Virus record (IMG/VR): IMGVR_UViG_3300010412_000002 | Location: 1-64,000 of that record | Length of the DNA stretch: 64,000 nucleotides | Strand: one strand, 5' to 3' | Source of the DNA: a virus | Part shown: positions 1 through 64,000 of the stretch, in pieces | Numbering within the stretch: position 1 is the stretch's first letter | How the letters are laid out: every line of letters begins with the position of its first letter | Position numbers and translations under genes: made by a program | The notes under the pieces: generated by a model | The model's input: the letters and a program-made list of their open reading frames with translations, nothing else | Told to the model about the DNA's origin: nothing | Databases searched by the model: none

Positions 1-174
1 CTATTTCTTCTGGCACCGCTGTAATTCGATTTGCCAGCCCAAAACGTCTTCCACGAAACTTATTATTGGTACCAAGTCCCTCTGTAGGTTCGTATGGGAC
101 ACAGTATTCAACTCGGTGAGTTTCCCAAAATTCATTGTAGGCCAGAATTAAAGTAATATTTTTCATAATGGAAA

Positions 175-212
175 TTAAAAAAGGGGAACTCGGAATGAAC
201 CGGGCTCCCCTT
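175..212 (-). terminator. Rho-independent terminator
   Basis: Minus strand AAGGGGAGCCCGG-TTCATT-CCGAGTTCCCCTT followed by a T-run, just downstream of ORF 233..820. Confidence 0.7.
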
Positions 213-232
213 CGTTATTAACGCTAACCAAT

Positions 233-820
233 TTATGCAGCAGTATCTAGGACTTTATCGACTTTGACTCCCATTACAGCATTGAACATGCCATAGTACA
301 TAAACATACTTACTCGAAAGATTTCTAGCATTGTAATCTGATTGATATTCAACGCTTTATCGAGGATGTTCCGAGCTGCAGTTAGATGCAGCTTAGGTGG
401 AATGTACCGCCACTTCTGGGTGTGTTGAAAATGTGGCTGTGATAGTTCGATGAGATACTTATAAAAGTTTAAGTACCCATCAATCTTAGGCAAGTTACTA
501 GTAATTCTCTTAGAGTTAGACTGCAATTGAATCGCAGGGTACTCTTCGTCGCTTGTAGTTTGACGATGTAGATCTTCTAAATACTTTTCATAAACCTTAC
601 GAGGAATGTCCAAGTATTGAAGACTCCATGTCAGCGGAGTTAATCGACGCATTGATTTTGCAATCGCAACGCCTTGTTGATCAAGTCCTAGAAGTTTGCG
701 TGCTTGTTCTTCGGCATCGCGAGGATCCCCTTCCATGAGGGACTGAACGTCTTGCGAAGGTACTCCAGCTATTACCCCGGCTACCTTTGCAATTAGTTTG
801 TTTGGACTGAAATGTGACAT
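233..820 (-). CDS. hypothetical protein
   Basis: 195-aa ORF, co-oriented and tightly packed in the minus-strand operon. Confidence 0.6.
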   Translation of the reverse strand: MSHFSPNKLIAKVAGVIAGVPSQDVQSLMEGDPRDAEEQARKLLGLDQQGVAIAKSMRRLTPLTWSLQYLDIPRKVYEKYLEDLHRQTTSDEEYPAIQLQSNSKRITSNLPKIDGYLNFYKYLIELSQPHFQHTQKWRYIPPKLHLTAARNILDKALNINQITMLEIFRVSMFMYYGMFNAVMGVKVDKVLDTAA

Positions 821-832
821 GTGACTGAAATT

Positions 833-1381
833 TTAAGGTAACAAATAATCAAGTACTTCGGTCTCCTTACAAGGAATAGACCATACTTCGGCATTTTCAG
901 GTAGTCTCGTTGCAAGCCGATCTTCCCATTCATCTCGAATCTCATCTGATTTATCTAATACCAAACGAGCTTTATTCTTATGATATGGGTCCATTGAATT
1001 GGAACTGTACATTGGGTGCTTATCTTCAACAAACCCTCTGTCAATCATCGAATATTTACCTTTAAGAAAAGGGTCTATTACGGATCGCTGAAAAGATTCG
1101 TCAAGAGAAAACAAATATACAGATACATTATCTAAAATAATTCTATCAATGAATTTATCGTGCTGCTCAATCTCTTGGATGCGCTTGTCAGATATACTAT
1201 AGTTGTCAAATACAACGTATAGATATCTACCATAAACGTCGTTTAGGTGTTTGCTCCAGCCTAAATAGGAATTTACAAATCCATCCCTTTTTAGATCTTG
1301 GAAAGAACCAGTAAAATTCAATACTGGCAAAATAAAATGTGTAGTTTTACTGTAGTCCATTGAAGGATATTTCAAATTCAC
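833..1381 (-). CDS. hypothetical protein (replication module)
   Basis: 182-aa ORF overlapping the end of the exonuclease gene; no motif recognised with certainty. Confidence 0.6.
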   Translation of the reverse strand: MNLKYPSMDYSKTTHFILPVLNFTGSFQDLKRDGFVNSYLGWSKHLNDVYGRYLYVVFDNYSISDKRIQEIEQHDKFIDRIILDNVSVYLFSLDESFQRSVIDPFLKGKYSMIDRGFVEDKHPMYSSNSMDPYHKNKARLVLDKSDEIRDEWEDRLATRLPENAEVWSIPCKETEVLDYLLP

Positions 1382-2411
1382 CTTTGTTGTCTAGATACTC
1401 CTTAGAATACTCCCAATAATTGTTTAAATTATGGAACTTCCAAGCGTCTAGTAGTTCAACAAAGCCTTTATATTTTCTTCCATCTATCTTCCCTCCATGT
1501 ATACCAAGTTCGTGTGTCTCAGGGGTTGTATAAAAAATAAACGCTGGTAGCCCAATATGGTTGGGGCGTTTTTCCGTAACAATAAATCTCATATTATCTA
1601 TTTCATAATCTGCAACTTCCATTGGAAGATTATAGAAATTAAGAAATTGTTCAGGATTATCTCGTAGTACTTTCTTCAACCCCTCTACATAGAATGCTCC
1701 TTGGAGGTAGTATCCATGCATAAGAAACGTACTTGCAAAGTTTGTAACACGTCTAGCAGTAGTCTTAAGATCAAAAGGATAAATCTTTTTTTCATCGTAA
1801 TTGATCATTAGTCCATCTAGCGCACCTTTGCACTTAGTATCATTCCAATCAAATAGAACGACAGCTTGATGTACTAAACGAATACTTGGATCATTAGATT
1901 GAAAGTATTGTCTTGTAAATGCGTTGTTTAGTATCTGACTGGCACAATACGTTACTTGGTCATATTCTTCGGCGGAAATTATGGATTTTCCGTGTGCTTG
2001 TTTCCTGGAAATATAATATTCCCTATTACGCTGAGTTTCCCAGAGTCTCTTAATAGCTAAGCTCTTAGGAATAACATAGCCACTTGCTTCGTACGCTTCA
2101 TCGTAAGCGCTTTGCGGACTATTCTCAGTTAAATCAAGTGGGAGGTTGTCTATAAATATAGTCATTAATCCTCCTGGTCTATTCAACGTACCGATCATAT
2201 ATAGATCGTTGAATTGACCTTTATTTGTAAGCAGTGTATCAATGGCGCCCCCAACACGAAAGTGAGTTTTTTCCTCATCTTCCGCGTCGGGGTTTTCCAT
2301 GCGCCATTTAATCCATCTAGGATTGTCAAGTTGTTTCAGAGTAGAAACGTTTACTGCCGGATGTGCGCGGTAGTCCTTGATGTCTATCATCCAAGTACCG
2401 ACATTAACCAT
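1347..2411 (-). CDS. PD-(D/E)XK exonuclease (RecE/exonuclease VIII-like)
   Basis: N-terminal YRAHPAVNVSTLK, then CKGALDGL...FDLKTT and YYLQGAFY motifs typical of phage RecE-type nucleases; the real start may be 2390. Confidence 0.8.
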   Translation of the reverse strand: MVNVGTWMIDIKDYRAHPAVNVSTLKQLDNPRWIKWRMENPDAEDEEKTHFRVGGAIDTLLTNKGQFNDLYMIGTLNRPGGLMTIFIDNLPLDLTENSPQSAYDEAYEASGYVIPKSLAIKRLWETQRNREYYISRKQAHGKSIISAEEYDQVTYCASQILNNAFTRQYFQSNDPSIRLVHQAVVLFDWNDTKCKGALDGLMINYDEKKIYPFDLKTTARRVTNFASTFLMHGYYLQGAFYVEGLKKVLRDNPEQFLNFYNLPMEVADYEIDNMRFIVTEKRPNHIGLPAFIFYTTPETHELGIHGGKIDGRKYKGFVELLDAWKFHNLNNYWEYSKEYLDNKGEFEISFNGLQ

Positions 2412-2695
2412 TGTATTACTGCTGTAAATACGGTGGCTCCGACAAGGATTCCGAATGCGAACCCTTTCCAGCGGGCGCTCGAGACCTTTGCTGCCATGAG
2501 ATCTTTGGTGCTCACATCTTCTACCTTGGTATCATCCATGATCCTTTTGAGTCGATTGTGGGCATCATAGTAGGCTTTCTCCATACCTTCGTAGTACTTA
2601 GCGATTTTTTCGCCGTCTTCGATGTCCTTGTGAGTTTGTGCCTGTTTGTACAGTGCTTTCAGGTCTTTGAGTAACTGACTTAACTGTTTCTCCAT
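2387..2695 (-). CDS. small protein with C-terminal transmembrane helix
   Basis: Helical N-terminus and hydrophobic C-terminus FAFGILVGATVFTAVIQWL. Confidence 0.55.
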   Translation of the reverse strand: MEKQLSQLLKDLKALYKQAQTHKDIEDGEKIAKYYEGMEKAYYDAHNRLKRIMDDTKVEDVSTKDLMAAKVSSARWKGFAFGILVGATVFTAVIQWLMSVLG

Positions 2696-3113
2696 TTGAT
2701 TGGATTTGTTTTATTAAATGTATTGATTCGAGGATCTCTTTTTTATTAGTGGGTTTTAAGAGTAAAGGAACATTTCCTTTCTTCATTAATTCCAACTGAA
2801 AGAGTTTCCATTTCAACTTAAATTCTGGAGTCTCGTATCCTTTGGTTTCGATGACCCAGCCTTTCCCTATAAAATCTGGAGTGTACGAAACTCTCCTAAT
2901 CGTTCCTGTGGAAGGGCCGTATATTTTTTTCTTTTTCCGTGTTTTCTTTTCGTAAATAATCCCGGGATATTTATCCCCTTCAACCAATGTTATTTCGTAA
3001 GGTTCGTACTGAAATTCTATGCCGTGTTGAGCCAGCAACATTGCGCACGTAACCTCTAACATTGACCGATACTGTACACCCTTATAGGTTTTAATTTGAT
3101 TCTTATATTTCAT
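2598..3113 (-). CDS. PD-(D/E)XK endonuclease (T7 endonuclease I / DUF1064-like)
   Basis: YRSMLE...FQYEP...YTPDF...VIETKG motif series; start reassigned to MKYKNQ at 3113. Confidence 0.75.
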   Translation of the reverse strand: MKYKNQIKTYKGVQYRSMLEVTCAMLLAQHGIEFQYEPYEITLVEGDKYPGIIYEKKTRKKKKIYGPSTGTIRRVSYTPDFIGKGWVIETKGYETPEFKLKWKLFQLELMKKGNVPLLLKPTNKKEILESIHLIKQIQSNGETVKSVTQRPESTVQTGTNSQGHRRRRKNR

Positions 3114-3195
3114 TTCTTTTTCAGGCTCACTTAACATGGTACCTAAATGTACTAATTTTTTCCTGAAAGGTAAAATGATATAATTGGCAATGTTT

Positions 3196-3876
3196 TTACC
3201 AATTAATAGAAGTCTTTCCTTTGGCAACAAGTTCATTATTAACTTTTTCAAAACAGCCTGACCCCAGAAAAGCCGGAGCACTATTAGATGCTTTACGTGC
3301 CGAGAAAGGTGAAGGGTGTGTGGTTTTTATTACAACCGCTGTAGGATTAGTGATGATACTACCAGTAATTTCATGTGCAAAACTGCCCCATGATAGATAA
3401 ACTATATCATCTTGTTTGTTTAATACCTGAAGTAATTCCGATATAACATTTTCCCAATATTTACTATGGGAATTTGGTTTACCTTTCTCTACAGATAGAG
3501 CAGTATTTAGGAGTAATACTCCTTGATCTGCTAAATGCCCCAACCAGCTATCATATCCCATAGTTGGAACATAATTATCTTGCGCCCATGTGGTAACCAT
3601 CTCTGTAATAATATTCCTAAGAGACGGAGACATTTTATCTCCATCTACTATATTGTCGAAGGCTAAACCTGTAGCAGATCCGTCATGATACGGATCTTGT
3701 CCGAGTATTACTACCTTAACGTCCTTAGGAGCCATTTTAAGGGCCTTATAACGATTTTCTGGAGAAGGATATACAGTTACCTCAAGTCTAGCTAAAAAGT
3801 TTTCTATGGCTTCTATACGTTTATTATCTATTCCCCAGTCTTTATGGGGGACTGCAATGTTTTTGTTCTTACCCAT
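3196..3876 (-). CDS. ung: uracil-DNA glycosylase, family 1
   Basis: VVILGQDPYH, GLAF, SPSLRNI, QGVLLLNTALSV and HPSP motifs. Confidence 0.95.
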   Translation of the reverse strand: MGKNKNIAVPHKDWGIDNKRIEAIENFLARLEVTVYPSPENRYKALKMAPKDVKVVILGQDPYHDGSATGLAFDNIVDGDKMSPSLRNIITEMVTTWAQDNYVPTMGYDSWLGHLADQGVLLLNTALSVEKGKPNSHSKYWENVISELLQVLNKQDDIVYLSWGSFAHEITGSIITNPTAVVIKTTHPSPFSARKASNSAPAFLGSGCFEKVNNELVAKGKTSINW

Positions 3877-4123
3877 TGATTCTTCCTTTGAGTATGTATT
3901 TTCCTAGCGTTGTTGTGCTCGTTCCGATACTGTTTGCAATATCAGATAACGACCATCTTGTCCGGAGCTGAAACTCATCTGCTATTTTTGCCAAGTCTAC
4001 ATAATTCCCATGGAAAAAGCAGCGTTGCATAGCATCAAGTGTTAGCTCCATCCTCTCCTGATATGACATCAGATAGGGAAGTTTCTCCCCCACTGGGATA
4101 GTGATGGTATTTGCCATTAGCAA
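3869..4123 (-). CDS. small helix-turn-helix protein
   Basis: WSLSDIANSIGTSTTTLGKYI fits an HTH pattern. Confidence 0.55.
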   Translation of the reverse strand: MLMANTITIPVGEKLPYLMSYQERMELTLDAMQRCFFHGNYVDLAKIADEFQLRTRWSLSDIANSIGTSTTTLGKYILKGRING

Positions 4124-5081
4124 TCATTTTATCTATTAATTCCTTGGTAGCCTCTCTACCATATTTTGCATGAAAGTCAGAGATATCTTTAACTCCGTAT
4201 TTCTTAGGTATAAGCAGGTAAGGAATATCAAGTTCTTTGCTTCGTAATTCCGAACTTCTAATGCCCACCTCATCATTATCATAGAGCAAAAACGCTTGAT
4301 CGTGGGTCATTAGAAGGGCACGGAATTTCGGAGTGTTTATCCGAACAGTTTCAGAGCTAGGAGCAGTAGAAGTGTAGCCGAGCGAAAGGAGGACCAATGC
4401 GTCCTTTGCCGACTTTGTGATAATAAGGGTATCTCCCAGGAAGGGTAGTCGATCATAGAAGGCGGCGTCTTCCCTTTTTGCGAAAGATAACCACCGACTA
4501 CTCTTTCGAGTTTCCCTAGGACGATAATACTTAGCAGCTGGAAGTCCATATGGTAAACGATAGATTGGATTTCCCTCAGCATATTCCCAACGAAGCTTTC
4601 CATTTATATAAACAGTTTTGACGGATTGAATTCCGTAGTGAAGTAAAAGCTCTTTTGTAATACCGTATTGATTCCAGTATTCTAGGTCTTCAGGTGTAAA
4701 GTCTTGTTCTTCAAATGTTACTTCACGAACACGTTTAATATCTTTCTGCTTCTCTACAGCTTCCTCTACTTTAGCTGTATTTAGTTCGACTTTAAAATCT
4801 TTTTCAATTAGTCGGATAGCTTGCCAAAAACTTATTCCGTACTTTTCCATAACTACTGCAAAGCAATCATAAGTTTTTTCTTTTGCATAATCGTAAAAAT
4901 ATAATCTACCAGTTTTTTGACTTCTTGCAAAAGTACAACCTGGGTGCTTGTCATTTCGTAATGGATTTGTTACTTGTCCTTTATAATCAGGATCTCGATC
5001 GAGGTAGTGCTTAAATATAGCCTCTTCACCTATACGATCTAGAAGATACTTTTTATAAAATCTTGACCATTCATTATTCAT
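4035..5081 (-). CDS. DNA primase (DnaG/TOPRIM type)
   Basis: N-terminal NPLRNDKHPGCTF..YDCF; TOPRIM ITKSAKDAL, LYDNDEVG, KDISDF; ATG start at 5081. Confidence 0.85.
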   Translation of the reverse strand: MNNEWSRFYKKYLLDRIGEEAIFKHYLDRDPDYKGQVTNPLRNDKHPGCTFARSQKTGRLYFYDYAKEKTYDCFAVVMEKYGISFWQAIRLIEKDFKVELNTAKVEEAVEKQKDIKRVREVTFEEQDFTPEDLEYWNQYGITKELLLHYGIQSVKTVYINGKLRWEYAEGNPIYRLPYGLPAAKYYRPRETRKSSRWLSFAKREDAAFYDRLPFLGDTLIITKSAKDALVLLSLGYTSTAPSSETVRINTPKFRALLMTHDQAFLLYDNDEVGIRSSELRSKELDIPYLLIPKKYGVKDISDFHAKYGREATKELIDKMIANGKYHHYPSGGETSLSDVISGEDGANT

Positions 5082-5093
5082 GTTTTCGTTTTG

Positions 5094-5126
5094 TGGGGGA
5101 GCAGGCGACTTTTCACCTGCCCCCAA
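5094..5126 (-). other. GC-rich hairpin between the large ncRNA candidate and the primase start
   Basis: GGGGGCAGGTGA-AAAG-TCGCCTGCTCCCCC; no U-tract, so a processing or stability hairpin rather than a classic terminator. Confidence 0.55.
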
Positions 5127-5159
5127 CGCTTATTTTGCTACCACTTTGGTCCTCTTTTT

Positions 5160-5986
5160 CGTGTAAATCAGACACGATATTAGGACTATAAACGAGTGGG
5201 AGTATCAGAGTTAACAGATTAAAATAATGTTTGTAAAACATATGTACTGAGATGATACTGGGGACACAACCAATATTTCCCTCATGATCACAAGCTATTT
5301 CTCAGGTATTCAAGAGATGTAAAAGATCAGATGAGTTACTAAGTCATCTGACAACGGGAGTAAGAACATTATCTTCTTGCAACCAGAGGTCTCCAGCCTA
5401 CCATTCACATAACTATTCCACCCAATTAATCACTTGGTCTTTATACATAAGGCATTGGGGCGCTAAGCCAATTGCACTTTACATTCATCTTAATATCGCA
5501 GACTTACTTTAGGAGTGTGGTATCCAGTACCAAGCTGCTTTTGAATTCGTACCGTTAGAATTCATACACATCACTGCTTTAGCTAGCTTACGCTATCTGC
5601 TTTTTAACGAAGTCTTATCAATACATTGGACCAATGTATTAACAGTGTGTATCATACTATATCTCCATACGGGTAATGTAAGACCTCCCTGGCATATCGG
5701 GTGTATGCATAGGCGCGTATGTTTGTGATATAATATGCCTAGTCTCTGTGTTCTAAGACAGAGGTTCTTCGCTTAGATTAAATACATTTCAATATAGCAT
5801 TCCAGACGGCCATACTATAAGTGAGCATTACGCCAAACAGGCGATATGAACGTGTTCCGAGCAAACCAAAACAGTTCCTTTATTCTCTCTGTATTTAATT
5901 CCAGTAGTAGTATCACACTCTATCTACAATATCTGTCTCTCGCTTGGGGCGAGACTTGATATCCCACGCTCAATTGCGATTTACGT
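5160..5986 (-). ncRNA. candidate large structured non-coding RNA (about 825 nt)
   Basis: No ORF of 60 aa or more in any frame. Nested long-range pairs: 5163-69/5978-84, 5196-5207/5957-67, 5214-19/5931-36, 5231-37/5923-29, 5249-59/5909-20. About ten internal hairpins. Confidence 0.75.
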
Positions 5987-5991
5987 AATAG

Positions 5992-6546
5992 TTAGAACAG
6001 TGTGAAAGAATCTCCTGTTGCAGGCTTATTCTCCTTCGGCTTCATGGCTTTTAACTCGTAAGTCGAATACTTCAACGTAGGAGGGAGATCTGAACGATAC
6101 CGCTCGGCATATGGGGCGAAGCGAGGGAATTCAGACCAGCTGGGTTCGTCCTTATGCTGGACTAGCTTCAGATTGATCGGATATACGCCACCATTTTTTA
6201 GTGCGTCAACCGTCAACTTGGCTACATCCCCATATCCGCTCACGTTATCCGGGAGTTCGGCATCAGTGGATGAGACAACATACTGCAGGAGCAATTTGGA
6301 CTTGTCGCTTACAGAACGCTGATATGCATCTTCCCTAGTCTCTCCATCTTTCGGATAGACATATTTGTCGTCCGGATCGAAGATACGATCCTTCTTAGTC
6401 CTCCCAAACGAATCAGTTAGAAGAATATCTACAAAGTTTGTTCCTCGGTCGGCCCCAGAGATAGACACATTGCTGTGAATACCTGCCGGGATCGTCGTAC
6501 CACCACCTTTAATCTGGTTAACTTGTTCTTTCAGATTAATACTCAT
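5992..6546 (-). CDS. putative single-stranded DNA-binding/annealing accessory protein
   Basis: TTIPAGIHSNV N-terminus and short ...GDSFTLF tail, next to the Sak4-like ATPase; inferred from context. Confidence 0.45.
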   Translation of the reverse strand: MSINLKEQVNQIKGGGTTIPAGIHSNVSISGADRGTNFVDILLTDSFGRTKKDRIFDPDDKYVYPKDGETREDAYQRSVSDKSKLLLQYVVSSTDAELPDNVSGYGDVAKLTVDALKNGGVYPINLKLVQHKDEPSWSEFPRFAPYAERYRSDLPPTLKYSTYELKAMKPKENKPATGDSFTLF

Positions 6547-6548
6547 TG

Positions 6549-7220
6549 TTATACATTATGGTTATATTCGTCAATCGTGTCCAACAAAGTTTTGAGGTTT
6601 GCTGGAATCACTTTATTTTCAAACATACCTGCAGGCGTCTTTGCTAGCGGGTATTTTTTTGTCTTGTTTACTACTAACTGATATGTTTCAGTATCATCAT
6701 CATTAAAGACAACATTAGTGAATACACAAATTTCAGTTAGTTCAGCAGGATGATAATAATTTTTCATCATCTTACTGGGAACCTTGATCTCAGCACTTTG
6801 CATCCCATCATCAGAATCTTCTTGGTGGAATATCAAAATAACACGTAGATCTTGGCGCAGTTTTTCTACAGTATTCAGCACATAGAACATATGTTGTGCA
6901 AGACTTGAGAACTTATCAAAATTCTTTTCATCTGCGCGATCCATAAGCTCAGTATTTAAGATGTAATCAGCATCATCTACCACAATTGTTTTAATATGTG
7001 GCATATCTTTGCTAATTTTAATTAGAGCAGCAGAAACATGTTCATAGTTATTAGCTTGAATAATGTTTTTCTTTTCTGGAGAATACAATACCTTAGAACC
7101 TCTGAAAGGAAGGTTCTTACCTAGACAATTAATTACAAAAGTTGTGTCGGAGTCTAGGGTAGATATCATAGTTGATTTGCCAGTATTAGATCTACCAGCG
7201 ACGATTAAACTAGTTGCCAT
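6549..7220 (-). CDS. AAA_24 / Sak4-like ATPase
   Basis: Walker A GRSNTGKST, Walker B IVVDD, C-terminal AKTPAGMF. Confidence 0.8.
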   Translation of the reverse strand: MATSLIVAGRSNTGKSTMISTLDSDTTFVINCLGKNLPFRGSKVLYSPEKKNIIQANNYEHVSAALIKISKDMPHIKTIVVDDADYILNTELMDRADEKNFDKFSSLAQHMFYVLNTVEKLRQDLRVILIFHQEDSDDGMQSAEIKVPSKMMKNYYHPAELTEICVFTNVVFNDDDTETYQLVVNKTKKYPLAKTPAGMFENKVIPANLKTLLDTIDEYNHNV

Positions 7221-8218
7221 TATATTTCTTCGCTTTTATTTTTATAGTCTAGCACACGGGAATGTGCGAAATCTTCTACCATCATTAAGACAGATGGTAG
7301 ACCCCCTCTACTTTTTAGCACATGCCAATAGATCATACTTTTACTCGGATCTCTCGGGTGCTTAGCGGGTAGCCCTGCTGGAAACTTTTCTCCTACTCCA
7401 TAGGAAGTGATACCAAGAGTAGAAGGATTATGTGTTACTATCACATAGTCTGATGAAAAGAAAATGGCAGACGCTCCAAAAAGATCACTACGTTGTGGAA
7501 AATGTAACTTCGGATTCAAAATTCGTTCTTTGTCTTCGATATCTCGGTTCAACTGCGATAACAATATAAATAAGATTTTCATATCGTCATGGTCAAACTG
7601 CTTTTTGATCTCGATGCACATCTCATACAAGGATTGTAGAGTAGAACGTTCTGATTCCCCCTGTTTTCCTCTTGTTAGAAGTACGTGGTCTAACGTTACA
7701 ATTAGTCCCTTATTGGACTCTTTGATCCTTTGCTCTTCAGCAAACTGCAGGATCGTCTCTCGAATATCATCCACAGTACCCATATTATCCACGTAGAATA
7801 TAGGGTATCTTCCAACACTATCAGCGATCTCTTTCACTTGTTTCATCTCCTCCTCTTCTAACGGGTCCTCCGCACCAAACAGCTTACGAGTGCTGATTTC
7901 CATCTTACCGGAAATGGTACGTGCGATTTGATCAGTAGAAAGCATCTCAAATTCAAACGACAATATGACGAAATCTTCATCCGGATTACAGTCAACAAAA
8001 TCTCTTTTCCACTGTTCAGCAATCATGGACTTACCAGATCCTGATAATCCCGCTAAAGTTACAATTTTATTCCACTCAAAGCCATTAAGAGTAATCCTAT
8101 TTAGCTTCTCGTGAGAGACCTTTAAGGAGCGATATCTGCCGTATCTTCGCCCTTCGATGTAGTCAATAGTCTTCTTCGCAGCATGGCTTATGTGCCGATA
8201 TTGCAATTTAGATGACAT
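7220..8218 (-). CDS. DnaB-like (SF4) replicative helicase
   Basis: AGLSGSGKS, SFEFEM, LDHVLL, LLSQLNRDIE and RSDLFGA motifs. Confidence 0.9.
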   Translation of the reverse strand: MSSKLQYRHISHAAKKTIDYIEGRRYGRYRSLKVSHEKLNRITLNGFEWNKIVTLAGLSGSGKSMIAEQWKRDFVDCNPDEDFVILSFEFEMLSTDQIARTISGKMEISTRKLFGAEDPLEEEEMKQVKEIADSVGRYPIFYVDNMGTVDDIRETILQFAEEQRIKESNKGLIVTLDHVLLTRGKQGESERSTLQSLYEMCIEIKKQFDHDDMKILFILLSQLNRDIEDKERILNPKLHFPQRSDLFGASAIFFSSDYVIVTHNPSTLGITSYGVGEKFPAGLPAKHPRDPSKSMIYWHVLKSRGGLPSVLMMVEDFAHSRVLDYKNKSEEI

Positions 8219-8792
8219 CTACGTCAAATTTAGGACTGTTATCTTGGCGATCTTCCCATAGAAGAAAGTCGCGATCACGTAGCCAACGTAGCGAATTTTT
8301 CATATACGTTAGCCTATTTTCACTTATAGAAGACATTTTAACTTCTTCTAGCTGCTTCTCCAATCCTCTAATAATATCTGATACTGAATACCCTTCAGAA
8401 ATAATATTAGCGAATTCAACCTTGCAGCGTTTTTTGTTATCCTTTAGGGATCTGGTGCCTGGAAAATGATTAACTTTATCCGTAGCCGGAAATACTTTCC
8501 AGAATTTTTCAAAATCTTCCTCTAGTTGGATATCTATTGGAAGAGATGATTCAGTGTCAATAATTGATGAGATGTATTGTCTGCCTTTATTGGTAAGACT
8601 ACTTGCCTCATCAATATATCCACTAAGTTGCAGTTCAGTTCGAATTTTTTCTGGGAAATACCTAGTAAATCCCTTTCCTTCAAACTTAGATAGTAGGAAC
8701 ATTGCATGTCCCATAGGTAATTCTCCTGCAATCATGTTGATTATATAGTCTTTATGGAGGAGAATTGAATCACTTGTAAGCATTACTCTCAT
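8208..8792 (-). CDS. putative replication initiator / helicase loader
   Basis: FEKFWKVFP and YMKNSLRWLRD motifs typical of phage replisome-organiser C-terminal domains; directly upstream of the helicase. Confidence 0.6.
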   Translation of the reverse strand: MRVMLTSDSILLHKDYIINMIAGELPMGHAMFLLSKFEGKGFTRYFPEKIRTELQLSGYIDEASSLTNKGRQYISSIIDTESSLPIDIQLEEDFEKFWKVFPATDKVNHFPGTRSLKDNKKRCKVEFANIISEGYSVSDIIRGLEKQLEEVKMSSISENRLTYMKNSLRWLRDRDFLLWEDRQDNSPKFDVDVI

Positions 8793-9835
8793 TCGAAGAG
8801 GCTAATTTGTTTGCTTATTTGCGCCAGGAATTTATGCGCTTCTGTGGCTGCTTGATATGCGCAATCCTCTGCTGTTTCAAACCCATAAAAGTCAGTATCA
8901 CCAGAGAATAGTAAATCTACTTTGGATTCTGTTATAAAGATATGATAATCCCAGTAGAGTATTCCATCTATATCCGATGCTGAAATATGAATAGATAACT
9001 CTTCTTGATCCCCAAAAGGAAGAACAAAATCAAGCTCATCATTCATTTCTACATCTAATCCATGGAGATGGCAAGTGTATGTGTTAAGATCTGGGAAGCG
9101 TGTTCTGTCTAACCAGGTTGTATTATCACATTCCTCGCATTGTATGTTCACAAACCTATCTCTGTTAGTTAGGTTAAATTCATCCAGGCAACTTTGACAG
9201 TAATGTTCCCCAAGAGAATTATTCATTATACGAGTATTATTTTCCATAACAGTTATTGGATAATATTCCCAGCATTGTTTGCAAATATCTGATGTAACAT
9301 GAGTATCACCTTTGTATAGGTTTTCATGTTCTTCAATTACATGATTACATTCATGACAAACACCTGCCCAACTAAGTAAAGTATCACTTATTCCGTGTTC
9401 AATCGGCATTCGTAGATACTTTGATCCATAAGGTTGCGAACAAAATACGCACAAATGGTGAAGTTCATTCCCCCATGCGTAGGCAGAAACATCATCAGGT
9501 AATGTTTCTGTTTTTAAATATTTACGAATCCTAGGATTCTTAACTGATGATGTATTTATGTGTCTTTTACCTTTCTTATTTACATGAGCTCGATATAGCT
9601 CTTCGTGGTCTTCACATAAAAATACCACCTGATCTACTACAGATCCATCCTCAAGGACTTCGTATAAATGTAGCGGATTTCTGGCGTCATTCATTTCATC
9701 GCAGAACGGACATAGCATATGTTTTTCTCCATAAGTTCCATAATCGGATAACTTTATGTCAGAAAAATCGTAATGTCCAGTTTCTAAGCTTTTAAAGAAT
9801 CTCTTATCACCAGATACTTTTTTATTTATTAACAT
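8789..9835 (-). CDS. multi-zinc-ribbon protein
   Basis: CPFC, CEDH, CVFC, CHEC, CKQC, CQSC, CEEC and CHLH knuckles; start reassigned to 9835. Confidence 0.6.
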   Translation of the reverse strand: MLINKKVSGDKRFFKSLETGHYDFSDIKLSDYGTYGEKHMLCPFCDEMNDARNPLHLYEVLEDGSVVDQVVFLCEDHEELYRAHVNKKGKRHINTSSVKNPRIRKYLKTETLPDDVSAYAWGNELHHLCVFCSQPYGSKYLRMPIEHGISDTLLSWAGVCHECNHVIEEHENLYKGDTHVTSDICKQCWEYYPITVMENNTRIMNNSLGEHYCQSCLDEFNLTNRDRFVNIQCEECDNTTWLDRTRFPDLNTYTCHLHGLDVEMNDELDFVLPFGDQEELSIHISASDIDGILYWDYHIFITESKVDLLFSGDTDFYGFETAEDCAYQAATEAHKFLAQISKQISLFE

Positions 9836-9900
9836 TTTATATAATTGAGGAGGGCAGGGCATTACGCCCCACCCACTCAGAATATTGCACACTTAATTGT

Positions 9901-10701
9901 TCATTCTCGAAAAGACTCGCTCTGACAAACTGCACATTTCGTATTAGGCCTAGATACTTTATTGTATGGCAACTTAGCAGCTTTACTGTTTTGACAGCCA
10001 GCTCCCTGACAATCATAACGACAATCTGGGGAGCAAAATTCGCATCTTCCATATTCATCGCATTTATGGGTTTCCAAGAAACACGATGTACATTTGAAAT
10101 TAGCGACTCGATCTACACATGTAGGGCATATACCAGTAATTGTTACACCAACTGGATCTAAATGATACGGATCTTGACATCCTTTACAGATAGTAAAGTC
10201 TGAATGCTCCCCTCCCGCTTGGCAGGTAGAACAGCGACCATACATATCTATCATATCTCCAGACTGCAGTAGGTGTTTACAACTAGTACATACTTTATGA
10301 ACTAAATCGTGATGGCATTCTTCACAGAAGCTAGACGTCTTAGCCTGTTCGGGGCTTAGGGTATTTTCACACCCAGGCACAAAACACATTTGTCTAGCAC
10401 CTTCTGAGCATTTCTCACAATAACCATACTGATCTACTGTGGACGCTTTTACAGTGTCATGACACATGTTGCAAGTAGTCATTGATCCAAAATGAGGTTC
10501 TGGACCATATGCATTTGTGAAGTGTGAGAGACAGAGCCATCCAGTTTCCTTATCTGGTCCCCAACTCTCTACAAAAAACAGTTTTTTATGTCCAGTAGTT
10601 CCGCATTCCATACATTCAGTATTGGATCTACAGTTACTACAAGTAGTATCAATGTCTTCGACAAAGTACTGCCTGCAGACTGGACATCTAGGCTTACTCA
10701 T
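9901..10701 (-). CDS. cysteine-rich tandem zinc-ribbon protein
   Basis: About 16 CxxC-type knuckles in 266 aa. Confidence 0.65.
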   Translation of the reverse strand: MSKPRCPVCRQYFVEDIDTTCSNCRSNTECMECGTTGHKKLFFVESWGPDKETGWLCLSHFTNAYGPEPHFGSMTTCNMCHDTVKASTVDQYGYCEKCSEGARQMCFVPGCENTLSPEQAKTSSFCEECHHDLVHKVCTSCKHLLQSGDMIDMYGRCSTCQAGGEHSDFTICKGCQDPYHLDPVGVTITGICPTCVDRVANFKCTSCFLETHKCDEYGRCEFCSPDCRYDCQGAGCQNSKAAKLPYNKVSRPNTKCAVCQSESFRE

Positions 10702-10798
10702 GCCACAAGCTTCGTGTAAGCAGAATTCCGGATTTGCAACATTGACATTAAAGCATGACTGTGGATTAATGCCTTGTGCATGTATGCATTTGGTATTC

Positions 10799-11878
10799 TT
10801 ACTTCGTCCTCCGTGTGGAGAGTGCTCTGTCGAGACCCCCAGATTTCGAAGAACGACGAAAAAAGGCTAGAGTATCGTCTACTAAGGTCCTCCCTGGTCC
10901 TGATTTTCTGTCTTGGTTCTTGCCTCCTTCGAAAGTTTTCCATCGAGAAACAAGATTTGACAAGTTAATACCAATTCGAGATCGAAGTTTAGGGGAAAGA
11001 CCACTAAAGTTCGTTACTATTTCGTCTACGATTTGTTTAACGTTTTGACGATCTTGGTTTGTACCTACTTTCATGATAAGATACCGAATACCATCTGCTG
11101 GATTTTGGGTATACTTTTTAACATCCTGATTATAGGAAGAAACTGCTCCGACAACTGGATTTAAGGACCGATCCAATCGAGCAATTACTGCCGAGATACT
11201 ATCATACAAGCCAAGGATATAGTGCGTAAGCATTGCTCCCAGGCTCGCAAACATTAAATAATCTAAGTGTTCCAGGGGATTAAAGTCGGGTGGATACCCA
11301 TATGCTTGATAAACCAAAGACAAATCTGTGCCAGTAATTGGAGATAGGAATTCAGTAACGGCCCATCGAGCCATCTGAAACTGTCCCAAACCTTGCGCAA
11401 TTGTCAAATAGTTGAGATATGGAATATAATACGCGGCAAAAAATACCCAGAATACTGCTACTAAACGAAAGACCAATAGCATATAATGCCGAGGGTCATT
11501 GGCTTTTTTCTTGTCTAACAAAAAATCAAATGATTGCACAAGTTCGGAAATCTTATGCGCAACCATAATGTTCATTAGTGAGCCACCTAGATTCACTGCA
11601 AAGTGAGTAGTAAATCGAGCAATCGTATTGACTGTCGGTTGTCCTACTGGATGTATACTAGCAGCTAATAAAGCTTCGGCGGCGGAGACCAAGGTAATAA
11701 AGAATAGAACCCACTTTGCGTGCCCTTCAAGAAGAACTTCATTGATGTAATCTCCTGTATTCAACCCACTTTCGTTGATCTTTTTATTCTCGTTATACAA
11801 GAGAAACACAAGAGCTACAACAACTAACAAGGATCCTACAAGTGCAATAGGATCCATAAAAGAAAAGAACTGGTCCAT
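10799..11878 (-). CDS. multi-pass membrane protein
   Basis: Several hydrophobic segments (e.g. IALVGSLLVVVALVFLLY, LLVFRLVAVFWVFFAAYYI) and a soluble basic C-terminus. Confidence 0.65.
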   Translation of the reverse strand: MDQFFSFMDPIALVGSLLVVVALVFLLYNENKKINESGLNTGDYINEVLLEGHAKWVLFFITLVSAAEALLAASIHPVGQPTVNTIARFTTHFAVNLGGSLMNIMVAHKISELVQSFDFLLDKKKANDPRHYMLLVFRLVAVFWVFFAAYYIPYLNYLTIAQGLGQFQMARWAVTEFLSPITGTDLSLVYQAYGYPPDFNPLEHLDYLMFASLGAMLTHYILGLYDSISAVIARLDRSLNPVVGAVSSYNQDVKKYTQNPADGIRYLIMKVGTNQDRQNVKQIVDEIVTNFSGLSPKLRSRIGINLSNLVSRWKTFEGGKNQDRKSGPGRTLVDDTLAFFRRSSKSGGLDRALSTRRTK

Positions 11879-11918
11879 GTCGATTGGATTAAGTGAACAA
11901 TCTCTTTAACAGGGGAAG

Positions 11919-13853
11919 TTAATGGACCCAGTGATCAGTTATCACAGGAGTTGCCTCCATAGGAATGTGCGTACAAAATAATCTGCCTGATTCTTCCATA
12001 CACCATTTTATTTTCTTAGCAACTTCCGGAGCTAAGTTCCTATCACATTCTATTACAATCTCATCATGTACAATGTTGACGATCATGACCTTGTCCCAAA
12101 GATCATTCTCTTGTACATACCTCCTAAAGAGGATTGAAGCGTACTTCGTCATGCTCGCCCCAGTACCTTGAATTGGGTAATTCTGAGCTTCTCTCTCTAT
12201 CTTTCCTAGACTCGAGTAGAATCGGCTCCAAAAATACTTGGGGATTTCGTACCCTCGACTCTTATAGTAGTCGATTAGATCTTTATAATAGATGTACTCG
12301 GTATATTCAGGTGGGTAATAGCGACGTTTGGTAACCGGATCAGTTACGATATAACCATTCTCACGAACGAACAGTTTAACCTTGTTGAAATATGGCTTTA
12401 ATCCAGGAAAAGTTTCAAACCAACGATTTATAAAATCGCGAGCCTCTTCCAACGGGACTCCAAAGTCTTTTGCTAATTTATACTCACTCATACCGTAAGG
12501 AATTCCAAAATTTAGACGTTTTGCATAGAACCTTAGATCAGTATTGACATCTTTGCTCACCTCTACTCCATACATACGGGAGGCGGTGAAGGAATGAGGA
12601 TCACCCCCTTTATTATTAAAAAAGTCAATCATGGCAGGGTCGTTGGCCAAATCGCCCATAATTCTAGTTTCCTGAGCAGCGTAGTCAGTCACTACAAGGA
12701 CGTTACTTTGGCTTGCTGGCACAAAGCACTTTCTGTAATCACTATCCCGCTTTATGTTCTGCAGATTCGGAGAAGTAGAACTCATCCGACCTGTATTTAA
12801 GATTTGATTGTAGTTTGAATGCACCCGCCCAGTGCTAGGGTGGATATTAGACAGGAACTTGCTGCCGTAAGTATTCAAGCTCTTCTGATACTCTTTCATT
12901 GTTAAATACAACTTAACGAATGGAAAGCGCTCTGAGTGTTGCTCGATGTTTGTTCGCTGAACACTGTCTTTGTAAACAGGTTCACTAGATAATTTCGACT
13001 TTTCTTTATCAAGGATTTGAATGGGAATCCCAATTTCCTTAAACAGGGCCCCAACTTGCTTAGAAGAATTCCAATTTATTCCAATATAGTCATCCAATCT
13101 ATTATCTAACAACCATTGATTCAAAATTTTCAAGGCCTCAGCGAGTTTCTCTTCAACTTCTAGTCTAATTTCGTCCCACAATCGCGGGTCTAAATAGAAA
13201 CCATTAGTTTCGATATCGCCTAGTACAAGTGAATACTCGTTCTCAAGCCGGGCACAAGTGGTTTGATCCGTTTCTTGCAAAAGAACTTCTTGTGCGCGAT
13301 TAATCTGTAGCGGTAAAACTACGTCATAAGCCCCATATAGAATATGGGAGGGCGAGAACTCTGAATCATTTAGAGTTGAAAACTCTTTACGAATATCCTT
13401 ACTCAGAGTTTCCTCAAAGAGAGAAAGCTGATTAGAATAGCTGAAAGTTGTATAGCGTTGGGACAGAACTTCTAGAGAGGCTTTTCCTGGTTTTCCGCCG
13501 AGTAAGATGCGTTCCTGAAGAAAACAATCCTTAATATTTTCGAGTCTAATTCCTAGACGAACGAGGAATTCATAATCAAACTTTCCATTTACCATAACTT
13601 TTGTCACCTCTTGGCTCTCCAATATGCCTTTCAAAGGCGATAGATCTTGGTACCTGGCGTCAATGATAAATTGATTAAGTTCATCACCTATCTGCAGCAT
13701 GATTATTGAATCCACTAGAGGGTCAAGACCTGTTGTTTCAGTGTCTAACCCCACAATCTTTGTAGGACTGGAATTTATGTAATCCAAGACCTCGTTTATG
13801 GTCGCCGCGTGGAAATCTCCTACTCTGTACGGCGCAACAAGATGTATTGTCAT
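11919..13853 (-). CDS. polA: DNA polymerase family A (3'-5' exonuclease plus polymerase, no 5' nuclease)
   Basis: ExoI LDTETTGLD; TGRMSSTSPNLQNI; motif A DYAAQETRI; motif B KRLNFGIPYG; motif C VHDEI. Confidence 0.95.
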   Translation of the reverse strand: MTIHLVAPYRVGDFHAATINEVLDYINSSPTKIVGLDTETTGLDPLVDSIIMLQIGDELNQFIIDARYQDLSPLKGILESQEVTKVMVNGKFDYEFLVRLGIRLENIKDCFLQERILLGGKPGKASLEVLSQRYTTFSYSNQLSLFEETLSKDIRKEFSTLNDSEFSPSHILYGAYDVVLPLQINRAQEVLLQETDQTTCARLENEYSLVLGDIETNGFYLDPRLWDEIRLEVEEKLAEALKILNQWLLDNRLDDYIGINWNSSKQVGALFKEIGIPIQILDKEKSKLSSEPVYKDSVQRTNIEQHSERFPFVKLYLTMKEYQKSLNTYGSKFLSNIHPSTGRVHSNYNQILNTGRMSSTSPNLQNIKRDSDYRKCFVPASQSNVLVVTDYAAQETRIMGDLANDPAMIDFFNNKGGDPHSFTASRMYGVEVSKDVNTDLRFYAKRLNFGIPYGMSEYKLAKDFGVPLEEARDFINRWFETFPGLKPYFNKVKLFVRENGYIVTDPVTKRRYYPPEYTEYIYYKDLIDYYKSRGYEIPKYFWSRFYSSLGKIEREAQNYPIQGTGASMTKYASILFRRYVQENDLWDKVMIVNIVHDEIVIECDRNLAPEVAKKIKWCMEESGRLFCTHIPMEATPVITDHWVH

Positions 13854-14335
13854 TGGATGTATACTGTTTTGGCGTAGAAAGTTTTTAATTCTTTCACGCC
13901 CATTTCATTATTTCTGGAGGTTTTTGTACGTACTATCATTGGATATACTTCATTGAAGTAGTGATCTTCATCTAGCATTTTAGACGGTATTCGCATTGTG
14001 TCTAATCCATATCTAAGTAATGGATCATTGTTTACTTCAAAATATATTTCATTTAGTGCAGCCCTTAAGTGCATGTTTCTTTTCTTTACGTGCAGAGCTT
14101 TTACTAATTTATCTACTTGAGACAAATAGAAATATAGATTAAAATGCCAAGTGATACTAGTTCCTTCAATGAAAAAGTCAATCTCAATGATTACGTAGTA
14201 GTAATTAAGATTATATCTTAATGCTTGAATGACATTTTGCATTATAGATATGGTTTTATTTTTGCACGATCTGCGGTAGGAATAGACTTTATTAACTCGT
14301 CCGTTGCTTGCTCGTTTATTAGCATAAAATACCAC
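13850..14335 (-). CDS. hypothetical protein, 'EI-x-x-x-F...TWH' paralog 1
   Basis: IIEIDFFIEGTSITWHFNLY motif shared with the two upstream genes; the real start is probably 14242. Confidence 0.55.
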   Translation of the reverse strand: MVFYANKRASNGRVNKVYSYRRSCKNKTISIMQNVIQALRYNLNYYYVIIEIDFFIEGTSITWHFNLYFYLSQVDKLVKALHVKKRNMHLRAALNEIYFEVNNDPLLRYGLDTMRIPSKMLDEDHYFNEVYPMIVRTKTSRNNEMGVKELKTFYAKTVYIQ

Positions 14336-14637
14336 ATTCGTTTATTTGTCGTCTTTAAGGGAATACCTGTACTAGTCCAGTATCCTTTGAGAATGCACTG
14401 AGAATAGAACTTAGTACTATAAGTAATGTCATATGCATGAATTGCCTGCACAATGACATCATATAGAGGACCTCCTCGTATCTTATAGTACTTAGTTCCA
14501 TTTAGTCCAGTAAAATCTTCCCTGTGAAGGAAGATATGCCAGGTTGGCTTGTCCTCTTCGAAACTAACTTGAATTTCAAGAGTTATACGAAACAATGTTA
14601 CATTCTCTGTATAGACAAAAGCATGTGTTGTTGTCAT
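14242..14637 (-). CDS. hypothetical protein, paralog 2
   Basis: TLEIQVSFEEDKPTWHIFLH. Confidence 0.6.
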   Translation of the reverse strand: MTTTHAFVYTENVTLFRITLEIQVSFEEDKPTWHIFLHREDFTGLNGTKYYKIRGGPLYDVIVQAIHAYDITYSTKFYSQCILKGYWTSTGIPLKTTNKRMWYFMLINEQATDELIKSIPTADRAKIKPYL

Positions 14638-15035
14638 TTTTTCTCTGTTAGTTTCTTTTTAAATGCCTTTTCTTGCGCTTTAGAGAGCTTACAATCGACG
14701 ATTATCTTACTAACAGTGGAATCTCCTAAGAAATCTGTAACTGTCCAGAAATCGCCTAGTAAAGCGTCTTGAGCGTTTTTTAGTGCTTGTATGGATCCAA
14801 ATCTTTCGTAGAGATGAGTTTGCAAGGAACGTAACGTAAATACTAAAGCTGTCTTTCCAGAAACAGATTTTAGTTTACGATAGTAGGTCTCTTCAATTGG
14901 ATCAATGTGAACAAACATGTGCCAGGTTATTTGACCTGACTCATCAAAGTCAACTTGGATCTCAAATGTAAAATCCAGGCTAAGCAATCTATTGCTTTGG
15001 TTGTAGAATCCCTTAACTGCATGAAGTGTAGACAT
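14634..15035 (-). CDS. hypothetical protein, paralog 3
   Basis: TFEIQVDFDESGQITWHMFVH. Confidence 0.6.
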   Translation of the reverse strand: MSTLHAVKGFYNQSNRLLSLDFTFEIQVDFDESGQITWHMFVHIDPIEETYYRKLKSVSGKTALVFTLRSLQTHLYERFGSIQALKNAQDALLGDFWTVTDFLGDSTVSKIIVDCKLSKAQEKAFKKKLTEKK

Positions 15036-15036
15036 G

Positions 15037-15369
15037 TTAAAAGATTTCTTTGCCGTCTACTGTTAGAAACTTATCTAGTAATAGATCTGGTTCAACAGAT
15101 TCAGCACTGTTAGAAGTTGTTGTTAATCCGATTGTATAAAGTTTCCTAATAGGAAATACTTTTCTTTCGGGGTTTATGGTGTCAACAAATTTAGTTACCC
15201 ATTCAAGTTCCCAGTATTCAGTGACGTATGTTTCTTGAATGGTTTCATTTTGTTCATCCAAAATAAAGGGGTAGCCTGTTCTATCCTTACGAATTAACTT
15301 AGCTACCCCTATTGGATCTTCATTATTCTGGTGGTCTTTATAGACTACCACGATTGATCCTTGCTCCAC
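15037..15369 (-). CDS. hypothetical protein
   Basis: 110-aa ORF packed in the operon. Confidence 0.5.
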   Translation of the reverse strand: MEQGSIVVVYKDHQNNEDPIGVAKLIRKDRTGYPFILDEQNETIQETYVTEYWELEWVTKFVDTINPERKVFPIRKLYTIGLTTTSNSAESVEPDLLLDKFLTVDGKEIF

Positions 15370-15374
15370 TTACT

Positions 15375-16067
15375 TTACAATCTTTTTCCCACAAACTGTA
15401 GATGGATGTGGGGACCAGTGGCGAACGGGTTAATTAAAATATTCTCATACCATTCATCTCTCCAAGCAATTAGATACTTAGAAGAATGGTAGCTGTCCTC
15501 AATGTAGAAGTCTAGCTCATACTCCTTAAGCCATTTCTGGCCTTTGTCGGTTCCAACCCAACTTAAGAATTTTTGAGTATCCGAAGAATGAAGGTCAATT
15601 GCGTTTCCACCGAAGTGTTTCGAGAAAGGATTCCCGTGACGAGTGGCACTATTAACTTTAATCATGTCCTCAGGACTATTCTTATCTTCACCATACGCAA
15701 TCAAAGCTGCTAACAGCTCGGTTGAAATTTCGTAATCACGTAGGTATGGTTGAAATTGGAAAGGAGTTTCAGGATATCCTCGCTCTTCCTTATAGAATTG
15801 CTGAAGATCTTTTTTATTCCTTTTATAAGCAACAGCTTTTACATAGGGGTCATCTAAGAATGTTTCCAACTGATGCAACTTTATTTCAGATGCGACTAGT
15901 TGGTTTTCCAGTTCGCAAACTGTAGATTGCATTTCAGTTATCTCCGGGTAATCTAAAACTTTCACCTCTTTCTGAGTACTGGACATCATAATAGAGATTG
16001 TAATTGCCAAGAGAATAGGAACATTTTTATTTATCCATAGGCCAAACTGGCCAAGTTTATTTTTCAT
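15375..16067 (-). CDS. membrane-anchored peptidase M15-like (Hedgehog/DD-peptidase fold) protein
   Basis: N-terminal TM plus coiled coil; SATR..SKHFGGNAIDL...GPHIHL zinc-ligand pattern (H-x6-D...HxH); start reassigned to 16067. Confidence 0.7.
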   Translation of the reverse strand: MKNKLGQFGLWINKNVPILLAITISIMMSSTQKEVKVLDYPEITEMQSTVCELENQLVASEIKLHQLETFLDDPYVKAVAYKRNKKDLQQFYKEERGYPETPFQFQPYLRDYEISTELLAALIAYGEDKNSPEDMIKVNSATRHGNPFSKHFGGNAIDLHSSDTQKFLSWVGTDKGQKWLKEYELDFYIEDSYHSSKYLIAWRDEWYENILINPFATGPHIHLQFVGKRL

Positions 16068-16068
16068 T

Positions 16069-16590
16069 TTATATTGTTTCGGTATTGGGAGCTTCCTCGT
16101 CTTCCAGTTCCTCAGCGCTACTGTATACAATATTCGAAGCATCTGGCACCCAGTATAACATCTTAAGTGCTTTGCTCGTCATGATATATTCAGCAACTTG
16201 CAGCCTTGGATCTAGCGTGCTAGTAGAATTCCCTTCGCTATCTTTATAGTGATCGCGAGGAACAAATTTTTCTACATACACATTACTAGATTTTTCCAAT
16301 CCATCGGGAGTATTCTTATGAAAATAAGGTACATACTCCCCTAACACATTCTTACGGTGTCTCAATTGAGCACTTTTAAAATATGATAGATTCCTATTCC
16401 TATCAGTTGTCCACCGTAGTCCAATACGCGTATACGAAACATTTAATGCCTCGTGCGTTTTCTTTCTACGAAGTACATAGAATTCATTTGCTTCAATAAG
16501 TTCACGAATTCTTGGTTCGATAGTATTAAGAGTTCTGGTTCGGCCAACCTGCTTTACAGCTCCAAAAGGTTTTTGAACGGTTCCTTCCAT
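16069..16590 (-). CDS. hypothetical protein
   Basis: 173-aa ORF directly downstream of a host-type promoter. Confidence 0.55.
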   Translation of the reverse strand: MEGTVQKPFGAVKQVGRTRTLNTIEPRIRELIEANEFYVLRRKKTHEALNVSYTRIGLRWTTDRNRNLSYFKSAQLRHRKNVLGEYVPYFHKNTPDGLEKSSNVYVEKFVPRDHYKDSEGNSTSTLDPRLQVAEYIMTSKALKMLYWVPDASNIVYSSAEELEDEEAPNTETI

Positions 16591-16603
16591 TCAAATTAGT
16601 TTA

Positions 16604-16636
16604 CAAAGTTAAGAAATAATCTCCGAAATATAAAAT
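16604..16636 (-). promoter_or_regulatory. Bacteroidota sigma70-type promoter (-7 element)
   Basis: Minus strand TAACTTTG (TAnnTTTG) at 16611-16604 in an intergenic gap; the -33 element is imperfect. Confidence 0.5.
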
Positions 16637-16637
16637 A

Positions 16638-17504
16638 TTATATGTTCAGAGATTTTAGACTATCATAGAGATTTGGATGCGTAGTTTCCTTCACACTTTT
16701 GATAAAATTATGTGGGTCTGTATCGTTATAATCGAAGACCCATGCGAGGAGGGCATCAACAAATTCTATTTTTGACAATAACTCAGATGATTTTAGAGTA
16801 GAACCAAACTGAGTGAATTGTGTGTACGGTGTGTTTGTATACGTTCTAATTCCTATAATATCTATGTTCATATAGTTATCATAAGCTGAACGTAACAAAT
16901 CAAATTGATCCGTAGCTCTGTCCCTTAGGACATCTTTACTCCAAGTTCGGTAGGTGTCTCCGAGAAGATACCGTATATCAGATCTAGTAGTGCCCCAGTT
17001 GGTGCGCCCAGATAGATACTTAAACACAGAGTTGTTTTCGAACAGCCACCAAGCAAATCGGTTAAGCTGCTCTCCTGTTACTTTATCACGATCCACGGAA
17101 ATATGCATGCCAATTTCGGACATAGGCCCCCAGGGCTCATATCCTTGTAGTTTCAAGGAGGCAAATAACACATCAAAGTGGGGAACAAGTGCTTGTGCTG
17201 CGAGTAGTGACATTGGAGTGAACACTATTTCGTCGTTTTCGCCGTCAGGTTTCATCGGTTCCATTTGGAGAAAGGATGCATTCATCCCATAGGTACTCAA
17301 TGTATTCTGACGCAAGTCGTCGTAAGTAAGTACGTCCTGACGCATTAAATATGCAATACAGGCCATCTTATCGACATCGGGAGCAAAGATATACTCCAAT
17401 TCGATGCCAAAATGTTGCGGATCTGGTAAATCTTGTTCGTGCTCAACAAACTTAGACTGCAACAGGCACTGGTATTTCTTCAGTTCCTTTTTGATCTGGC
17501 TCAT
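16638..17504 (-). CDS. putative amidoligase (COOH-NH2 ligase, Amidoligase_2-like)
   Basis: FGIELEY, DEIVFTPM and IGMHISV motifs. Confidence 0.7.
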   Translation of the reverse strand: MSQIKKELKKYQCLLQSKFVEHEQDLPDPQHFGIELEYIFAPDVDKMACIAYLMRQDVLTYDDLRQNTLSTYGMNASFLQMEPMKPDGENDEIVFTPMSLLAAQALVPHFDVLFASLKLQGYEPWGPMSEIGMHISVDRDKVTGEQLNRFAWWLFENNSVFKYLSGRTNWGTTRSDIRYLLGDTYRTWSKDVLRDRATDQFDLLRSAYDNYMNIDIIGIRTYTNTPYTQFTQFGSTLKSSELLSKIEFVDALLAWVFDYNDTDPHNFIKSVKETTHPNLYDSLKSLNI

Positions 17505-18261
17505 TGAGTAAGAATTTGATTACGGTATTCGCAATAGGCGATCCAATTCGGAAGCCATATCGACGATAAACTGCGGAACCTTGTTTGTTAAAGAAGTCAA
17601 CCGGATTCGATTTAATTCCATACATCTTGGTTCCAATATGTTCAAATGCCACAATTTCTCCTTTGTATTCATCGAATGTAGGAGGTAACGCAGCTTGCTT
17701 GATCTCATTAGAATATTCCCCTCGGCTGAGGGAGGTTTTCCACGCAATGGGAATTACCTGTGAAGGACGCTCAATTAACTTAAAAGTTGGAGACTCAAAG
17801 AAATCTGAGCAATGAAAAGTTTTGGTCCCGCCAAGTTTTGGAGAAACATAGGCTAAAGGACTGGTTTCATAATCGCCGATTAAAAAATCAATCAGAGATT
17901 CTTCTCTAGGAGCTTGCGCTAGCTTACCCCCGAGGGCAACCCATAGCATATCAGCTGCATGGCCGAAAGCTACGATCTTGGTATTGGAATCAATGTACTT
18001 TTGTAACATAGTCTTAAAGAAATCCAACCCAAATAGATCAATATTGATTTCTCCAAGAATTGGTACTCGAGCACTCACAACTTCTTCGTAACCAGTAAAA
18101 ACGTTCATAGGAGGTATGACTAAAACGTCTATATTCTCCACGAAACGCGTCGGGCTGAGTAACTCAAAGTCGTTGGTGTGTTGCATTAGGTAAGCCATCC
18201 ATTTATCTAATCGATTGTCAGATAACAGGCGGTTACCAACGAGAAGGGCTAGTCGTCCCAT
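17452..18261 (-). CDS. class I glutamine amidotransferase-like protein, catalytically degenerate
   Basis: DVLVIPP; KIVAFGHAADMLWVALGGKL aligns with GICRGxQxLNVAxGGxL; YGIKSNP aligns with GVQWHPE; adjacent to the amidoligase. Confidence 0.5.
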   Translation of the reverse strand: MGRLALLVGNRLLSDNRLDKWMAYLMQHTNDFELLSPTRFVENIDVLVIPPMNVFTGYEEVVSARVPILGEINIDLFGLDFFKTMLQKYIDSNTKIVAFGHAADMLWVALGGKLAQAPREESLIDFLIGDYETSPLAYVSPKLGGTKTFHCSDFFESPTFKLIERPSQVIPIAWKTSLSRGEYSNEIKQAALPPTFDEYKGEIVAFEHIGTKMYGIKSNPVDFFNKQGSAVYRRYGFRIGSPIANTVIKFLLNEPDQKGTEEIPVPVAV

Positions 18262-18758
18262 AGCTTGTACATTTTATTCAGAAGGATCGTTTGGTATTTT
18301 TTGTTAACCAACTTTCTAATTCTGGAGTACAGCTCGCGCCGGAGTCCTTCTAAGAAGTAATTGAATTCAAAGGTTAAGTCTACGTGAGTACGTAGAATCG
18401 GCGAATTGACTATAATGTTCTTCAACGTGAATACTTCTTCGTCTAAATCAACTTCCTCAATATCACGCAATATTTCTTGGAACAGTTTTTGTTCCGTTCT
18501 GCTGCTGATGAATTGTTCGCTCTTCCATCTTCTATCCTTGTTGAATTTTCTGTACGTGCTAGGTTTTTCAACCATTACAGGCATAGGTTCTTCAACTTCC
18601 CAATCTTCTTCATCAAAGTAGTCTTCGAGGGTCTTGATATACCCTTCGTATGCGCTTACATCAACCTTTTTAGGGAGTAAAGGGCGCAGTTTTCGATCGG
18701 AAAAGGTAGAAGGAGAAGGTGTCTTAACCCTCTCCCCCCACAGAATTTGTCTCCGCAT
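18249..18758 (-). CDS. hypothetical protein
   Basis: 169-aa ORF, translationally coupled to its neighbours. Confidence 0.5.
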   Translation of the reverse strand: MRRQILWGERVKTPSPSTFSDRKLRPLLPKKVDVSAYEGYIKTLEDYFDEEDWEVEEPMPVMVEKPSTYRKFNKDRRWKSEQFISSRTEQKLFQEILRDIEEVDLDEEVFTLKNIIVNSPILRTHVDLTFEFNYFLEGLRRELYSRIRKLVNKKYQTILLNKMYKLWDD

Positions 18759-19562
18759 TTACTTCGGTCTTGTAATGTTAAGTTTATCGCCCGGTTTGAT
18801 CCAGTTCAGATCTCTGCTCCTGTTAAGAGACTTGAGTTCTCCTGGCTTCATACCGAACCGTTTGCGGATGTCTGAAGCAGTGTCTCCGGACTGTACTTCA
18901 TACACGTCTTTAACACGTACCTCGTTACTGGAATTTCCACAGCTAGTACCGTCGGTTAGGCCTAATTCCTTTGCAACTGCTTCGTTCAAGGCATAATTAG
19001 TTCCCATCCAAGAGATGGCTACGATGCGATCACCTTGTTTGGTGACTTGAGGATTGGATACCTCATACATTTCATCGTGCACCTGGATTTGGGACACTTG
19101 TCCATTGACCACCAACGCAATTGTTGATTCGCCTTTTTGGATCATGCCATTTTTCACAATGCAGTTGAACAGAATTACCGACCCACCTTGTGGAACCGAA
19201 ATTTCGGATTGCTGCGGTGGCGCTGGATGCGTCTGCGAGGTTACCGGGGTAGGCGTACTCGTCGGAGCTTGCTGTACAGCAGGTTGCGCAGGCTGTGACA
19301 CGACTTGCGTCGTTGAATCAGCTACTAAACCTTGCGGCGGCTGCACCGGGGCTCTGCTTCGTCCACACCAGGAAAAGACGGTGATGAACAACAGCAAGAG
19401 CACAACTCCTATTACACCGATACGTATCCAGGATTTCCATGACGCTTTTCCTGCGTCATCATTGGGATCATCATTGTTATCAGAAGAATCATCATCGGCA
19501 TAGCCGTCATCATCTTCTTCTAACAAGTCATCCGGTGGACTCGGAAGCTTGGGTTCTCCCAT
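18759..19562 (-). CDS. membrane-anchored LysM-domain protein
   Basis: Acidic N-terminus, TM helix, P/Q/T-rich linker, C-terminal YEVQSGDTASDIRKRFG...LN...IKPGDKLNI LysM domain. Confidence 0.85.
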   Translation of the reverse strand: MGEPKLPSPPDDLLEEDDDGYADDDSSDNNDDPNDDAGKASWKSWIRIGVIGVVLLLLFITVFSWCGRSRAPVQPPQGLVADSTTQVVSQPAQPAVQQAPTSTPTPVTSQTHPAPPQQSEISVPQGGSVILFNCIVKNGMIQKGESTIALVVNGQVSQIQVHDEMYEVSNPQVTKQGDRIVAISWMGTNYALNEAVAKELGLTDGTSCGNSSNEVRVKDVYEVQSGDTASDIRKRFGMKPGELKSLNRSRDLNWIKPGDKLNITRPK

Positions 19563-19565
19563 AGG

Positions 19566-20144
19566 TCACTGTTTGTGGATTGATTTAATTACCGCATCTA
19601 AAGTGTACGCCCTGTTGGTTGCCTTTATCCCCATATGATCTACTGCAAACATATATAATGCCGCTCGACCTTCCGGAGTTAAGAAGTAATCTGCAGGGTT
19701 TTCACATTTAGATGTGATATGACTGTAATGTATCATAAACTTCTTTCCAATACTAGGTGTTTGAAAAGCAGCCATGAGTTGGTTGAATATCTGTGCCTGG
19801 ATACTTGCAGTACCAGGTTTAGAATATTTATAAAAGTATTCTCGCAGTCCTAGAACAATACGCTCATTTGCATGATTGTTAGGACTAGTGATTCTGTAGT
19901 ATGCAACATCGCGTAACAAAGCAGAGCGAAAATAAGCTATGTTGTAGCGATTTCCGCTAATTGCTCTGAACAATAGGTGTGGGGTAGATTTTTCCACATG
20001 ATGTGGAATAGGGCCAAATCCCCTCCCTACTTCCAGTATTGTATCGAATTCGCCAATAGCACGTTGCCCTGATGGCACTTCTTGAATGACAATCACGGGC
20101 TTTATCTGCTCAAAGTGCATATTAGAACTTTTGAAAGGAGGCAA
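19566..20144 (-). CDS. hypothetical protein
   Basis: ORF in the operon; the start is probably 20120. Confidence 0.5.
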   Translation of the reverse strand: MPPFKSSNMHFEQIKPVIVIQEVPSGQRAIGEFDTILEVGRGFGPIPHHVEKSTPHLLFRAISGNRYNIAYFRSALLRDVAYYRITSPNNHANERIVLGLREYFYKYSKPGTASIQAQIFNQLMAAFQTPSIGKKFMIHYSHITSKCENPADYFLTPEGRAALYMFAVDHMGIKATNRAYTLDAVIKSIHKQ

Positions 20145-20718
20145 ATGGGACTGAAATTAATACTTTGTCCTGAACATTTACGCCAATCAATTGATCTGCA
20201 TGTTCAATATGCCTACTCGACTCAATTTGATGCACTACACCATTTAGAGTATACCAAATAGCTTCGAGCTGAAAATTATGCCTAGGACGAATCGACCCTA
20301 TGTACGAATTAAACAGGATGTTGAGATTGGTTTCAAGATCTTTCTCGTGCATTATGTACCGTCGTATGGCGTTGGGTTCACCTATTGGATAATACATAAA
20401 CCCTCTTCCATGTGTGGAGTCAATGAACACGTATTTATCGTGTTTACAATATTTGCCATCCATAATAAGATTATAGACGGCTCCGTATTCATTAACATGA
20501 TCCATGTGGTTAGGCAATCTGCCTGTATTTACAAATGCATCGACTTTTTTCTTTCTGACCTTAAAGGGCCAACAATATGCAGGCCAAAAGAATTCAGGAT
20601 ATAAGCTTTCCTTATCTTGGAGGATAAAAGATAACGTTTCCTGTGGGCTTGCTATATTCTCTGCTACCCATCCTTTTATTCGTAACTTCAATCCTATTGG
20701 GGCAAAAACAAATTTCAT
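20122..20718 (-). CDS. hypothetical protein
   Basis: 198-aa ORF in the operon. Confidence 0.5.
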   Translation of the reverse strand: MKFVFAPIGLKLRIKGWVAENIASPQETLSFILQDKESLYPEFFWPAYCWPFKVRKKKVDAFVNTGRLPNHMDHVNEYGAVYNLIMDGKYCKHDKYVFIDSTHGRGFMYYPIGEPNAIRRYIMHEKDLETNLNILFNSYIGSIRPRHNFQLEAIWYTLNGVVHQIESSRHIEHADQLIGVNVQDKVLISVPFASFQKF

Positions 20719-20851
20719 AGTAAGGATGTAGGGGGGATTTTACTCCCCCCAATTTAAAGTGTTAACCATCAGGTCCGCGGCATATTTCAGCCGTGTGTTC
20801 CTTTTCGCCGTCATCGAATGCCGTCATACCAATTGCGTACCTTCCTTTTAA

Positions 20852-20912
20852 TCGGTTGGGTGAGATTCGAACTCACACAGTGCATGCGTGGCAAGCATGC
20901 CCACATTCTCCG
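20852..20912 (-). tRNA. tRNA-Gly(GCC)-like element lacking a D-arm (pseudo-tRNA or 3' fragment)
   Basis: Anticodon arm GCATGC-TTGCCAC-GCATGC, T-arm GTGAG-TTCGAAT-CTCAC, then CCAACCG; no canonical 5' acceptor strand or D-arm. Confidence 0.5.
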
Positions 20913-20919
20913 GCACATC

Positions 20920-22386
20920 CTACTTTTTTCTGATTTGACTTTGCCGAGTCGGAATAGAAATTGTGGTCTTTTTAGTAGCCACTTCTTTCAGAGCTTGTTC
21001 GAGGCCAGCTTGGGTAATACCCGAGTTGACGATTAGCTCAAATACGGAGCTCGTGAGGTACGTCCGCCCTTCTTGAATTTCTCCGCTAAGGATTTGCGGG
21101 GGCTTGACGATATCTGCGAGCTCATTGTACAGGCTCAATGCTTCCGAAGTCGTTAGCTCCGGAAAGTTCAGGGTTACACTCTTCCTGCCAGGCCGTAGGA
21201 TATCTGCTGGTACCTTGTCCAGGTCACGATTGACGGACAATACCAGTACGCATCGCATGTGCTTTTTGAGTTGGCCGTCCATGAGGGACAGTAGCGATTG
21301 CGTAAGATCCGTATTTTCCAAAACACCGACCGCATCGTCAATGAAGATGACGCGGAGTTTATCGTTGTTATGGCTGGACCAGCTTAGCTGGAGTCTCCGT
21401 CCTTCCGGCCCTACGAAGAGAGCCAGATCATCGCCAGTTCCGTAGATAACTTCGGCTACCTTATCAGGTTGCTTGCCGAGATATTCCTGCAGAAAGGCGA
21501 GGAAAGCAGTTTTGCCGCTGCCAGGGTCACCCTTAATGAAAACGGTGGATTGGTCCTCTATGATGGCTTTGTCCGCCAGGAGTTCCAGAGCTTTTTGTTG
21601 ATCAATGACCCACGTTGTACCGTGGTATTCAAGCTCAAGATTTCGCTGCGAAGTGAGCGGATAATATCCTGTAGTCGGCGGCGCATCAATTTGTTGGACC
21701 ATGAGGCCGTCCATATGATCATACACGTAACGGGAAATGTGGGCGGAGCTTTTGCGCATCTCCTTCCATGTATCGGGCAATCGTGTTTTGGTGATCAAGG
21801 ATTCAATGAAGTCCCTTTTCACCTCGTAACCATTTTGACCGATGAGAAAACATCCCTGTATGATCAGCTTCATGAAGGCTTCACCGGATTGAGTATACCG
21901 GATGTATTGTTTGAAGCCTTCGGGAACGAACGGCTCGGAGACTGGAAGTTCTGCTACCCGGAATGCGAATGTGAAGACTTTCTGTCCTTTCCACACTCGG
22001 AGCAGGCCTGCAACCATATCACTGTCTTTCCGGATTTCGTTCTCGTAAATCCCCCGAATGAGGATTACCCGATCACCAAAGGCTTTGATTTCCTTGATGA
22101 CTTCTTCGAGAACAAAGTTTCCATCCATCAACAGTTCTTGGTTCATATCCCCAGCAGATGCTAACCGCGCGGCTTTCAGCAAGTCTCCAATACTGTACTT
22201 GCTTGGGTCCAGCACTTCTGAGGTAACGGTGCTCAACTGGGGATGGTTACTCCCCAGAAGCTTTTCGAGCAATGCCATGGTGGTGATCTGATTCGACTTA
22301 CGAGCCTGGCGTAAAGACATCCAAGCTACAGCAAGCAAAAGCAAGAATCCAGCCACGATCATGGCGGCGATGGTGTTGTCGCTCAT
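20920..22386 (-). CDS. membrane-anchored AAA+ ATPase
   Basis: N-terminal TM; Walker A GDPGSGKT; Walker B IFIDD; LLSLMDG; arginine finger ILRPGR. Confidence 0.8.
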   Translation of the reverse strand: MSDNTIAAMIVAGFLLLLAVAWMSLRQARKSNQITTMALLEKLLGSNHPQLSTVTSEVLDPSKYSIGDLLKAARLASAGDMNQELLMDGNFVLEEVIKEIKAFGDRVILIRGIYENEIRKDSDMVAGLLRVWKGQKVFTFAFRVAELPVSEPFVPEGFKQYIRYTQSGEAFMKLIIQGCFLIGQNGYEVKRDFIESLITKTRLPDTWKEMRKSSAHISRYVYDHMDGLMVQQIDAPPTTGYYPLTSQRNLELEYHGTTWVIDQQKALELLADKAIIEDQSTVFIKGDPGSGKTAFLAFLQEYLGKQPDKVAEVIYGTGDDLALFVGPEGRRLQLSWSSHNNDKLRVIFIDDAVGVLENTDLTQSLLSLMDGQLKKHMRCVLVLSVNRDLDKVPADILRPGRKSVTLNFPELTTSEALSLYNELADIVKPPQILSGEIQEGRTYLTSSVFELIVNSGITQAGLEQALKEVATKKTTISIPTRQSQIRKK

Positions 22387-22892
22387 GTCAAGAATTTTCG
22401 AATCCTCTTAAGCTTACGTATGTAATTCTCATCTTCAGCGTATTTCCACTTTAGAAGGAAGTCATAGTAATCTTCTTCGGATGCAATTTTACCATATTTG
22501 CTTTCATACCTAGGCATGTATTTATTCTGCCATTCAATATAATCCAGCAAACATTCAACATCAGACTTAAATATAGCGTGGCCATATCTTGTCCCAATAC
22601 AATATGTTTTACGATATTGGGCGCATTTTAAGCCGAGCCAGTTATGATTTTCAGCAAATATAGGATTGGTCGGATTGAACCAACCTGTCTCCAAAATGCC
22701 TTGAGAGAGCACAATTTGCGGATATTCTAATCCAGCAGCTTCTAGAGATGCATATTTTGAATTAGAATTCTCCACAAATTGCTCTACTCTCCTTTCACCA
22801 TCATAACTCATTCTTAGAAGGCTCAAAGTGATGATCAAATAGATCGACCACTTTTTAACCGTTCTATTTCTTCGTGAAACAGAAGAGGCCAT
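22383..22892 (-). CDS. glucosaminidase (GH73-like) with signal/TM segment
   Basis: QGILETGWF, NWLGLK and YAEDENY motifs; start reassigned to 22892. Confidence 0.75.
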   Translation of the reverse strand: MASSVSRRNRTVKKWSIYLIITLSLLRMSYDGERRVEQFVENSNSKYASLEAAGLEYPQIVLSQGILETGWFNPTNPIFAENHNWLGLKCAQYRKTYCIGTRYGHAIFKSDVECLLDYIEWQNKYMPRYESKYGKIASEEDYYDFLLKWKYAEDENYIRKLKRIRKFLT

Positions 22893-23556
22893 TATCGGTG
22901 CACCCGATGAGTTCGCCTTTGAAATGCCCGCCCAGTCCGGCGACGTTGTCATCCAAAGAAGACTGCGGTTTGACTGCTGCCAAAACCTCATTAAAAGTTT
23001 TGGTCTGCACAGTTCCAGCATACAGTTCTTGGATATCGTTCAGGATTTCGACACGCGGGTCGGAACTGCGGATACCAATTATTTGTGCAGTATAGAAGGT
23101 GACTCCTCCTGCTCCCGGATTTTCGATTGGTGCAAATTCCACAGATGCACCGATGTGCATTTTGCTGCGGAATGGCGCCCGGATAGCATTGGAGTAGGCT
23201 TGCACCTGGCCCAGAGGTCCATCAATTTTGAAGATCTGACGATCCGGTCCTTTGGCGATGACGTCGGCTACGACCCCGATATAGGTCTCAGCCTCATCGT
23301 AGAAGCGGGCCTTTGCGGCGTTGTTTGCCAAGGTTTGTACATCGGTAGTTGGATCAGTCAGCGTATTCGTATCCTTCTCCTTGGGTTTGTCCGTCTGAGG
23401 TGTGTCCTCTTTCGGTTTTTCCTGTTTGGGAGGAGGTGTAGGAGTAGTGGACTGGGGCGGCTTATTCTGCTGCGGCTTGGGCTTCGGTTTCTTTTCATCC
23501 AGTTTTACTGGAGTTGTCGCTTGACCCAAGTTGAATTTGAATGGACGAGTTGCCAT
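22864..23556 (-). CDS. Pro/Lys-rich protein with possible cold-shock-like OB fold
   Basis: Low-complexity N-terminus, then YIGVV...FKIDG...MHIGASVEF...TAQIIGI beta pattern. Confidence 0.45.
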   Translation of the reverse strand: MATRPFKFNLGQATTPVKLDEKKPKPKPQQNKPPQSTTPTPPPKQEKPKEDTPQTDKPKEKDTNTLTDPTTDVQTLANNAAKARFYDEAETYIGVVADVIAKGPDRQIFKIDGPLGQVQAYSNAIRAPFRSKMHIGASVEFAPIENPGAGGVTFYTAQIIGIRSSDPRVEILNDIQELYAGTVQTKTFNEVLAAVKPQSSLDDNVAGLGGHFKGELIGCTDNGLFCFTKK

Positions 23557-23599
23557 TGGTACTTATTTGAGATTCACAAATGACTTTAATTCTGGTAGG

Positions 23600-24349
23600 T
23601 TACTGCCCCAGCCGGGTAAACCCTTCGCCACCCAAGTGGCAGGCCACATAGTAGCTCGGGTCCAGGTAGAGGCAGAGTTCGTTGATGCGATTGAGATTGC
23701 TCTCTTTGATGGTGCTTACGCACCGCAGGATTTCCGCTCCAAATGCGGCCAGAGGCAGGTAGTTGGCGCTGATAAATCGCCCGTTTACCTCGGCATGTAC
23801 CTGTTCCATTTCCTCCTCGGAAACGTTTTTCATGTCTGCCACGATAGCCGTCAGATCTGCATAGAGATCCGTATTGACCTTGATGGCAGCCTTAGCATAG
23901 TTGAGGAGATCATCTGCCGGAGCGTAGAACGGAGTGCCTTCGCCCTTGTATGGCGGAGTAACCATGAGCTTCTCGATGACGAGAGCCGTGATTTTCTCCC
24001 GGATGGCGTCGATAGCAACCGTATTCGGAGATTGGGTCATGATCAGCCCTACCAAAGAGGTAAAAGCTTCATCGGCGGCTCCATCATCCTGGGTAGATTG
24101 CTCTTCGAGCATATTCAACCATTGCGGGCGAAGAACGCTGGCATCGAGCTGATTTTGGGTATACTCCTGCAATTCTGCAAGATAATTCCATCCCAATTCG
24201 GAATACATATACAGCATTCCGATCAGCTGCGTCATAGCCTGCGGTGGCTTGGGGAGCAGGCACTGGTCCACTTGTTCGGTAACATCACCATGTTGGGAGG
24301 TTACAGTAACCCCTGTGGTGGTGTTCTTGGTTTGCACGATTTGTGCCAT
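23600..24349 (-). CDS. hypothetical protein (helical, acidic)
   Basis: 249-aa ORF with strong codon bias (open antisense frame). Confidence 0.6.
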   Translation of the reverse strand: MAQIVQTKNTTTGVTVTSQHGDVTEQVDQCLLPKPPQAMTQLIGMLYMYSELGWNYLAELQEYTQNQLDASVLRPQWLNMLEEQSTQDDGAADEAFTSLVGLIMTQSPNTVAIDAIREKITALVIEKLMVTPPYKGEGTPFYAPADDLLNYAKAAIKVNTDLYADLTAIVADMKNVSEEEMEQVHAEVNGRFISANYLPLAAFGAEILRCVSTIKESNLNRINELCLYLDPSYYVACHLGGEGFTRLGQ

Positions 24350-24352
24350 TGT

Positions 24353-24772
24353 TTACTTTTTTTTACTTTTATGTAAACCGACTACAATGTACGGGAACAT
24401 TTGTTCCCATGTTTCGCGTGAAATCACAGAATGTTCTGTTACAGTTGGTTTCTGCAACATCTGTAGCGTTTCGTTCAGAAAGAGAAGGGACAATCCTTCA
24501 CTTTCAAAGGCTTTTAATACCTCATTTACGTATTCACCTTCCGGTCGACAAAACAAGTCTGCCTTCTTCATTAGGGTGAAGACATAATAGTTTGCCAATT
24601 TGGTGTAATAGTAGTCAGGATCTGGAGTGAAGGTTCGGATCAACCACAAAGCGGTTTTTTGCCGTATTGGTTTTGAAACCTTCTCCCAATCCTTCCGAAT
24701 CATACCCCACATAGGGGATAGATACTTTCTCACCCAATTTCTGAGCGAGTTGGTAATGCTTGATTTGGTCAT
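24353..24772 (-). CDS. hypothetical protein
   Basis: 139-aa ORF in the operon. Confidence 0.5.
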   Translation of the reverse strand: MTKSSITNSLRNWVRKYLSPMWGMIRKDWEKVSKPIRQKTALWLIRTFTPDPDYYYTKLANYYVFTLMKKADLFCRPEGEYVNEVLKAFESEGLSLLFLNETLQMLQKPTVTEHSVISRETWEQMFPYIVVGLHKSKKK

Positions 24773-25015
24773 TTCCTAGAATATATATGAAAGTTGGAGT
24801 AACTAATACCATTAAGCCAAGCATCTGTAATTTCAGTGTACGAGGTATTGGGGTCTCTACGGAGGGAGACGAAACCAAACACATGGCCGTCTCCCTTCCA
24901 TAAAGTACCTTCTCAATCCGAACTAACACATTTGGCTGGTGTCGAAGAACACATTCTTTGTAACCTTCGATTGTTTTCGGGGTCACCAGCGTTACAATAC
25001 CTTGAATTGTTCGGA

Positions 25016-25618
25016 TCATAACTGCGATCGAAATTTACGGTGTTCCTCTACGATATATTTCGAGAGGATTTCCTCCAGCTGTTCTCTGGGTAGATTTTTG
25101 TCTAGGGGGTAAGTTTGTTCAAGACTATCAGCTAAGATAGCTTGTTGCTGCGCTGTGAGTTTCGGTGCAGCGTAGTTACAGTACCCCACTTTCCCTGTTG
25201 CTGGATTGCTTTCGAAGTAAACTGTGTCTGTGCGGTACACCACTTCTACCTCGCCTGTATTGAGATAATAAGTGAAGTCCGCACGTCGGCGGTAAATGGC
25301 TTTTTCTGTAGCAGGTGGACAAAGCGCTTTTACGCGTTTTACCACAATACTGTCTACAATGCCTTGTGAGCCCACAATAAACTTGCTTTCTTCCTGGAAG
25401 TCTTCAACAATGTTGTAAACCTCTGTGGTAACTTCATCCTTAAGAGGAATGAAGTGCAGTACTGCGGTAATTCCGGCATCTAGCCATTTTTCTGGGATAA
25501 GTACCCCAATGATGATTAAGGAGATGAAGATGAAGCCCATATAGTAGGCGAATCTTATGATCCCCCGTACTAGCTTGACTCCATCTTTTGCCATCTCCTT
25601 CAGTAGTGGTTCAGTCAT
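25016..25618 (-). CDS. membrane-anchored hypothetical protein
   Basis: N-terminal TM FAYYMGFIFISLIIIGVLI. Confidence 0.55.
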   Translation of the reverse strand: MTEPLLKEMAKDGVKLVRGIIRFAYYMGFIFISLIIIGVLIPEKWLDAGITAVLHFIPLKDEVTTEVYNIVEDFQEESKFIVGSQGIVDSIVVKRVKALCPPATEKAIYRRRADFTYYLNTGEVEVVYRTDTVYFESNPATGKVGYCNYAAPKLTAQQQAILADSLEQTYPLDKNLPREQLEEILSKYIVEEHRKFRSQL

Positions 25619-26378
25619 TCGTGACTGCGTGTTGGTAAATGATTAGCCCGAGGCCAAAGATCTGTAGCTCGATGTCGCTCATTCCATGAAGCGTTTCCGC
25701 CAAATGGAACTTGTTCTCGAGTGCTATCAGTTTGTTGGCATATTCAGGATCGCTGGCATAACCAGCGGCTTTAACTGCTCGGGCTAGCTCTTTAAAGTTC
25801 TTTACTTTACGGAAGCGTTTTTGATACCGTTCCTTTTTGAGAACTTTGCCGTGGTCGTAGTAACCCTCTTCTGTGGTTGAGTATACCCGGAAATGATCAT
25901 CTGGGTGATCGTCTTTATAATTGACGCATTTACCCGCGGCTTCACATTTCCTGTGGTCACGTTTTCCGTTGGGAAGTTTTCCCGACCCAAAGCATTTGAT
26001 TCCGAAATGGTTATTGTACTTGTTCGACAGCTTACTTCCACCTTTTGCTGCCCCGCTTTCAAGTAGTCCTTGATACAGGGTGAGAGTGATATCGGTGCCA
26101 TTGACTTTGTAGTCATTATAAGCTGCGGTAAAGTTGCCAACTATGTATTTTAGCTGGTTTTGTTCCCCTTCGTTGAGGAATCCAGTTCCTGTCCAGGCAC
26201 CCGTTTCTGCCCCCCACACATATTCACGTGCTTGAATGTGAGCTTTGGTATGAACCTCCCATCCATTCAAGATGTTCGGTTCTTCGTGGTAGGTGCCAAT
26301 TGCAGCCATGTTGATAATAACCATACCAAACAGTAACAACAGGGGAGTTGTCAGTTTGGACAAAAGAATCTTTTTCAT
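25611..26378 (-). CDS. glucosaminidase/muramidase (GH73, FlgJ-like) with N-terminal TM
   Basis: QGLLESG, NNHFGIK, FRVYST and AGYASDPEYANKL motifs. Confidence 0.9.
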   Translation of the reverse strand: MKKILLSKLTTPLLLLFGMVIINMAAIGTYHEEPNILNGWEVHTKAHIQAREYVWGAETGAWTGTGFLNEGEQNQLKYIVGNFTAAYNDYKVNGTDITLTLYQGLLESGAAKGGSKLSNKYNNHFGIKCFGSGKLPNGKRDHRKCEAAGKCVNYKDDHPDDHFRVYSTTEEGYYDHGKVLKKERYQKRFRKVKNFKELARAVKAAGYASDPEYANKLIALENKFHLAETLHGMSDIELQIFGLGLIIYQHAVTND

Positions 26379-27019
26379 TTGTGTGCAAAAATTGGTGAAG
26401 AAAGACTTGAATGTTTACCGTCAGTGGTTTTCAAACGTTGTTTTTGCAGGTAATGGAATAACGAAGGGACAATTCCTTGTTTTTCATTCATACCTCTCGC
26501 CAGCAGCTTTTTGAGATACCCGAGGTGTTCGAACATCTTGTACATCGGGTGCTTCGAACTGTATAATGCCTTTACAAAATTATTAAGGTCATTTTCAGTT
26601 TCAATTTGCATGATGATAGAGATGGTCTCCGGGTCATCGAGATACCCAAATGCTACTTCCAATAGTTTTTTCGCTTTGTTCATGAATATCAAAACGGGTG
26701 TTGCGGCATCCAATACAAATACCTTGGTGCTATTGGAAATCTTCTGCTGTGTGATTTGATCCTTACGAGGAACCATGACAATATCGTTGGCAATATAAAT
26801 GCCAGGATCAGAACTTTCTTTGAGATCCCGGATTTGATATACCACGATTTGTCCTTTGTTGGATGGGATTATTTGATCCCCTTTGTAGCCATCTACGGCC
26901 GGAAATACATCTACTATACGTGATGTGTAGTAGACTTCTTCCGCCATGGTATGTTGCTCCAACAGCTGTGCAGTACCCTTGATGGTACCGTTGTTCGTCT
27001 GATAGAATGTTATGAGCAT
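26375..27019 (-). CDS. hypothetical protein
   Basis: 214-aa ORF in the operon. Confidence 0.5.
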   Translation of the reverse strand: MLITFYQTNNGTIKGTAQLLEQHTMAEEVYYTSRIVDVFPAVDGYKGDQIIPSNKGQIVVYQIRDLKESSDPGIYIANDIVMVPRKDQITQQKISNSTKVFVLDAATPVLIFMNKAKKLLEVAFGYLDDPETISIIMQIETENDLNNFVKALYSSKHPMYKMFEHLGYLKKLLARGMNEKQGIVPSLFHYLQKQRLKTTDGKHSSLSSPIFAHK

Positions 27020-27020
27020 A

Positions 27021-27494
27021 CTACGCCCTTAGCAACGACAGCAAATCTGCGAGAGAAAAGCTATCGTCTAGTTTGCAAATGGTCTTGACCCCTACCATAG
27101 TAAATGGGTCAAATTGCAGATCCGTAAATTCTGCAGTGACTGTTACGTCACCAGCGTTGCTGACGTGAAAGACAATTTGTCTTCCGGCTTCCATAACAAT
27201 GTTTGCTATTGCATTCATTGCCATTTGGTCCATCGTTACATGTGTAGTTTTTTCGGACGTGAACGCGGCCACAATTGCGTTTTCCCAGTTTTTCATCATC
27301 TCAATTTGCCCAGGGAGTAGTTCCCTTAAGCTAGGATCAAGCTGGTTTTGGAAATCGGGATCTTCTTCTGCCATATAAGCCATTACATAGCTATCTTTAG
27401 GCTGAAGTCTTAGGCCTACGCTTTGCAGCCGCTCTTTGGCTGCTTTTACGTCACTTGTGCCGATGATCTCAAGAAGTTCCTCGTACGATTTCAT
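27021..27494 (-). CDS. hypothetical protein
   Basis: 157-aa ORF in the operon. Confidence 0.5.
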   Translation of the reverse strand: MKSYEELLEIIGTSDVKAAKERLQSVGLRLQPKDSYVMAYMAEEDPDFQNQLDPSLRELLPGQIEMMKNWENAIVAAFTSEKTTHVTMDQMAMNAIANIVMEAGRQIVFHVSNAGDVTVTAEFTDLQFDPFTMVGVKTICKLDDSFSLADLLSLLRA

Positions 27495-27988
27495 TGGGCG
27501 AAGAACTTGGCATAGAGATCTGCAGGAACAATACGTCCCTTTTTGACTGGAATGTCGTTTGCTTCACAAAATTGCGAAATCAACATTGTTCTCTCTCCAT
27601 ACTTGTTGGAGACGTTCGGGATAGAAACGTTTTTGATGTCCACCGGAGTGTTCATAAGCGATTCCATCAGTACTTGTGCGAGTTCCGGAACTTCACTTTC
27701 CTCTTCTTCTGCTTTGTCCTCTTCTTGAGGGGATTCGTTGGCGGGTTCTGCGAACGTGTCAGCATTGTACTTATTGTACAGTTCCACGAGCTTACGGAGT
27801 ACGTCTTGGTTTTTATCAATGTACTCCTGGGATGCCGATCCATCAAGCAGCTTTTTCAAGAGGGCTTTATTTTCCGGAAGTTCGGTCATCACAGGCGCAA
27901 ACTCCATTATATGAGCTGCGCTGGTTTTTTCCAACCATTCCAAAGTCAAGCCTTCAGGTATCTGCACCTTCTGGGTTTCGAAAATCAT
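27491..27988 (-). CDS. hypothetical acidic protein with possible C-terminal DNA-binding motif
   Basis: Start MIFETQ; the C-terminus FCEANDIPVKKGRIVPADLYAKF loosely resembles an Lsr2-type DNA-binding tail. Confidence 0.5.
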   Translation of the reverse strand: MIFETQKVQIPEGLTLEWLEKTSAAHIMEFAPVMTELPENKALLKKLLDGSASQEYIDKNQDVLRKLVELYNKYNADTFAEPANESPQEEDKAEEEESEVPELAQVLMESLMNTPVDIKNVSIPNVSNKYGERTMLISQFCEANDIPVKKGRIVPADLYAKFFAQ

Positions 27989-28024
27989 GGTATTTGATTT
28001 AAGAATGAAAAAAACTCTCTCCAC

Positions 28025-28276
28025 CTAAGTACCACAAAGAGAGTAAGAGGGGCGTGTGGTAAGAGTCACCATTGGCAGTTAGGAATCCAGTCTACTGTAG
28101 TTCCAATGCTCTTGTGCTGTCCCCATTATCGCGTGGTCTTTTAAGATTGCGCAGTCAATCCTCCCACGTCGTTTTTCTGCGAAGCCAGATAAGCAGTTCA
28201 TGTGCTGATGTAGCAGTCTAAGATACAAGCTGGATATCACTTTATACCCGTTAGTCTTCTCGACTTGACCTTTGCA
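28025..28276 (-). ncRNA. candidate structured intergenic RNA (about 250 nt)
   Basis: ORF-free; seven consecutive stem-loops visible by eye (see findings). Confidence 0.45.
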
Positions 28277-29332
28277 CTACACTATATCCATGAAATAGCT
28301 TATGGCTGACTGTAATTCTTCTGCCATACTATGGCCACTGCGAAAGTTCACAGCGCCAAAATAGTTGAAGTCTGAATTTTTGGTATCCTTGGTCCCTATG
28401 TAGGATAATTTTTCTGGGGGCATGTAACGACTTTCTTCTAATAATGCTACTAATTTGATCTCAACGTCAGTTAAGTAACTGTTGTACACGTCTTGATCTC
28501 CAAAGTAGAGAATTAAATCGTAAGTACGTGATTCGAGTTTTTTCGCTACTACTGGATACGTATCAAAGTTAAGATGCCCGTTGAAATTCTCAGAATAATC
28601 CAAGGATATTTCTGGATATTTTGCAAGCATCTTGCCCAAAGCCCTAGTAATAGGAATTAACTCAGAACATGAACCACTATGATCCACAGATAACAGAACA
28701 TCTTTAAGTGGACCCAGGATAGGTTTTGATAGATATGGCTCGAAGTCACCTCCACCTAAAAAATGCTGCATGAAAGGCTTGATTTGAATACCACGCCCTA
28801 CTACTGCAGTTTTACTTCCTCCGCCTACTTTGTTAGTTGTAGCTAACGCAGATATGAAGGGAGCATAGGTACGAATATCTAAGTCTAATGCTTCACCGGG
28901 CATTGATGGACCTAAACGTCCTTGGTTAAAGGAATTAGGATTACCATCTTTGCTATCAAGATCTGTATTCTGGGCGCTTTCACTGAACTTTCTGTCCTTC
29001 TTAGCGTCCTTATGTATCTTACGAAGCATCTTTTTACGTTCTTTTAACCATTTGGAACGTGATTGCCCAAGTTGATTGCCAGGACGTTTCATTTGACTAT
29101 AGACTCGCCATCCTTTAGATAAGAGGTCCTTTATTTCTTTCTGGCCTAAATCCAGATGTACTTTTGCATCAGATAGTCGTTTCGAAGTCCTAACCGGAAT
29201 ATGTCGGATTTTCTTTCTATCCGGGGATATTAAAACAACATCCCTATATCCACGTGTTTCCTTTGTTGCAGGAGTTGACTTCTCAGGCTTGTTACGCCTT
29301 CCCCAGTTCAGTTCGAAGGGCGGAAGCCACAT
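28277..29332 (-). CDS. von Willebrand factor A (MIDAS) domain protein
   Basis: LLSVDHSGSC (DxSxS) and LILYFGD; adjacent to a MoxR ATPase. Confidence 0.7.
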   Translation of the reverse strand: MWLPPFELNWGRRNKPEKSTPATKETRGYRDVVLISPDRKKIRHIPVRTSKRLSDAKVHLDLGQKEIKDLLSKGWRVYSQMKRPGNQLGQSRSKWLKERKKMLRKIHKDAKKDRKFSESAQNTDLDSKDGNPNSFNQGRLGPSMPGEALDLDIRTYAPFISALATTNKVGGGSKTAVVGRGIQIKPFMQHFLGGGDFEPYLSKPILGPLKDVLLSVDHSGSCSELIPITRALGKMLAKYPEISLDYSENFNGHLNFDTYPVVAKKLESRTYDLILYFGDQDVYNSYLTDVEIKLVALLEESRYMPPEKLSYIGTKDTKNSDFNYFGAVNFRSGHSMAEELQSAISYFMDIV

Positions 29333-30140
29333 TGCCTATTTTGCTTTCTAAGCGTTTTACAATTTCGAACCAATTATCACTTTTAATTGCTTTGGAAAAG
29401 TTCCATTGTAATATGGTGTAATAGGTCGATTTCTTGTCTGCGTAGGTTTCCAGCTGCATTAGCATATTCACTAAGCGAATTGCTTCTGCAGGTGTTGGCC
29501 AATACTCTTCACGCTTGATCACATCACGAAATCCGATCGACATCTTCACGACATAATCCAGGAGACCTTCAGGCGCTGGATCCGCTTGATTCTCAAGGAT
29601 AAGCTTGAATTTGTCTTTGTCAGGAGGTGGAAATTCAACAACGATGAGACGTCGTAAGAATTCTTCCCAGTAACCTCGACGGTTATTTGAAGTTCCAAAG
29701 AAATACATGTTGTTTGCATTTCCTTCAATTACGCCACCATATGGGCCTTTAAACCATGATCTGCCAGTATCCAGAACTTGTAGAGCAGGTGCGTCAGCTC
29801 TTTCGGGGGTTTTATCCCACTCATCGAAAAAGATGATAACCGGGTGTGAATTAGAATCCACAACCGCTTGATACAAATTTGAAATACTAACCGATCCAGT
29901 TCCCTGGACCATCTTGGCCGCGTTCATTGAATAGAACAACTGGTTCGCGGATTCTATTTCCGCTCCTGTCATTTTGTACACCGGGATGCCTGTGATACGA
30001 GCAATCTCATCTACTAAGAGAGATTTGCCCGCCCCAGGAGGCCCTGTGAAAAGCGAGTAACGCCCTCTGCCTCTGAAGACGTCGGAAACTACTTGCGCTA
30101 CGAGGATTTCTTGGTCCTCGCTGTAAATATACTCAATCAT
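29292..30140 (-). CDS. MoxR-family AAA+ ATPase
   Basis: GPPGAGKS, IFFDEWDK, FGTSN and EFLRRL motifs. Confidence 0.85.
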   Translation of the reverse strand: MIEYIYSEDQEILVAQVVSDVFRGRGRYSLFTGPPGAGKSLLVDEIARITGIPVYKMTGAEIESANQLFYSMNAAKMVQGTGSVSISNLYQAVVDSNSHPVIIFFDEWDKTPERADAPALQVLDTGRSWFKGPYGGVIEGNANNMYFFGTSNNRRGYWEEFLRRLIVVEFPPPDKDKFKLILENQADPAPEGLLDYVVKMSIGFRDVIKREEYWPTPAEAIRLVNMLMQLETYADKKSTYYTILQWNFSKAIKSDNWFEIVKRLESKIGNVASALRTELGKA

Positions 30141-30150
30141 AGGCTACAGT

Positions 30151-30447
30151 TTAATCTTCCATGAGCAGTTCAATAAGATACCACTCTTTGTAGCTTATAG
30201 GGTTATCGGATAAAGAAAATGGCAAATCTTCTTCCGTTACTTCAAGTTCCTGCACATCAAAAATTAGATATGCCTCATCTTTTACGATTAAAAAGGTGTC
30301 TATTTCTTTCTTTTGCCTACGAAAGAATACAAAATGTACGTCGTTCTTTATGGCTGCAATTAGCCATAAATTAGTGGGGGGAGACCCTTGAGTCTCCCCA
30401 TCCACTGCTTTACCCGTCATCGCTGCTTCATTACAGGTTTTACCCAA
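30151..30447 (-). CDS. hypothetical protein
   Basis: Short ORF in the operon. Confidence 0.4.
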   Translation of the reverse strand: MGKTCNEAAMTGKAVDGETQGSPPTNLWLIAAIKNDVHFVFFRRQKKEIDTFLIVKDEAYLIFDVQELEVTEEDLPFSLSDNPISYKEWYLIELLMED

Positions 30448-31007
30448 TCGTAGTTATGGGGTACAATTATGAATTGTTCCCCACGGTAACTCGAGTCAGG
30501 TATGGGCAATAAAAATTGTGGGCCATAAGCCCACTTGCCAGTAAGAGTGTCTCCTTCAACGAGGTAGCCGTACGCGTTCGTATCCCAGCCAAAATATGTG
30601 GGCTCACCGTGCGGTAATATTTCTCCTCGGTAGACATCCGGGGTAGTTTCCGTGGCGTATATGATCGGTAGTAACATACCCGATCTCGCCTGATCGGTTT
30701 TTGGAGGATCCACGATCACTTTTTCCGCCGTTGGAACGTAATCGAGAATCGCAGTGTACGGATTCCCCGGTATGGCAAAAACTTGTTGCCCTTGGTAAAA
30801 TACCACCTCATAAGGCGCCAATATCTTGATGTCCTCATTGGTCTCCATCGAGACACCGCGATAGACTACAAAAACATAAGGGCCATCGTAGATGATAGTT
30901 TGAAATCCTGCGACTTTACCCTGGGCAATTCCACGATTATGCGCCAAAAGCATTGTCAGAAGCAGCAAGAGAAGGGTTGCTAAAAACCCGAAGATGTTGT
31001 TCCTCAT
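30417..31007 (-). CDS. exported protein
   Basis: Signal-peptide-like N-terminus MRNNIFGFLATLLLLLLTMLLA. Confidence 0.55.
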   Translation of the reverse strand: MRNNIFGFLATLLLLLLTMLLAHNRGIAQGKVAGFQTIIYDGPYVFVVYRGVSMETNEDIKILAPYEVVFYQGQQVFAIPGNPYTAILDYVPTAEKVIVDPPKTDQARSGMLLPIIYATETTPDVYRGEILPHGEPTYFGWDTNAYGYLVEGDTLTGKWAYGPQFLLPIPDSSYRGEQFIIVPHNYDWVKPVMKQR

Positions 31008-31030
31008 GGTTTTTTATTTTTTGGTGTGCG

Positions 31031-31420
31031 TTATTGTTTTAACAAGACGTAATCTTCCCGTCGGTTTATCCCTTCGAGGCGAATAACCTCTCCGGTACCA
31101 ACAATATCCATGTAAAATGACCTGTAGCCATATGGCCACACCTGTGTTTTTAAAGCGTCGGGGTAGTCTGCCTCCCACTCGAACCAGAATTCACCCACGT
31201 CCCGTAGGTGATGGTTGGGGTAGTCGTAGGCGTATATCTTGCCATCAGGGTCAAATCGGAAATACCCGATAACTTCATCTGGTGTAGGCGGTTCTGGAGT
31301 TTTGAAAACTATCATAAACTCACCTAACAGATAGTGTATACGCCAATCAGTCTCCGGAGCTTGGAGTAGACTACATCCCGACACTAATAAGAACACTATG
31401 AGAAATTCGATCCTTCGCAT
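31031..31420 (-). CDS. putative lipoprotein
   Basis: MRRIEFLIVFLLVSG-C lipobox; start reassigned to 31420. Confidence 0.6.
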   Translation of the reverse strand: MRRIEFLIVFLLVSGCSLLQAPETDWRIHYLLGEFMIVFKTPEPPTPDEVIGYFRFDPDGKIYAYDYPNHHLRDVGEFWFEWEADYPDALKTQVWPYGYRSFYMDIVGTGEVIRLEGINRREDYVLLKQ

Positions 31421-32109
31421 TGGCGCAATAGTTGGTGGATTTGCATTGGCGGGATCTCGCATAAGATCTCGCATACTTCTTTTTCCCATTTTTCCTTTGG
31501 TATTTCGTCGTACATTGTTTCAAACATCTGGTATGATAAAAGGGCCAGACTGTTATCGACGGATTCACGAATTCCCGGACTCATATCCCGATGAGCTGTT
31601 AAAGCCAAGATAGCTTCCAGCAGGGAAAAGTATTTTCTGTGAAGGTCTGAATCCCCGGCGATTACATTCCAGGAATATCGGAATAAGCTCAATGAGGTAA
31701 ATGCAGGTGGATATACCCTGCTACTCTTTAGAGCCGCCAAAAAGCAGAGGCAATGAAAAGCCTCTGTGAAAATTGGCTTATTCTCTTTTGCGTTGCGTAT
31801 CATGGAGCTTGGAAAACGCCCTGCTTTTAATGTAGCGGATAGGCTTCGGTTTTTCCATATTCGTAGAACCGTTTCGGCCCTGTAGACTGAGACGATAAAT
31901 ATGTATAAGCCCAGTCCCATGACGATTGCAGCTGTGGTTTTTCCGAGTGGTTCGGAATGGTAAAGATTCAGTGCTCCCCATATCAATGCGAAAGTGAGGA
32001 ATACATGTAAAATTACCCAGAGGACCCCTTTAATGGCCTCATTGCGGTGATGCAGGAATGTGAATTCCATTTTTGTTTCTTTTTTCTGGATGAAAGAATT
32101 AGAGAGCAC
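31396..32109 (-). CDS. membrane protein
   Basis: Two N-terminal TM helices. Confidence 0.55.
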   Translation of the reverse strand: MLSNSFIQKKETKMEFTFLHHRNEAIKGVLWVILHVFLTFALIWGALNLYHSEPLGKTTAAIVMGLGLYIFIVSVYRAETVLRIWKNRSLSATLKAGRFPSSMIRNAKENKPIFTEAFHCLCFLAALKSSRVYPPAFTSLSLFRYSWNVIAGDSDLHRKYFSLLEAILALTAHRDMSPGIRESVDNSLALLSYQMFETMYDEIPKEKWEKEVCEILCEIPPMQIHQLLRQCEGSNFS

Positions 32110-32168
32110 TAGGGGGCTCCGGGGAGGATCACCCCCTAGCAGACTCTCCAGAATTGGTTCTTGCCCTG

Positions 32169-32369
32169 TTAGAAAGGTCCTCCTGAGGCTCTTCTGCGCA
32201 TTGCTTTTTTCTTCGCAGGTTTCTTCAGGAATTTCTTCTTAACGTAGCAGCCCCAAAGGAAGCTATAACCAACTTCAGATGCGGAAACACCCTTACGGGC
32301 AGCAAACCGTTCGATTTTGGCTAAAACAACCTCTTCGGCTGTTTGGGTGCGGGATGTGTGCTTTGCCAT
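32169..32369 (-). CDS. small basic protein
   Basis: 66 aa with a K/R-rich C-terminus. Confidence 0.4.
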   Translation of the reverse strand: MAKHTSRTQTAEEVVLAKIERFAARKGVSASEVGYSFLWGCYVKKKFLKKPAKKKAMRRRASGGPF

Positions 32370-32374
32370 GAATT

Positions 32375-32593
32375 TTAGTGATTTAGATTTGGTTGATACA
32401 TAGTTTTTTCAGGGTGGTTAGCCCGAAATGCATCAATCTTCTCCTTATTCATATTCTCCTCTTCCCACCGTATCTGGCTATAGTGTTGGTACATGCGTTG
32501 TTGCATGTCAACTGTTTTAACTGGATACATTGGGTAGCTAGGCTTACCACAACTCGCTACAAGAACCACGACTAAAATTATCAAGGTTCTCAT
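32375..32593 (-). CDS. small lipoprotein
   Basis: MRTLIILVVVLVAS-C lipobox; start 32593. Confidence 0.55.
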   Translation of the reverse strand: MRTLIILVVVLVASCGKPSYPMYPVKTVDMQQRMYQHYSQIRWEEENMNKEKIDAFRANHPEKTMYQPNLNH

Positions 32594-32706
32594 AAAAATG
32601 GGTTTAAAACACGCCGTCCGTCGCTGGCGGAACAAACATTCCTCAATCTCATCATCATGAAAATTGGGACGACTGTAATGTAGCTTTTATGGACGGCGCA
32701 AACTTT

Positions 32707-33060
32707 TTAATACGGTTCTGCAAGTATTTTCATTATCAGTACAAATAACACAATCATCTGTACCAATAAAGCCGCAATAGTTGCATATGCGGCGTCAGTA
32801 ACTTTTCTCTTGCTCTTATATGAGCTTATTACCATTGTGTAAACGCTGGTTCCGAAGGTTAACCCTGAACTCACCATTAATACGACTGGAATGTCAAGAG
32901 ACATATACAACCATATTAACGGTGAGATTAGAGCACCTATGCCTGAAACTAGAAAAATAGTTCCATAGGCCAGTCTGGTAAGCGAGTTCATTTTACCTGT
33001 TGCCGGACCACTGCTGCGATGGCAGATTGGTATGCCTTTTCCTTGTGCTTTTTCAGCCAT
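32707..33060 (-). CDS. small membrane protein
   Basis: Three hydrophobic segments; the start is probably 32991. Confidence 0.5.
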   Translation of the reverse strand: MAEKAQGKGIPICHRSSGPATGKMNSLTRLAYGTIFLVSGIGALISPLIWLYMSLDIPVVLMVSSGLTFGTSVYTMVISSYKSKRKVTDAAYATIAALLVQMIVLFVLIMKILAEPY

Positions 33061-33380
33061 TCAAAGGCTGAATTGATCCGGCCGATTTCTCCGTGCAAGG
33101 CGTTCAAGCGGGCCTGTTGGCTCGGGATACGGTCTTTTACCGGAATTGCCCGAAGAAAATTTTTCTTTTCGACGTGGTTGGCCAGGATGGCATGTTGGGT
33201 CTCAACATAGGCGTGGATTTCCTCAGTAGACATATCCGCGAAAATGTACTTCCAGCGGTTTTTTACTCGGGTTCTGCGAGTGATTCCGCGGTCATGAACA
33301 ATAATCGTTCCTTTTCCCTGAGAAGGGGCGATAGACATCGGTCGACGCGTCATGGTTATGATGATTTGATGAATAATCAA
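32988..33380 (-). CDS. hypothetical protein
   Basis: ORF in the operon. Confidence 0.45.
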   Translation of the reverse strand: MIIHQIIITMTRRPMSIAPSQGKGTIIVHDRGITRRTRVKNRWKYIFADMSTEEIHAYVETQHAILANHVEKKNFLRAIPVKDRIPSQQARLNALHGEIGRINSAFEWLKKHKEKAYQSAIAAVVRQQVK

Positions 33381-33440
33381 AAGGGTGGGAGCCCCGGTTT
33401 CCCTGAGGGAGGAGCGTGGTGCTCTAGGGCTCCCAAATGG

Positions 33441-34025
33441 TCACTGTATTTGCTTCTTTAGAGTGATTGCTGCAGTGGTGTCTACAGGTTCGAAGAGATT
33501 TACTCTCCAACCTCTGTCTGGGCACTGCTTTCCGGTACAGCCCTCATGAAATATGAGATCTGGTTCTGGGAGCAGTTTGTCCAGAGCCCATAACAACGCA
33601 TCTAATGATGCAATTGTCTGTGCTCGGTAGTCTTCGCTACAACTATCACGAATTTCACAGAGTTCTATCCCTACCCCATCCTTGTTGCAATCTTTCCCAG
33701 CATGCCAGGTGATTGCACTTATTGGATAGTGCTGATAGATGGTATCCCCACAAATTGTGAAGTGCCATGACACCTCACGTTTTGTAGTATCCATATAGAT
33801 TCTGTGAAACTCGGCGCCAGCGTACCAATTGTAGTTCTTTGTGCTATGAAGAACCACGTTGGTTTTCTGGCTACCTCCTGAAGTTCGTTCTGATGGCCCT
33901 GGCACATACTTATACACAATTTGTGGTTGTGTATCAATAACAGGGTAATTATATATAACTGTGTCTCGACGCAGAAATGCGACAACACAGCCCATCACGA
34001 ATAGGTAAGCGAATAACCATTTCAT
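33441..34025 (-). CDS. N-acetylmuramoyl-L-alanine amidase (Amidase_2) with N-terminal TM
   Basis: VVLHST, SWHFTI, TWHAG, GIELC, FHE and KQCP zinc-amidase motifs; start MKWLF at 34025. Confidence 0.85.
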   Translation of the reverse strand: MKWLFAYLFVMGCVVAFLRRDTVIYNYPVIDTQPQIVYKYVPGPSERTSGGSQKTNVVLHSTKNYNWYAGAEFHRIYMDTTKREVSWHFTICGDTIYQHYPISAITWHAGKDCNKDGVGIELCEIRDSCSEDYRAQTIASLDALLWALDKLLPEPDLIFHEGCTGKQCPDRGWRVNLFEPVDTTAAITLKKQIQ

Positions 34026-34039
34026 AAGCAATTGTTTAG

Positions 34040-34216
34040 AGATCGTGGAGGGAATCGAACCCTCGACCACGGTTTTTCACGCCGTTACTCTACCGGACCT
34101 ATGCAGTCTAAAGCACTTAATGTTAGGTAAGCGTCGCTTCCAACCTTTCATTATTAGATGCATAGTAGGAAATAAGTAATCAACTGATTTCCTTAATCAC
34201 TCTGAGCTACACGATC
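34040..34216 (-). tRNA. tRNA-Phe(GAA)-like RNA with an insertion of about 105 nt in the D-loop
   Basis: Acceptor GATCGTG/CACGATC; TA; D-stem GCTC/GAGT; anticodon arm ACGGC-GTGAAAA-ACCGT; variable GGTC; T-arm GAGGG-TTCGATT-CCCTC; the D-loop spans 113 nt. Confidence 0.75.
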
Positions 34217-34238
34217 CTTTTCGGTAGTGTGCGTGGAA

Positions 34239-34556
34239 TCAACATCGTTCATGGTATTGTTCATATTTACCTTGACAGGTAAACACGGTTACTGGTCTGA
34301 AAGTGTAGATTACTTCCCACCAAACCAGATTTTTGATCCTTCGGAAGTTTTCCGATACCTCTACACATTCGCACATTGCGTCAAATCTGTCTGTTTCATC
34401 AACTTCAGGATTTGCAGTGTGTGAGATTCGGATTTGGTCTCCCTGTTCATAGATATTCTTGATATCTTTGAGGGTTTCACCCTCAATTTTATCTATGAAC
34501 ATAATCATTTCCATGTTCGTATGTTCCACGTGGATAAAAGCTGCGAACTTTACCAT
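34239..34556 (-). CDS. hypothetical protein
   Basis: 105-aa ORF. Confidence 0.45.
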   Translation of the reverse strand: MVKFAAFIHVEHTNMEMIMFIDKIEGETLKDIKNIYEQGDQIRISHTANPEVDETDRFDAMCECVEVSENFRRIKNLVWWEVIYTFRPVTVFTCQGKYEQYHERC

Positions 34557-34672
34557 ATGTGTATGAATTAGTTGTGTGGGAAGGGGGCTCGGCTGCTACC
34601 ATGTCTAGCTGGCAACTAGACTGCATATACCCGTAGGTTTTTGCCGAGCCCAAATAGCTCTGATCTGGAAAG

Positions 34673-34930
34673 CTATATCTTCTTTGGGTTGCTTATGGCC
34701 AAGATATCTTCTGCAGGAACTGCCACTGTGTCTGATGCATATCCATCTTCTACAGCAAAGATATCGTTTTCCTCTTCATCTTCTTCTTTTGTTTCAACGC
34801 TAGGAAATACATCTACGAATCCGCAGATGATTATTTCTTCTCGAAACAATTTCTTTATTCCGTGACCAGAGTAACATATTCCATGTGTTACTCCTGCAAC
34901 TCCGTTGAATTGTACGGTGTATATATACAT
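34673..34930 (-). CDS. hypothetical acidic protein
   Basis: 85-aa ORF. Confidence 0.45.
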   Translation of the reverse strand: MYIYTVQFNGVAGVTHGICYSGHGIKKLFREEIIICGFVDVFPSVETKEEDEEENDIFAVEDGYASDTVAVPAEDILAISNPKKI

Positions 34931-35003
34931 TTTCTTAGAGATTGGTTTTGATTTAATTGGGGAGACGACCTAAATCGTCCCCCCTGAGCGACATGGGATT
35001 GGT

Positions 35004-35525
35004 CTATTCCATGCCACTCTGCCCAAACACGGTGAGCTCAATGCAGTGCATGAGCATCATCCGCTCCAATTTTGCAATTCGCCCCAGACGGAAATGGCTA
35101 CGGGCGTATTTTATCGACCTGCGGTATCTTCTCACAATCCGATGATCTCCCGGGTAGTTTGCTGCCATGTACATGCCAAGCATTGAGGTTTGATATTCCT
35201 TGATGTGTGCAGTTACGTAGTTTGCGATTTGCTGTTCCCGGATCATGCCAAGTTCTTGCATCCTGTCTACCAAACGGGTAGACAAAATGAGCATTGCATC
35301 TGGGTAATAGAACAGTTCCAGGAATTTGTCGGTTGGAGCAAAAGATAGACGTCTTTCTGTTTGATAAAAGACATCCAGATTCGCGCTTTCATTAAACAAG
35401 CGCGTTTCATACGAAGACAATGCGATTATATTGGCCATTTTTAATGGAGGTTGGTGACTCGTTAAAAGAGAGGACAACATAAATGCTGCCCTCTCCGAAG
35501 GAAATTCCCAGGTTATACTGCTCAT
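35004..35525 (-). CDS. hypothetical protein
   Basis: Probable start MSSITW overlaps the stop of the upstream gene. Confidence 0.5.
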   Translation of the reverse strand: MSSITWEFPSERAAFMLSSLLTSHQPPLKMANIIALSSYETRLFNESANLDVFYQTERRLSFAPTDKFLELFYYPDAMLILSTRLVDRMQELGMIREQQIANYVTAHIKEYQTSMLGMYMAANYPGDHRIVRRYRRSIKYARSHFRLGRIAKLERMMLMHCIELTVFGQSGME

Positions 35526-35776
35526 GATTGGGAATCTTCTTCTTGTTTTTTTGGTTCGTCCGGTTTGTATAGCATCGTATGAATTTCTCCGCCTGCGCAG
35601 CACATGACGCACCAGATGGTGATCATGAGCGCCCATAATACGGTGCTTCGTCCTACTTCATACCAGTCCCATCCTGTAAAGAGGGTGAAGGTAAGACACA
35701 CAAATATTCCAAACATAATTGGAATGGCATGGATGACAACAACAGTTGCCATAAATGCCCAAAATGAACTTTTCAT
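35522..35776 (-). CDS. small membrane protein
   Basis: Two TM helices; preceded by the repeated leader motif. Confidence 0.55.
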   Translation of the reverse strand: MKSSFWAFMATVVVIHAIPIMFGIFVCLTFTLFTGWDWYEVGRSTVLWALMITIWCVMCCAGGEIHTMLYKPDEPKKQEEDSQS

Positions 35777-35965
35777 ATCTTTAGGAGGTTGATTACAAAC
35801 GAAGAGAGGCTTGCCTAAGGCCTCTGTTGCACCAGTTTTTTACTGTGTGCTCCTCTTACTAACATCTCAGCACCGTGTCTGCAATGGGCACACGACCCAT
35901 CTCACGGCGTTAGTAAGGACTCCGGCTAATGAAAGCCAAAGGATTAGTCAACCCCCTGTTGATTC

Positions 35966-36379
35966 TTAGAATAGGTTTATGATGTCTTTTGCGCTTTCCT
36001 TTTGGAGACGATCATAAAAGTACCTAATTTGGCTCTGGATGTCTTGATCGGTAACAAGAAGCTTTAACAGGTCTTTGGGGGTGTAATACCTGTAGCTTTC
36101 TGTAAATGGCATAACATATACTGTGTATCCGTGACTATTCCACAAAGGATTAACCCGGATGGTCTTTACGCCATTACAGATGTCTGCGTAATCATTCTTG
36201 TGTAGCTGGAATGGAATGAACAACATGTTTAAGATTATGTGCATCATTCTCTCCAATTCTTCGTTGCTACGTGAGGTAAAGAATGGTTCCCCGTGCTCAT
36301 ACAATTTGACGAGCATGTCTGCGGTTAAGAGTAGATTAGTAATACTCTTTATCCTGCGCGGTATAATATATTGTCCCAT
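35966..36379 (-). CDS. hypothetical protein
   Basis: 137 aa; preceded by the repeated leader motif. Confidence 0.55.
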   Translation of the reverse strand: MGQYIIPRRIKSITNLLLTADMLVKLYEHGEPFFTSRSNEELERMMHIILNMLFIPFQLHKNDYADICNGVKTIRVNPLWNSHGYTVYVMPFTESYRYYTPKDLLKLLVTDQDIQSQIRYFYDRLQKESAKDIINLF

Positions 36380-36464
36380 TGTTTAGGAGTTGGTTACAGA
36401 GAAGAAGGGCCTGCTTGGGTTGCCGTGTCTTTTGACTTGGAACTTACACAGGCCCTTTGGGGTG

Positions 36465-36659
36465 TTATTCTTTTATGTCTAAACTTGCGAAGAGACATAA
36501 AAGAAAGAACACGAATGATGGAATTGAAATGAGACAAAATCCCACGAGCCAGATTTTAAATGGCTCAGCATCCGGAAAGATACAGGGACCTGACATTCCA
36601 AAGAGTGTCGTTAGGATGAAGATTGCTGCGAGCACACGCAGCCAAAGTTTCCTTTTCAT
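36465..36659 (-). CDS. small two-TM protein
   Basis: 64 aa; preceded by the repeated leader motif. Confidence 0.55.
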   Translation of the reverse strand: MKRKLWLRVLAAIFILTTLFGMSGPCIFPDAEPFKIWLVGFCLISIPSFVFFLLCLFASLDIKE

Positions 36660-36742
36660 ATCTTAAAGGGAGTTGATGACAAAGGGTAAGAGAGCAACAC
36701 CTAATTAATCTCACGAAAAATAGAGTGCGCTCTCTTGTTCTC

Positions 36743-37135
36743 TTACTTGTTTTGCATCTTTTCTTGCAGCTTTTGGGCTGCAGATGCAATAAACTTTTCA
36801 CGAGCAGTTGTGCTTGTACAGATCGCAAGTAGAGCGTATTTCAGCTCACATTTACTGCAATCATCACCTGGTTCTGCGACAAGTATAAATCCGTTTTTAT
36901 CTTTTAGGCTGAAGTGCTTATATGCACTGCCTGTGTGGATTACTACGGATTCAATTGTGTGTAATTCCATGAACTCTTTCCATACTTTGGAGAGTTCATG
37001 CCAGAGATTGTCATACTGCAATGCAGGCATGTTAATCTCAGTTAGGACTATGGCGAGAGCATGTGCTCTCCTTAAGAGCGCGTCCACATCTCTACTAGCC
37101 ATTTCCTTGAAAGTGTCGGACCAATCAAATGTCAT
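36743..37135 (-). CDS. hypothetical protein
   Basis: 130 aa; preceded by the repeated leader motif. Confidence 0.55.
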   Translation of the reverse strand: MTFDWSDTFKEMASRDVDALLRRAHALAIVLTEINMPALQYDNLWHELSKVWKEFMELHTIESVVIHTGSAYKHFSLKDKNGFILVAEPGDDCSKCELKYALLAICTSTTAREKFIASAAQKLQEKMQNK

Positions 37136-37161
37136 ATCTTAAGGGGATTGATTACTTGGAC

Positions 37162-37213
37162 CAGCCTTTAACAACGTTATAACATAAACTCTAAGCAGCC
37201 TTTAACAGCGTTA
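37162..37213. repeat. 18-bp direct repeat (two copies, one mismatch)
   Basis: CAGCCTTTAACAACGTTA (37162-37179) and CAGCCTTTAACAGCGTTA (37196-37213). Confidence 0.7.
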
Positions 37214-37261
37214 GCTGTTTTTAAAAGAGAATGAGGAGAGCCGGAGCCCTCCTCAAAACTC

Positions 37262-37768
37262 TTAGGCGATGACCACGTATGCAGGCATGAAAATCACCAT
37301 TTTTCCGTCGTTTCCTTCAAAATCGGAGCGAGGAACGACGACGTTGACATCTTGACCGAGTTTTCCGATGAGTGCGGGAATGTCGGCGACCGTGTCAAAA
37401 TTGCCGTTCAATTGAACGACGTTCAGGGTTAAACGTCCGTTGAGCTTGCGTCCGCTTGCCTGGTGCGTGAAGATACCAGCAGCGTAATACACTTTCTCCC
37501 CGCTATCGCGGGTGCGAACGAAAACTTTTCCGTTTGCTTTGAAGGTAACACCCGCAAGGGTATTTTCGTTTGCAACGAGGTCAGCGAAGGCACGCAACGA
37601 TGCACCAGCACCACCACGTCCAGCGAGCAAATTTGCTGCTTTATCCGCTTGCATGGCATTGATGAGATCAGCCGTTGTCCCTTTGAATTCCGTTGCACGA
37701 ATAATCGTCGCATTACCGTTATTAGCGGTTGCTGGAACGGTTGGCGGAGTTGTTTGTTGTTCAAACAT
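37262..37768 (-). CDS. first gene of the leftward arm, hypothetical beta-rich protein
   Basis: Start MFEQQ at 37768; strong codon bias; followed by the hairpin GAGGAGGGCTCCGGCTCTCCTC. Confidence 0.6.
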   Translation of the reverse strand: MFEQQTTPPTVPATANNGNATIIRATEFKGTTADLINAMQADKAANLLAGRGGAGASLRAFADLVANENTLAGVTFKANGKVFVRTRDSGEKVYYAAGIFTHQASGRKLNGRLTLNVVQLNGNFDTVADIPALIGKLGQDVNVVVPRSDFEGNDGKMVIFMPAYVVIA

Positions 37769-37869
37769 GATCTTAGAGTTTTTGTTAATTAACGTTAATA
37801 AACGCGACAAGAGAACACCCACCCCCGTCACCCGGGTGTGTTTGGCTCCTGCCATCGCAATAGCGGGTT

Positions 37870-38050
37870 AATATTGGGGGCCCTCACGTTATTATATACA
37901 CACACTATTTTTTTACAGAATATAATTTTTATAATGATATCTGTTTTGATATATCTTTATTTTACTAAGGATATTATATATTAAAAAAATTTTTTTGTAT
38001 ATTTAATGATACCGTGAATAACTAAGTTAAACCCCAACTTATTTGTATCT
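37870..38050. promoter_or_regulatory. AT-rich divergent junction between the two genome arms
   Basis: Strand switch of all flanking genes; very A/T-rich and non-coding. Confidence 0.55.
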
Positions 38051-38551
38051 ATGCACCAGATGTTATACTCCGTTAAGAAGTGCGCTGATTGCGGAGACAT
38101 AAAACCTTTAAGTGAATTTCACAAAGACTCACGAAAGAAAGACGGAAGACGAAGTAAATGTAAAAATTGCCGAATACACGAAAACGCATCTCAGTATACA
38201 AGGACTACAAAGTACAACAGAACTAAAAAATATAAAAATTTTTCTGAAATTAAATATAAAGATTTAGAACTAAAGCAAAGCCACAAATGTTTAATATGCG
38301 GTAAACGGGAGGCACTAGTAATAGACCACTCACATCAACACGGAGCCGTAAGAGGGTTACTATGTAATAGGTGCAACATAGGCTTAGGTATGTTCTTAGA
38401 TAGTCCTAGAAGATTAATAAATGCGTTATACTATATTGTAGTTAAGGAAGTATGGCCACCTTTGCGCAAAAATTTACTGGTCGAGTTAAAAAAGTTTAAA
38501 AAAAGTTCTCAAAATATTTGGAATTTCGCCGAAAAAGTTGTATCTTTGTAG
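38051..38551 (+). CDS. endonuclease VII-family HNH nuclease (probably homing type)
   Basis: N-terminal CADC..KPLSEF..CKNC; CLICG...IDHSHQHGAVRGLLCNRCNIGLG. Confidence 0.85.
   Translation: MHQMLYSVKKCADCGDIKPLSEFHKDSRKKDGRRSKCKNCRIHENASQYTRTTKYNRTKKYKNFSEIKYKDLELKQSHKCLICGKREALVIDHSHQHGAVRGLLCNRCNIGLGMFLDSPRRLINALYYIVVKEVWPPLRKNLLVELKKFKKSSQNIWNFAEKVVSL
38517..38548 (+). promoter_or_regulatory. Bacteroidota sigma70 promoter (-33/-7)
   Basis: TTTG-N20-TATCTTTG, an exact match to the TTTG/TAnnTTTG consensus, 17 nt before ATG 38566. Confidence 0.75.
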
Positions 38552-38565
38552 TACATTTTGAGAAT

Positions 38566-38829
38566 ATGATGACAATCATTACAAGAAACATAGAAGGATT
38601 GGAACTCAGCTGGGTATATCATCCAGCTTTTGATGGACCAATAACTTTGTATAAAAGAAACCCGAACTATACAGTTCGGGAAGTCACCGAGATCCCCCAC
38701 GAGGGCCAAGAGGTAGTTAGTGGGAAAGACATCGGGTTAGTAGAAACACCAAACATTTTATGTTTGGAACATAGTTTCGAGGTTGTCCCCGGTAGTGACG
38801 AAACTGATCCCAATATAAAGCTAGATTGA
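38566..38829 (+). CDS. hypothetical protein
   Basis: ATG downstream of the promoter. Confidence 0.5.
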   Translation: MMTIITRNIEGLELSWVYHPAFDGPITLYKRNPNYTVREVTEIPHEGQEVVSGKDIGLVETPNILCLEHSFEVVPGSDETDPNIKLD

Positions 38830-39177
38830 AATCTATAAAACTATTCGGTATCCAATTGTGGAACGGTAAAAGGGCGAATAGATGATTTCTGGGTCTCTAC
38901 GGAAGCACTGTCTAGACGAAATTTGGAGATTAAATTTTAAAATAGACCCTTGTCTAAAGGGGGAAAGTATATCTAGTTATGAACAAAAAAGTAGTTAGAA
39001 CTCTTCTATTACTAGATAAGCAAATAGACATTATATGTCATGGTAACGAAGAAGCTGTTCGGATGCATATTACGGATAAACGTAATCAAATTAGCCAGAG
39101 CATACGATTGAACTCTAAAGAAATTACTCAACTTAGAGATTGGCTAATTGTAATAACAACTGGAAAATTAAACGAAG

Positions 39178-39630
39178 ATGGGAAATAGAAGTAGATTAAT
39201 AAACTTCTTATTTGCGGTTCTAGGAACTGTAGTTATGATAGGTGCAGTTATTGCATTACCAAGTGTAGACAAAGACCTACCACCTCTTATTCAAGATATA
39301 TCCAAAAGTTTTCTATTGATAAGCACAATGTTCTTAGGACAACTAGCGATTATGGTCGCATTAGTATTTTCTGTAAAGGACGATGTTATCGAGCTTCAAT
39401 ATGATGTAAATAGGAAACTGAGTAAAATGTTGGACGGAGTTGATACAACTCCAAAAAATGTATCTAATTTGCCAATAATTCTAGTAGATCCATCGCAGAA
39501 AGATCTGCTACAAGATGCATGGGTAATGCATGATCATAATGGCAACACTGCGTATTCTCTAAATGGGGTATCCTGGTTTAGAGCACAACTGCTAGATGAA
39601 TACAAACAAGATGCTCAAAATAAGATTTGA
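39178..39630 (+). CDS. membrane protein
   Basis: Two TM segments. Confidence 0.5.
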   Translation: MGNRSRLINFLFAVLGTVVMIGAVIALPSVDKDLPPLIQDISKSFLLISTMFLGQLAIMVALVFSVKDDVIELQYDVNRKLSKMLDGVDTTPKNVSNLPIILVDPSQKDLLQDAWVMHDHNGNTAYSLNGVSWFRAQLLDEYKQDAQNKI

Positions 39631-39958
39631 ACTTCCAAATAACACGGGCTACCTAATGGTTTCTAACTTGATGGCTTTTGGGCTATTTAGAACAGAATGT
39701 TGGGAACTAGGTGGGGATGCTTGGCTAGAAGATTAATTATGACAATCAAAGAAGAATATAATAAATACAAAGAAGTATTTATTTCCTGGCCAATTCTAAA
39801 AAGAATTGATGTAAGCCTAAGTGCTGTTTCATTTGCAATGCTTATTACATACTTACTTTCAGAGTGGGTAACTATAGGGGCACTCGGGCTAACTTTATTC
39901 GGCATTAGCTGCATGTTCGCAGTTGCAGAATATATTAGAATTAGGAGAATCAAGAAAC

Positions 39959-40183
39959 ATGGAAGTAACAATCGCACAACTTAAAACCCTCTTAGATGCT
40001 TATCCCGATGATACTATTGTAGTGGTGGATAGCTACGAAGATGGTTATGATGATTTTACCTTAGAGTTAAAATCTGTATATGTAGTAGATCATCCCTCTT
40101 GGTGGGAAGGCCAATACGAAGAAGCCACTGACCAAGAAAATAACTTGAAAGTTCTTGCTCTGAAAAGAGTAGATCGTAAATAA
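39959..40183 (+). CDS. small acidic phage protein
   Basis: MEVTIAQLKTLLDAYPDDTIVVV...YEDGY, a common small phage-protein pattern. Confidence 0.5.
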   Translation: MEVTIAQLKTLLDAYPDDTIVVVDSYEDGYDDFTLELKSVYVVDHPSWWEGQYEEATDQENNLKVLALKRVDRK

Positions 40184-40437
40184 TATAATATGATTATCTA
40201 TATGGACTACGAGCCAATTATCGAACATTTTACTGGAAAAGACCCCATGGGTTGGCTCGATGATTTTTATCCTGAACTTGAGTTTAATTTAGAAGAACAC
40301 AATGTTTTAGCGATTGATGGGGATGATGACGATGTTATTAGCTTTGCTAATCATATGACAGAAGTAACATGGGCATTTGAGGATATAGAACTATCCTTTC
40401 CGCTGATTCACCAAAATTATGATAAATTACCTTTTTA

Positions 40438-40815
40438 ATGAAAAAATACTTACTGGCTATTATGCTGTCCCTGGGATTTAATGCAATATATGCACAGTCA
40501 CCTGTAGATATAAAAGTTACAGAAGATTCTATCCCACAAAAACAGCAACTTATGGTAGATTTTAAAGTGTTTAAATCTACTGATCATTCTTATAAACTGC
40601 TAGATGTAGAGGTAGTAGCTTTAGATATTGCAGATATCAAAGCTGCCGATCAAAATGACTTTACTAGAAAACTTTTTGCAAAGCTAATAAACCTATTGTA
40701 TGTCAATGATTACATGAATGGTAAAGTTATACAATATAAGAAGAATCCAGCAGATTCAGCAGGACTTCTAGCGGTAAGAAAAAACTACTATATTAAGATT
40801 TTAAACGTGCGATAA
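40438..40815 (+). CDS. exported protein
   Basis: Bacteroidota-type signal peptide MKKYLLAIMLSLGFNAIYA-Q. Confidence 0.55.
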   Translation: MKKYLLAIMLSLGFNAIYAQSPVDIKVTEDSIPQKQQLMVDFKVFKSTDHSYKLLDVEVVALDIADIKAADQNDFTRKLFAKLINLLYVNDYMNGKVIQYKKNPADSAGLLAVRKNYYIKILNVR

Positions 40816-41073
40816 TGAACTCAGGTAGTCCCACCAAAAAAGTACTTATTAAACCCTATAATTGGGATATGTTTGCTACGTCAATCGAAGAACTGTTAGC
40901 ACAACTAAAGGAAAGGATCACTGGAACATTTGAAGTAATTGCTAAGCATGACGATTCAGTTACTTCTGAGAAAGCTCCACAAAAAGGATATGACTGGGAA
41001 GTGCATATCCGAGTTCCTACAACTGAAGAACAGGAACAAATTTTGAAAGAATTTAGAAAACAAAAAAGAAGAA

Positions 41074-41571
41074 GTGCTTTATAATATAGAAATAGTAAAA
41101 GATATACCACGGTTTCCTAGACGTAATGCTGGGAAAGATAAAGAATATATCTACCTATTTTCTGAAAATGCGGATAGAACTTCCATTGTGTCAAGAATAG
41201 ATGATACACCAAATCATCTTACCTGGTACGAAGAAAAGTACGGACCGTACTTTGTACCACGGAGATCACAGGCAAGAATACGGGGACTACATAACGCATA
41301 CCCTGTCACAACATTATTCAATAAGCATAATGAACAGTGGTCAGATAAACTATTTGAGGCTTATCGCTACATACTAGATGATGATATTCAGCAAATAATG
41401 ACGGCTTATGGTGGAGGGCAATACCGTGGTATAAAAATTCTAGATAGAGAATTTGGTAACGATAATATGTCTAGAATGAAATACGTAGCACCGAGATGTT
41501 ATAAATATTTAACGGCTCGATTACAAGACATCGGAATTGATAACGAGTCATTGCAAGGCTACAGAGAATGA
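41074..41571 (+). CDS. macro-domain-like phage protein
   Basis: IYLFSENADRT...QARIRGLHNAYPVTT resembles the phage 'VFxDN...QAxIR..NAxxxxT' family. Confidence 0.4.
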   Translation: MLYNIEIVKDIPRFPRRNAGKDKEYIYLFSENADRTSIVSRIDDTPNHLTWYEEKYGPYFVPRRSQARIRGLHNAYPVTTLFNKHNEQWSDKLFEAYRYILDDDIQQIMTAYGGGQYRGIKILDREFGNDNMSRMKYVAPRCYKYLTARLQDIGIDNESLQGYRE

Positions 41572-42296
41572 ATTCAATATACTTTACAACACTTAATCAG
41601 GCATTTAAAGAAGCTGTTCAATATAATGCCGACGTATATAAAGGGGTAAAAGCTTTAAGAAAGCTTGCTGAAGGCCTAGATCCAATGTACACAGTAGATG
41701 AAGTTGCTGGAGAGTTTGAAACTTTCCTACTTCGATATGAAGATGATATAATGCTAGCTAATGAGTTAACTGCTATTGTACAAGAATTACTAGATGAAGC
41801 CTACTTTGCAGAGCGAATATACCTCGAAAAAAACAATTAGATGGCTACTAAAACTATTAAACCGAAAATCACAAAAGCTGCAGAAAACCCTAAGGTTAGT
41901 ATTGTAGAAAACGCAGAATACAAGCAGCTAAGAAATGATTATGTACGCCTACAGATTCAAGCTAGACTGCTTGCAAGACTAGTACATGCGTACACCCCCA
42001 GCACGAAACCTGCGTTCACTTCCAAAACGCGATGGGAGCAGATTGCTTACATGAATGCGATTGCGGACCAGGTGCTAGCGCTAGAGTCTCAAATGATTGA
42101 TTACGAAGAACTTAAGCCGAAAAATGATTGATACAAATATCCTCATATCAATGGTAATCACTGCTGCAGTTATATTTACTGCAAACGTAATTATTGCCAA
42201 ATGGAAAATTAAAAATAAATGTGGGCAAATGGAAAGCCAGGACGAGTGCAATTGCGAAGACTGCGACTTTCAAGGATGTCACAAAAAAGAATTCTA

Positions 42297-42779
42297 ATGA
42301 CTATTTTACATATTTCCTTAATGCTTATTGCTGCGCTGATAGGTGTAGTTAGAGCCGCAGGAGAACGTGTTGTAGATTTTTTCTCTTGGAATCATTCTAT
42401 ATTTGCACGTAAATATCCTAAAGAAGTTACAGTTGAAGATTTGAGAAAGGAGACGCCTAAATTTTCACACCCAAGAGAGGTATCCTGGGCTCGTAAAGAT
42501 GTAGGACCTAAATGGCTTCAAACTTTGAAACATACTGTGCTAGTTGGGCTAACCGACCTATGGCATTTTGCAGATCTTGCAACAGCATTTGCTGCTTTCA
42601 TATTGATTCCTCTCCTAATGATTACTCTTTCCTCAGTACTGTGGTGGCAATACGCTATTCTACTTGCTGGAATGTGGATATCTTATTCGGTATTTTTTCA
42701 TTTATTTTATCATAAATTTTTCTATAACGATCCTTTCGCAAACCTACTTGACCCGAGCAAAGTTGTCATAAATAACTAA
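42297..42779 (+). CDS. membrane protein (TDxWH motif)
   Basis: Three to four TM helices and VGLTDLWHF. Confidence 0.55.
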   Translation: MTILHISLMLIAALIGVVRAAGERVVDFFSWNHSIFARKYPKEVTVEDLRKETPKFSHPREVSWARKDVGPKWLQTLKHTVLVGLTDLWHFADLATAFAAFILIPLLMITLSSVLWWQYAILLAGMWISYSVFFHLFYHKFFYNDPFANLLDPSKVVINN

Positions 42780-42795
42780 GACAAATAAGTACAGC

Positions 42796-43266
42796 ATGAA
42801 AGCTAAATTTAAGCTGTCTTATCGGGATGTTTACAGAAAATTACTTCATATACTAAACGCCTTTCAGGAGGCTGCCTCGGAAGAAAAATTAGCTAGTTCT
42901 GAAATTGATTTGCTAGCAGAGTTTCTAATTCTTCCAAAGAAAAAATTTGAGTATCAACCATTTTCGACCTTAGCTAAGAATAAGGTAATAGAAAATGCTA
43001 AAGCTCAAGGATGGTCTCTCTCAAGAGAAAATATTAATAATAAGATTTATTCTCTTGTGTTAAAAGGTTATTTGTGGAGAGATGATGATGGGGTAGTATA
43101 CCTAAAACCTCATATAAAAAAACTAATAGATCAACTTCGTAAGGATATAGATGTCACTGGAAAATATACTTTCGAAGTAGAATTAGCATTAACAAATGAG
43201 GAAACTAAAGATAAAACCGACGAGCTACGCAGTGATATCGGATTTGACGGAGGCCCAACTGAGTGA
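42796..43266 (+). CDS. putative winged-helix DNA-binding protein
   Basis: LSRENINNKIYSLVLKGYLWR wHTH-like pattern; upstream of the IHF-like gene. Confidence 0.45.
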   Translation: MKAKFKLSYRDVYRKLLHILNAFQEAASEEKLASSEIDLLAEFLILPKKKFEYQPFSTLAKNKVIENAKAQGWSLSRENINNKIYSLVLKGYLWRDDDGVVYLKPHIKKLIDQLRKDIDVTGKYTFEVELALTNEETKDKTDELRSDIGFDGGPTE

Positions 43267-43627
43267 GTTTGGTATTACACGAGATCAAATAGATTTAGTA
43301 GTTGCTTATCAGTTTGATTTTGTGTCAGAATTTTTTGAAAATCCTATAAAAGGCAAACTCTATATCCATGAACTAGGAAGTTTTGTAATCCACGCAAAAA
43401 CAGTAATTGGATTTTTAAAATCTATAATAAGCCGATTAAAGAAGAAACGTGCAAATAATGAACCATATGACATTAATGAAGTTAATAGGTTTAAGCATTG
43501 GTGGAAATATCGGCATGTTGCAATAGAATACGTAGCGAATTATTCGCGACAAAACGTGAAAGGTTTTTATAGGCCTTTCGATATTAAGAAAAATATTTAT
43601 ATACCTAAATCTAAAAAAGGACAATAA
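43196..43627 (+). CDS. IHF/HU-like DNA-binding protein
   Basis: ITRDQIDLVV..QF...LYIHELGSFVI matches the HU/IHF pattern; position typical of crAss-like late-gene leaders. Confidence 0.55.
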   Translation: MRKLKIKPTSYAVISDLTEAQLSEFGITRDQIDLVVAYQFDFVSEFFENPIKGKLYIHELGSFVIHAKTVIGFLKSIISRLKKKRANNEPYDINEVNRFKHWWKYRHVAIEYVANYSRQNVKGFYRPFDIKKNIYIPKSKKGQ

Positions 43628-43628
43628 C

Positions 43629-44207
43629 ATGAGTTCATCGCATAAGCTGAAAAGCATTGTTCAAAACAAGACCTATAGCGATCTAGAGGAGCGCTTGGCA
43701 TACAATGAAAATATTCAAGTAGTTCCTAATTACTTCAAGGATATTATGATTCTAGGACCCAAGGGAGTACTAGTAAAAATGTATAAATTTACTGAGCACA
43801 CATCTACTCGTGGCGGGCTCGTAACTCAAAAATATAAAGATTATCTTAAAGATAGTGGCAGTCATGGAGCTAGTCTAGATGACTTCCTATATCAAGCTAG
43901 AGGAATCATTATTAGCATTTCCCCTGAAGCCCAAAAATATATTAACGAGACTCTTTCAGAAGAGGCTGCTGCAAAATTGAAGCCAGGAACAACCGTGTGG
44001 CTGCATCCAGGTAATGGAGTTAATCCTAATAATCAATTCTTATACGATCGTGTACATCCAGTAGTTGAGCAAATTGACTACTTAACTCTTCATCCCAATC
44101 ATATTGATGCCGTGGAACTTTCAACTCCGGTAAAAGAGATTGAATATACGGACACTTATATCGTAGCAGAAACTCCCGTATATGAGCTTCCTGAACAAGA
44201 TGCGTGA
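43629..44207 (+). CDS. GroES-like co-chaperonin (extended)
   Basis: LGPKGVLVK...STRGGLV...ARGIIISIS...LKPGTTVWL follows the GroES strand pattern. Confidence 0.55.
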   Translation: MSSSHKLKSIVQNKTYSDLEERLAYNENIQVVPNYFKDIMILGPKGVLVKMYKFTEHTSTRGGLVTQKYKDYLKDSGSHGASLDDFLYQARGIIISISPEAQKYINETLSEEAAAKLKPGTTVWLHPGNGVNPNNQFLYDRVHPVVEQIDYLTLHPNHIDAVELSTPVKEIEYTDTYIVAETPVYELPEQDA

Positions 44208-44808
44208 TTTTGTTGAAGGAAATTACTTATTCTTTAACAGACCACATAACGCACCACATATTAACGAGCAAGCCATGTGGCGAGCTTATCACTGTCAAGA
44301 CTGTCTAAAAGCAGGTAAGTGCAGACATTGTGGATGCAAAACACCAAATATGTTTTTCTCTCCAAACAAAGCCGACTCTGCTAATAAATGGGGGAAAATG
44401 ATGAGTCAGACTCAGTGGGAAGCTTTTAAGGAATCCGAACCTGAGTATAAAATCTTTGAGAAAACATTAATTACCCAAAAGAAAGCTGACAATGCAAGTA
44501 CTGAACTTTACAGAGAGCAGCAAAAATTTCTGGGATATACACCCCCAGTTACAGATCCCCTTTTCGCACACAATCAAAGAGCTGGGAAAGAAGGAGTCAT
44601 CACAACTGCTCTGGGCGATAGCCCTGATGAATCATCCTCGCTCACCATACTACAATCTACCATACGAAGAGAGGAAAGCAACGATCTTGGAGGATTACCA
44701 ACTTCAGGAGGAGAATCTAGTAGAAATGGAGAAGTTAGTGTCATTGTTTCAGAACGTGACAATGACTCCAGAACAGAGACTCTTAATGACCTGGAAGAAG
44801 AAGATTGA
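44182..44808 (+). CDS. zinc-binding protein
   Basis: EQAMWRAYHCQDC...KCRHCGC...W motif. Confidence 0.55.
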   Translation: MSFLNKMRDFVEGNYLFFNRPHNAPHINEQAMWRAYHCQDCLKAGKCRHCGCKTPNMFFSPNKADSANKWGKMMSQTQWEAFKESEPEYKIFEKTLITQKKADNASTELYREQQKFLGYTPPVTDPLFAHNQRAGKEGVITTALGDSPDESSSLTILQSTIRREESNDLGGLPTSGGESSRNGEVSVIVSERDNDSRTETLNDLEEED

Positions 44809-45004
44809 CGAACGTAATGAACTCGTTAACTCAATAGAATATACTCTTGAGAACTTCGAAACGGTAGATAAACTTATTACGAATACAGATAAAGTATTTA
44901 AACAATATCAAACTGTAAAGGCCGAAGTAGAAAAGCAAGATGAAGCTGCCATGACAACTGAAGGTGGTTCAGTCTTATCTCTATCGGACTTAGATATGAT
45001 CTAA
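44492..45004 (+). CDS. conserved helical protein, candidate terminase small subunit
   Basis: SPYYNLPYEERK, coiled coil and C-terminal GG; lies in the pre-terminase cluster (inference). Confidence 0.4.
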   Translation: MQVLNFTESSKNFWDIHPQLQIPFSHTIKELGKKESSQLLWAIALMNHPRSPYYNLPYEERKATILEDYQLQEENLVEMEKLVSLFQNVTMTPEQRLLMTWKKKIDERNELVNSIEYTLENFETVDKLITNTDKVFKQYQTVKAEVEKQDEAAMTTEGGSVLSLSDLDMI

Positions 45005-45014
45005 ATAAAGACAT

Positions 45015-46646
45015 ATGGCTAAAGATGTAACATTCGCTCCACTAGCGGAACTAAAAATAGGAGTAGACATTATTGCTGATGCAGTAAAGTCCACACTAGG
45101 TCCTAAAGGGCGAAATGTAGTTTTGCGTACAAACTATAAAAAGAACGCACCTCACGTCACTAAGGATGGGGTAACGGTTGCCAAAGAAATTGAATTGGCT
45201 GATCCTGTACAGGATGTCGCCGTACAGCTTGTAAAACAGGCCGCAGATAAAACCGCCCAACTTGCTGGGGATGGTACGACTACCGCCACAGTACTGACAC
45301 AAGCAATTTTTAATGAGGGATATAAATTTATCAATGCAGGAGTATCTCCTACAGATCTTCGCAAAGGCATTGAAGAGGCCGCAGAGATTGTTCAAGATTT
45401 TATTGATCAGCAGGCTGTAACACTGGATCTCGAAAAAGAAGAAGACAGACTGAAAGTATTTCAGATCGCTTCACTTTCTGCTAATAATGATGAAAAGGTA
45501 GGGAGTTTAGTAACTGAAGCCACACTGAAAGCTACACTTGACGGCGTGATCGCCATAGAAGATTCAAACACCGCTGAATCATATATTGAGCACCTAGAAG
45601 GTTACTCATTTGATAGGGGATATATCTCACCTCATTTTATTACCGACTCTGAACGTAATGAAGTTGTTTATGAAAATCCATACATCTTTCTATATAATGG
45701 GAAGATTCGCGATATCAATGATATGGCCTCGGTGGCAGAAGAAGTTGCTACTAAAGGAAACAAACAACCACTTCTAGTTATTGCTGATGAGATCGAAGGC
45801 CAAGCTATCCAGTTTCTCGTAGTAAATAAAGTACGAGGAGGATTCCCGCTGGTAGCAGTAAAGGCTCCGTCTTTTGGGGATCGTAGACGTAAGATGCTCG
45901 AAGATATTGCAGTAGCTACTAATGGTGTTGTGATCTCAGATGAGATTGGAGTGCACATTAAGGAAGCAACTATTGAATATTTTGGGAGAGCAGATAAAGT
46001 CGTAATCACTAGTGATAATACTTCTATCATTGGTGGCCATGGAGACAAACGAGAGATTCAGCAGCGAATTGAAGAAATCAAGGCTGAAAAAACTCGTGCT
46101 AAATATGACTGGGAAGCACAGCAACTACAAGAACGTTTAGCTAAACTTGTTGGTGGTGTGTCAGTGATTAGAGTTGGCGCAATTACTGAGCCAGAACTGA
46201 AAGAGAAAAAAGATCGAATTGATGATTCCTTGAATGCTGCTAGATCCGCTATTAAAGGTGGTATTGTACCTGGTGGCGGGTCTATTTTTCTACGGGCGCA
46301 TGATCACTTAATCGAACGGGGACTCCCTAACGATGAATCAAAATTTGGGTATCAATGCCTACTAAATGCCCTAACTTCGCCTTTTTACACTATATGTAGT
46401 AATGCAGGACAATCCGGAGAAAGGTATAGAGGCATGATTGAGTACGATAAATGGCAGGTATATAATGCTGCTACAAATCGAATTGAAGACGCCCTTTCAT
46501 CTGGAATTATTGATCCAGCATTAGTATGCAAGGTTGCACTTGCAAATGCTGCATCAATTGCTACCCTACTCTTAAACACATCAGTTACAATTACCAATGA
46601 TAGCAACGAGCTAGATTTGTCTCAAGCCCCAATGTCACCACTATGA
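45015..46646 (+). CDS. groEL: chaperonin GroEL (Cpn60)
   Basis: TLGPKGRNV, TKDGVTVAKEI, AGDGTTTATVL, KAPSFGDRR, GIVPGGG and GIIDP motifs. Confidence 0.97.
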   Translation: MAKDVTFAPLAELKIGVDIIADAVKSTLGPKGRNVVLRTNYKKNAPHVTKDGVTVAKEIELADPVQDVAVQLVKQAADKTAQLAGDGTTTATVLTQAIFNEGYKFINAGVSPTDLRKGIEEAAEIVQDFIDQQAVTLDLEKEEDRLKVFQIASLSANNDEKVGSLVTEATLKATLDGVIAIEDSNTAESYIEHLEGYSFDRGYISPHFITDSERNEVVYENPYIFLYNGKIRDINDMASVAEEVATKGNKQPLLVIADEIEGQAIQFLVVNKVRGGFPLVAVKAPSFGDRRRKMLEDIAVATNGVVISDEIGVHIKEATIEYFGRADKVVITSDNTSIIGGHGDKREIQQRIEEIKAEKTRAKYDWEAQQLQERLAKLVGGVSVIRVGAITEPELKEKKDRIDDSLNAARSAIKGGIVPGGGSIFLRAHDHLIERGLPNDESKFGYQCLLNALTSPFYTICSNAGQSGERYRGMIEYDKWQVYNAATNRIEDALSSGIIDPALVCKVALANAASIATLLLNTSVTITNDSNELDLSQAPMSPL

Positions 46647-47248
46647 TAAGTGCACTATTTATTGATTTAGATGGCACTTTAATTAGAACCAAAAGCAGGA
46701 AAAAGTTCCCGGTCGATAAGTTTGACTGGGAATTTATTCCTCGTACTTTAGAAGTAGTTAAGGAAGCCAAGAACCTAGGGAAAACCCTAGTAATTGTTAC
46801 TAACCAAGGAGGTATTGGAATTGGACGATTAGATGAAGCAGACTTCTTAGAAAAGATGGATGCCATCTGTAATTCTATTCATGAGCTAACTGGTTACGTG
46901 TTAAATGAAGATTTTAGATATTATTATTGTCCTAGCAATGAGGCACAACATTTCGATCGTAAACCAAATCCAGGTATGGCTTATCAAGCTGCTCTAGACA
47001 TGGGTATTAGTTTACGTCATAGTGTCATGATTGGAGACGCTTCTGGTAAAAAGGATGATTGGTCTGCTAGTGATCTCAACTTCTCGATTAATGCGGGTAT
47101 TGGAAAATATATTGATGTAGATTCCTACCTCAAATCAGGATTCTTTGACCCGAGACAGATGTTATCATTCTTTGTGAAACGAACTTTTAAAAGTTGGAAA
47201 GAACGGGAAGAAGACAAGGAATTCTTTAAAGATATAAATGGAGACTAA
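46643..47248 (+). CDS. HAD-IIIA phosphatase (polynucleotide 3'-phosphatase / GmhB-like)
   Basis: DLDGTL, VTNQGGI, RKPNPGM, MIGDASG and SDLNF motifs. Confidence 0.85.
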   Translation: MISALFIDLDGTLIRTKSRKKFPVDKFDWEFIPRTLEVVKEAKNLGKTLVIVTNQGGIGIGRLDEADFLEKMDAICNSIHELTGYVLNEDFRYYYCPSNEAQHFDRKPNPGMAYQAALDMGISLRHSVMIGDASGKKDDWSASDLNFSINAGIGKYIDVDSYLKSGFFDPRQMLSFFVKRTFKSWKEREEDKEFFKDINGD

Positions 47249-47476
47249 TGAACTTATCTGAACAAAGTTATTATCCTAAGAAAATCAAACTGGCTCAATT
47301 ATTCTTTGAACGATATTTCATTGAGGGTAGAAGTGGAAGATTACCACTAAATGAGTTTGAGTTTGATAGTGGCAATATGTGCTACGTACCAGTAAATATG
47401 ACAAAAGAACGTGAGGTTACGCTTTCAATGAAACAATTTGAACAAGCTGCACGTTTAGGAACAGTAGAAGAAATTC

Positions 47477-49765
47477 ATGATTAATAGAGAGAACTTCTTA
47501 GTTCATGATTTTGAGGTACATCACCCAGCATCATTATCTTATAAAACATATTGGACAGAACAAAAACGTAGATGCATAGAGGGGCATTGGGTATCAGGTC
47601 AATGGATGCCTGGGCGTCTCTATTTCTATGTTAACATGGCTACTATTCTTTTAAATAAAAAAGGAAGTAAAGTCAAGTTCTATGGCAGGCCGCTGTTGCG
47701 AGACCTGGAATGGGCCTTTTTCCCTATTTGGGAAGAGGCTCGTGGTTTTTCTGGCTTTGACGAAGATGAAGAATATTCTTCGCATAGGGCTCTTCTAGAA
47801 TATGGGGAAGACCAAAAAGCAGAGCTAGAAATGAATTATCCAGACGCTTATCCAACGTTAGTAAAACCCGATGGTACGCTCAAAAAGTATGTACGAGCTA
47901 AGGATTACATAGGACAACAACATGCAACTTCTTTAGGAAAACCGCTATTTCTTAATGAATCAAAGAACCTAATGATGCTAGGTCCCCGCGGTTTCGGGAA
48001 GAGTTATTCCGTTGGATGTGGTATTGTAGCTCCAGAATTTCTGTTTGATGGCAAGACTCGACTGCGTAATCCAGATGGGAACAAGCCTTCTAGTGTATCA
48101 ATTGTAGGAGCTGCGGATGCTAAATATTCTAACGATCTACTAGGCAAAACAAAAATTACATTAGATAATTTACCTGGATCACTGGAGATAAATGGGGTAT
48201 TCACTCCTTCTCCTATTTCGAAAAAATACAAAGGATCTCTACAACCAGGTAAAGAAATAGAAGCTAGATATAAAGTAAAAGTAGGTGGGAACTGGAGAAC
48301 GCTTGGATCAGGTTCCCTTATTAAGAATCGTACCTTTAAAGATAATCCATACGCAATTCAAGGAACTCGTTCTTCCACGGTTATTTACGAAGAGGCTGGT
48401 ATGTTCTCAAACCTAAGAGAAAGTTACAACAACTCTGTGGATGTAATGAAAGATGGTTCACACAAGTTTGGTTCCGCGATGTTTCTAGGAACTGGTGGTG
48501 ACATGGGAGCTGGTACTATTGATGCTTATTACATGTTTTATAATCCCGATGAATTTGATCTTATTACATTTGATGATCAATGGGAGCATAAAGGTAATAT
48601 CAGTTACTTTATTCCTGCTCATTATGGAGATAATGCGTACAAAGATTCCCATGGTTACACCAGGGTTGAGTATGGTCTAAAACGAGAAATAGCTACCAGA
48701 GAACGGCTAGCAGGAGACAAAGGGGCTTCGTCTACTTTAGATGCGTACATAGTCTATCACCCACTTGTACCATCTGAGATGTTCCTTGTGAAGGGAACAA
48801 ATATTTTTCCTGTTCTGGAATTACGTAGACGTCGACAGGAGCTAGACGAAAGTTCAACTGTAGCTCTACTTGAAAAGAGAGTTGAACTATATTATGATCC
48901 TAATGCAAAGGCCACTGACGGCGTAAATTATAAGTTAGATGTAAGTAATAAGCTAAAACCTATTCGAGAATTTCCTTACAAAGGAGATGATAAAGAGGGA
49001 GCGCTTGTTATTTACGAGTTACCCATCTTAGATGATAAGACCGGAAAAGTGCCAAATGATCTGTATTTAATTGGGCATGACCCTGTAAGAACAGATAACC
49101 CAGACGGACCGTCTTTGGCTAGCGTGTATGTACTGAAGACTAAAAAATATAAGTACAAATATGGGCATGATGAAGTCGTAGCTCAGTATGTTGGTCGACC
49201 ATTTAGAGGTCGAAATGTAACCAACGAATTAATATTAAAGTTATCAAAATTCTATAACGCCAAAGTATATTTTGAAAATTCTGTTGGCAATGTTAAAGAA
49301 TATTTTGAAAAACATAAAGAGTTACATAGACTAGCAACACAACCAAAAACTGTGTTCACAAATAAAGCGTCATATGAAATTCGAGGAGCATCCACAGTAT
49401 ACGGATATCCAATGGAAGGACGCAAGAATAAAATTGATGCACTACATTACGTTGCTGAATGGCTACTAGAAGAAAGAGGCGAAAGTAGAGATGGCCGAAC
49501 GATACGTAACTTAGATCTACTACCTGATGTAGGATTGTTAGATGAATTAATCTTTTTTAACCTGGAGGGAAACTTCGACCGTGTCATGGGTTTTGCCGGA
49601 TGCATTGTTGGATTAGAAGAAACTCATAATCAGTACGAAGAGGAATTATTTGCGAAGACAGATACCAAGAATCCTATAACAGACTTTTTTAACAATAACA
49701 AAACTCTATTTGCAAATGGCATTAGTAAGCAACATGACCTTTCCCTCTCAAAGGCTGTCGTATAA
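47477..49765 (+). CDS. terL: terminase large subunit (crAss-like)
   Basis: Walker A PRGFGKSY, IYEEAG, GTGGD, nuclease GHDP and FDRVM; directly upstream of the portal gene. Confidence 0.9.
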   Translation: MINRENFLVHDFEVHHPASLSYKTYWTEQKRRCIEGHWVSGQWMPGRLYFYVNMATILLNKKGSKVKFYGRPLLRDLEWAFFPIWEEARGFSGFDEDEEYSSHRALLEYGEDQKAELEMNYPDAYPTLVKPDGTLKKYVRAKDYIGQQHATSLGKPLFLNESKNLMMLGPRGFGKSYSVGCGIVAPEFLFDGKTRLRNPDGNKPSSVSIVGAADAKYSNDLLGKTKITLDNLPGSLEINGVFTPSPISKKYKGSLQPGKEIEARYKVKVGGNWRTLGSGSLIKNRTFKDNPYAIQGTRSSTVIYEEAGMFSNLRESYNNSVDVMKDGSHKFGSAMFLGTGGDMGAGTIDAYYMFYNPDEFDLITFDDQWEHKGNISYFIPAHYGDNAYKDSHGYTRVEYGLKREIATRERLAGDKGASSTLDAYIVYHPLVPSEMFLVKGTNIFPVLELRRRRQELDESSTVALLEKRVELYYDPNAKATDGVNYKLDVSNKLKPIREFPYKGDDKEGALVIYELPILDDKTGKVPNDLYLIGHDPVRTDNPDGPSLASVYVLKTKKYKYKYGHDEVVAQYVGRPFRGRNVTNELILKLSKFYNAKVYFENSVGNVKEYFEKHKELHRLATQPKTVFTNKASYEIRGASTVYGYPMEGRKNKIDALHYVAEWLLEERGESRDGRTIRNLDLLPDVGLLDELIFFNLEGNFDRVMGFAGCIVGLEETHNQYEEELFAKTDTKNPITDFFNNNKTLFANGISKQHDLSLSKAVV

Positions 49766-52145
49766 AAAGAAGATTGAAAACAATCTTAAGTGGGGAAAAG
49801 ACATGATCGACAATCTATGCTTGTATTATCAGCATAGCTACGATGGTGAGTCAGATAGTGAGGGCAGATCCTCTTATCGAAATAAATGGACAAACTACCA
49901 ACTATATAATAACATGTTGGAACAATCTGAATTTGAACGAGATTGCAACTTGTTAGGCATTGAAGTTGGTCAGTTTAAAGATGAGATTAAGCCTTACAAT
50001 AAGACTCCCAATAAAATTCAAGTTTTACTTGGAGAAGAAATGCGCAGACCTTTTAACTATAACAGTTTGCTAATCAATAGCTCTGGTATTCGTACAAAAC
50101 AGGCTATGCGCACCGAGCTGCTTAAAGAAACAATTCTTAAGAACATTGAAGAACTAGTTCAAGTTATTAGAGAACTAAATCAAAATCCTGAGGATCCGGC
50201 AGCAGAACAACGTGTGCAAGAGAAGATAAACGCTCTTGTACCGCCAGAAGAACTACAGACGTTGTCTCCTTCTACATATTTAGATAGGAGAGAAATTATG
50301 GCTACTAAGCTGCTTAAGTATCTAACTAAGCAGCAGAATATTCGTGAGAAGATGAACGACGCATTTAAACACGGACTCATCTCGGGTGAAGAAGCTGCTT
50401 GGGTTGGCGTACGTAATAACCAACCAGTTGTGGATGTTCTGAACTCACTAGGATTATTCTATGATAAATCCCCCGAAGTTAAATATATTCAAGATGGCCG
50501 CTTTGCTGGATATCGAACTATGATGACTACTGGCGATGTAATTGATCGTTGGATTGATGAGTTATCTGAAGATGATTTAACAAAGTTAGAGGGCCCTATG
50601 CAAGGTATAAATGGTGTTCGCGATGATCTAGTAGGAAAGGAAATGAACTACCATAATGTGGATCTATACTACGAATACATGTCTCGAATGGGAGACTATG
50701 GATTCGAAGAAGGCTCGTATGGCCGCGCTCAAAATGGTGATCACGTACTAGTTACGCATGTGGAATGGAAGTCAATGCGTAAGGTTTATTTTGTAACGTA
50801 TGTCAATGAATTTGGCGACAAGCAAAAAGATATCTACTCAGAAGAATTTGAAATTCCTTCTCATTTCCGTGAAGAGAAAAAGAACTTAGGTCCAACTAAA
50901 ACTAAGAAAGTTTGGACTGATGGTGTGTCAGTAATTGAAGAAGCCTGGATTCCAGAAGTATGGGAAGGTACTCGTATCGGTGATGATATTTATGTAGGAA
51001 TTCGTCCTAAGTCATATCAACATCGTAATGAAGATAACCCATATGATGTAAAATTAGGTTATCACGGGCTTGTATATAACAACATGAATGCAGGTTCTGT
51101 TTCTCTTATGGATCGTATGAAACCTTTTCAATATCTCTATTTCTTTGTAATGCATAAGATGAAACTTATGATTGCAAAAGATAAAGGTCAAGTATTCCAT
51201 TTCGATACTTCTATGGTACCAGAGAATATGTCTATTGAGAAGGTACTATATTACTTGGAAAATCTTGATCTAGATATTTATAACTCATTGCAGAACGCTC
51301 AAATGGCTGGGGCTACGCAACGTGGCAAGATTACTGGCTCAACGAATCGTTCCAATATGCAACACATCGTAAGTTATATTAATGTTCTGGATGCGTTGGA
51401 TATGCAGATTTCAGATGTAGCAGGTATTCCAAAACCACGCGAAGGTTATACACCTACTCAACAAGCAGTAACTAATGCGCAACAGGATCTTCAACAATCT
51501 TCTGCTGTTACGGAAGCTGTATACTTTGCTCCACACTATAATCTTTGGAGACATATTTTAACATCTCTTCTTGAATGCGCGCAGGCTGTATGGAAAAATA
51601 AATCTATTGTTAAGCAGTATGCATTAGATGATATGTCAATTGAAACATTGGAACTTACTCCAGATGACTTATCAAACGATTCTATTGGATTATTTGTTTC
51701 AAACTCATATGAAGATTCCCAGATTATAGAAACCTTAAAGAGCATGGCTCAGCCCCTTATTCAAAATGATAAGGCAAAGATCTCTGATCTTATTCGTATT
51801 GTTAAATCTAGTTCTATTCAAGAGCTTGAACAGTACATTCGTCAATCAGAGAAAACCGCAGAGGAAGCTCTTAATAGACAGTACGAACAACAACAGAAAG
51901 TTGTGGAAATGCAGATTGAGGCTAAGAAAGCTGAGATTGAAGATCAACAAGAACACGAAAAAGAACTCAAGCAGATGGAACTTGATAATGCCATTCTAAT
52001 AAAGCAAATGGAAATCGAGTCGGATCAAATGATAGACACATTAGAAGAAAGAAAGCTTGAGCAAGAAAGAACGCTTGCAGAGAAGAAATTAGACGTAGAA
52101 CGTCAAAAAGTACAAGCGCAAAAGAATAAACCCGTCAGCAAATAA
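49716..52145 (+). CDS. portal protein (crAss-like)
   Basis: About 810 aa after TerL; PSQRLSYKKK, EVWEGTRIG, SLMDRMKPFQYLY and a coiled-coil C-terminus. Confidence 0.85.
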   Translation: MALVSNMTFPSQRLSYKKKIENNLKWGKDMIDNLCLYYQHSYDGESDSEGRSSYRNKWTNYQLYNNMLEQSEFERDCNLLGIEVGQFKDEIKPYNKTPNKIQVLLGEEMRRPFNYNSLLINSSGIRTKQAMRTELLKETILKNIEELVQVIRELNQNPEDPAAEQRVQEKINALVPPEELQTLSPSTYLDRREIMATKLLKYLTKQQNIREKMNDAFKHGLISGEEAAWVGVRNNQPVVDVLNSLGLFYDKSPEVKYIQDGRFAGYRTMMTTGDVIDRWIDELSEDDLTKLEGPMQGINGVRDDLVGKEMNYHNVDLYYEYMSRMGDYGFEEGSYGRAQNGDHVLVTHVEWKSMRKVYFVTYVNEFGDKQKDIYSEEFEIPSHFREEKKNLGPTKTKKVWTDGVSVIEEAWIPEVWEGTRIGDDIYVGIRPKSYQHRNEDNPYDVKLGYHGLVYNNMNAGSVSLMDRMKPFQYLYFFVMHKMKLMIAKDKGQVFHFDTSMVPENMSIEKVLYYLENLDLDIYNSLQNAQMAGATQRGKITGSTNRSNMQHIVSYINVLDALDMQISDVAGIPKPREGYTPTQQAVTNAQQDLQQSSAVTEAVYFAPHYNLWRHILTSLLECAQAVWKNKSIVKQYALDDMSIETLELTPDDLSNDSIGLFVSNSYEDSQIIETLKSMAQPLIQNDKAKISDLIRIVKSSSIQELEQYIRQSEKTAEEALNRQYEQQQKVVEMQIEAKKAEIEDQQEHEKELKQMELDNAILIKQMEIESDQMIDTLEERKLEQERTLAEKKLDVERQKVQAQKNKPVSK

Positions 52146-52219
52146 TTACATAATTTTTTAAATAAATTGCTGTCCATAGGTTATTATATTATAAATTATA
52201 ATTAAAATTTTTTATCTTT

Positions 52220-53353
52220 ATGTCGACTGAATATACACTTGAAGACGTTCTCGAGTTTTTAGAAGCTGAAGAGCAGTCTGGAGAATATACAGATCAGAAT
52301 GTAGCAAAGTTCGAGAAAGAGAAAATCTCTACTCCTCCCAAAGTTGAATCAGAAGAAGAACCCGAAGAACTCGAAGAAACGGAAGAAACTGAAGAAGAAC
52401 CAGAGGAACAGAAACCTGCTATAATAGAAGAACAAGAAGAAAGTTCTGAAGAAGACGAAATCACTGAAGGTGATATCCCCAACGCTTATTATAAGTTTCT
52501 CGTAGATAATAATGTTATTGTTGTTGACGAGAATTTCAAGTTTGATGGTAGTGCAGATGCCTTAGAAGAGGCTCTACTCAAGACACGTGAGAATCTAACC
52601 ACTCAAGCTCTTACTTCTCTTTGGAACAGACTATCTCCAGACTTTCAAGCTGCCCTCAAATATAACTTAGATGGAGGCAAAAGTTTCGAAGAATTTGCAA
52701 AAGTATATAGTAAAACCGATGATATTTCAGCCTATGATCTAAATAAACTAGATGATCAAAAAGCTATTGTCGAAAAGTACTATAAGCTAACTAGCAAATA
52801 TAGCGATGAGCGTATCCAAAAATTCATTAACCGCCTAATTGAAACGGAAGAACTATACGATGAAGCGGAAGATGCTCTTGAATACATTAAAGAACACCAA
52901 GTTGCTGAACGTAAGAAGCTCCTAGAAGAGACCGAGCAAAAGCGACTTGAGCAAGAGAAAGCTGTGGAAGAATGGCGTTCTGGAATTATCGGATTAATTA
53001 ATGATTCTGAAATTCCTAAACCACGTCGTTCTAAAGTTCAAGCTTTCTTACTGAATCCAATTAAACGTGGAGAATCAGTTGGAACTGATTTTGAAAGAAC
53101 TTTATCTGCTATCTTTCAAAACCCACAGCATTACATTCAGCTAGCAGATATTTTATATAACTACGATGAAAAGAAAGGTCTCGATCTTTCTAGGTTCGTC
53201 GAGAAACAAAAAACTCAGGCCAGCTCTAAGTTTCAAAAAGAACTAGAGGAGGCACTTCGCACAGGCGGAAAAGCAAGAGGAGGTAGTCCCGAAGCACCGT
53301 CGAAGTCGCTGAAATTGGACTGGGAAAATATCCTAGAACAACTAGACAATTAA
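52220..53353 (+). CDS. acidic scaffolding-like protein
   Basis: Very Glu-rich; lies between portal and major capsid genes. Confidence 0.65.
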   Translation: MSTEYTLEDVLEFLEAEEQSGEYTDQNVAKFEKEKISTPPKVESEEEPEELEETEETEEEPEEQKPAIIEEQEESSEEDEITEGDIPNAYYKFLVDNNVIVVDENFKFDGSADALEEALLKTRENLTTQALTSLWNRLSPDFQAALKYNLDGGKSFEEFAKVYSKTDDISAYDLNKLDDQKAIVEKYYKLTSKYSDERIQKFINRLIETEELYDEAEDALEYIKEHQVAERKKLLEETEQKRLEQEKAVEEWRSGIIGLINDSEIPKPRRSKVQAFLLNPIKRGESVGTDFERTLSAIFQNPQHYIQLADILYNYDEKKGLDLSRFVEKQKTQASSKFQKELEEALRTGGKARGGSPEAPSKSLKLDWENILEQLDN

Positions 53354-53370
53354 TAAAATTTTAACTTAAC

Positions 53371-54843
53371 ATGGCAACTACTAGAAGTCAATTTATTATT
53401 AAGCATTACGATGGATTTGGTGGCAACTTTGTTGACTCCCAATATCTGGCTGCTTCTTACGAAACTGGCAAGCCGCACATGTTCAACAATACTCTGATGA
53501 AGATTTATTCTTCGCAGAATCGTTGGTTCACTGGCAAGCCGCTGCTCGGTATGACGGGCGCAAAATCTTTCGGTAAAGTAACTATTGATACCGAAATTTT
53601 CCGTTGGAAACTGCAAGGTGCTGAAGAAAAAGTCGCCCGCGTTGTTGAGAACGTGGACGTCTCTAACACTACTCCAGGCCTGAATGGTGCTACTTTCCGT
53701 ATCAAACTCGATCTTGATTACTATGCAGAACCGGATGTACTCCTTCCGGAAGATAACGATTTCCCTTGTGAAATCATTGGTGATCCTATTCAAGATGGTA
53801 CTGGTTATGTGTACGTTCTACGTCTGCAGGGTGATGATCCTACCTCTGTACTCCCCGCTTACCTCATGGAAGAAGGTCGTGAGTGGAGCAAAGGCTGGAC
53901 CACGGTACAATCCGAATACAACAAGAAGTTTGGTACCCAACAGGTTCCTGCTTCCTTCATGCTCGAAAGCCAAGTTGGTGCCTTCGCTCAGAAGTTCACT
54001 GTAACTGATAAGGCTATGCGTGATGAAGGCCGTTTGGCAGTTGAATTCATGGTAACTGACCCCAAAACTGGCAAAGAAACCGTAGTTAAGCGTTTCATGC
54101 CTATGTTCGAAGCTAAGATGCACGATGAACTCTATATGTCTATGGAGTATCAATTCCATCTTGGTCGCAAGCAAACTCGTCCTGGTCATGACGGTTACTG
54201 GAAGAAGACTGGTCCCGGTCTGCGTCAGCAACTTGCTGATTCTTGGATCGAGTACTATAATGGTCCCCTGACTGTTAACCGCCTGAAGGATTACTTGCTT
54301 TCTATTTTCTTCTCACGTGAGAATGAGCAGAATAGAAAAGTCACGGTTATGACTGGTACCCTTGGTTCCTTGATTTTCCATGACATGCTCGCTTCCGAAG
54401 CTTCTAGCTTCTTCACGGTTGATACTAACTTCGTACAGCAGATTTCAAAGAATCCGCGTCACCTTTCCTTCGGTGCTCAATTTACGCACTACCAAGGTCC
54501 GGAAGGAATCGAAGTTACGTTGATCAAAAATCCACTTTACGATTCTCGTAAATTCTGTAAGCGCATGCACCCGCTGTATCCGGAATTCCCAATTGATTCC
54601 GCACGCTTTACTTTCCTTGACTTTGGTACTTCCGATGGTCGTAATAACATCTCGATGGTTGAAGTTGCTGATACCTATCGTTATGGTTACACCGTAGGTA
54701 CTGTAGGCCCAATGGGTCCAGTTAAAGGTGGTCAGGCTGGTGCTCTTGTCGCTGGTTATGATATGTTCGTAGAAGGTACTGGTGGTATCTGGATGGTAGA
54801 CATTACCCGTGGTGGTGAATTGATCTACGACTACGAATATTAA
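53371..54843 (+). CDS. major capsid protein (crAss-like)
   Basis: 490 aa, strong high-expression codon bias, GPGLRQQL and VMTGTLG motifs, synteny TerL-portal-scaffold-MCP. Confidence 0.85.
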   Translation: MATTRSQFIIKHYDGFGGNFVDSQYLAASYETGKPHMFNNTLMKIYSSQNRWFTGKPLLGMTGAKSFGKVTIDTEIFRWKLQGAEEKVARVVENVDVSNTTPGLNGATFRIKLDLDYYAEPDVLLPEDNDFPCEIIGDPIQDGTGYVYVLRLQGDDPTSVLPAYLMEEGREWSKGWTTVQSEYNKKFGTQQVPASFMLESQVGAFAQKFTVTDKAMRDEGRLAVEFMVTDPKTGKETVVKRFMPMFEAKMHDELYMSMEYQFHLGRKQTRPGHDGYWKKTGPGLRQQLADSWIEYYNGPLTVNRLKDYLLSIFFSRENEQNRKVTVMTGTLGSLIFHDMLASEASSFFTVDTNFVQQISKNPRHLSFGAQFTHYQGPEGIEVTLIKNPLYDSRKFCKRMHPLYPEFPIDSARFTFLDFGTSDGRNNISMVEVADTYRYGYTVGTVGPMGPVKGGQAGALVAGYDMFVEGTGGIWMVDITRGGELIYDYEY

Positions 54844-54869
54844 TCACATTTAAACTATATAATATAATT

Positions 54870-54889
54870 CTTCATTATTAATAATGAAG
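54870..54889. promoter_or_regulatory. perfect 20-bp palindrome downstream of the capsid gene
   Basis: CTTCATTATTAATAATGAAG. Confidence 0.55.
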
Positions 54890-54915
54890 GACGTTAAAGC
54901 ACTAAAAACGTAAAA

Positions 54916-55887
54916 ATGGGACGCAAAGTTTTTATTAAGTCAATTCCGCGCGAAACTGCGCTGAAGATAGAAGACTGGGTCAACGACTCATCTGGTATTA
55001 GAATGAAGAAAACCAAAGTAGGACGCACTCGCGACGCTATTATGGCTCTTTATAGTCCGAAAGTTGGGGGCCTAAAGAATGGGCTTAGTTATAAGCCTTG
55101 GATGGAAGAGGGTAAGCAGGTGAAGGACGCAAACGGGCAACCTCTCACGCTTCAAGATAAACTTGAAAAAAAGTGGGGATTGGAGCCCGGTACCCTCACC
55201 AACAGAAGTTGGAGAAGAGGGGAATCTACATCTGAAGACAAACTTACTTACTATCAGAAGACAACTTGGAAACTTAACGATGGTTCCACTGTACTAGATC
55301 TCGATAACATGGAAGATGAATTGGGATACTACGTAGCACTGGACGACTCTAAAGTTGCCAACTCTGAGGCAGAATGGCGATCACATAAATGGCCAAAAGC
55401 TACTCATTATATTGCTTGGGAAAATGAAGCAGAAGAACTCAAGTTCTCTCGTACTTCTCAAAAATCTAAAGCATTCTCGCAATTGCATGATCCAGAGATG
55501 TCTTCTACTATGAAACGTAAGTTCATCTACTTACTTGGAATCGCATCCGCAACAACCACCCTTACAGACGAACAAGTACACAACCTACTATTTGATTATA
55601 TTGATGCTACGGCATTTACCCCCGGCTCGAACATCGAGAAGTTCCAAGAACTTTCTGGGATGCTCAAGTCCAAAGACGGTAGAGATCAGCTTGAAGCTCG
55701 TTTCCTATTGAAGCAAGCTCAAGATTATCGAATCATATATGAAAAAGCAGGTACGTACACATGGGTTCGTCCGGAAGGAACTCTTGAATTAGGTAATACT
55801 TTAAGCGAAGCTGTAGACTTTATCCTGAATCCCAAAAAACAGGGTCTAGTTGAAGAACTCGAATCCGCAATCAAAGCTAAACAATAA
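54916..55887 (+). CDS. conserved crAss-like post-capsid protein
   Basis: 323 aa; C-terminal LGNTLSEAVDFILNPK; synteny. Confidence 0.6.
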   Translation: MGRKVFIKSIPRETALKIEDWVNDSSGIRMKKTKVGRTRDAIMALYSPKVGGLKNGLSYKPWMEEGKQVKDANGQPLTLQDKLEKKWGLEPGTLTNRSWRRGESTSEDKLTYYQKTTWKLNDGSTVLDLDNMEDELGYYVALDDSKVANSEAEWRSHKWPKATHYIAWENEAEELKFSRTSQKSKAFSQLHDPEMSSTMKRKFIYLLGIASATTTLTDEQVHNLLFDYIDATAFTPGSNIEKFQELSGMLKSKDGRDQLEARFLLKQAQDYRIIYEKAGTYTWVRPEGTLELGNTLSEAVDFILNPKKQGLVEELESAIKAKQ

Positions 55888-55889
55888 CG

Positions 55890-56615
55890 ATGATAATCAC
55901 CGAAATGCACTACGACTTTGACGTGAAAATTGATAAAGTAGCGTCATCGGGTAAGGCAAACTTTACACGGCCTGAAAAAGACTGGCTATTAAACCGTGGT
56001 ACCGAGCTTTTCATTAAGCAAAAATATGGAATGAATAATCCGCATAGGACAGGTTTTGAAGGAAGTCAAAAACGAATTGATGATTTAAAATCACTCGTAA
56101 TTAAATATCCTGAACAACCTGGAATCACTCCTACAGTGCATGATGAAAATACTTATGAAGTACCACTAAGCTCTTTGGTCTATCCCTATTGGTTCTTAGT
56201 CCGAGGTAGTGCTGAGGTAGTCTTTTCAGATTGTGTTCAATCCGCTTCTCTGAAGTTTATACAGCATGATGATTTAAATTATGCTCTTAAAGATCCTTTC
56301 AATAAGTCTTCTCGTGAAGAAATCCTATTTAACTTCGGTAGATCCTCCCAGGATCCAAGTATAGATTCTATTTATCTATACCCTGGGGGGTTAACCTTAG
56401 GTAAAATTTATTTGGAATATATTAAGCAGCCAGCAAGACTAAACTATGGCGGCTACCAATATATTGATGGAGTTACATACGCCCAAACAAATAGTGATCT
56501 TCCAGAACATACACATAGTGAGATAGTCGACTTAGCCGTGCAATTAGCTGCTGGCATTATAGAGGATCCTAACTACGTACAGTTGAAAACACAACAAGTG
56601 TTCACAAATGAATAA
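55890..56615 (+). CDS. head-tail connector / ring protein
   Basis: MIITEMHYDFD...EKDWLLN...SDLPEHTHSEIVDLAV pattern typical of crAss-like ring proteins. Confidence 0.65.
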   Translation: MIITEMHYDFDVKIDKVASSGKANFTRPEKDWLLNRGTELFIKQKYGMNNPHRTGFEGSQKRIDDLKSLVIKYPEQPGITPTVHDENTYEVPLSSLVYPYWFLVRGSAEVVFSDCVQSASLKFIQHDDLNYALKDPFNKSSREEILFNFGRSSQDPSIDSIYLYPGGLTLGKIYLEYIKQPARLNYGGYQYIDGVTYAQTNSDLPEHTHSEIVDLAVQLAAGIIEDPNYVQLKTQQVFTNE

Positions 56616-56634
56616 TTATTTTAAATTCTAAAAT

Positions 56635-58023
56635 ATGTCTTTATTTACGCAAAACAATAAGCGTGCAAACGAGACTTTTTTGGTAGCCGGAGTCTCTACG
56701 ACGACCGTGCCTAACCTTGGTACTGCTCTAGTTAATTCCTCTACTGGCGCCGTTAATCTTAGCGATGGCCAGATTGGTTTCTTTGCTGCTTATCCGATGG
56801 ATGGTGGTTCTATTTTGAATCTTAATACCGCCCTCAATCATACTACTACTTATAGTACGGTAGCCAACGCTCCTTGGATTCAAATTTTCCAAGGCACGGA
56901 GGATTCCGCAAACCCCGGCGCTTCTACCAAGAAGTATCCGCTTTTCCCGCGTCCGTACGAAGCTTCTAATGTAATTAAGGGTACGAACAATCTATCCGTA
57001 ACCAAGCAAGCTCCCGTATCACCTACGACGAGCACCTGGGTTATGGGTTCCGCCCAAGGTAACCACAATTCAATTACTGCTCTGGATAATACGGAGTATG
57101 GTATTGCTATTGCTTACCGTGGTCGCATGATGGATGAACTTTACTCACCCGAAGCTTCCAACCATATTACGCACTATTACACTACTCCTAACTATACCGC
57201 TTTGTCTACAGCTCAGCCTACGGATCATCTCCTGCAGAATCTTGCATGGCAGATTAACCGCAACTCTAAGGCTGTTGCTGTTAACCGTACGAAGTACCGT
57301 GGTTCTGAGCCTGTTGTTGCTCTCCTCGTAGACTCCAACACTCCTTCTGCTGGTGTAGCTATTGGTGGTGGTTCTCCTATTGCTGCTGGTGATACTATTC
57401 CTGTGGTTACCACTAACTTTGGTACTCGCTCGATTATCCTCACCGCAGATCAAGCAGAGTCTATTAAGAATGCTATGATTGCCGCTACTGGCCAAGTTAT
57501 TGCCTCTGTAGATGCTAACATTCTTAATATTAATCTTGCTACTGCTGGTACTGCTACTGGCGGTGTTGCTGATACCCTTATCTTGTTGGCTTTAGATCGT
57601 GATCAAGCTTTCGAAGATCGTATTCCTCAAGTCAAAGTCCGTTTGGACGTAGCAACCGCTGCTGGATTTGATGTCGACACTACTTACCTCACGGAAGAGG
57701 AAGAAGCTAGTGAAGGCCAAGGTCAAGGTCGCTGGTTGGATCTGTGGTACAAAGCTACCCATGGTCAACGTAAGTACAGCCTCGATCACACTATGGATCC
57801 CGTAATCGAATTCGATTCTCCGATTGATGTTACGGATGCCTATTATCAGTATACGATCCTTCATGAGGACGTAAATCAAGTAGATACGCATAATGTAGTT
57901 GTTTCTCCGCTCAAGGAAATTCTTCTTGTTCCGGATGCTAACACCACTCTCGTAACTGCTATCGACAACGTATTTGGTGCTTGGGTAACCTCTGCCAATG
58001 GCGTTGGTATTGTATCTGTATAA
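56635..58023 (+). CDS. abundant virion protein (auxiliary capsid-like)
   Basis: 462 aa with MCP-like codon bias; followed by a hairpin. Confidence 0.55.
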   Translation: MSLFTQNNKRANETFLVAGVSTTTVPNLGTALVNSSTGAVNLSDGQIGFFAAYPMDGGSILNLNTALNHTTTYSTVANAPWIQIFQGTEDSANPGASTKKYPLFPRPYEASNVIKGTNNLSVTKQAPVSPTTSTWVMGSAQGNHNSITALDNTEYGIAIAYRGRMMDELYSPEASNHITHYYTTPNYTALSTAQPTDHLLQNLAWQINRNSKAVAVNRTKYRGSEPVVALLVDSNTPSAGVAIGGGSPIAAGDTIPVVTTNFGTRSIILTADQAESIKNAMIAATGQVIASVDANILNINLATAGTATGGVADTLILLALDRDQAFEDRIPQVKVRLDVATAAGFDVDTTYLTEEEEASEGQGQGRWLDLWYKATHGQRKYSLDHTMDPVIEFDSPIDVTDAYYQYTILHEDVNQVDTHNVVVSPLKEILLVPDANTTLVTAIDNVFGAWVTSANGVGIVSV

Positions 58024-58044
58024 TCTAATTATATAAGTAGGGAA

Positions 58045-58060
58045 GGGGGAGCAATCCCCC
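58045..58060 (+). terminator. GNRA-capped hairpin, probable terminator
   Basis: GGGGGA-GCAA-TCCCCC after the gene end; weak U-tract. Confidence 0.5.
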
Positions 58061-58085
58061 TGCTCTATTATTAAACGTAACAATC

Positions 58086-58772
58086 ATGGCTAAGGCTAAA
58101 TTTTTTCTTAACGAAAATCGCAATACACAAATTGATCCTTCTACGGCTCTTCCTACTGACATTTATTTGCCTGCAAATAATGGTCGTGATGTAATCCGTC
58201 GGGAATCTACACAAGGTCGATTTTCTACTACTGTCCCAAGCTATTCTGTTTCTCTTAACAGCTATCTTACTAATTGGTTAGCAGAGAACTTTGATGCTGG
58301 GGATATTGTCTATCCCTTTACAGGTAACTTTGAGGTAGCTTCCGATACTGCTGTTATTACATCTGCAGTTGGTGTAGGTGTGACTGCTACTGCAGGTGAA
58401 ATTGATCTAACTTCTGCTGGAGGACCTATTGACATTAATTCTGCTACTGCTATCACTCTGGATTCGGACGGCGCTACAACTATCACTGCTGCCACCAATC
58501 TAACTGCTGAAGCAACTGCAGGCAAACTTAATCTTGTTGCAGGTACTTTGGATGTAGATATTGACGCCAATACGGATGTAACTGTTAACGCCACTACTGG
58601 TGATATCATTCTTACATCTGGTGATGATATTATCTTTACTCCAACTGCTAATCTCACGTTCACTCTTGCCGCTATTCCTACTTATGCAGACGATACTGCT
58701 GCAGGTGTTGGAGGATTGACCGCAGGTCAAGTTTACAAGCAGGCTACTGGAGAATTAATGATCAAACTTTAA
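58086..58772 (+). CDS. virion fibre/decoration protein A
   Basis: T/A/D/I beta-repeat region and C-terminus IPTYADDTAAGVGGLTAG. Confidence 0.6.
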   Translation: MAKAKFFLNENRNTQIDPSTALPTDIYLPANNGRDVIRRESTQGRFSTTVPSYSVSLNSYLTNWLAENFDAGDIVYPFTGNFEVASDTAVITSAVGVGVTATAGEIDLTSAGGPIDINSATAITLDSDGATTITAATNLTAEATAGKLNLVAGTLDVDIDANTDVTVNATTGDIILTSGDDIIFTPTANLTFTLAAIPTYADDTAAGVGGLTAGQVYKQATGELMIKL

Positions 58773-58782
58773 TTTCTAATCT

Positions 58783-59517
58783 ATGGAAACTCATCTTAAA
58801 AGAAACGATATGCCTACTAGGGCACAAAGATTCGATGTAACCGTTCCGGCAGATATTTGGATTCCTAACCAGGATGAGTTCATTACTCCACCTTCTAGAA
58901 AGAATGTGGGATTTGGCGGATTTATTTCTACCTCTCGTAAAGGTACTAAATTCTCTCTAAAGGAATTTGTCGCTAGTGTAGCCAATGCAACTATTAGCGC
59001 TGTTAACGGTCTTACGGAATCTTTAGGAACAGTAAAACTAGGCGGTTCTCTTACCGAGAATACTACTATTACTGGTACTACGTATGACCTTGCAGTTACT
59101 ACTTCGACTGGGGATATAACTTTCACGACTACAAATTCTGCAGGAAGTATTGATCTTACTTCTGCTGGGGCTATTGATATTACTAGCAGCCAATCACTAT
59201 TTGTAACTGCTCCAAGTAATCAAGCGACATTTGGAGGTCACACTACTTTTATTTCAACATCTTCTCCTACTGGTCTAGACATTAATGTAACCGCAAATGA
59301 CGGGGTACTCATTAGAGCTGAAGGAGTTGTAGGAAGTAATACAAATGTTGATATTGAATCTGCTGTAGGTGATATTACTCTCACTGCAGCTGGTAATATT
59401 AATATGGCTCTTGCTTGTATACCAACATATGCAGATGATACTGCGGCAGGTGTAGGTGGACTTACTGCAGGAGAACTATATAAAACTGCCACTGGCTCTC
59501 TTCAAATTAAACTCTAA
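58783..59517 (+). CDS. virion fibre/decoration protein B (paralog of A)
   Basis: Same C-terminal IPTYADDTAAGVGGLTAG module. Confidence 0.6.
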   Translation: METHLKRNDMPTRAQRFDVTVPADIWIPNQDEFITPPSRKNVGFGGFISTSRKGTKFSLKEFVASVANATISAVNGLTESLGTVKLGGSLTENTTITGTTYDLAVTTSTGDITFTTTNSAGSIDLTSAGAIDITSSQSLFVTAPSNQATFGGHTTFISTSSPTGLDINVTANDGVLIRAEGVVGSNTNVDIESAVGDITLTAAGNINMALACIPTYADDTAAGVGGLTAGELYKTATGSLQIKL

Positions 59518-59519
59518 TC

Positions 59520-60014
59520 ATGACTTTAACTGTAAACTCCGATTGTACATCCTTACAGATAGTTTCTACTTTGATAGATGATTATATTGCTACACCTACT
59601 GTAGATTTAACATTATCCTTTGAAGACTGTGAAGGTACTACATACGAATATGATATTGTGGAGGGGACTGATGTTACTGCAGGTACTCCCAATTTTGCAA
59701 CTATTACTCCTGCTCAGATTATTTCTGCTACCGCCACAGAGTTTCCTGACGGAGTTTATCAGGTAACACTTACTGCGGATGATAGCGGCACAATTACTAC
59801 TGAAGTACAATGCATGTTAGTAGATTGTGACTTGGAATGTAGAGTATTCGATTTTCAAGCAGAGAATCTTACTTCTAGGGTTTCGCAGTATTACGAAGCA
59901 CTTAAATTAGGAGAAACGTGTGATAACTGCTCCTGCACTGGGATGTGCTCTCTTTACAATAAAATACTTGATCTTTTAGCAAACAACACAGAAAATGATT
60001 GTGGATGTCAGTAA
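59520..60014 (+). CDS. virion protein, Cys-rich
   Basis: FPDGVYQV..., ends in CGCQ; structural cluster. Confidence 0.5.
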   Translation: MTLTVNSDCTSLQIVSTLIDDYIATPTVDLTLSFEDCEGTTYEYDIVEGTDVTAGTPNFATITPAQIISATATEFPDGVYQVTLTADDSGTITTEVQCMLVDCDLECRVFDFQAENLTSRVSQYYEALKLGETCDNCSCTGMCSLYNKILDLLANNTENDCGCQ

Positions 60015-60354
60015 TCTAGATTTAGCTGCACTAAGGTGCTATGCATTCTTCAATGCTTCTCAAATTGCATTAGCAGAGGAGTATGGTATTGAATGTAATA
60101 CAGAGTATTACGAAACTCAGATGCATAAGGCCTTAGCATACTTGTTTTTAGCAGAGAATTGTGCGGCTAATCTCACTGACGAGATCTTCTGTGCAATTCA
60201 AGAATTTATTGATGATGCATTATTTAGTGCATTATATGTTCGAAGAAACAGTGAAGATTGCGCTGAAGGAGCTTCTGATCCAGTTTGTATTTTAACAATC
60301 ACCGATAATGTAACTTCTTGTACTGGAGGATTATCAATAAACATATTGCAATGA
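59995..60354 (+). CDS. virion protein, Cys-rich
   Basis: Structural cluster; acidic. Confidence 0.45.
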   Translation: MIVDVSNLDLAALRCYAFFNASQIALAEEYGIECNTEYYETQMHKALAYLFLAENCAANLTDEIFCAIQEFIDDALFSALYVRRNSEDCAEGASDPVCILTITDNVTSCTGGLSINILQ

Positions 60355-61898
60355 TAACGATAACAAAACATATTACATTAAATCCTGGTGTAGGTGAGAC
60401 TGGCCCTTATAATTATACTTGGGGCGTTACCTCATCTTCTTCTGGATGTGTTACGTTTTCTCCATCTACCACTGGAACTATTGCAAATCCTTCGTCTGGA
60501 TCAATTATTACTGATATTAATTTTCTTAATGGTACATGTATTGATGACAGTACTATTACTTTAACTATTAGTTATAATGGAGGTACTTGTAGTAAAGTAT
60601 TTCCTATTACTATTGCAGATCCTTGCGATGATTTAGATGTAGCAATTAGTGCTACTACAACAGATGCTTACCTATTTACTGCGGTAGCCTCTGGTGGGGA
60701 AGGCCCTTATACGTATACGTGGGGCTGGGATGAAGACCTATTTACCCCTGCAGGAAGTTCTGGGAACTCACAAGTTCTTAAACTGACATACATCGGAGGA
60801 TCAGTGCCTCCTGCACAATCAACTGTTTTCTTAACTGTTGCAGATCAAAATGGATGTAGCTTTACTACATCTCAAGATTTTGCAACTTGCTCTCTTTCTT
60901 TTGATCCAGTGAGCGTTATTCTAGAATGTCAACCTGACGGATCTCGTTCCGCAGTGGTATGTTTAGACCCACTAGGATGTGCTACATCCTTAGTAGATTG
61001 GACTACATTCCAAAGTAACAGCGCACTAATGGATGTGACTTTACTTCCGCCAACTCTATTTGGACAAAATTTTGCTTGTTATGTAAATGGAGGAAGACGG
61101 GCGCGTATTACAATGGATGCTGATACTAATCCTGGCAACAGTGGTTACAACACGTTCTACTGTTACGTACAAACTACAACAGGAGTAACTGCAAGTATTC
61201 AAGTTACGGCTACTTATCCAAGTTGTACTATTCCGCCTGTTAATCCTATTAGCATTGCTGCTCAAGCTCCTTTCCAAATTGACTGTAGTTATACGCCTGG
61301 AAGTACGTACGAAATTGGCCCAATTACGGATTTCATCACCACGTATAATGGTGGGCAGATTGACTTTACTTCATTTCAATTTATTCCACTCGATACTGGT
61401 ATTCCGACTGCAGGACCTGTCACGACTACATTAAGTGGTAGCGCAGACTACAACAATGCTACCAAGATGATAGAGTATACAGTACCTGCGGCAACTGGCA
61501 CGGATGCTTTTATGTGGACAATATGCGATACCGCAGGAAACTGCGCAGAATCTCAAATATATGCTATTGTTCTTGATTGCACTCTTAGTCCTACTGCTGT
61601 TAATGATTCCGAATGTGCCGTTTGTGGAGAAGCTATTGAGCACGATGTGTTGTCTAACGATACTGTTAATGGTGTTTTATACAATGTTTCCATTGCTTCT
61701 TCTCCTTCTCATGGCTCTGCTGTTTTTAATGGCGACTTTGGGACTCCTCGTATTATTTACACTCCCAATGCTACTTACAGCGGTAGCGACTCATACGATT
61801 ATACAGTATGGAATGACTCTGGTGAATCGGATACGGCGACTGTTACCGTAAACGTACTTTGTGCTGGAGCTGATTCTGAAATAGCTACTTGCGAATAA
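60351..61898 (+). CDS. Ig-like repeat virion protein
   Basis: ASGGEGPYTYTW (SprB/PKD-like) and PTAVND...DVLSND...PSHG...YTPNATYSGSDSYDYTV (cadherin-like/Big_9) domains. Confidence 0.7.
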   Translation: MITITKHITLNPGVGETGPYNYTWGVTSSSSGCVTFSPSTTGTIANPSSGSIITDINFLNGTCIDDSTITLTISYNGGTCSKVFPITIADPCDDLDVAISATTTDAYLFTAVASGGEGPYTYTWGWDEDLFTPAGSSGNSQVLKLTYIGGSVPPAQSTVFLTVADQNGCSFTTSQDFATCSLSFDPVSVILECQPDGSRSAVVCLDPLGCATSLVDWTTFQSNSALMDVTLLPPTLFGQNFACYVNGGRRARITMDADTNPGNSGYNTFYCYVQTTTGVTASIQVTATYPSCTIPPVNPISIAAQAPFQIDCSYTPGSTYEIGPITDFITTYNGGQIDFTSFQFIPLDTGIPTAGPVTTTLSGSADYNNATKMIEYTVPAATGTDAFMWTICDTAGNCAESQIYAIVLDCTLSPTAVNDSECAVCGEAIEHDVLSNDTVNGVLYNVSIASSPSHGSAVFNGDFGTPRIIYTPNATYSGSDSYDYTVWNDSGESDTATVTVNVLCAGADSEIATCE

Positions 61899-61908
61899 AT
61901 AACTTGAT

Positions 61909-62643
61909 ATGGCAATTATAATCACACCTTACGATATTTTAACAGACAATAACGCGGGTGTTGCGCCAACTACTGGAGGTACGTGGTCATATGTCGGCAC
62001 TGGATCTACTGGTGCCGCACCACTTCCCCCTAATCCACCTGGTTTATACGATGGTACTCTAGATTTTACTGGGGTAACTAATGCTCCGGCAGGTACGTAT
62101 ATTTATCGATATACTGTTACTTCTGGAGGATGTTCCGCTTATGCAGATCTTGACGTTTCTAACTTTGACCACATTATTGTAAAAAATGATGTGTGTGCAT
62201 CTGCAAGAGAAATCGTATTCCCTTATAATGGAGGAACCGCAACTTTGCCCAATCAGTTATTAGGTGAAGCATGCCCTGGCCAAATCCACCCAACTTACTC
62301 AGCAACTGCTACTCCTACTGAATGGGGTAGTGCGACATTTGTAGGAGATTTATGGTATGAATTAAACTATGATGCTACTTATCTGCCTGCTACCGACATT
62401 CCTATTGTAATGTCAATAACTGCGGATGGTATTCCTTACGGAAGTGAAGGAATTGTAGAACCATATTTAGCTGTCTATTCTTCTTGTACACCCGGTCTTG
62501 TAGAAGCAGATGTTCCTATTAGTGGATCACAAAGCATCGATATAATCATATCGGATGTATTTACAAGTAACTTTACATACTACATTAGAGTAGCATGTGT
62601 AGATGGAAATCAAGGAAAATTTAATATTTCTGTAACAACCTAA
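61909..62643 (+). CDS. beta-rich virion protein
   Basis: GGTWS...AGTYIYRYTV; NDVCASA...GDLWY...YYIRV patterns as in Bacteroidota surface proteins. Confidence 0.5.
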   Translation: MAIIITPYDILTDNNAGVAPTTGGTWSYVGTGSTGAAPLPPNPPGLYDGTLDFTGVTNAPAGTYIYRYTVTSGGCSAYADLDVSNFDHIIVKNDVCASAREIVFPYNGGTATLPNQLLGEACPGQIHPTYSATATPTEWGSATFVGDLWYELNYDATYLPATDIPIVMSITADGIPYGSEGIVEPYLAVYSSCTPGLVEADVPISGSQSIDIIISDVFTSNFTYYIRVACVDGNQGKFNISVTT

Positions 62644-62645
62644 TA

Positions 62646-62939
62646 ATGGCTATCATATACACCACCCCTAGTGGTAATGTTCAAACATCTGTAAATACTG
62701 CTAATAGAAGGGATGATGGAACTAGCGGCTCGTCTTCATCAGGAGATAAGCATTATACCCATTATCAAGGTGTAGCATCTACAACATGGAATGTAACCCA
62801 TAATCTAGGGAAATATCCTGCTGTGCAAGTACTAGATTCTGCTAAAAACCTAGTAACTGGAGATGTACAGCATATAGATCTAAATAATACCGTGCTCAGC
62901 TTTGCGTACGCTTTCTCGGGCTCGGCAACTTTTAATTAA
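62646..62939 (+). CDS. small virion protein
   Basis: ASTTWNVTHNLGKYPAVQV...FSGSA pattern common in phage tail accessory proteins. Confidence 0.6.
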   Translation: MAIIYTTPSGNVQTSVNTANRRDDGTSGSSSSGDKHYTHYQGVASTTWNVTHNLGKYPAVQVLDSAKNLVTGDVQHIDLNNTVLSFAYAFSGSATFN

Positions 62940-62944
62940 AATAT

Positions 62945-64000
62945 ATGGCTCACTTATTTCACACTCCAATTGACCTTAATCAATTGGAAGTTTTAAACCC
63001 AACTTTTCAGTTGTTAGGATCGGCCCCGGGTACACCCGTTGAGGGCCAATTCTATTATAATACAACTGATGATGGAGTGTATTTTCGTAACGGGTCAGCT
63101 GCCTGGGAAAAGTTCGTAGGCACAATTAATAACGTTGGTACTATTGCTGGAGCGGTAGACGGAGCCAATGATTATTTTGTAATCTACGATGGTTCTGCAA
63201 GTGCAAACGTAAAAGTAGCAGTAGACACTTTACTGTCTGATGTAGGACCATTTGAGAATGTTCTAACCTTCTCTAACGGCCTAACTCGCACAGTTGATGC
63301 AATTGCACTAGGTGGAACACTTACTGGTAATACAACCATTAACGGAAGTACTAGTTATTACCTGGATGTAACTGGTAGCTCGGGTAGTATTGTTCCATTG
63401 CATGCTACTAACACTTCAACTGGTACAGCATTACTAGCAACAGCTTCTGAATCATCTGCAATTGAATCAGTGATAGAAACTACCAATACTAATTCAGTTT
63501 ACCAGAACATTACTCTTACAAGAACTAGTTCAGGAACTCCTGCAAATGGTATTGGTTCATCAATTCAATTTAATATTGAAACAACTGTTGCTACTCGCGC
63601 TGCAGGTTCTTTTCAAATGCTGTGGACAGATGCTACAGATGCTACTCGTACTTCGGCAATTGATCTTTATACAACTAATTCTGGCTCAACTTCACGTAAA
63701 GTACGTATCGCGGGTTCTGGGCAGCTTACGCTGGACGGCTATGGTACGGGTACTTTTACTGGTACCGATGCATATTGGCTTGCTGTAGATTCCTCAGGTA
63801 ACATTATCGAAGAGGCAGCGCCAGGAGGTGTATCTGATACTTATTCTACTGTAACAGGTGACACTGGAACTGCTTCTGCTACTGGTGCAGAAACTCTTGA
63901 TTTTTCCGGTGGAACTGGTATTAGCACTACTGTAACTGCAGGTTCTCCGGATGATGTAACTATTGCAATTGACGTAAACTCAACTGTAGATTTTTCGGCT
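62945..64000 (+). CDS. tail fibre-like protein (runs off the window)
   Basis: ATG at 62945, MAHLFHTPIDLNQLE...GQFYYNTTD; T/G/S-rich; missing from the ORF track, presumably because it has no stop in the window. Confidence 0.65.
   Translation, partial: MAHLFHTPIDLNQLEVLNPTFQLLGSAPGTPVEGQFYYNTTDDGVYFRNGSAAWEKFVGTINNVGTIAGAVDGANDYFVIYDGSASANVKVAVDTLLSDVGPFENVLTFSNGLTRTVDAIALGGTLTGNTTINGSTSYYLDVTGSSGSIVPLHATNTSTGTALLATASESSAIESVIETTNTNSVYQNITLTRTSSGTPANGIGSSIQFNIETTVATRAAGSFQMLWTDATDATRTSAIDLYTTNSGSTSRKVRIAGSGQLTLDGYGTGTFTGTDAYWLAVDSSGNIIEEAAPGGVSDTYSTVTGDTGTASATGAETLDFSGGTGISTTVTAGSPDDVTIAIDVNSTVDFSA

Follow-up and report, generated by a model that had tools for sequence, protein, structure and literature searches.

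The minus strand of positions 5073–5991 is best read as the gene of a large (about 0.75–0.9 kb) structured non-coding RNA whose family lies outside Rfam, and we assign this reading a probability of about 0.6. The region, hereafter referred to as the element, is non-coding and conserved; it covaries over 148 nt and matches no known family. A large structured RNA without an Rfam family amid the replication genes had already been proposed here by the initial annotation. This proposal is retained on the basis of the Rfam 15 result and the covariation, while the arguments from the zipped ends and from the strength of folding fail to sustain it.

The record IMGVR_UViG_3300010412_000002 is a complete virus genome of 106,629 bp with 144-bp direct terminal repeats, and the window, that is, the whole stretch of 64,000 nt analyzed here, is its first 64 kb. 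Near-identical DNA is known from one marine-sediment metagenome only. The primase encoded beside the element shares 28–35% identity with primases from Bacteroides, Cellulophaga and Flavobacterium crAss-like phages. The minus strand carries the genes across 1–38 kb, among them, besides those listed below, genes for a resolvase-like protein and a RecE-like exonuclease. The element and the genes considered below are as follows.

5073–5991, minus strand: the whole non-coding stretch from the stop codon of the 184-aa gene to the primase ATG, the candidate large RNA locus (from ORF lists in three genetic codes)
4035–5072, minus strand: DNA primase, the downstream gene (phrog_12622, E 9e-39, and homologues)
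5992–6546, minus strand: 184-aa gene, DUF669-like, possible SSB, located upstream of the element and sharing metatranscriptome contigs with it
6549–7220, minus strand: Sak4-like annealing protein
7220–8218, minus strand: DnaB-like helicase
11919–13853, minus strand: DNA polymerase

The 184-aa gene had been called SSB-like. Pfam and PHROG searches with this gene gave no match that would support the name, while the structural neighbors of its product in ESM-Atlas are DUF669 phage proteins (TM 0.65–0.71); an SSB-like product is thus plausible, but only as a lead.

The extent of the non-coding region depends on the position of the primase start. The homologues align from residue 1–2 of the form beginning with the ATG at 5072, which is therefore the true start, and the gap accordingly occupies 5073–5991 (919 nt). 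The earlier delimitation of an ORF-free stretch at 5127–5991 was correct as far as it went: neither strand of this stretch contains an ORF of at least 60 aa, and the gap in fact extends to 5073. When the frames were recoded, none exceeded 66 aa (TAG = Q) or 102 aa (TGA = W), and all six frames are closed. The best frames of the element have no Pfam match, and tblastn with 2,422 ORFs from the loci of relatives against the element yielded noise only. Hence, the decayed protein gene that had been named as a possible explanation left no recognizable protein homology in these searches. A 42-aa ORF at 5113–5241 was considered and rejected, as it is not conserved and in the relative described below one base is deleted at each of 5189 and 5136. 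The element is the sole ORF-free gap longer than 260 nt anywhere in the 106,629-bp genome, and the occurrence of a single large gap in such a tightly packed phage genome argues for a function. No second copy of the element was found in the genome.

Conservation could be examined with one relative, which is represented by two contigs (1,385 and 1,332 nt, about 88% identical) from two freshwater-sediment metatranscriptomes of one study (runs X2 and X3). These contigs cover the 184-aa gene, the 5′ part of the element (5991 to 5511) and its 3′ part (5269 to 5074), so that about 480 nt on the 5′ side and about 200 nt on the 3′ side are kept. Of two further runs, X4 contributed one 36-nt piece only, which came from another organism, and the probable source run, X1, yielded no contig, a negative that may be false. 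The portion that is not covered has the following position.

5270–5510, minus strand: variable domain, in place of which the relative has about 100 unalignable letters (from the joints)

The joints found in the relative are 5269/5511, with 100 letters between, and 5269/5595, with 185 letters between. A deletion of the middle of the element in the relative was therefore rejected, and the uncovered part is a replacement. Single-base indels are present in the relative at 5874, 5900, 5906, 5913, 5189 and 5136, and these exclude a conserved reading frame. Two contrasts are seen in the alignment: a swapped-out middle domain is located between conserved ends, and invariant blocks directly adjoin stems that have diverged by 24%.

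The evidence that carries the present reading is the pattern of substitutions within positions 5595–5742. For this region the sequence of the relative was rebuilt from the first 40 of 159 differences, and the reconstruction is complete for those 148 nt of the approximately 900 nt. The following features were recognized.

5595–5742, minus strand: covariation-supported domain consisting of helices A–C and hairpin D, with 36 substitutions in 148 nt between the window and the relative
5737–5727/5663–5653, minus strand: helix A, with 4 of 11 pairs changed on both sides
5721–5716/5671–5666, minus strand: helix B, with 2 of 6 pairs changed on both sides
5710–5706/5680–5676, minus strand: helix C, with 3 of 5 pairs changed on both sides
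5640–5632/5628–5620, minus strand: hairpin D, with 1 of 9 pairs changed on both sides and three G·U pairs
5680–5706, minus strand: apical block inside helices A–C, invariant except for one C/U change (from the difference table and the alignment)
5595–5625, minus strand: 31-nt block identical in both phages, beside sequence diverged by 24% (from the alignment)

In the two-sequence consensus structure, both sides have changed with pairing kept in 10 of the 31 pairs, and 91.9% of the cells are paired. This result was reached by none of 500 shuffles, and slid controls gave 0–1. When the pairs were predicted from the window alone, 7 double compensatory changes were found, compared with 1.35 expected if the same substitutions are placed at random (P ~1e-4). 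Thus, the compensatory substitutions expected of a large structured non-coding RNA are strong within this 148-nt domain, as judged from one relative; the covariation called for in the initial annotation is present to this extent. The substitutions are clustered as 3–4 adjacent bases and show no codon periodicity. Such runs, which swap the strands of a helix, mark the domain in this alignment as a structured nucleic acid, not as coding or neutral sequence. The apical block is a candidate site of tertiary contact or of binding. The motif CUUCGUU in the identical 31-nt block is predicted to close the domain with 5773–5767 (p 0.76).

The same structure gives some information about the strand. The consensus is more stable on the minus strand by 1.4 kcal/mol for the window and by 5.3 kcal/mol for the relative, and the three G·U pairs in hairpin D of the relative can form on the minus strand only; at two or three positions the plus strand would pair better. 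The element is also situated in a co-directional block in which all adjacent genes are on the minus strand. The minus strand is modestly favored by these observations.

The arguments with which the RNA was originally proposed concerned pairing between the two ends and the strength of folding. All the complementary segments listed at that time are present in the sequence. The MFE z-score is −5.2 for the minus strand and −2.6 for the plus strand, and coding controls of equal length gave −3.4, −4.1 and −2.3. The value of −5.2 is therefore not distinctive, the claim of exceptional folding is not borne out, and the MFE z-score was dropped as evidence because the coding controls also score strongly. 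Relative to dinucleotide shuffles, the zipping of the 5′ and 3′ ends gave a duplex-energy z of −2.7 and a cofold-gain z of −1.2. As for the five zipped helices (P1–P5), P2 and P3, the latter shifted by one base, are favored in the Boltzmann ensemble, whereas P1, P4 and P5 have probabilities of about 0 and are outcompeted by 5991–5985/5144–5138, 5931–5922/5503–5494 and 5920–5914/5519–5513. The zipped helices and the folding strength are thus weakly above chance or not discriminating, and they do not carry the case for an RNA. The surviving end helices are the following.

5957–5967, minus strand: 5′ strand of P2, paired with 5196–5207 (p 0.95–1.0)
5937–5932/5218–5213, minus strand: P3, shifted by one base (p 0.88)
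5196–5218, minus strand: 3′ strands of P2 and P3 (from the pair probabilities)

P2 and P3, which like the fold outside 5595–5742 are purely thermodynamic predictions, probably bring the two conserved ends of the element together. Most of the local hairpins that had been pointed out are likewise favored in the ensemble: the probabilities are 0.94 for UCUCGC/GCGAGA, 0.98 for CGCC/GGCG, 0.93 for the AAUACAUUGG hairpin, 0.85 for UAGC-GUAA-GCUA, 0.97 for GAAUUC and 0.95 for CAGAUGA. Two of them did not hold: UGGUA/UACCA is absent from the MFE structure, and GGCAUAU..AUAUGCC was rejected, being displaced by the overlapping helix A, which is backed by covariation.

At the primase side of the element one hairpin stands out.

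5092–5127, minus strand: G/C-rich terminal hairpin (−24 kcal/mol); the primase ATG follows 20 nt downstream

No other 36-nt window on either strand of the genome is as stable as this hairpin; it has no U-tract, and the indels of the relative in this part fall in or beside the loop. It is a probable terminator or 3′-end stabilizer. Hairpins of the GGGGAG/CUCCCC type, some of them with U-tracts, punctuate the minus-strand early region, and the hairpin at 5092–5127 is one of these. Scans for sigma-70-like promoters and for terminators gave results at the chance level; the Bacteroidota-type promoter pattern (TTTG..TAnnTTTG) occurs in the window at the frequency expected by chance and has no site close to the element. 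Regarding transcription, the word depth in run X2 was 21.9 for the contig that joins the element to the 184-aa gene, as against 4.1 for the primase contig, values that for X2 as for X3 are contig-level and unstranded, come from one study with no infection time course, and may include DNA in the RNA runs. The contig ends differ between X2 and X3. The depth in X2 fits an RNA unit consisting of the SSB-like gene and the element and ending at the hairpin, which is a weak hint.

The same observations bear on the alternative that survives best, namely that the element is a cis-acting structured spacer, i.e., a very long 3′-UTR belonging to the SSB-like gene, a primase leader, or both at once, without any trans-acting RNA. 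In that case the relative expression of the SSB-like gene and the primase would be governed, or the upstream mRNA stabilized, by the hairpins and chiefly by the terminal one. Such a spacer would agree with the fact that the element fills the whole interval from stop to start, with the location of the strongest hairpin of the genome at its end, 20 nt before the A-rich primase leader, and with RNA contigs that join the element to the upstream gene while the primase contig has an approximately five-fold lower depth. However, in the related phage locus L059 the corresponding gene pair is closely spaced, which indicates that the pair needs no such spacer. Moreover, about 900 nt is far above what attenuation or stabilization needs, in a genome that has no other gap of even 260 nt, and the covarying helices with the invariant apical block, far from both genes, look like a folded functional core. 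We therefore consider the spacer rather unlikely, and the regulatory role of its hairpins equally so.

A structured RNA gene also has to be weighed against an element of replication acting at the DNA level, such as an origin, a single-stranded DNA initiation or primase-loading site, or a primer like ColE1 RNA II. The place of the element in the replication module, immediately before the primase gene, is what one would expect of it, and Watson–Crick covariation fits single-stranded DNA as well as RNA, the strand preference being weak. The composition speaks against it: there is no AT-rich dip, no iterons and no tandem repeats, the GC content of the element (0.39) equals that of the genome, and the minimum of the cumulative GC skew as well as the AT-richest window are found at 36–38 kb, at the divergent gene switch. 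In addition, related phages have the same replication genes without the element, and known single-stranded DNA initiation signals are about 100–150 nt long, not 900 nt. ColE1 RNA II is a structured replication primer of several hundred nucleotides. The element would resemble it as a structured RNA tied to replication functions, a comparison by position only, and differs from it in having no origin-like composition or skew. Taken together, a replication element is improbable.

We compared the element with the known RNA families, as had been suggested. No Rfam 15 family scored above its gathering score in the window, and at E ≤ 10 the segments 4900–6200 and 5090–5995 gave noise only, with GOLLD, ROOL, introns and tmRNA absent; the matches to snoR104 (19.7 bits) and cow-rumen-3 (16 bits) at this threshold were discarded as noise. 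In size class and helix density, the element is like ROOL, OLE, HEARO, raiA, RNase P, tmRNA and the introns; for ROOL there was no covariance-model match in Rfam 15, either at the gathering score or at E ≤ 10. Group I and II introns were rejected, as they gave no Rfam hit at E ≤ 10 and the element lies between two complete genes. The ends of tmRNA and rRNA precursors pair, and the two ends of the element can pair too. Nevertheless, a tmRNA was rejected: ARAGORN detected neither a tRNA nor a tmRNA in the 64-kb window, the tmRNA models of Rfam were likewise negative, and the 7-bp terminal stem CUAUUAC/GUGGUAG has no G3·U70 pair and no ACCA after it. RNAs linked to a reverse transcriptase (retron, DGR, DRT) are ruled out by the absence of RVT_1 from the genome.

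GOLLD is the family that comes nearest. If the element belonged to a known large-RNA family but had diverged too far for the Rfam model to detect it, GOLLD would be the most likely one, since other crAss-like phages carry it. To our knowledge, few other large natural RNAs lack both a known function and a known protein partner as GOLLD and ROOL do; recent structures of the two show RNA-only cages. Like GOLLD, the element is a phage-borne non-coding RNA candidate of about 0.8–0.9 kb with many helices in a co-directional ORF-free gap, and there is a faint likeness between its A-rich linkers, which contain AAAGCAG / AAAGUAAGUCU, and the consensus AAAGCAAAAGUCU of GOLLD. The GOLLD model RF02032, which describes a conserved 3′ core with a pseudoknot (416 positions, gathering score 150 bits), was silent at E ≤ 10 in the element and in the whole genome, yet it detected canonical GOLLD with 211.7–215.9 bits in 3 of the 45 records of primase relatives. 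In these three relatives GOLLD lies in a gap of about 0.93 kb that contains no ORF and shares its direction with small early genes, with a pistol ribozyme about 300 nt upstream; the element has no flanking self-cleaving ribozyme. A profile built from the full GOLLD loci (L063–L065) and searched with nhmmer --max, as well as blastn with a word size of 7, gave chance matches only in the element. The conserved core of GOLLD is its 3′ half, whereas the corresponding part of the element is the replaceable domain 5270–5510, and GOLLD is often, though not universally, near tRNA genes, of which the 64-kb window contains none. Membership in GOLLD is not supported, and a divergent GOLLD is very improbable; the resemblance in setting is real. 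A structural report states that solved GOLLD examples form RNA-only cages (bioRxiv 10.1101/2024.12.08.627333).

A second comparison is provided by the Cellulophaga phage phi14:2, in which abundant early lncRNAs, sense to their neighbors and above most genes in abundance, occur in regions at the g004–g005 and g005–g006 junctions (bioRxiv 10.1101/2020.03.07.982082). We found that the ORF-free gap of this phage, 1.7 kb at 2905–4601 of NC_021806, is in part a 470-nt tmRNA gene, for which both ARAGORN and Rfam (46 bits, E 7e-16) were positive. The likeness to the element consists in long ORF-free early stretches in a marine crAss-like phage. The differences are that the phi14:2 lncRNAs are at the left genome end, about 5 kb upstream of PolB, whereas the element is between the SSB-like gene and the primase; that blastn finds no similarity between them; and that nothing in the element is tmRNA-like.

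The distribution of the element is narrow. No homologue was found in the phage database or among the 58 loci of distant primase relatives, exact-block scans of IMG/VR with three blocks gave no match, and in one such scan of the GTDB genomes nothing matched except two 21-mers, both attributable to chance. A model of the 148-nt domain finds only itself when searched against 45 more distant crAss-like records, collected as primase relatives. The closer relatives of the primase (P0002–P0006; 50–65% identity) are known as proteins. Primase scans of IMG/VR gave none or relatives of at most 35% identity, those of JGI gave L059 only, and those of GTDB gave none. In L059, with 45% primase identity, the 184-aa gene has a counterpart of 200 aa (21% identical across the full length, E 0.007); this homologue ends at 1165 and the primase match begins at about 1200, so that the element is absent there. 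A gap of comparable size beside the primase was found in none of 57 more distant loci. The initial annotation had suggested an RNA class of Bacteroidota crAss-like phages, and this scope is too wide, since L059 and the 45 more distant crAss-like records have no element. As far as these searches reach, the element is a narrow-lineage insertion, so far of two sediment phages, and the family may be very small. A functionless remnant, either a decayed gene or a dead MITE-like mobile element with imperfect terminal inverted repeats, would likewise be a lineage-specific insertion with two partly complementary ends, but the compensatory changes imply selection for pairing, no frame has protein similarity, the element is single-copy in the genome with none in the phage database or the IMG/VR block scans and only the two chance 21-mers in GTDB, the spacing between P1 and P2 is 10 nt on one side and 26 nt on the other, a mismatch not expected of terminal inverted repeats, and no sign of a target-site duplication was found, all of which makes a remnant as hard to credit as a divergent GOLLD.

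The structured RNA gene can be pictured as follows. The element would have entered the replication module as a lineage-specific insertion and would be transcribed from the minus strand together with the upstream DUF669/SSB-like gene. Its RNA would start right after the stop codon of the 184-aa gene and end shortly before the primase start, at the genome's strongest hairpin. The conserved 5′ region (5991–5511) and the conserved 3′ region (5269–5127) would be joined by P2 and P3; the former would contain one multi-helix arm, whose pairing has been kept by compensatory change around the invariant apical block, and 5270–5510 would be a replaceable peripheral domain. Conserved ends, a covarying arm, an invariant apical block, a replaceable peripheral domain and a terminal hairpin together make up the architecture of a large functional RNA. 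We infer that this RNA would be a single molecule acting in trans, perhaps a stable RNA with an accessory role that is produced early in the infection. By analogy, it may fill an accessory early role such as GOLLD and the tmRNA and lncRNAs of phi14:2 appear to fill.

It is tempting to extend this reading one step further, although we hold the extension as possible rather than probable. The element may be the founder of an uncatalogued family of large phage RNAs, a non-homologous analogue that occupies an early "large RNA" slot and possibly also forms a higher-order RNA assembly through the apical block and the palindromes GAAUUC and AGCUAGCU. The crAss-like phages appear to keep such a slot in the early region and to fill it differently in each lineage: with GOLLD and a pistol ribozyme in the three relatives, with a tmRNA and lncRNAs in phi14:2, and with an unrelated RNA here. 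If unrelated RNAs do fill one slot, a comparison among them could reveal a shared task. For structure determination, too, a new family that combines an invariant apical motif with a compact covarying core would be well suited. As the evidence consists of two sequences, the value of the element is mainly that of a well-defined lead.

Finally, a short repeated motif was found next to the covarying domain.

5535–5603, minus strand: AAAGCAG, three times within 69 nt, each copy just 3′ of a hairpin

The 64-kb window has 21 copies of this motif, counted over both strands, and three of them are clustered here on one strand.

Within the ORF-free stretch at 5073-5991 (minus strand), the candidate large structured RNA, the motif AAAGCAG occurs in three copies in 69 nt (5535-5603, minus strand), each directly preceded by a hairpin. 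The first copy falls within the 31-nt block (5595-5625) that is invariant in the relative, a phage known from contigs about 88% identical. The copies may mark where a protein binds, provide a strand for tertiary contacts, or stem from a duplication within the element. Palindromic segments are also found in the element, at 5542-5564 and 5581-5588 (minus strand): GAAUUC occurs twice, the two occurrences together forming a hairpin, and the palindromic AGCUAGCU shares bases with the 3′ strand of the hairpin capped by the GUAA tetraloop. For both palindromes, intermolecular pairing between two molecules could equally well occur.

Directly upstream of the 184-aa gene, a sigma-70-like match (TGGACA-17-CATAAT, 10/12) was found at 6555-6583 (minus strand) in a promoter scan that as a whole stayed at chance level. 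One metatranscriptome contig of the relative begins exactly at the start codon of this gene.

Canonical GOLLD RNAs were found in three environmental crAss-like phages whose primases are related to that of the window phage (212-216 bits across the three loci), as listed below.

GOLLD RNAs in primase relatives
L063:1501-2342, minus strand of the locus, GOLLD
L064, minus strand of the locus, GOLLD; same sequence as L063 throughout the aligned locus
L065:1501-2250, minus strand of the locus, GOLLD

Each of the three also has a pistol ribozyme (68-69 bits) on the GOLLD strand, about 300 nt further upstream; its cleavage would free the 5′ end of GOLLD from an operon transcript.

In another primase relative, Cellulophaga phage phi14:2, the g005-g006 'long non-coding RNA' region contains a tmRNA gene of about 470 nt (L062:4031-4502, the same positions in NC_021806; plus strand), detected by both Rfam RF00023 (46 bits, E 7e-16; gathering score 47) and ARAGORN, whose predicted tag peptide is GSSVQKLAMVA*. 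No RNA feature is annotated at these positions in the RefSeq record.

On its minus strand, the early gene block of the window phage contains a group of highly stable, G-rich hairpins of the GGGGAG...CUCCCC type (-19 to -22.5 kcal/mol).

G-rich hairpins of the early gene block, all minus strand
178-213
9844-9879
18706-18741
24862-24897
30373-30408
32107-32142
34951-34986
35464-35499
37228-37263

Some of them are followed by U-tracts, and they are probably early-region terminators or RNA-stabilising elements. Outside the window, at the right genome end, a single 6,679-aa ORF (G000:C1:85863-105902, plus strand) is closely followed by a gap of 260 nt and the terminal repeat of 144 bp.

What the first reader, a model, noticed from the sequence alone, without database searches (positions are those of the whole stretch)
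34040..34216. tRNA-Phe(GAA) scaffold carrying a structured domain of about 105 nt in its D-loop
Seen: all cloverleaf parts are present in order: a 7-bp acceptor stem GATCGTG/CACGATC, U8-A9, D-stem GCTC/GAGT with loop ends AG...GGTA, anticodon loop GT-GAA-AA and a canonical T-arm. The D-loop, however, is 113 nt. The insert folds independently into hairpin AGGAAAT-C-AGT..ACT-T-ATTTCCT and a long stem CTATGCA/TGCATAG, TCTAA/TTAGA, TAATG/CATTA, AGGT/ACCT, AAGC/GCTT. No CCA is encoded (the 3' end is TCTA) and there is a C-A mismatch next to the anticodon loop. Known: bacterial tRNA introns are much larger group I/II introns, and D-loop introns are mainly an archaeal BHB feature. Inference: a tRNA-chimeric ncRNA (cargo domain matured by RNase P/Z, a decoy for anticodon nucleases, or a ribosome-targeting mimic) or a new small intron type. 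tRNA finders would likely miss it.
Basis: partly seen in the sequence, partly recalled or inferred. Interest (0 to 1): 0.85.

Follow-up and report, generated by a model that had tools for sequence, protein, structure and literature searches.

The report
Phage tRNA-Phe gene with D-loop insert
The only tRNA gene of a 107-kb crAss-like phage is a well-preserved phenylalanine tRNA whose D-loop carries a 107-base self-folding insert. No known bacterial pathway would remove it, and no relative could be fetched to show whether it is conserved.

Summary
On the minus strand (34216 to 34040) lies a complete tRNA-Phe(GAA) cloverleaf with a 113-nt D-loop. ARAGORN and Rfam miss it as it stands. Deleting about 105 nt in silico gives a tRNA-Phe call with a typical score. 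The 107-nt insert sits between G15 and G18, the variable, solvent-exposed part of the D-loop. It folds alone into two hairpins (z = -3.2) and has no other copy in the phage. It matches no Rfam family and nothing in the collections I could reach.

The phage encodes none of the seven RNA-processing protein families I searched for (splicing endonuclease, four RNA-ligase families, Ro60, RNase III). The insert has no archaeal-type splice motif and is too small for a group I intron.

The tRNA core is perfect, but three positions tied to decoding and charging are unusual: G32, a C31·A39 mismatch and U73.

What happens to the insert is unsettled:
- kept as an extra arm of a tRNA-like RNA that also marks a cut site in the operon transcript, about 0.35;
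- removed, by splicing or by cutting without rejoining, about 0.30;
- a recently broken gene, about 0.25.

Closer relatives (TerL 60-78% identical) exist, but their DNA was out of reach. The scan has already noted other insert-bearing phage tRNAs on other DNA.

The parts
34040..34216 (-). Whole interrupted tRNA-Phe(GAA)-type gene, 177 nt. tRNA position 1 is 34216 and discriminator U73 is 34040.
   Evidence: Sequence; cloverleaf in the minimum-energy fold; tRNA-Phe call after in-silico deletion.
34202..34216 (-). 5' exon-like part: acceptor 5' strand GAUCGUG (34216-34210), U8 A9, D-stem 5' strand GCUC (34207-34204), A14 G15.
   Evidence: Pair probabilities: acceptor about 1.0, D-stem about 0.75.
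34095..34201 (-). 107-nt AU-rich insert (36% GC) at D-loop positions 16/17. Its exact ends are ambiguous by about 3 nt. It forms a three-way junction.
   Evidence: Alone it folds at -28.8 kcal/mol, z = -3.2 against 500 dinucleotide shuffles (2 fold as well), and lies in the top 6.5% of same-length genomic windows. No other copy in the phage. No Rfam match. No match in GenBank phages.
34167..34193 (-). Insert hairpin H1: AGGAAAU-C-AGU / UGAUU loop / ACU-U-AUUUCCU.
   Evidence: Minimum-energy and centroid folds; pair probabilities 0.82-0.89.
34099..34165 (-). Insert hairpin H2, 67 nt. The basal stack is 12 bp (CUAUGCA-UCUAA / UUAGA-C-UGCAUAG). Above it come a 6-nt bulge, a UAAUG/CAUUA helix, an AA/AA loop, AGGU/ACCU, a UGG bulge and AAGC-GAC-GCUU.
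   Evidence: Pair probabilities: basal 12 bp 0.92-1.0, middle helices about 0.42, apical helix 0.8-0.89.
34041..34094 (-). 3' exon-like part: G18 G19 U20 A21 (34094-34091), D-stem 3' strand GAGU, A26, anticodon arm (34085-34069; anticodon GAA at 34078-34076), variable loop GGUC, T-arm (34064-34048), acceptor 3' strand CACGAUC (34047-34041).
   Evidence: Partial RF00005 hit at 34040-34099. T-arm matched by the tmRNA and tRNA models.
34239..34556 (-). Upstream co-oriented ORF (105 aa, orphan). Its stop codon lies 22 nt before tRNA position 1.
   Evidence: ORF list. No homologue among 5.8 billion proteins apart from itself. No PHROG family.
33441..34028 (-). Downstream co-oriented endolysin gene (Amidase_2 type). 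Its ATG lies 11 nt after the discriminator (12 nt after the last acceptor-stem base).
   Evidence: PHROG endolysin/amidase hits; PF01510 precomputed for P0001; sequence.

Best explanation
**Shown.** This is a genuine tRNA-Phe(GAA)-derived gene and the only tRNA-like gene of a complete 106.6-kb crAss-like phage of a Bacteroidota-type host. Its D-loop is interrupted between G15 and G18 by a 107-nt insert. The insert folds on its own into a three-way junction: a weak closing helix, a 27-nt hairpin and a 67-nt hairpin with a 12-bp base. All universal tRNA core residues and the acceptor, D and T stems are intact. The gene lies in the sense direction inside the leftward operon, 22 nt after the preceding ORF and 11 nt before the endolysin ORF.

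**Inferred, my preferred mechanism (about 0.35).** The element is co-transcribed with its neighbours and its ends are cut by host RNase P and 3'-processing enzymes. This also severs the mRNA just ahead of the endolysin cistron. The insert is not spliced out. It stays as an extra arm projecting from the variable, solvent-exposed 16/17 region of the D-loop, while G18-G19 and the T-loop still form the tRNA elbow. The product would be a stable tRNA-like chimeric RNA whose decoding role is weakened or lost. The arm would serve as a handle or cargo of unknown partner.
For: - **A real tRNA body.** Cloverleaf in the minimum-energy fold. 97 of 256 in-silico deletions give tRNA-Phe, and the variants retested score like an average viral tRNA.
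- **A permissive site.** The insert leaves U8, A14, G15:C48, G18, G19, A21, U33, G53-U54-U55-C56, A58 and C61 untouched.
- **More structured than chance.** z = -3.2. H1 and the base of H2 have pair probabilities of 0.85-1.0.
- **No removal route found.** No Rfam intron or ribozyme match. No EndA, RtcB, Rnl1, Rnl2, LigT or RNase III in the phage.
- **Deviations cluster where decoding and charging are set, not in the structural core.** G32 occurs in 9 of 673 viral tRNAs and C31·A39 in 2 of 673. The discriminator is U73. The canonical anticodon stem is weak, with pair probability 0.14-0.18.
- **Context.** Distant relatives (TerL 42-52% identical) carry non-decoding acceptor + T-arm minihelices. 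In several loci these lie within about 60 nt of the next co-oriented ORF, between 5 and 60 nt. In this operon the other gene gaps hold stem-loops in the same slot.
- **Size is tolerated.** A 183-nt aptamer-tRNA fusion works in translation, so large tRNA arms can be tolerated in principle (PMC5397188).
Against: - A Spinach aptamer inserted at the same place (D-loop, between 16 and 18) of E. coli tRNA-Tyr gave no detectable RNA in cells. The V-loop fusion was stable (PMC5397188).
- The closing helix is weak (0.26-0.43).
- The anticodon loop still reads a good Phe loop at 6 of 7 positions, and bacterial-type tRNA-Phe features are present: G10, U20, A26, G44, U59, U60. This fits a decoding tRNA that needs the insert removed.
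- There is only one sequence: no homologue, no covariation, no expression data.
- No partner protein such as Ro60/TROVE is encoded.
- The link to the minihelices of distant relatives is an analogy, not homology.
Confidence: 0.35

Rival explanations
1. The insert is an intervening sequence that is removed, giving a working tRNA-Phe. Two routes are possible. (a) An intron: an unknown host endonuclease cuts and an RNA ligase such as host RtcB rejoins the halves, as proposed but never shown for the 'enigmatic' tRNA inserts of Lak megaphages. (b) An rRNA-type IVS: RNase III cuts the long H2 stem and nothing rejoins the pieces, leaving a two-piece tRNA held together by the acceptor and D stems.
For: - The insert-deleted sequence is an average-scoring tRNA-Phe with bacterial-type tRNA-Phe features.
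- It is the phage's only tRNA, so there is a reason to keep it working.
- Lak phages of Prevotella have 79-114-nt inserts of the same size, with no Rfam match, in tRNA-Phe, Tyr, Thr and Gly (PMC6784885).
- The insert is AU-rich, about 100 nt and a long stem, like 23S rRNA intervening sequences (my own knowledge).
- D-loop aptamer fusions are unstable if retained.
- RtcB and RNase III families are found in the Bacteroides control genome.
Against: - No self-splicing core or known ribozyme.
- No BHB motif (my inspection of the fold).
- The phage encodes no endonuclease or ligase that I could detect.
- No protein-dependent tRNA splicing pathway is known in Bacteria.
- RNase III cutting in H2 would leave H1 and helix stubs in the D-loop.
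- G32, C31·A39 and U73 are poor features for a decoding tRNA-Phe.
- The Lak inserts lie in the anticodon loop and contain T-arm-like motifs. This insert has neither feature.
Confidence: 0.3
2. The gene is recently inactivated. A foreign structured DNA segment, such as a remnant of a mobile element or a recombination product, landed in the D-loop region of a captured tRNA-Phe gene. The locus is decaying, or survives only as a structured spacer.
For: - It is a singleton. There is no homologue of the insert or of the interrupted gene in IMG/VR, GenBank phages, one JGI pattern scan or GTDB genomes.
- Both flanking genes are orphans in a variable cassette region.
- Three unusual positions (G32, C31·A39, U73) could be early decay.
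- The engineered insertion at the same site destroys tRNA accumulation.
Against: - No terminal inverted repeats, no target-site duplication and no second copy in the phage (sequence).
- The insertion falls exactly in one of the few permissive sites of a tRNA.
- About 45 structurally constrained positions are all intact, and the deviations are confined to the anticodon arm and the discriminator.
- The insert is structured beyond chance and returns its ends to the junction.
- Phage genomes shed useless DNA, and this operon is tightly packed.
Confidence: 0.25
3. The pattern is a chance resemblance or an assembly artefact, and no tRNA-derived gene is there.
For: Standard finders do not call it. 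Read-level support for the contig could not be examined.
Against: A 7/7 acceptor stem, a 4/4 D-stem, a 5/5 T-stem and all invariant residues are present in the right register. ARAGORN calls it after deletion. Only tandem duplicates mimic this architecture in 2.0 Mb. The contig is a complete genome with direct terminal repeats.
Confidence: 0.02

Closest known systems
'Enigmatic' tRNA introns of Lak megaphages (Devoto et al. 2019, Nat Microbiol, PMC6784885, Table S6)
   Same: Both are in phages of Bacteroidota hosts. Both have inserts of 79-114 nt in otherwise good tRNA genes, including tRNA-Phe(GAA). Neither has an Rfam match or a known removal mechanism, and both are missed by bacterial tRNA finders.
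   Different: The Lak inserts sit in the anticodon loop (37/38), and the printed examples contain a T-arm-like GGTTCGAWTCC hairpin closed by an acceptor-like stem. This insert sits in the D-loop (16/17), has no T-loop motif and is a two-hairpin junction. The Lak inserts are conserved across cohorts. This one has no known relative.
Archaeal and some eukaryotic non-canonical (BHB) tRNA introns, including D-loop positions
   Same: An intervening sequence outside the anticodon loop of a tRNA gene.
   Different: BHB introns are usually 12-30 nt at non-canonical sites. They need a helix-bulge-helix-bulge-helix at the junctions and the EndA endonuclease. Here there is no BHB geometry, no EndA, a 107-nt insert and a bacterial host.
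Group I introns in bacterial and phage tRNA genes (tRNA-Leu UAA, tRNA-fMet)
   Same: An interrupted bacterial-type tRNA gene hidden from tRNA finders.
   Different: Those are at least about 200 nt, lie in the anticodon loop and have a P3-P9 catalytic core. No such model matches here even at E = 10, and 107 nt is too small.
Intervening sequences (IVS) of bacterial 23S rRNA, excised by RNase III without rejoining
   Same: Both are about 100 nt, AU-rich, sporadically distributed inserts that replace a loop with an extended stem. The host RNA can still fold around them.
   Different: These are known only in rRNA. No tRNA example is known to me, RNase III cleavage was not tested, and the extra hairpin H1 would not be removed.
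tRNA-like chimeric RNAs: YrlA-type bacterial and phage Y RNAs, MHV68 tRNA-miRNA transcripts, mascRNA, engineered aptamer-tRNA fusions (PMC5397188)
   Same: A tRNA-shaped module is used for processing or stability, joined to another structured RNA domain.
   Different: In those RNAs the added domain replaces the anticodon arm or follows the 3' end. The engineered fusion works only in the V-loop. The YrlA model scores 13.5 bits against a cut-off of 69, and the phage has no TROVE gene.

Membership tests
Canonical tRNA (Rfam RF00005 / ARAGORN) | 7-bp acceptor stem, T-arm with the GTTCRANNC loop, and invariant residues U8, A14, G18, G19, A21, U33, G53, C56, A58, C61 | tested here: met
   Sequence read. 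Acceptor and T-stem pair probabilities are about 1.0.
Canonical tRNA (Rfam RF00005 / ARAGORN) | D-loop of 7-11 nt, and a family score above threshold for the intact gene | tested here: not met
   The D-loop is 113 nt. ARAGORN finds 0 genes. RF00005 gives 23.3 bits, below the 29-bit threshold, and the hit is partial.
Canonical tRNA (Rfam RF00005 / ARAGORN) | Scores as a tRNA once the insert is removed | tested here: met
   97 of 256 deletions give tRNA-Phe(gaa). The eight variants retested survive ARAGORN threshold 115%, as do 72% of 854 real tRNAs.
Decoding tRNA-Phe | Anticodon arm of 5 bp with a Y32-U33-GAA-R37-A38 loop, A73 discriminator, chargeable by PheRS | tested here: inconclusive
   GAA, U33, A37 and A38 are present. 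But G32 occurs in 1.3% of viral tRNAs and C31·A39 in 0.3%, the discriminator is U73, and the stem is weak. No cellular genome matched the generic Phe pattern with G32, though that scan had no positive control. Charging cannot be tested here.
Group I intron | Catalytic core (P3-P9, G-binding site), length of about 200 nt or more, a match to the Rfam Intron_gpI model | tested here: not met
   No hit even at E = 10 in the region. The insert is 107 nt.
BHB (archaeal-type) tRNA intron | Two 3-nt bulges separated by a 4-bp helix at the splice sites | tested here: not met
   In the folds the only junction pairing is G17-C122 plus GAU/GUC. H2 abuts it directly, with no second 3-nt bulge.
BHB (archaeal-type) tRNA intron | EndA splicing endonuclease available (archaeal or eukaryotic host, or virus-encoded) | tested here: not met
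   PF01974 is absent from the phage. The host is bacterial, judged by the amidase endolysin and by the nearest cultured phages, which infect Cellulophaga and Flavobacterium.
Lak-type 'enigmatic' phage tRNA insert | Insert of about 80-115 nt with no Rfam family, in a tRNA of a Bacteroidota phage | tested here: met
   107 nt, no Rfam match; crAss-like phage; Lak data.
Lak-type 'enigmatic' phage tRNA insert | Located in the anticodon loop (37/38), with an acceptor-like stem plus a T-arm-like hairpin inside the insert | tested here: not met
   The insert is at D-loop 16/17. It contains no TTCRANN T-loop hairpin (sequence; one search finds only the tRNA's own T-arm).
Lak-type 'enigmatic' phage tRNA insert | Conserved among related phages | not testable with these tools
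   Relatives with TerL 60-78% identical exist.
YrlA / Y RNA | Ro60(Rsr)-binding helix, an RF02553 match, and a TROVE protein gene nearby | tested here: not met
   RF02553 scores 13.5 bits against a cut-off of 69, and only over the T-arm and the region downstream of it. PF05731 is absent from the phage.
tmRNA | tRNA-like ends enclosing a tag reading frame and pseudoknots; called by ARAGORN -m or RF00023 | tested here: not met
   ARAGORN -m finds 0 genes. RF00023 matches only the 18-nt T-arm. The anticodon arm is present.
rRNA-type IVS (RNase III-excised) | AU-rich extended stem-loop of about 100 nt replacing a loop of a stable RNA | tested here: met
   36% GC. H2 is a 67-nt interrupted stem.
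rRNA-type IVS (RNase III-excised) | Cleaved by RNase III in vivo, leaving a fragmented but functional RNA | not testable with these tools
   Needs RNA from infected cells or an in-vitro cleavage assay.

The most novel reading that the evidence does not exclude
A new kind of small tRNA intervening sequence in a bacterial virus. It is a 107-nt ribozyme-less three-way-junction insert at D-loop position 16/17. Host enzymes would excise it, with rejoining, or without rejoining to leave a two-piece tRNA. The result would be the phage's only functional tRNA-Phe, whose unusual anticodon loop (G32, C31·A39) might also protect it from host anticodon nucleases.
Probability: 0.2. Interest if true: 0.85.

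Novelty: new variant of a known kind. Interest (0 to 1): 0.5.

Why it matters
Protein-dependent tRNA splicing is thought to be absent from Bacteria, yet short inserts without a ribozyme keep turning up in phage tRNA genes. This case extends them to the D-loop and to an insert that is not tRNA-shaped.

If the insert is removed, a bacterial or phage RNA cutting and joining pathway remains to be found. If it is kept, it is a natural example of a tRNA used as a scaffold for another RNA domain, at a site where an engineered insertion failed. It could then act in mRNA processing just ahead of the lysis gene, or in phage-host conflict over tRNAs.

In practice, such genes are invisible to ARAGORN and Rfam, so counts of phage tRNAs are too low. 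As a single sequence without expression data, this remains a lead and not a demonstrated system.

Tried and rejected
**Searches for homologues. None were found.**
- Exact 24-mer of the T-arm plus acceptor in IMG/VR: 0 hits.
- Generic D-loop-insert pattern in IMG/VR: 112 hits, all tandem tRNA pairs.
- Specific pattern in JGI metagenomes: 4 hits, all tandem tRNAs.
- A G32 Phe-type 3'-half pattern ending in CACG in IMG/VR, and a full Phe-type pattern with G32 in GTDB genomes: 0 and 0. The first was over-specified by my own choice. The second had no positive control.
- blastn of the element and of the insert alone against GenBank phages: only generic tRNA similarity.
- Flanking proteins: the endolysin and the 105-aa ORF have no homologue but themselves. 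The AAA ATPase has only 37-42% identical relatives, and none of them is in IMG/VR.
- TerL profile in GTDB contigs: nothing.
- Endolysin in 17 related records: nothing.
The contigs of the closest relatives (P0004, P0006, P0009, P0012, P0013) were therefore out of reach.

**Readings rejected.**
- Group I or II intron, or a known ribozyme.
- BHB intron (fold).
- tmRNA and Y RNA.
- A repeated mobile element in this genome.
- Membership in the GC-clamped intergenic hairpin set of this operon. Those are GC-rich 9-10-bp clamps, unlike the AU-rich insert.
- A sigma-70-type promoter or an intrinsic terminator inside the element. By eye, there is also no Bacteroidota TAnnTTTG box.
- The UGGA bulge in H2 is complementary to a U73-CCA end. 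A 4-nt match is expected by chance, so I dropped it.
- Folding with 50-60 nt flanks does not return the cloverleaf. That is common for tRNAs and tells us nothing.

Full report
**Where it is.** The window is the first 64 kb of a complete 106,629-bp IMG/VR phage record with direct terminal repeats. The record encodes a GroEL, a crAss-type large terminase, a portal protein, a major head protein and a family A DNA polymerase. Its terminase is 33% identical to that of Cellulophaga phage phi14:2 and 28-29% identical to those of Flavobacterium phages. Its endolysin is an Amidase_2 enzyme. The host is therefore bacterial and most likely a member of Bacteroidota.

**Checking the observation.** Read on the minus strand, 34216 to 34040 contains every part of a cloverleaf in the right order and register:
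- acceptor GAUCGUG/CACGAUC, 7 Watson-Crick pairs
- U8 A9
- D-stem GCUC/GAGU
- A14 G15 at the start of the D-loop and G18 G19 U20 A21 at its end
- A26
- anticodon arm ACGGC-GUGAAAA-ACCGU
- variable loop GGUC
- T-arm GAGGG-UUCGAUU-CCCUC
- discriminator U, with no CCA encoded

The D-loop is 113 nt. RNAfold gives this cloverleaf plus the two insert hairpins as the minimum-energy structure (-52.6 kcal/mol, z = -2.5). Pair probabilities are about 1.0 for the acceptor and T stems, 0.75 for the D-stem, 0.85 for H1 and 0.92-1.0 for the basal 12 bp of H2. They are only 0.26-0.43 for the short helix that closes the junction.

ARAGORN finds no tRNA in the window or in the whole phage. Rfam's tRNA model gives one partial hit below threshold (23.3 bits) over the 3' 60 nt, which is the only tRNA-like locus in the genome.

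I deleted every interval starting at tRNA position 14-29 and ending at 112-127. The eight variants I retested are still called at ARAGORN threshold 115%, where 618 of 854 real viral tRNAs remain. They are lost at 120%, where 324 remain. The spliced form therefore scores like an average tRNA.

A purpose-built scan of 2.0 Mb of viral DNA recovered 406 ordinary tRNAs. Apart from tandem duplicates, it found one 33-nt D-loop (L052) and only this element with a D-loop over 100 nt.

**The insert.**
- It is 107 nt (34201-34095, ends ambiguous by about 3 nt) and 36% GC.
- Alone it folds at -28.8 kcal/mol, z = -3.2, with 2 of 500 shuffles folding as well. It lies in the top 6.5% of same-length windows of this genome.
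- It has no second copy in the phage, no terminal inverted repeats and no target-site duplication.
- It matches no Rfam family even at E = 10, and nothing in GenBank phages.
- It differs from the GC-clamped hairpins that fill the other gene gaps of this operon.
- It sits between G15 and G18. This is the length-variable 16/17 region, whose bases point into solvent in tRNA crystal structures (established knowledge). None of the tertiary-interaction residues is disturbed.

**What it is not.**
- Not a group I or II intron and not a known self-cleaving ribozyme: no model matches, and it is too small.
- Not a BHB intron: the junction has no second 3-nt bulge, EndA is absent and the host is bacterial.
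- Not a tmRNA or a Y RNA.
- The phage has no detectable RtcB, Rnl1, Rnl2, LigT or RNase III. The control panel shows that Bacteroides has RtcB, RNase III and a TROVE protein.

**Features that bear on function.**
- The structural core is flawless, but the positions that set decoding and charging are unusual. G32 occurs in 9 of 673 unique viral tRNAs and in 1 of 31 tRNA-Phe genes. C31·A39 occurs in 2 of 673. The discriminator is U where tRNA-Phe normally has A (visible in the 31 Phe genes). The canonical anticodon stem is about 1 kcal/mol less stable than a shifted alternative.
- The gene is sense-oriented inside the leftward operon, 22 nt after the stop codon of a 105-aa orphan ORF and 11 nt before the endolysin ATG. 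Ordinary tRNA end-processing would therefore cut the mRNA just ahead of the lysis gene.
- The other gene gaps in this operon carry a stem-loop in the equivalent position, and some share a pyrimidine-rich leader motif.
- Distant relatives (TerL 42-52% identical) carry 42-53-nt elements made only of an acceptor stem and a T-arm. These cannot decode. In several loci they lie within about 60 nt of the next co-oriented ORF, between 5 and 60 nt. This suggests that tRNA-like structures are used as RNA signals in this phage group. That is analogy, not homology.

**Comparison with the literature.**
- Devoto et al. (PMC6784885) reported 79-114-nt 'enigmatic' inserts with no Rfam match in tRNA-Phe, Tyr, Thr and Gly genes of Lak megaphages of Prevotella. 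Those lie in the anticodon loop, and the printed examples contain T-arm-like hairpins. Splicing has not been shown.
- Masuda et al. (PMC5397188) inserted the Spinach aptamer into E. coli tRNA-Tyr. The fusion at the D-loop between 16 and 18, the same site as here, was not detectable in cells. The 183-nt V-loop fusion was stable and active on the ribosome. This counts against simple retention of a D-loop insert, although a natural insert may be adapted to its site.
- Phage tRNAs with altered anticodon loops can escape host anticodon nucleases (PMC10264068; title and abstract listing only). That offers one reading of G32, but I did not test it.

**Earlier notes of this scan.** These are unchecked AI notes. 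They report other insert-bearing tRNAs in crAss-like and large phages, including a tRNA-Phe with a 35-nt anticodon-loop hairpin, a suppressor tRNA with a 50-nt D-loop arm, and tRNA-shaped genes with a Ro-type handle. I tested the Ro lead here and it does not apply. The others are context only.

**Comparative evidence could not be obtained.**
- IMG/VR holds only relatives at 63% or less.
- The single metagenome scan returned tandem tRNAs.
- The two genes flanking the tRNA have no homologue at all among 5.8 billion proteins.
- The endolysin is absent from 17 related records. This part of the genome is therefore variable.

**Verdict.** What is shown is an authentic tRNA-Phe-derived gene carrying a self-contained structured insert at a permissive D-loop site, and no recognisable way to remove it. 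What the cell does with it is inference. I give the following odds:
- about 0.35 that the insert is kept as an extra arm of a tRNA-like RNA whose processing also marks a cut in the operon transcript;
- about 0.30 that it is removed, either as an intron with rejoining or like an rRNA IVS without rejoining;
- about 0.25 that the gene was recently inactivated.

It is a new variant of the known but unexplained class of insert-bearing phage tRNA genes.

Noticed in passing
L204 (1501-1542), L205, L206-L208, L209, L210 (hit coordinates): Distant crAss-like relatives carry 42-53-nt elements made only of a 7-bp acceptor stem, a short linker and a canonical T-arm (for example AAAGCAT...TGCAGGTTCGATTCCTGCATGCTTTA). 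They are co-oriented with the genes, and in several loci they lie within about 60 nt of the next ORF (5-60 nt). They may be RNA-processing signals or ends of larger non-coding RNAs.
   Followed up: partly
L204:537-926 (minus strand of the locus): A full-length GOLLD RNA (RF02032, 222 bits) lies in a crAss-like relative, about 575 nt downstream of one of the tRNA-like minihelices on the same strand.
   Followed up: no
L202:1501-1637 (G010:40255-40391): A 137-nt tRNA (RF00005, 33.4 bits) has about 60 extra nucleotides after the D-arm and anticodon region. By eye it may have a CUA (amber-suppressor-like) loop plus a long extra arm.
   Followed up: no
L128:4815-4909, L131:3330-3401, L133:1270-1367, L153:5897-5992: ARAGORN calls 'tRNA-SeC(tca)' genes of 72-98 nt within the ±10-kb loci around the terminase gene in four relatives. 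They are probably UGA-suppressor tRNAs, which hints at stop-codon recoding in part of this phage group.
   Followed up: no
L052, minus strand, 11080-11176: A tRNA-like gene (anticodon loop ATCCTAA) in a 176-kb IMG/VR contig has a 33-nt D-loop containing a small hairpin. This is a second, shorter case of D-loop expansion.
   Followed up: no
window 32100-36745, minus strand: Most gene gaps of the leftward operon hold a GC-clamped stem-loop (9-10-bp clamp, some with a U-tract). Several genes are preceded by a shared leader AAYCAA-CYCCUAA-N3-4-AUG (35787, 36389, 37145). The endolysin leader after the tRNA (GAUCUCUAAAC) resembles it and overlaps the acceptor 3' strand.
   Followed up: partly
window 20852-21332, minus strand: ARAGORN in intron mode calls a tRNA-Ser(tga) with a 393-nt intron. 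It lies almost entirely inside the 488-aa ORF at 20920-22386 and is probably a false positive.
   Followed up: no
TerL homologues P0022, P0028, P0037, P0047, P0049, P0056 and others: Many terminase genes of related phages are 1010-1140 aa long and carry LAGLIDADG, Hom_end or intein domains. Inteins are therefore common in the TerL of this clade. The window's own TerL (762 aa) has none.
   Followed up: no
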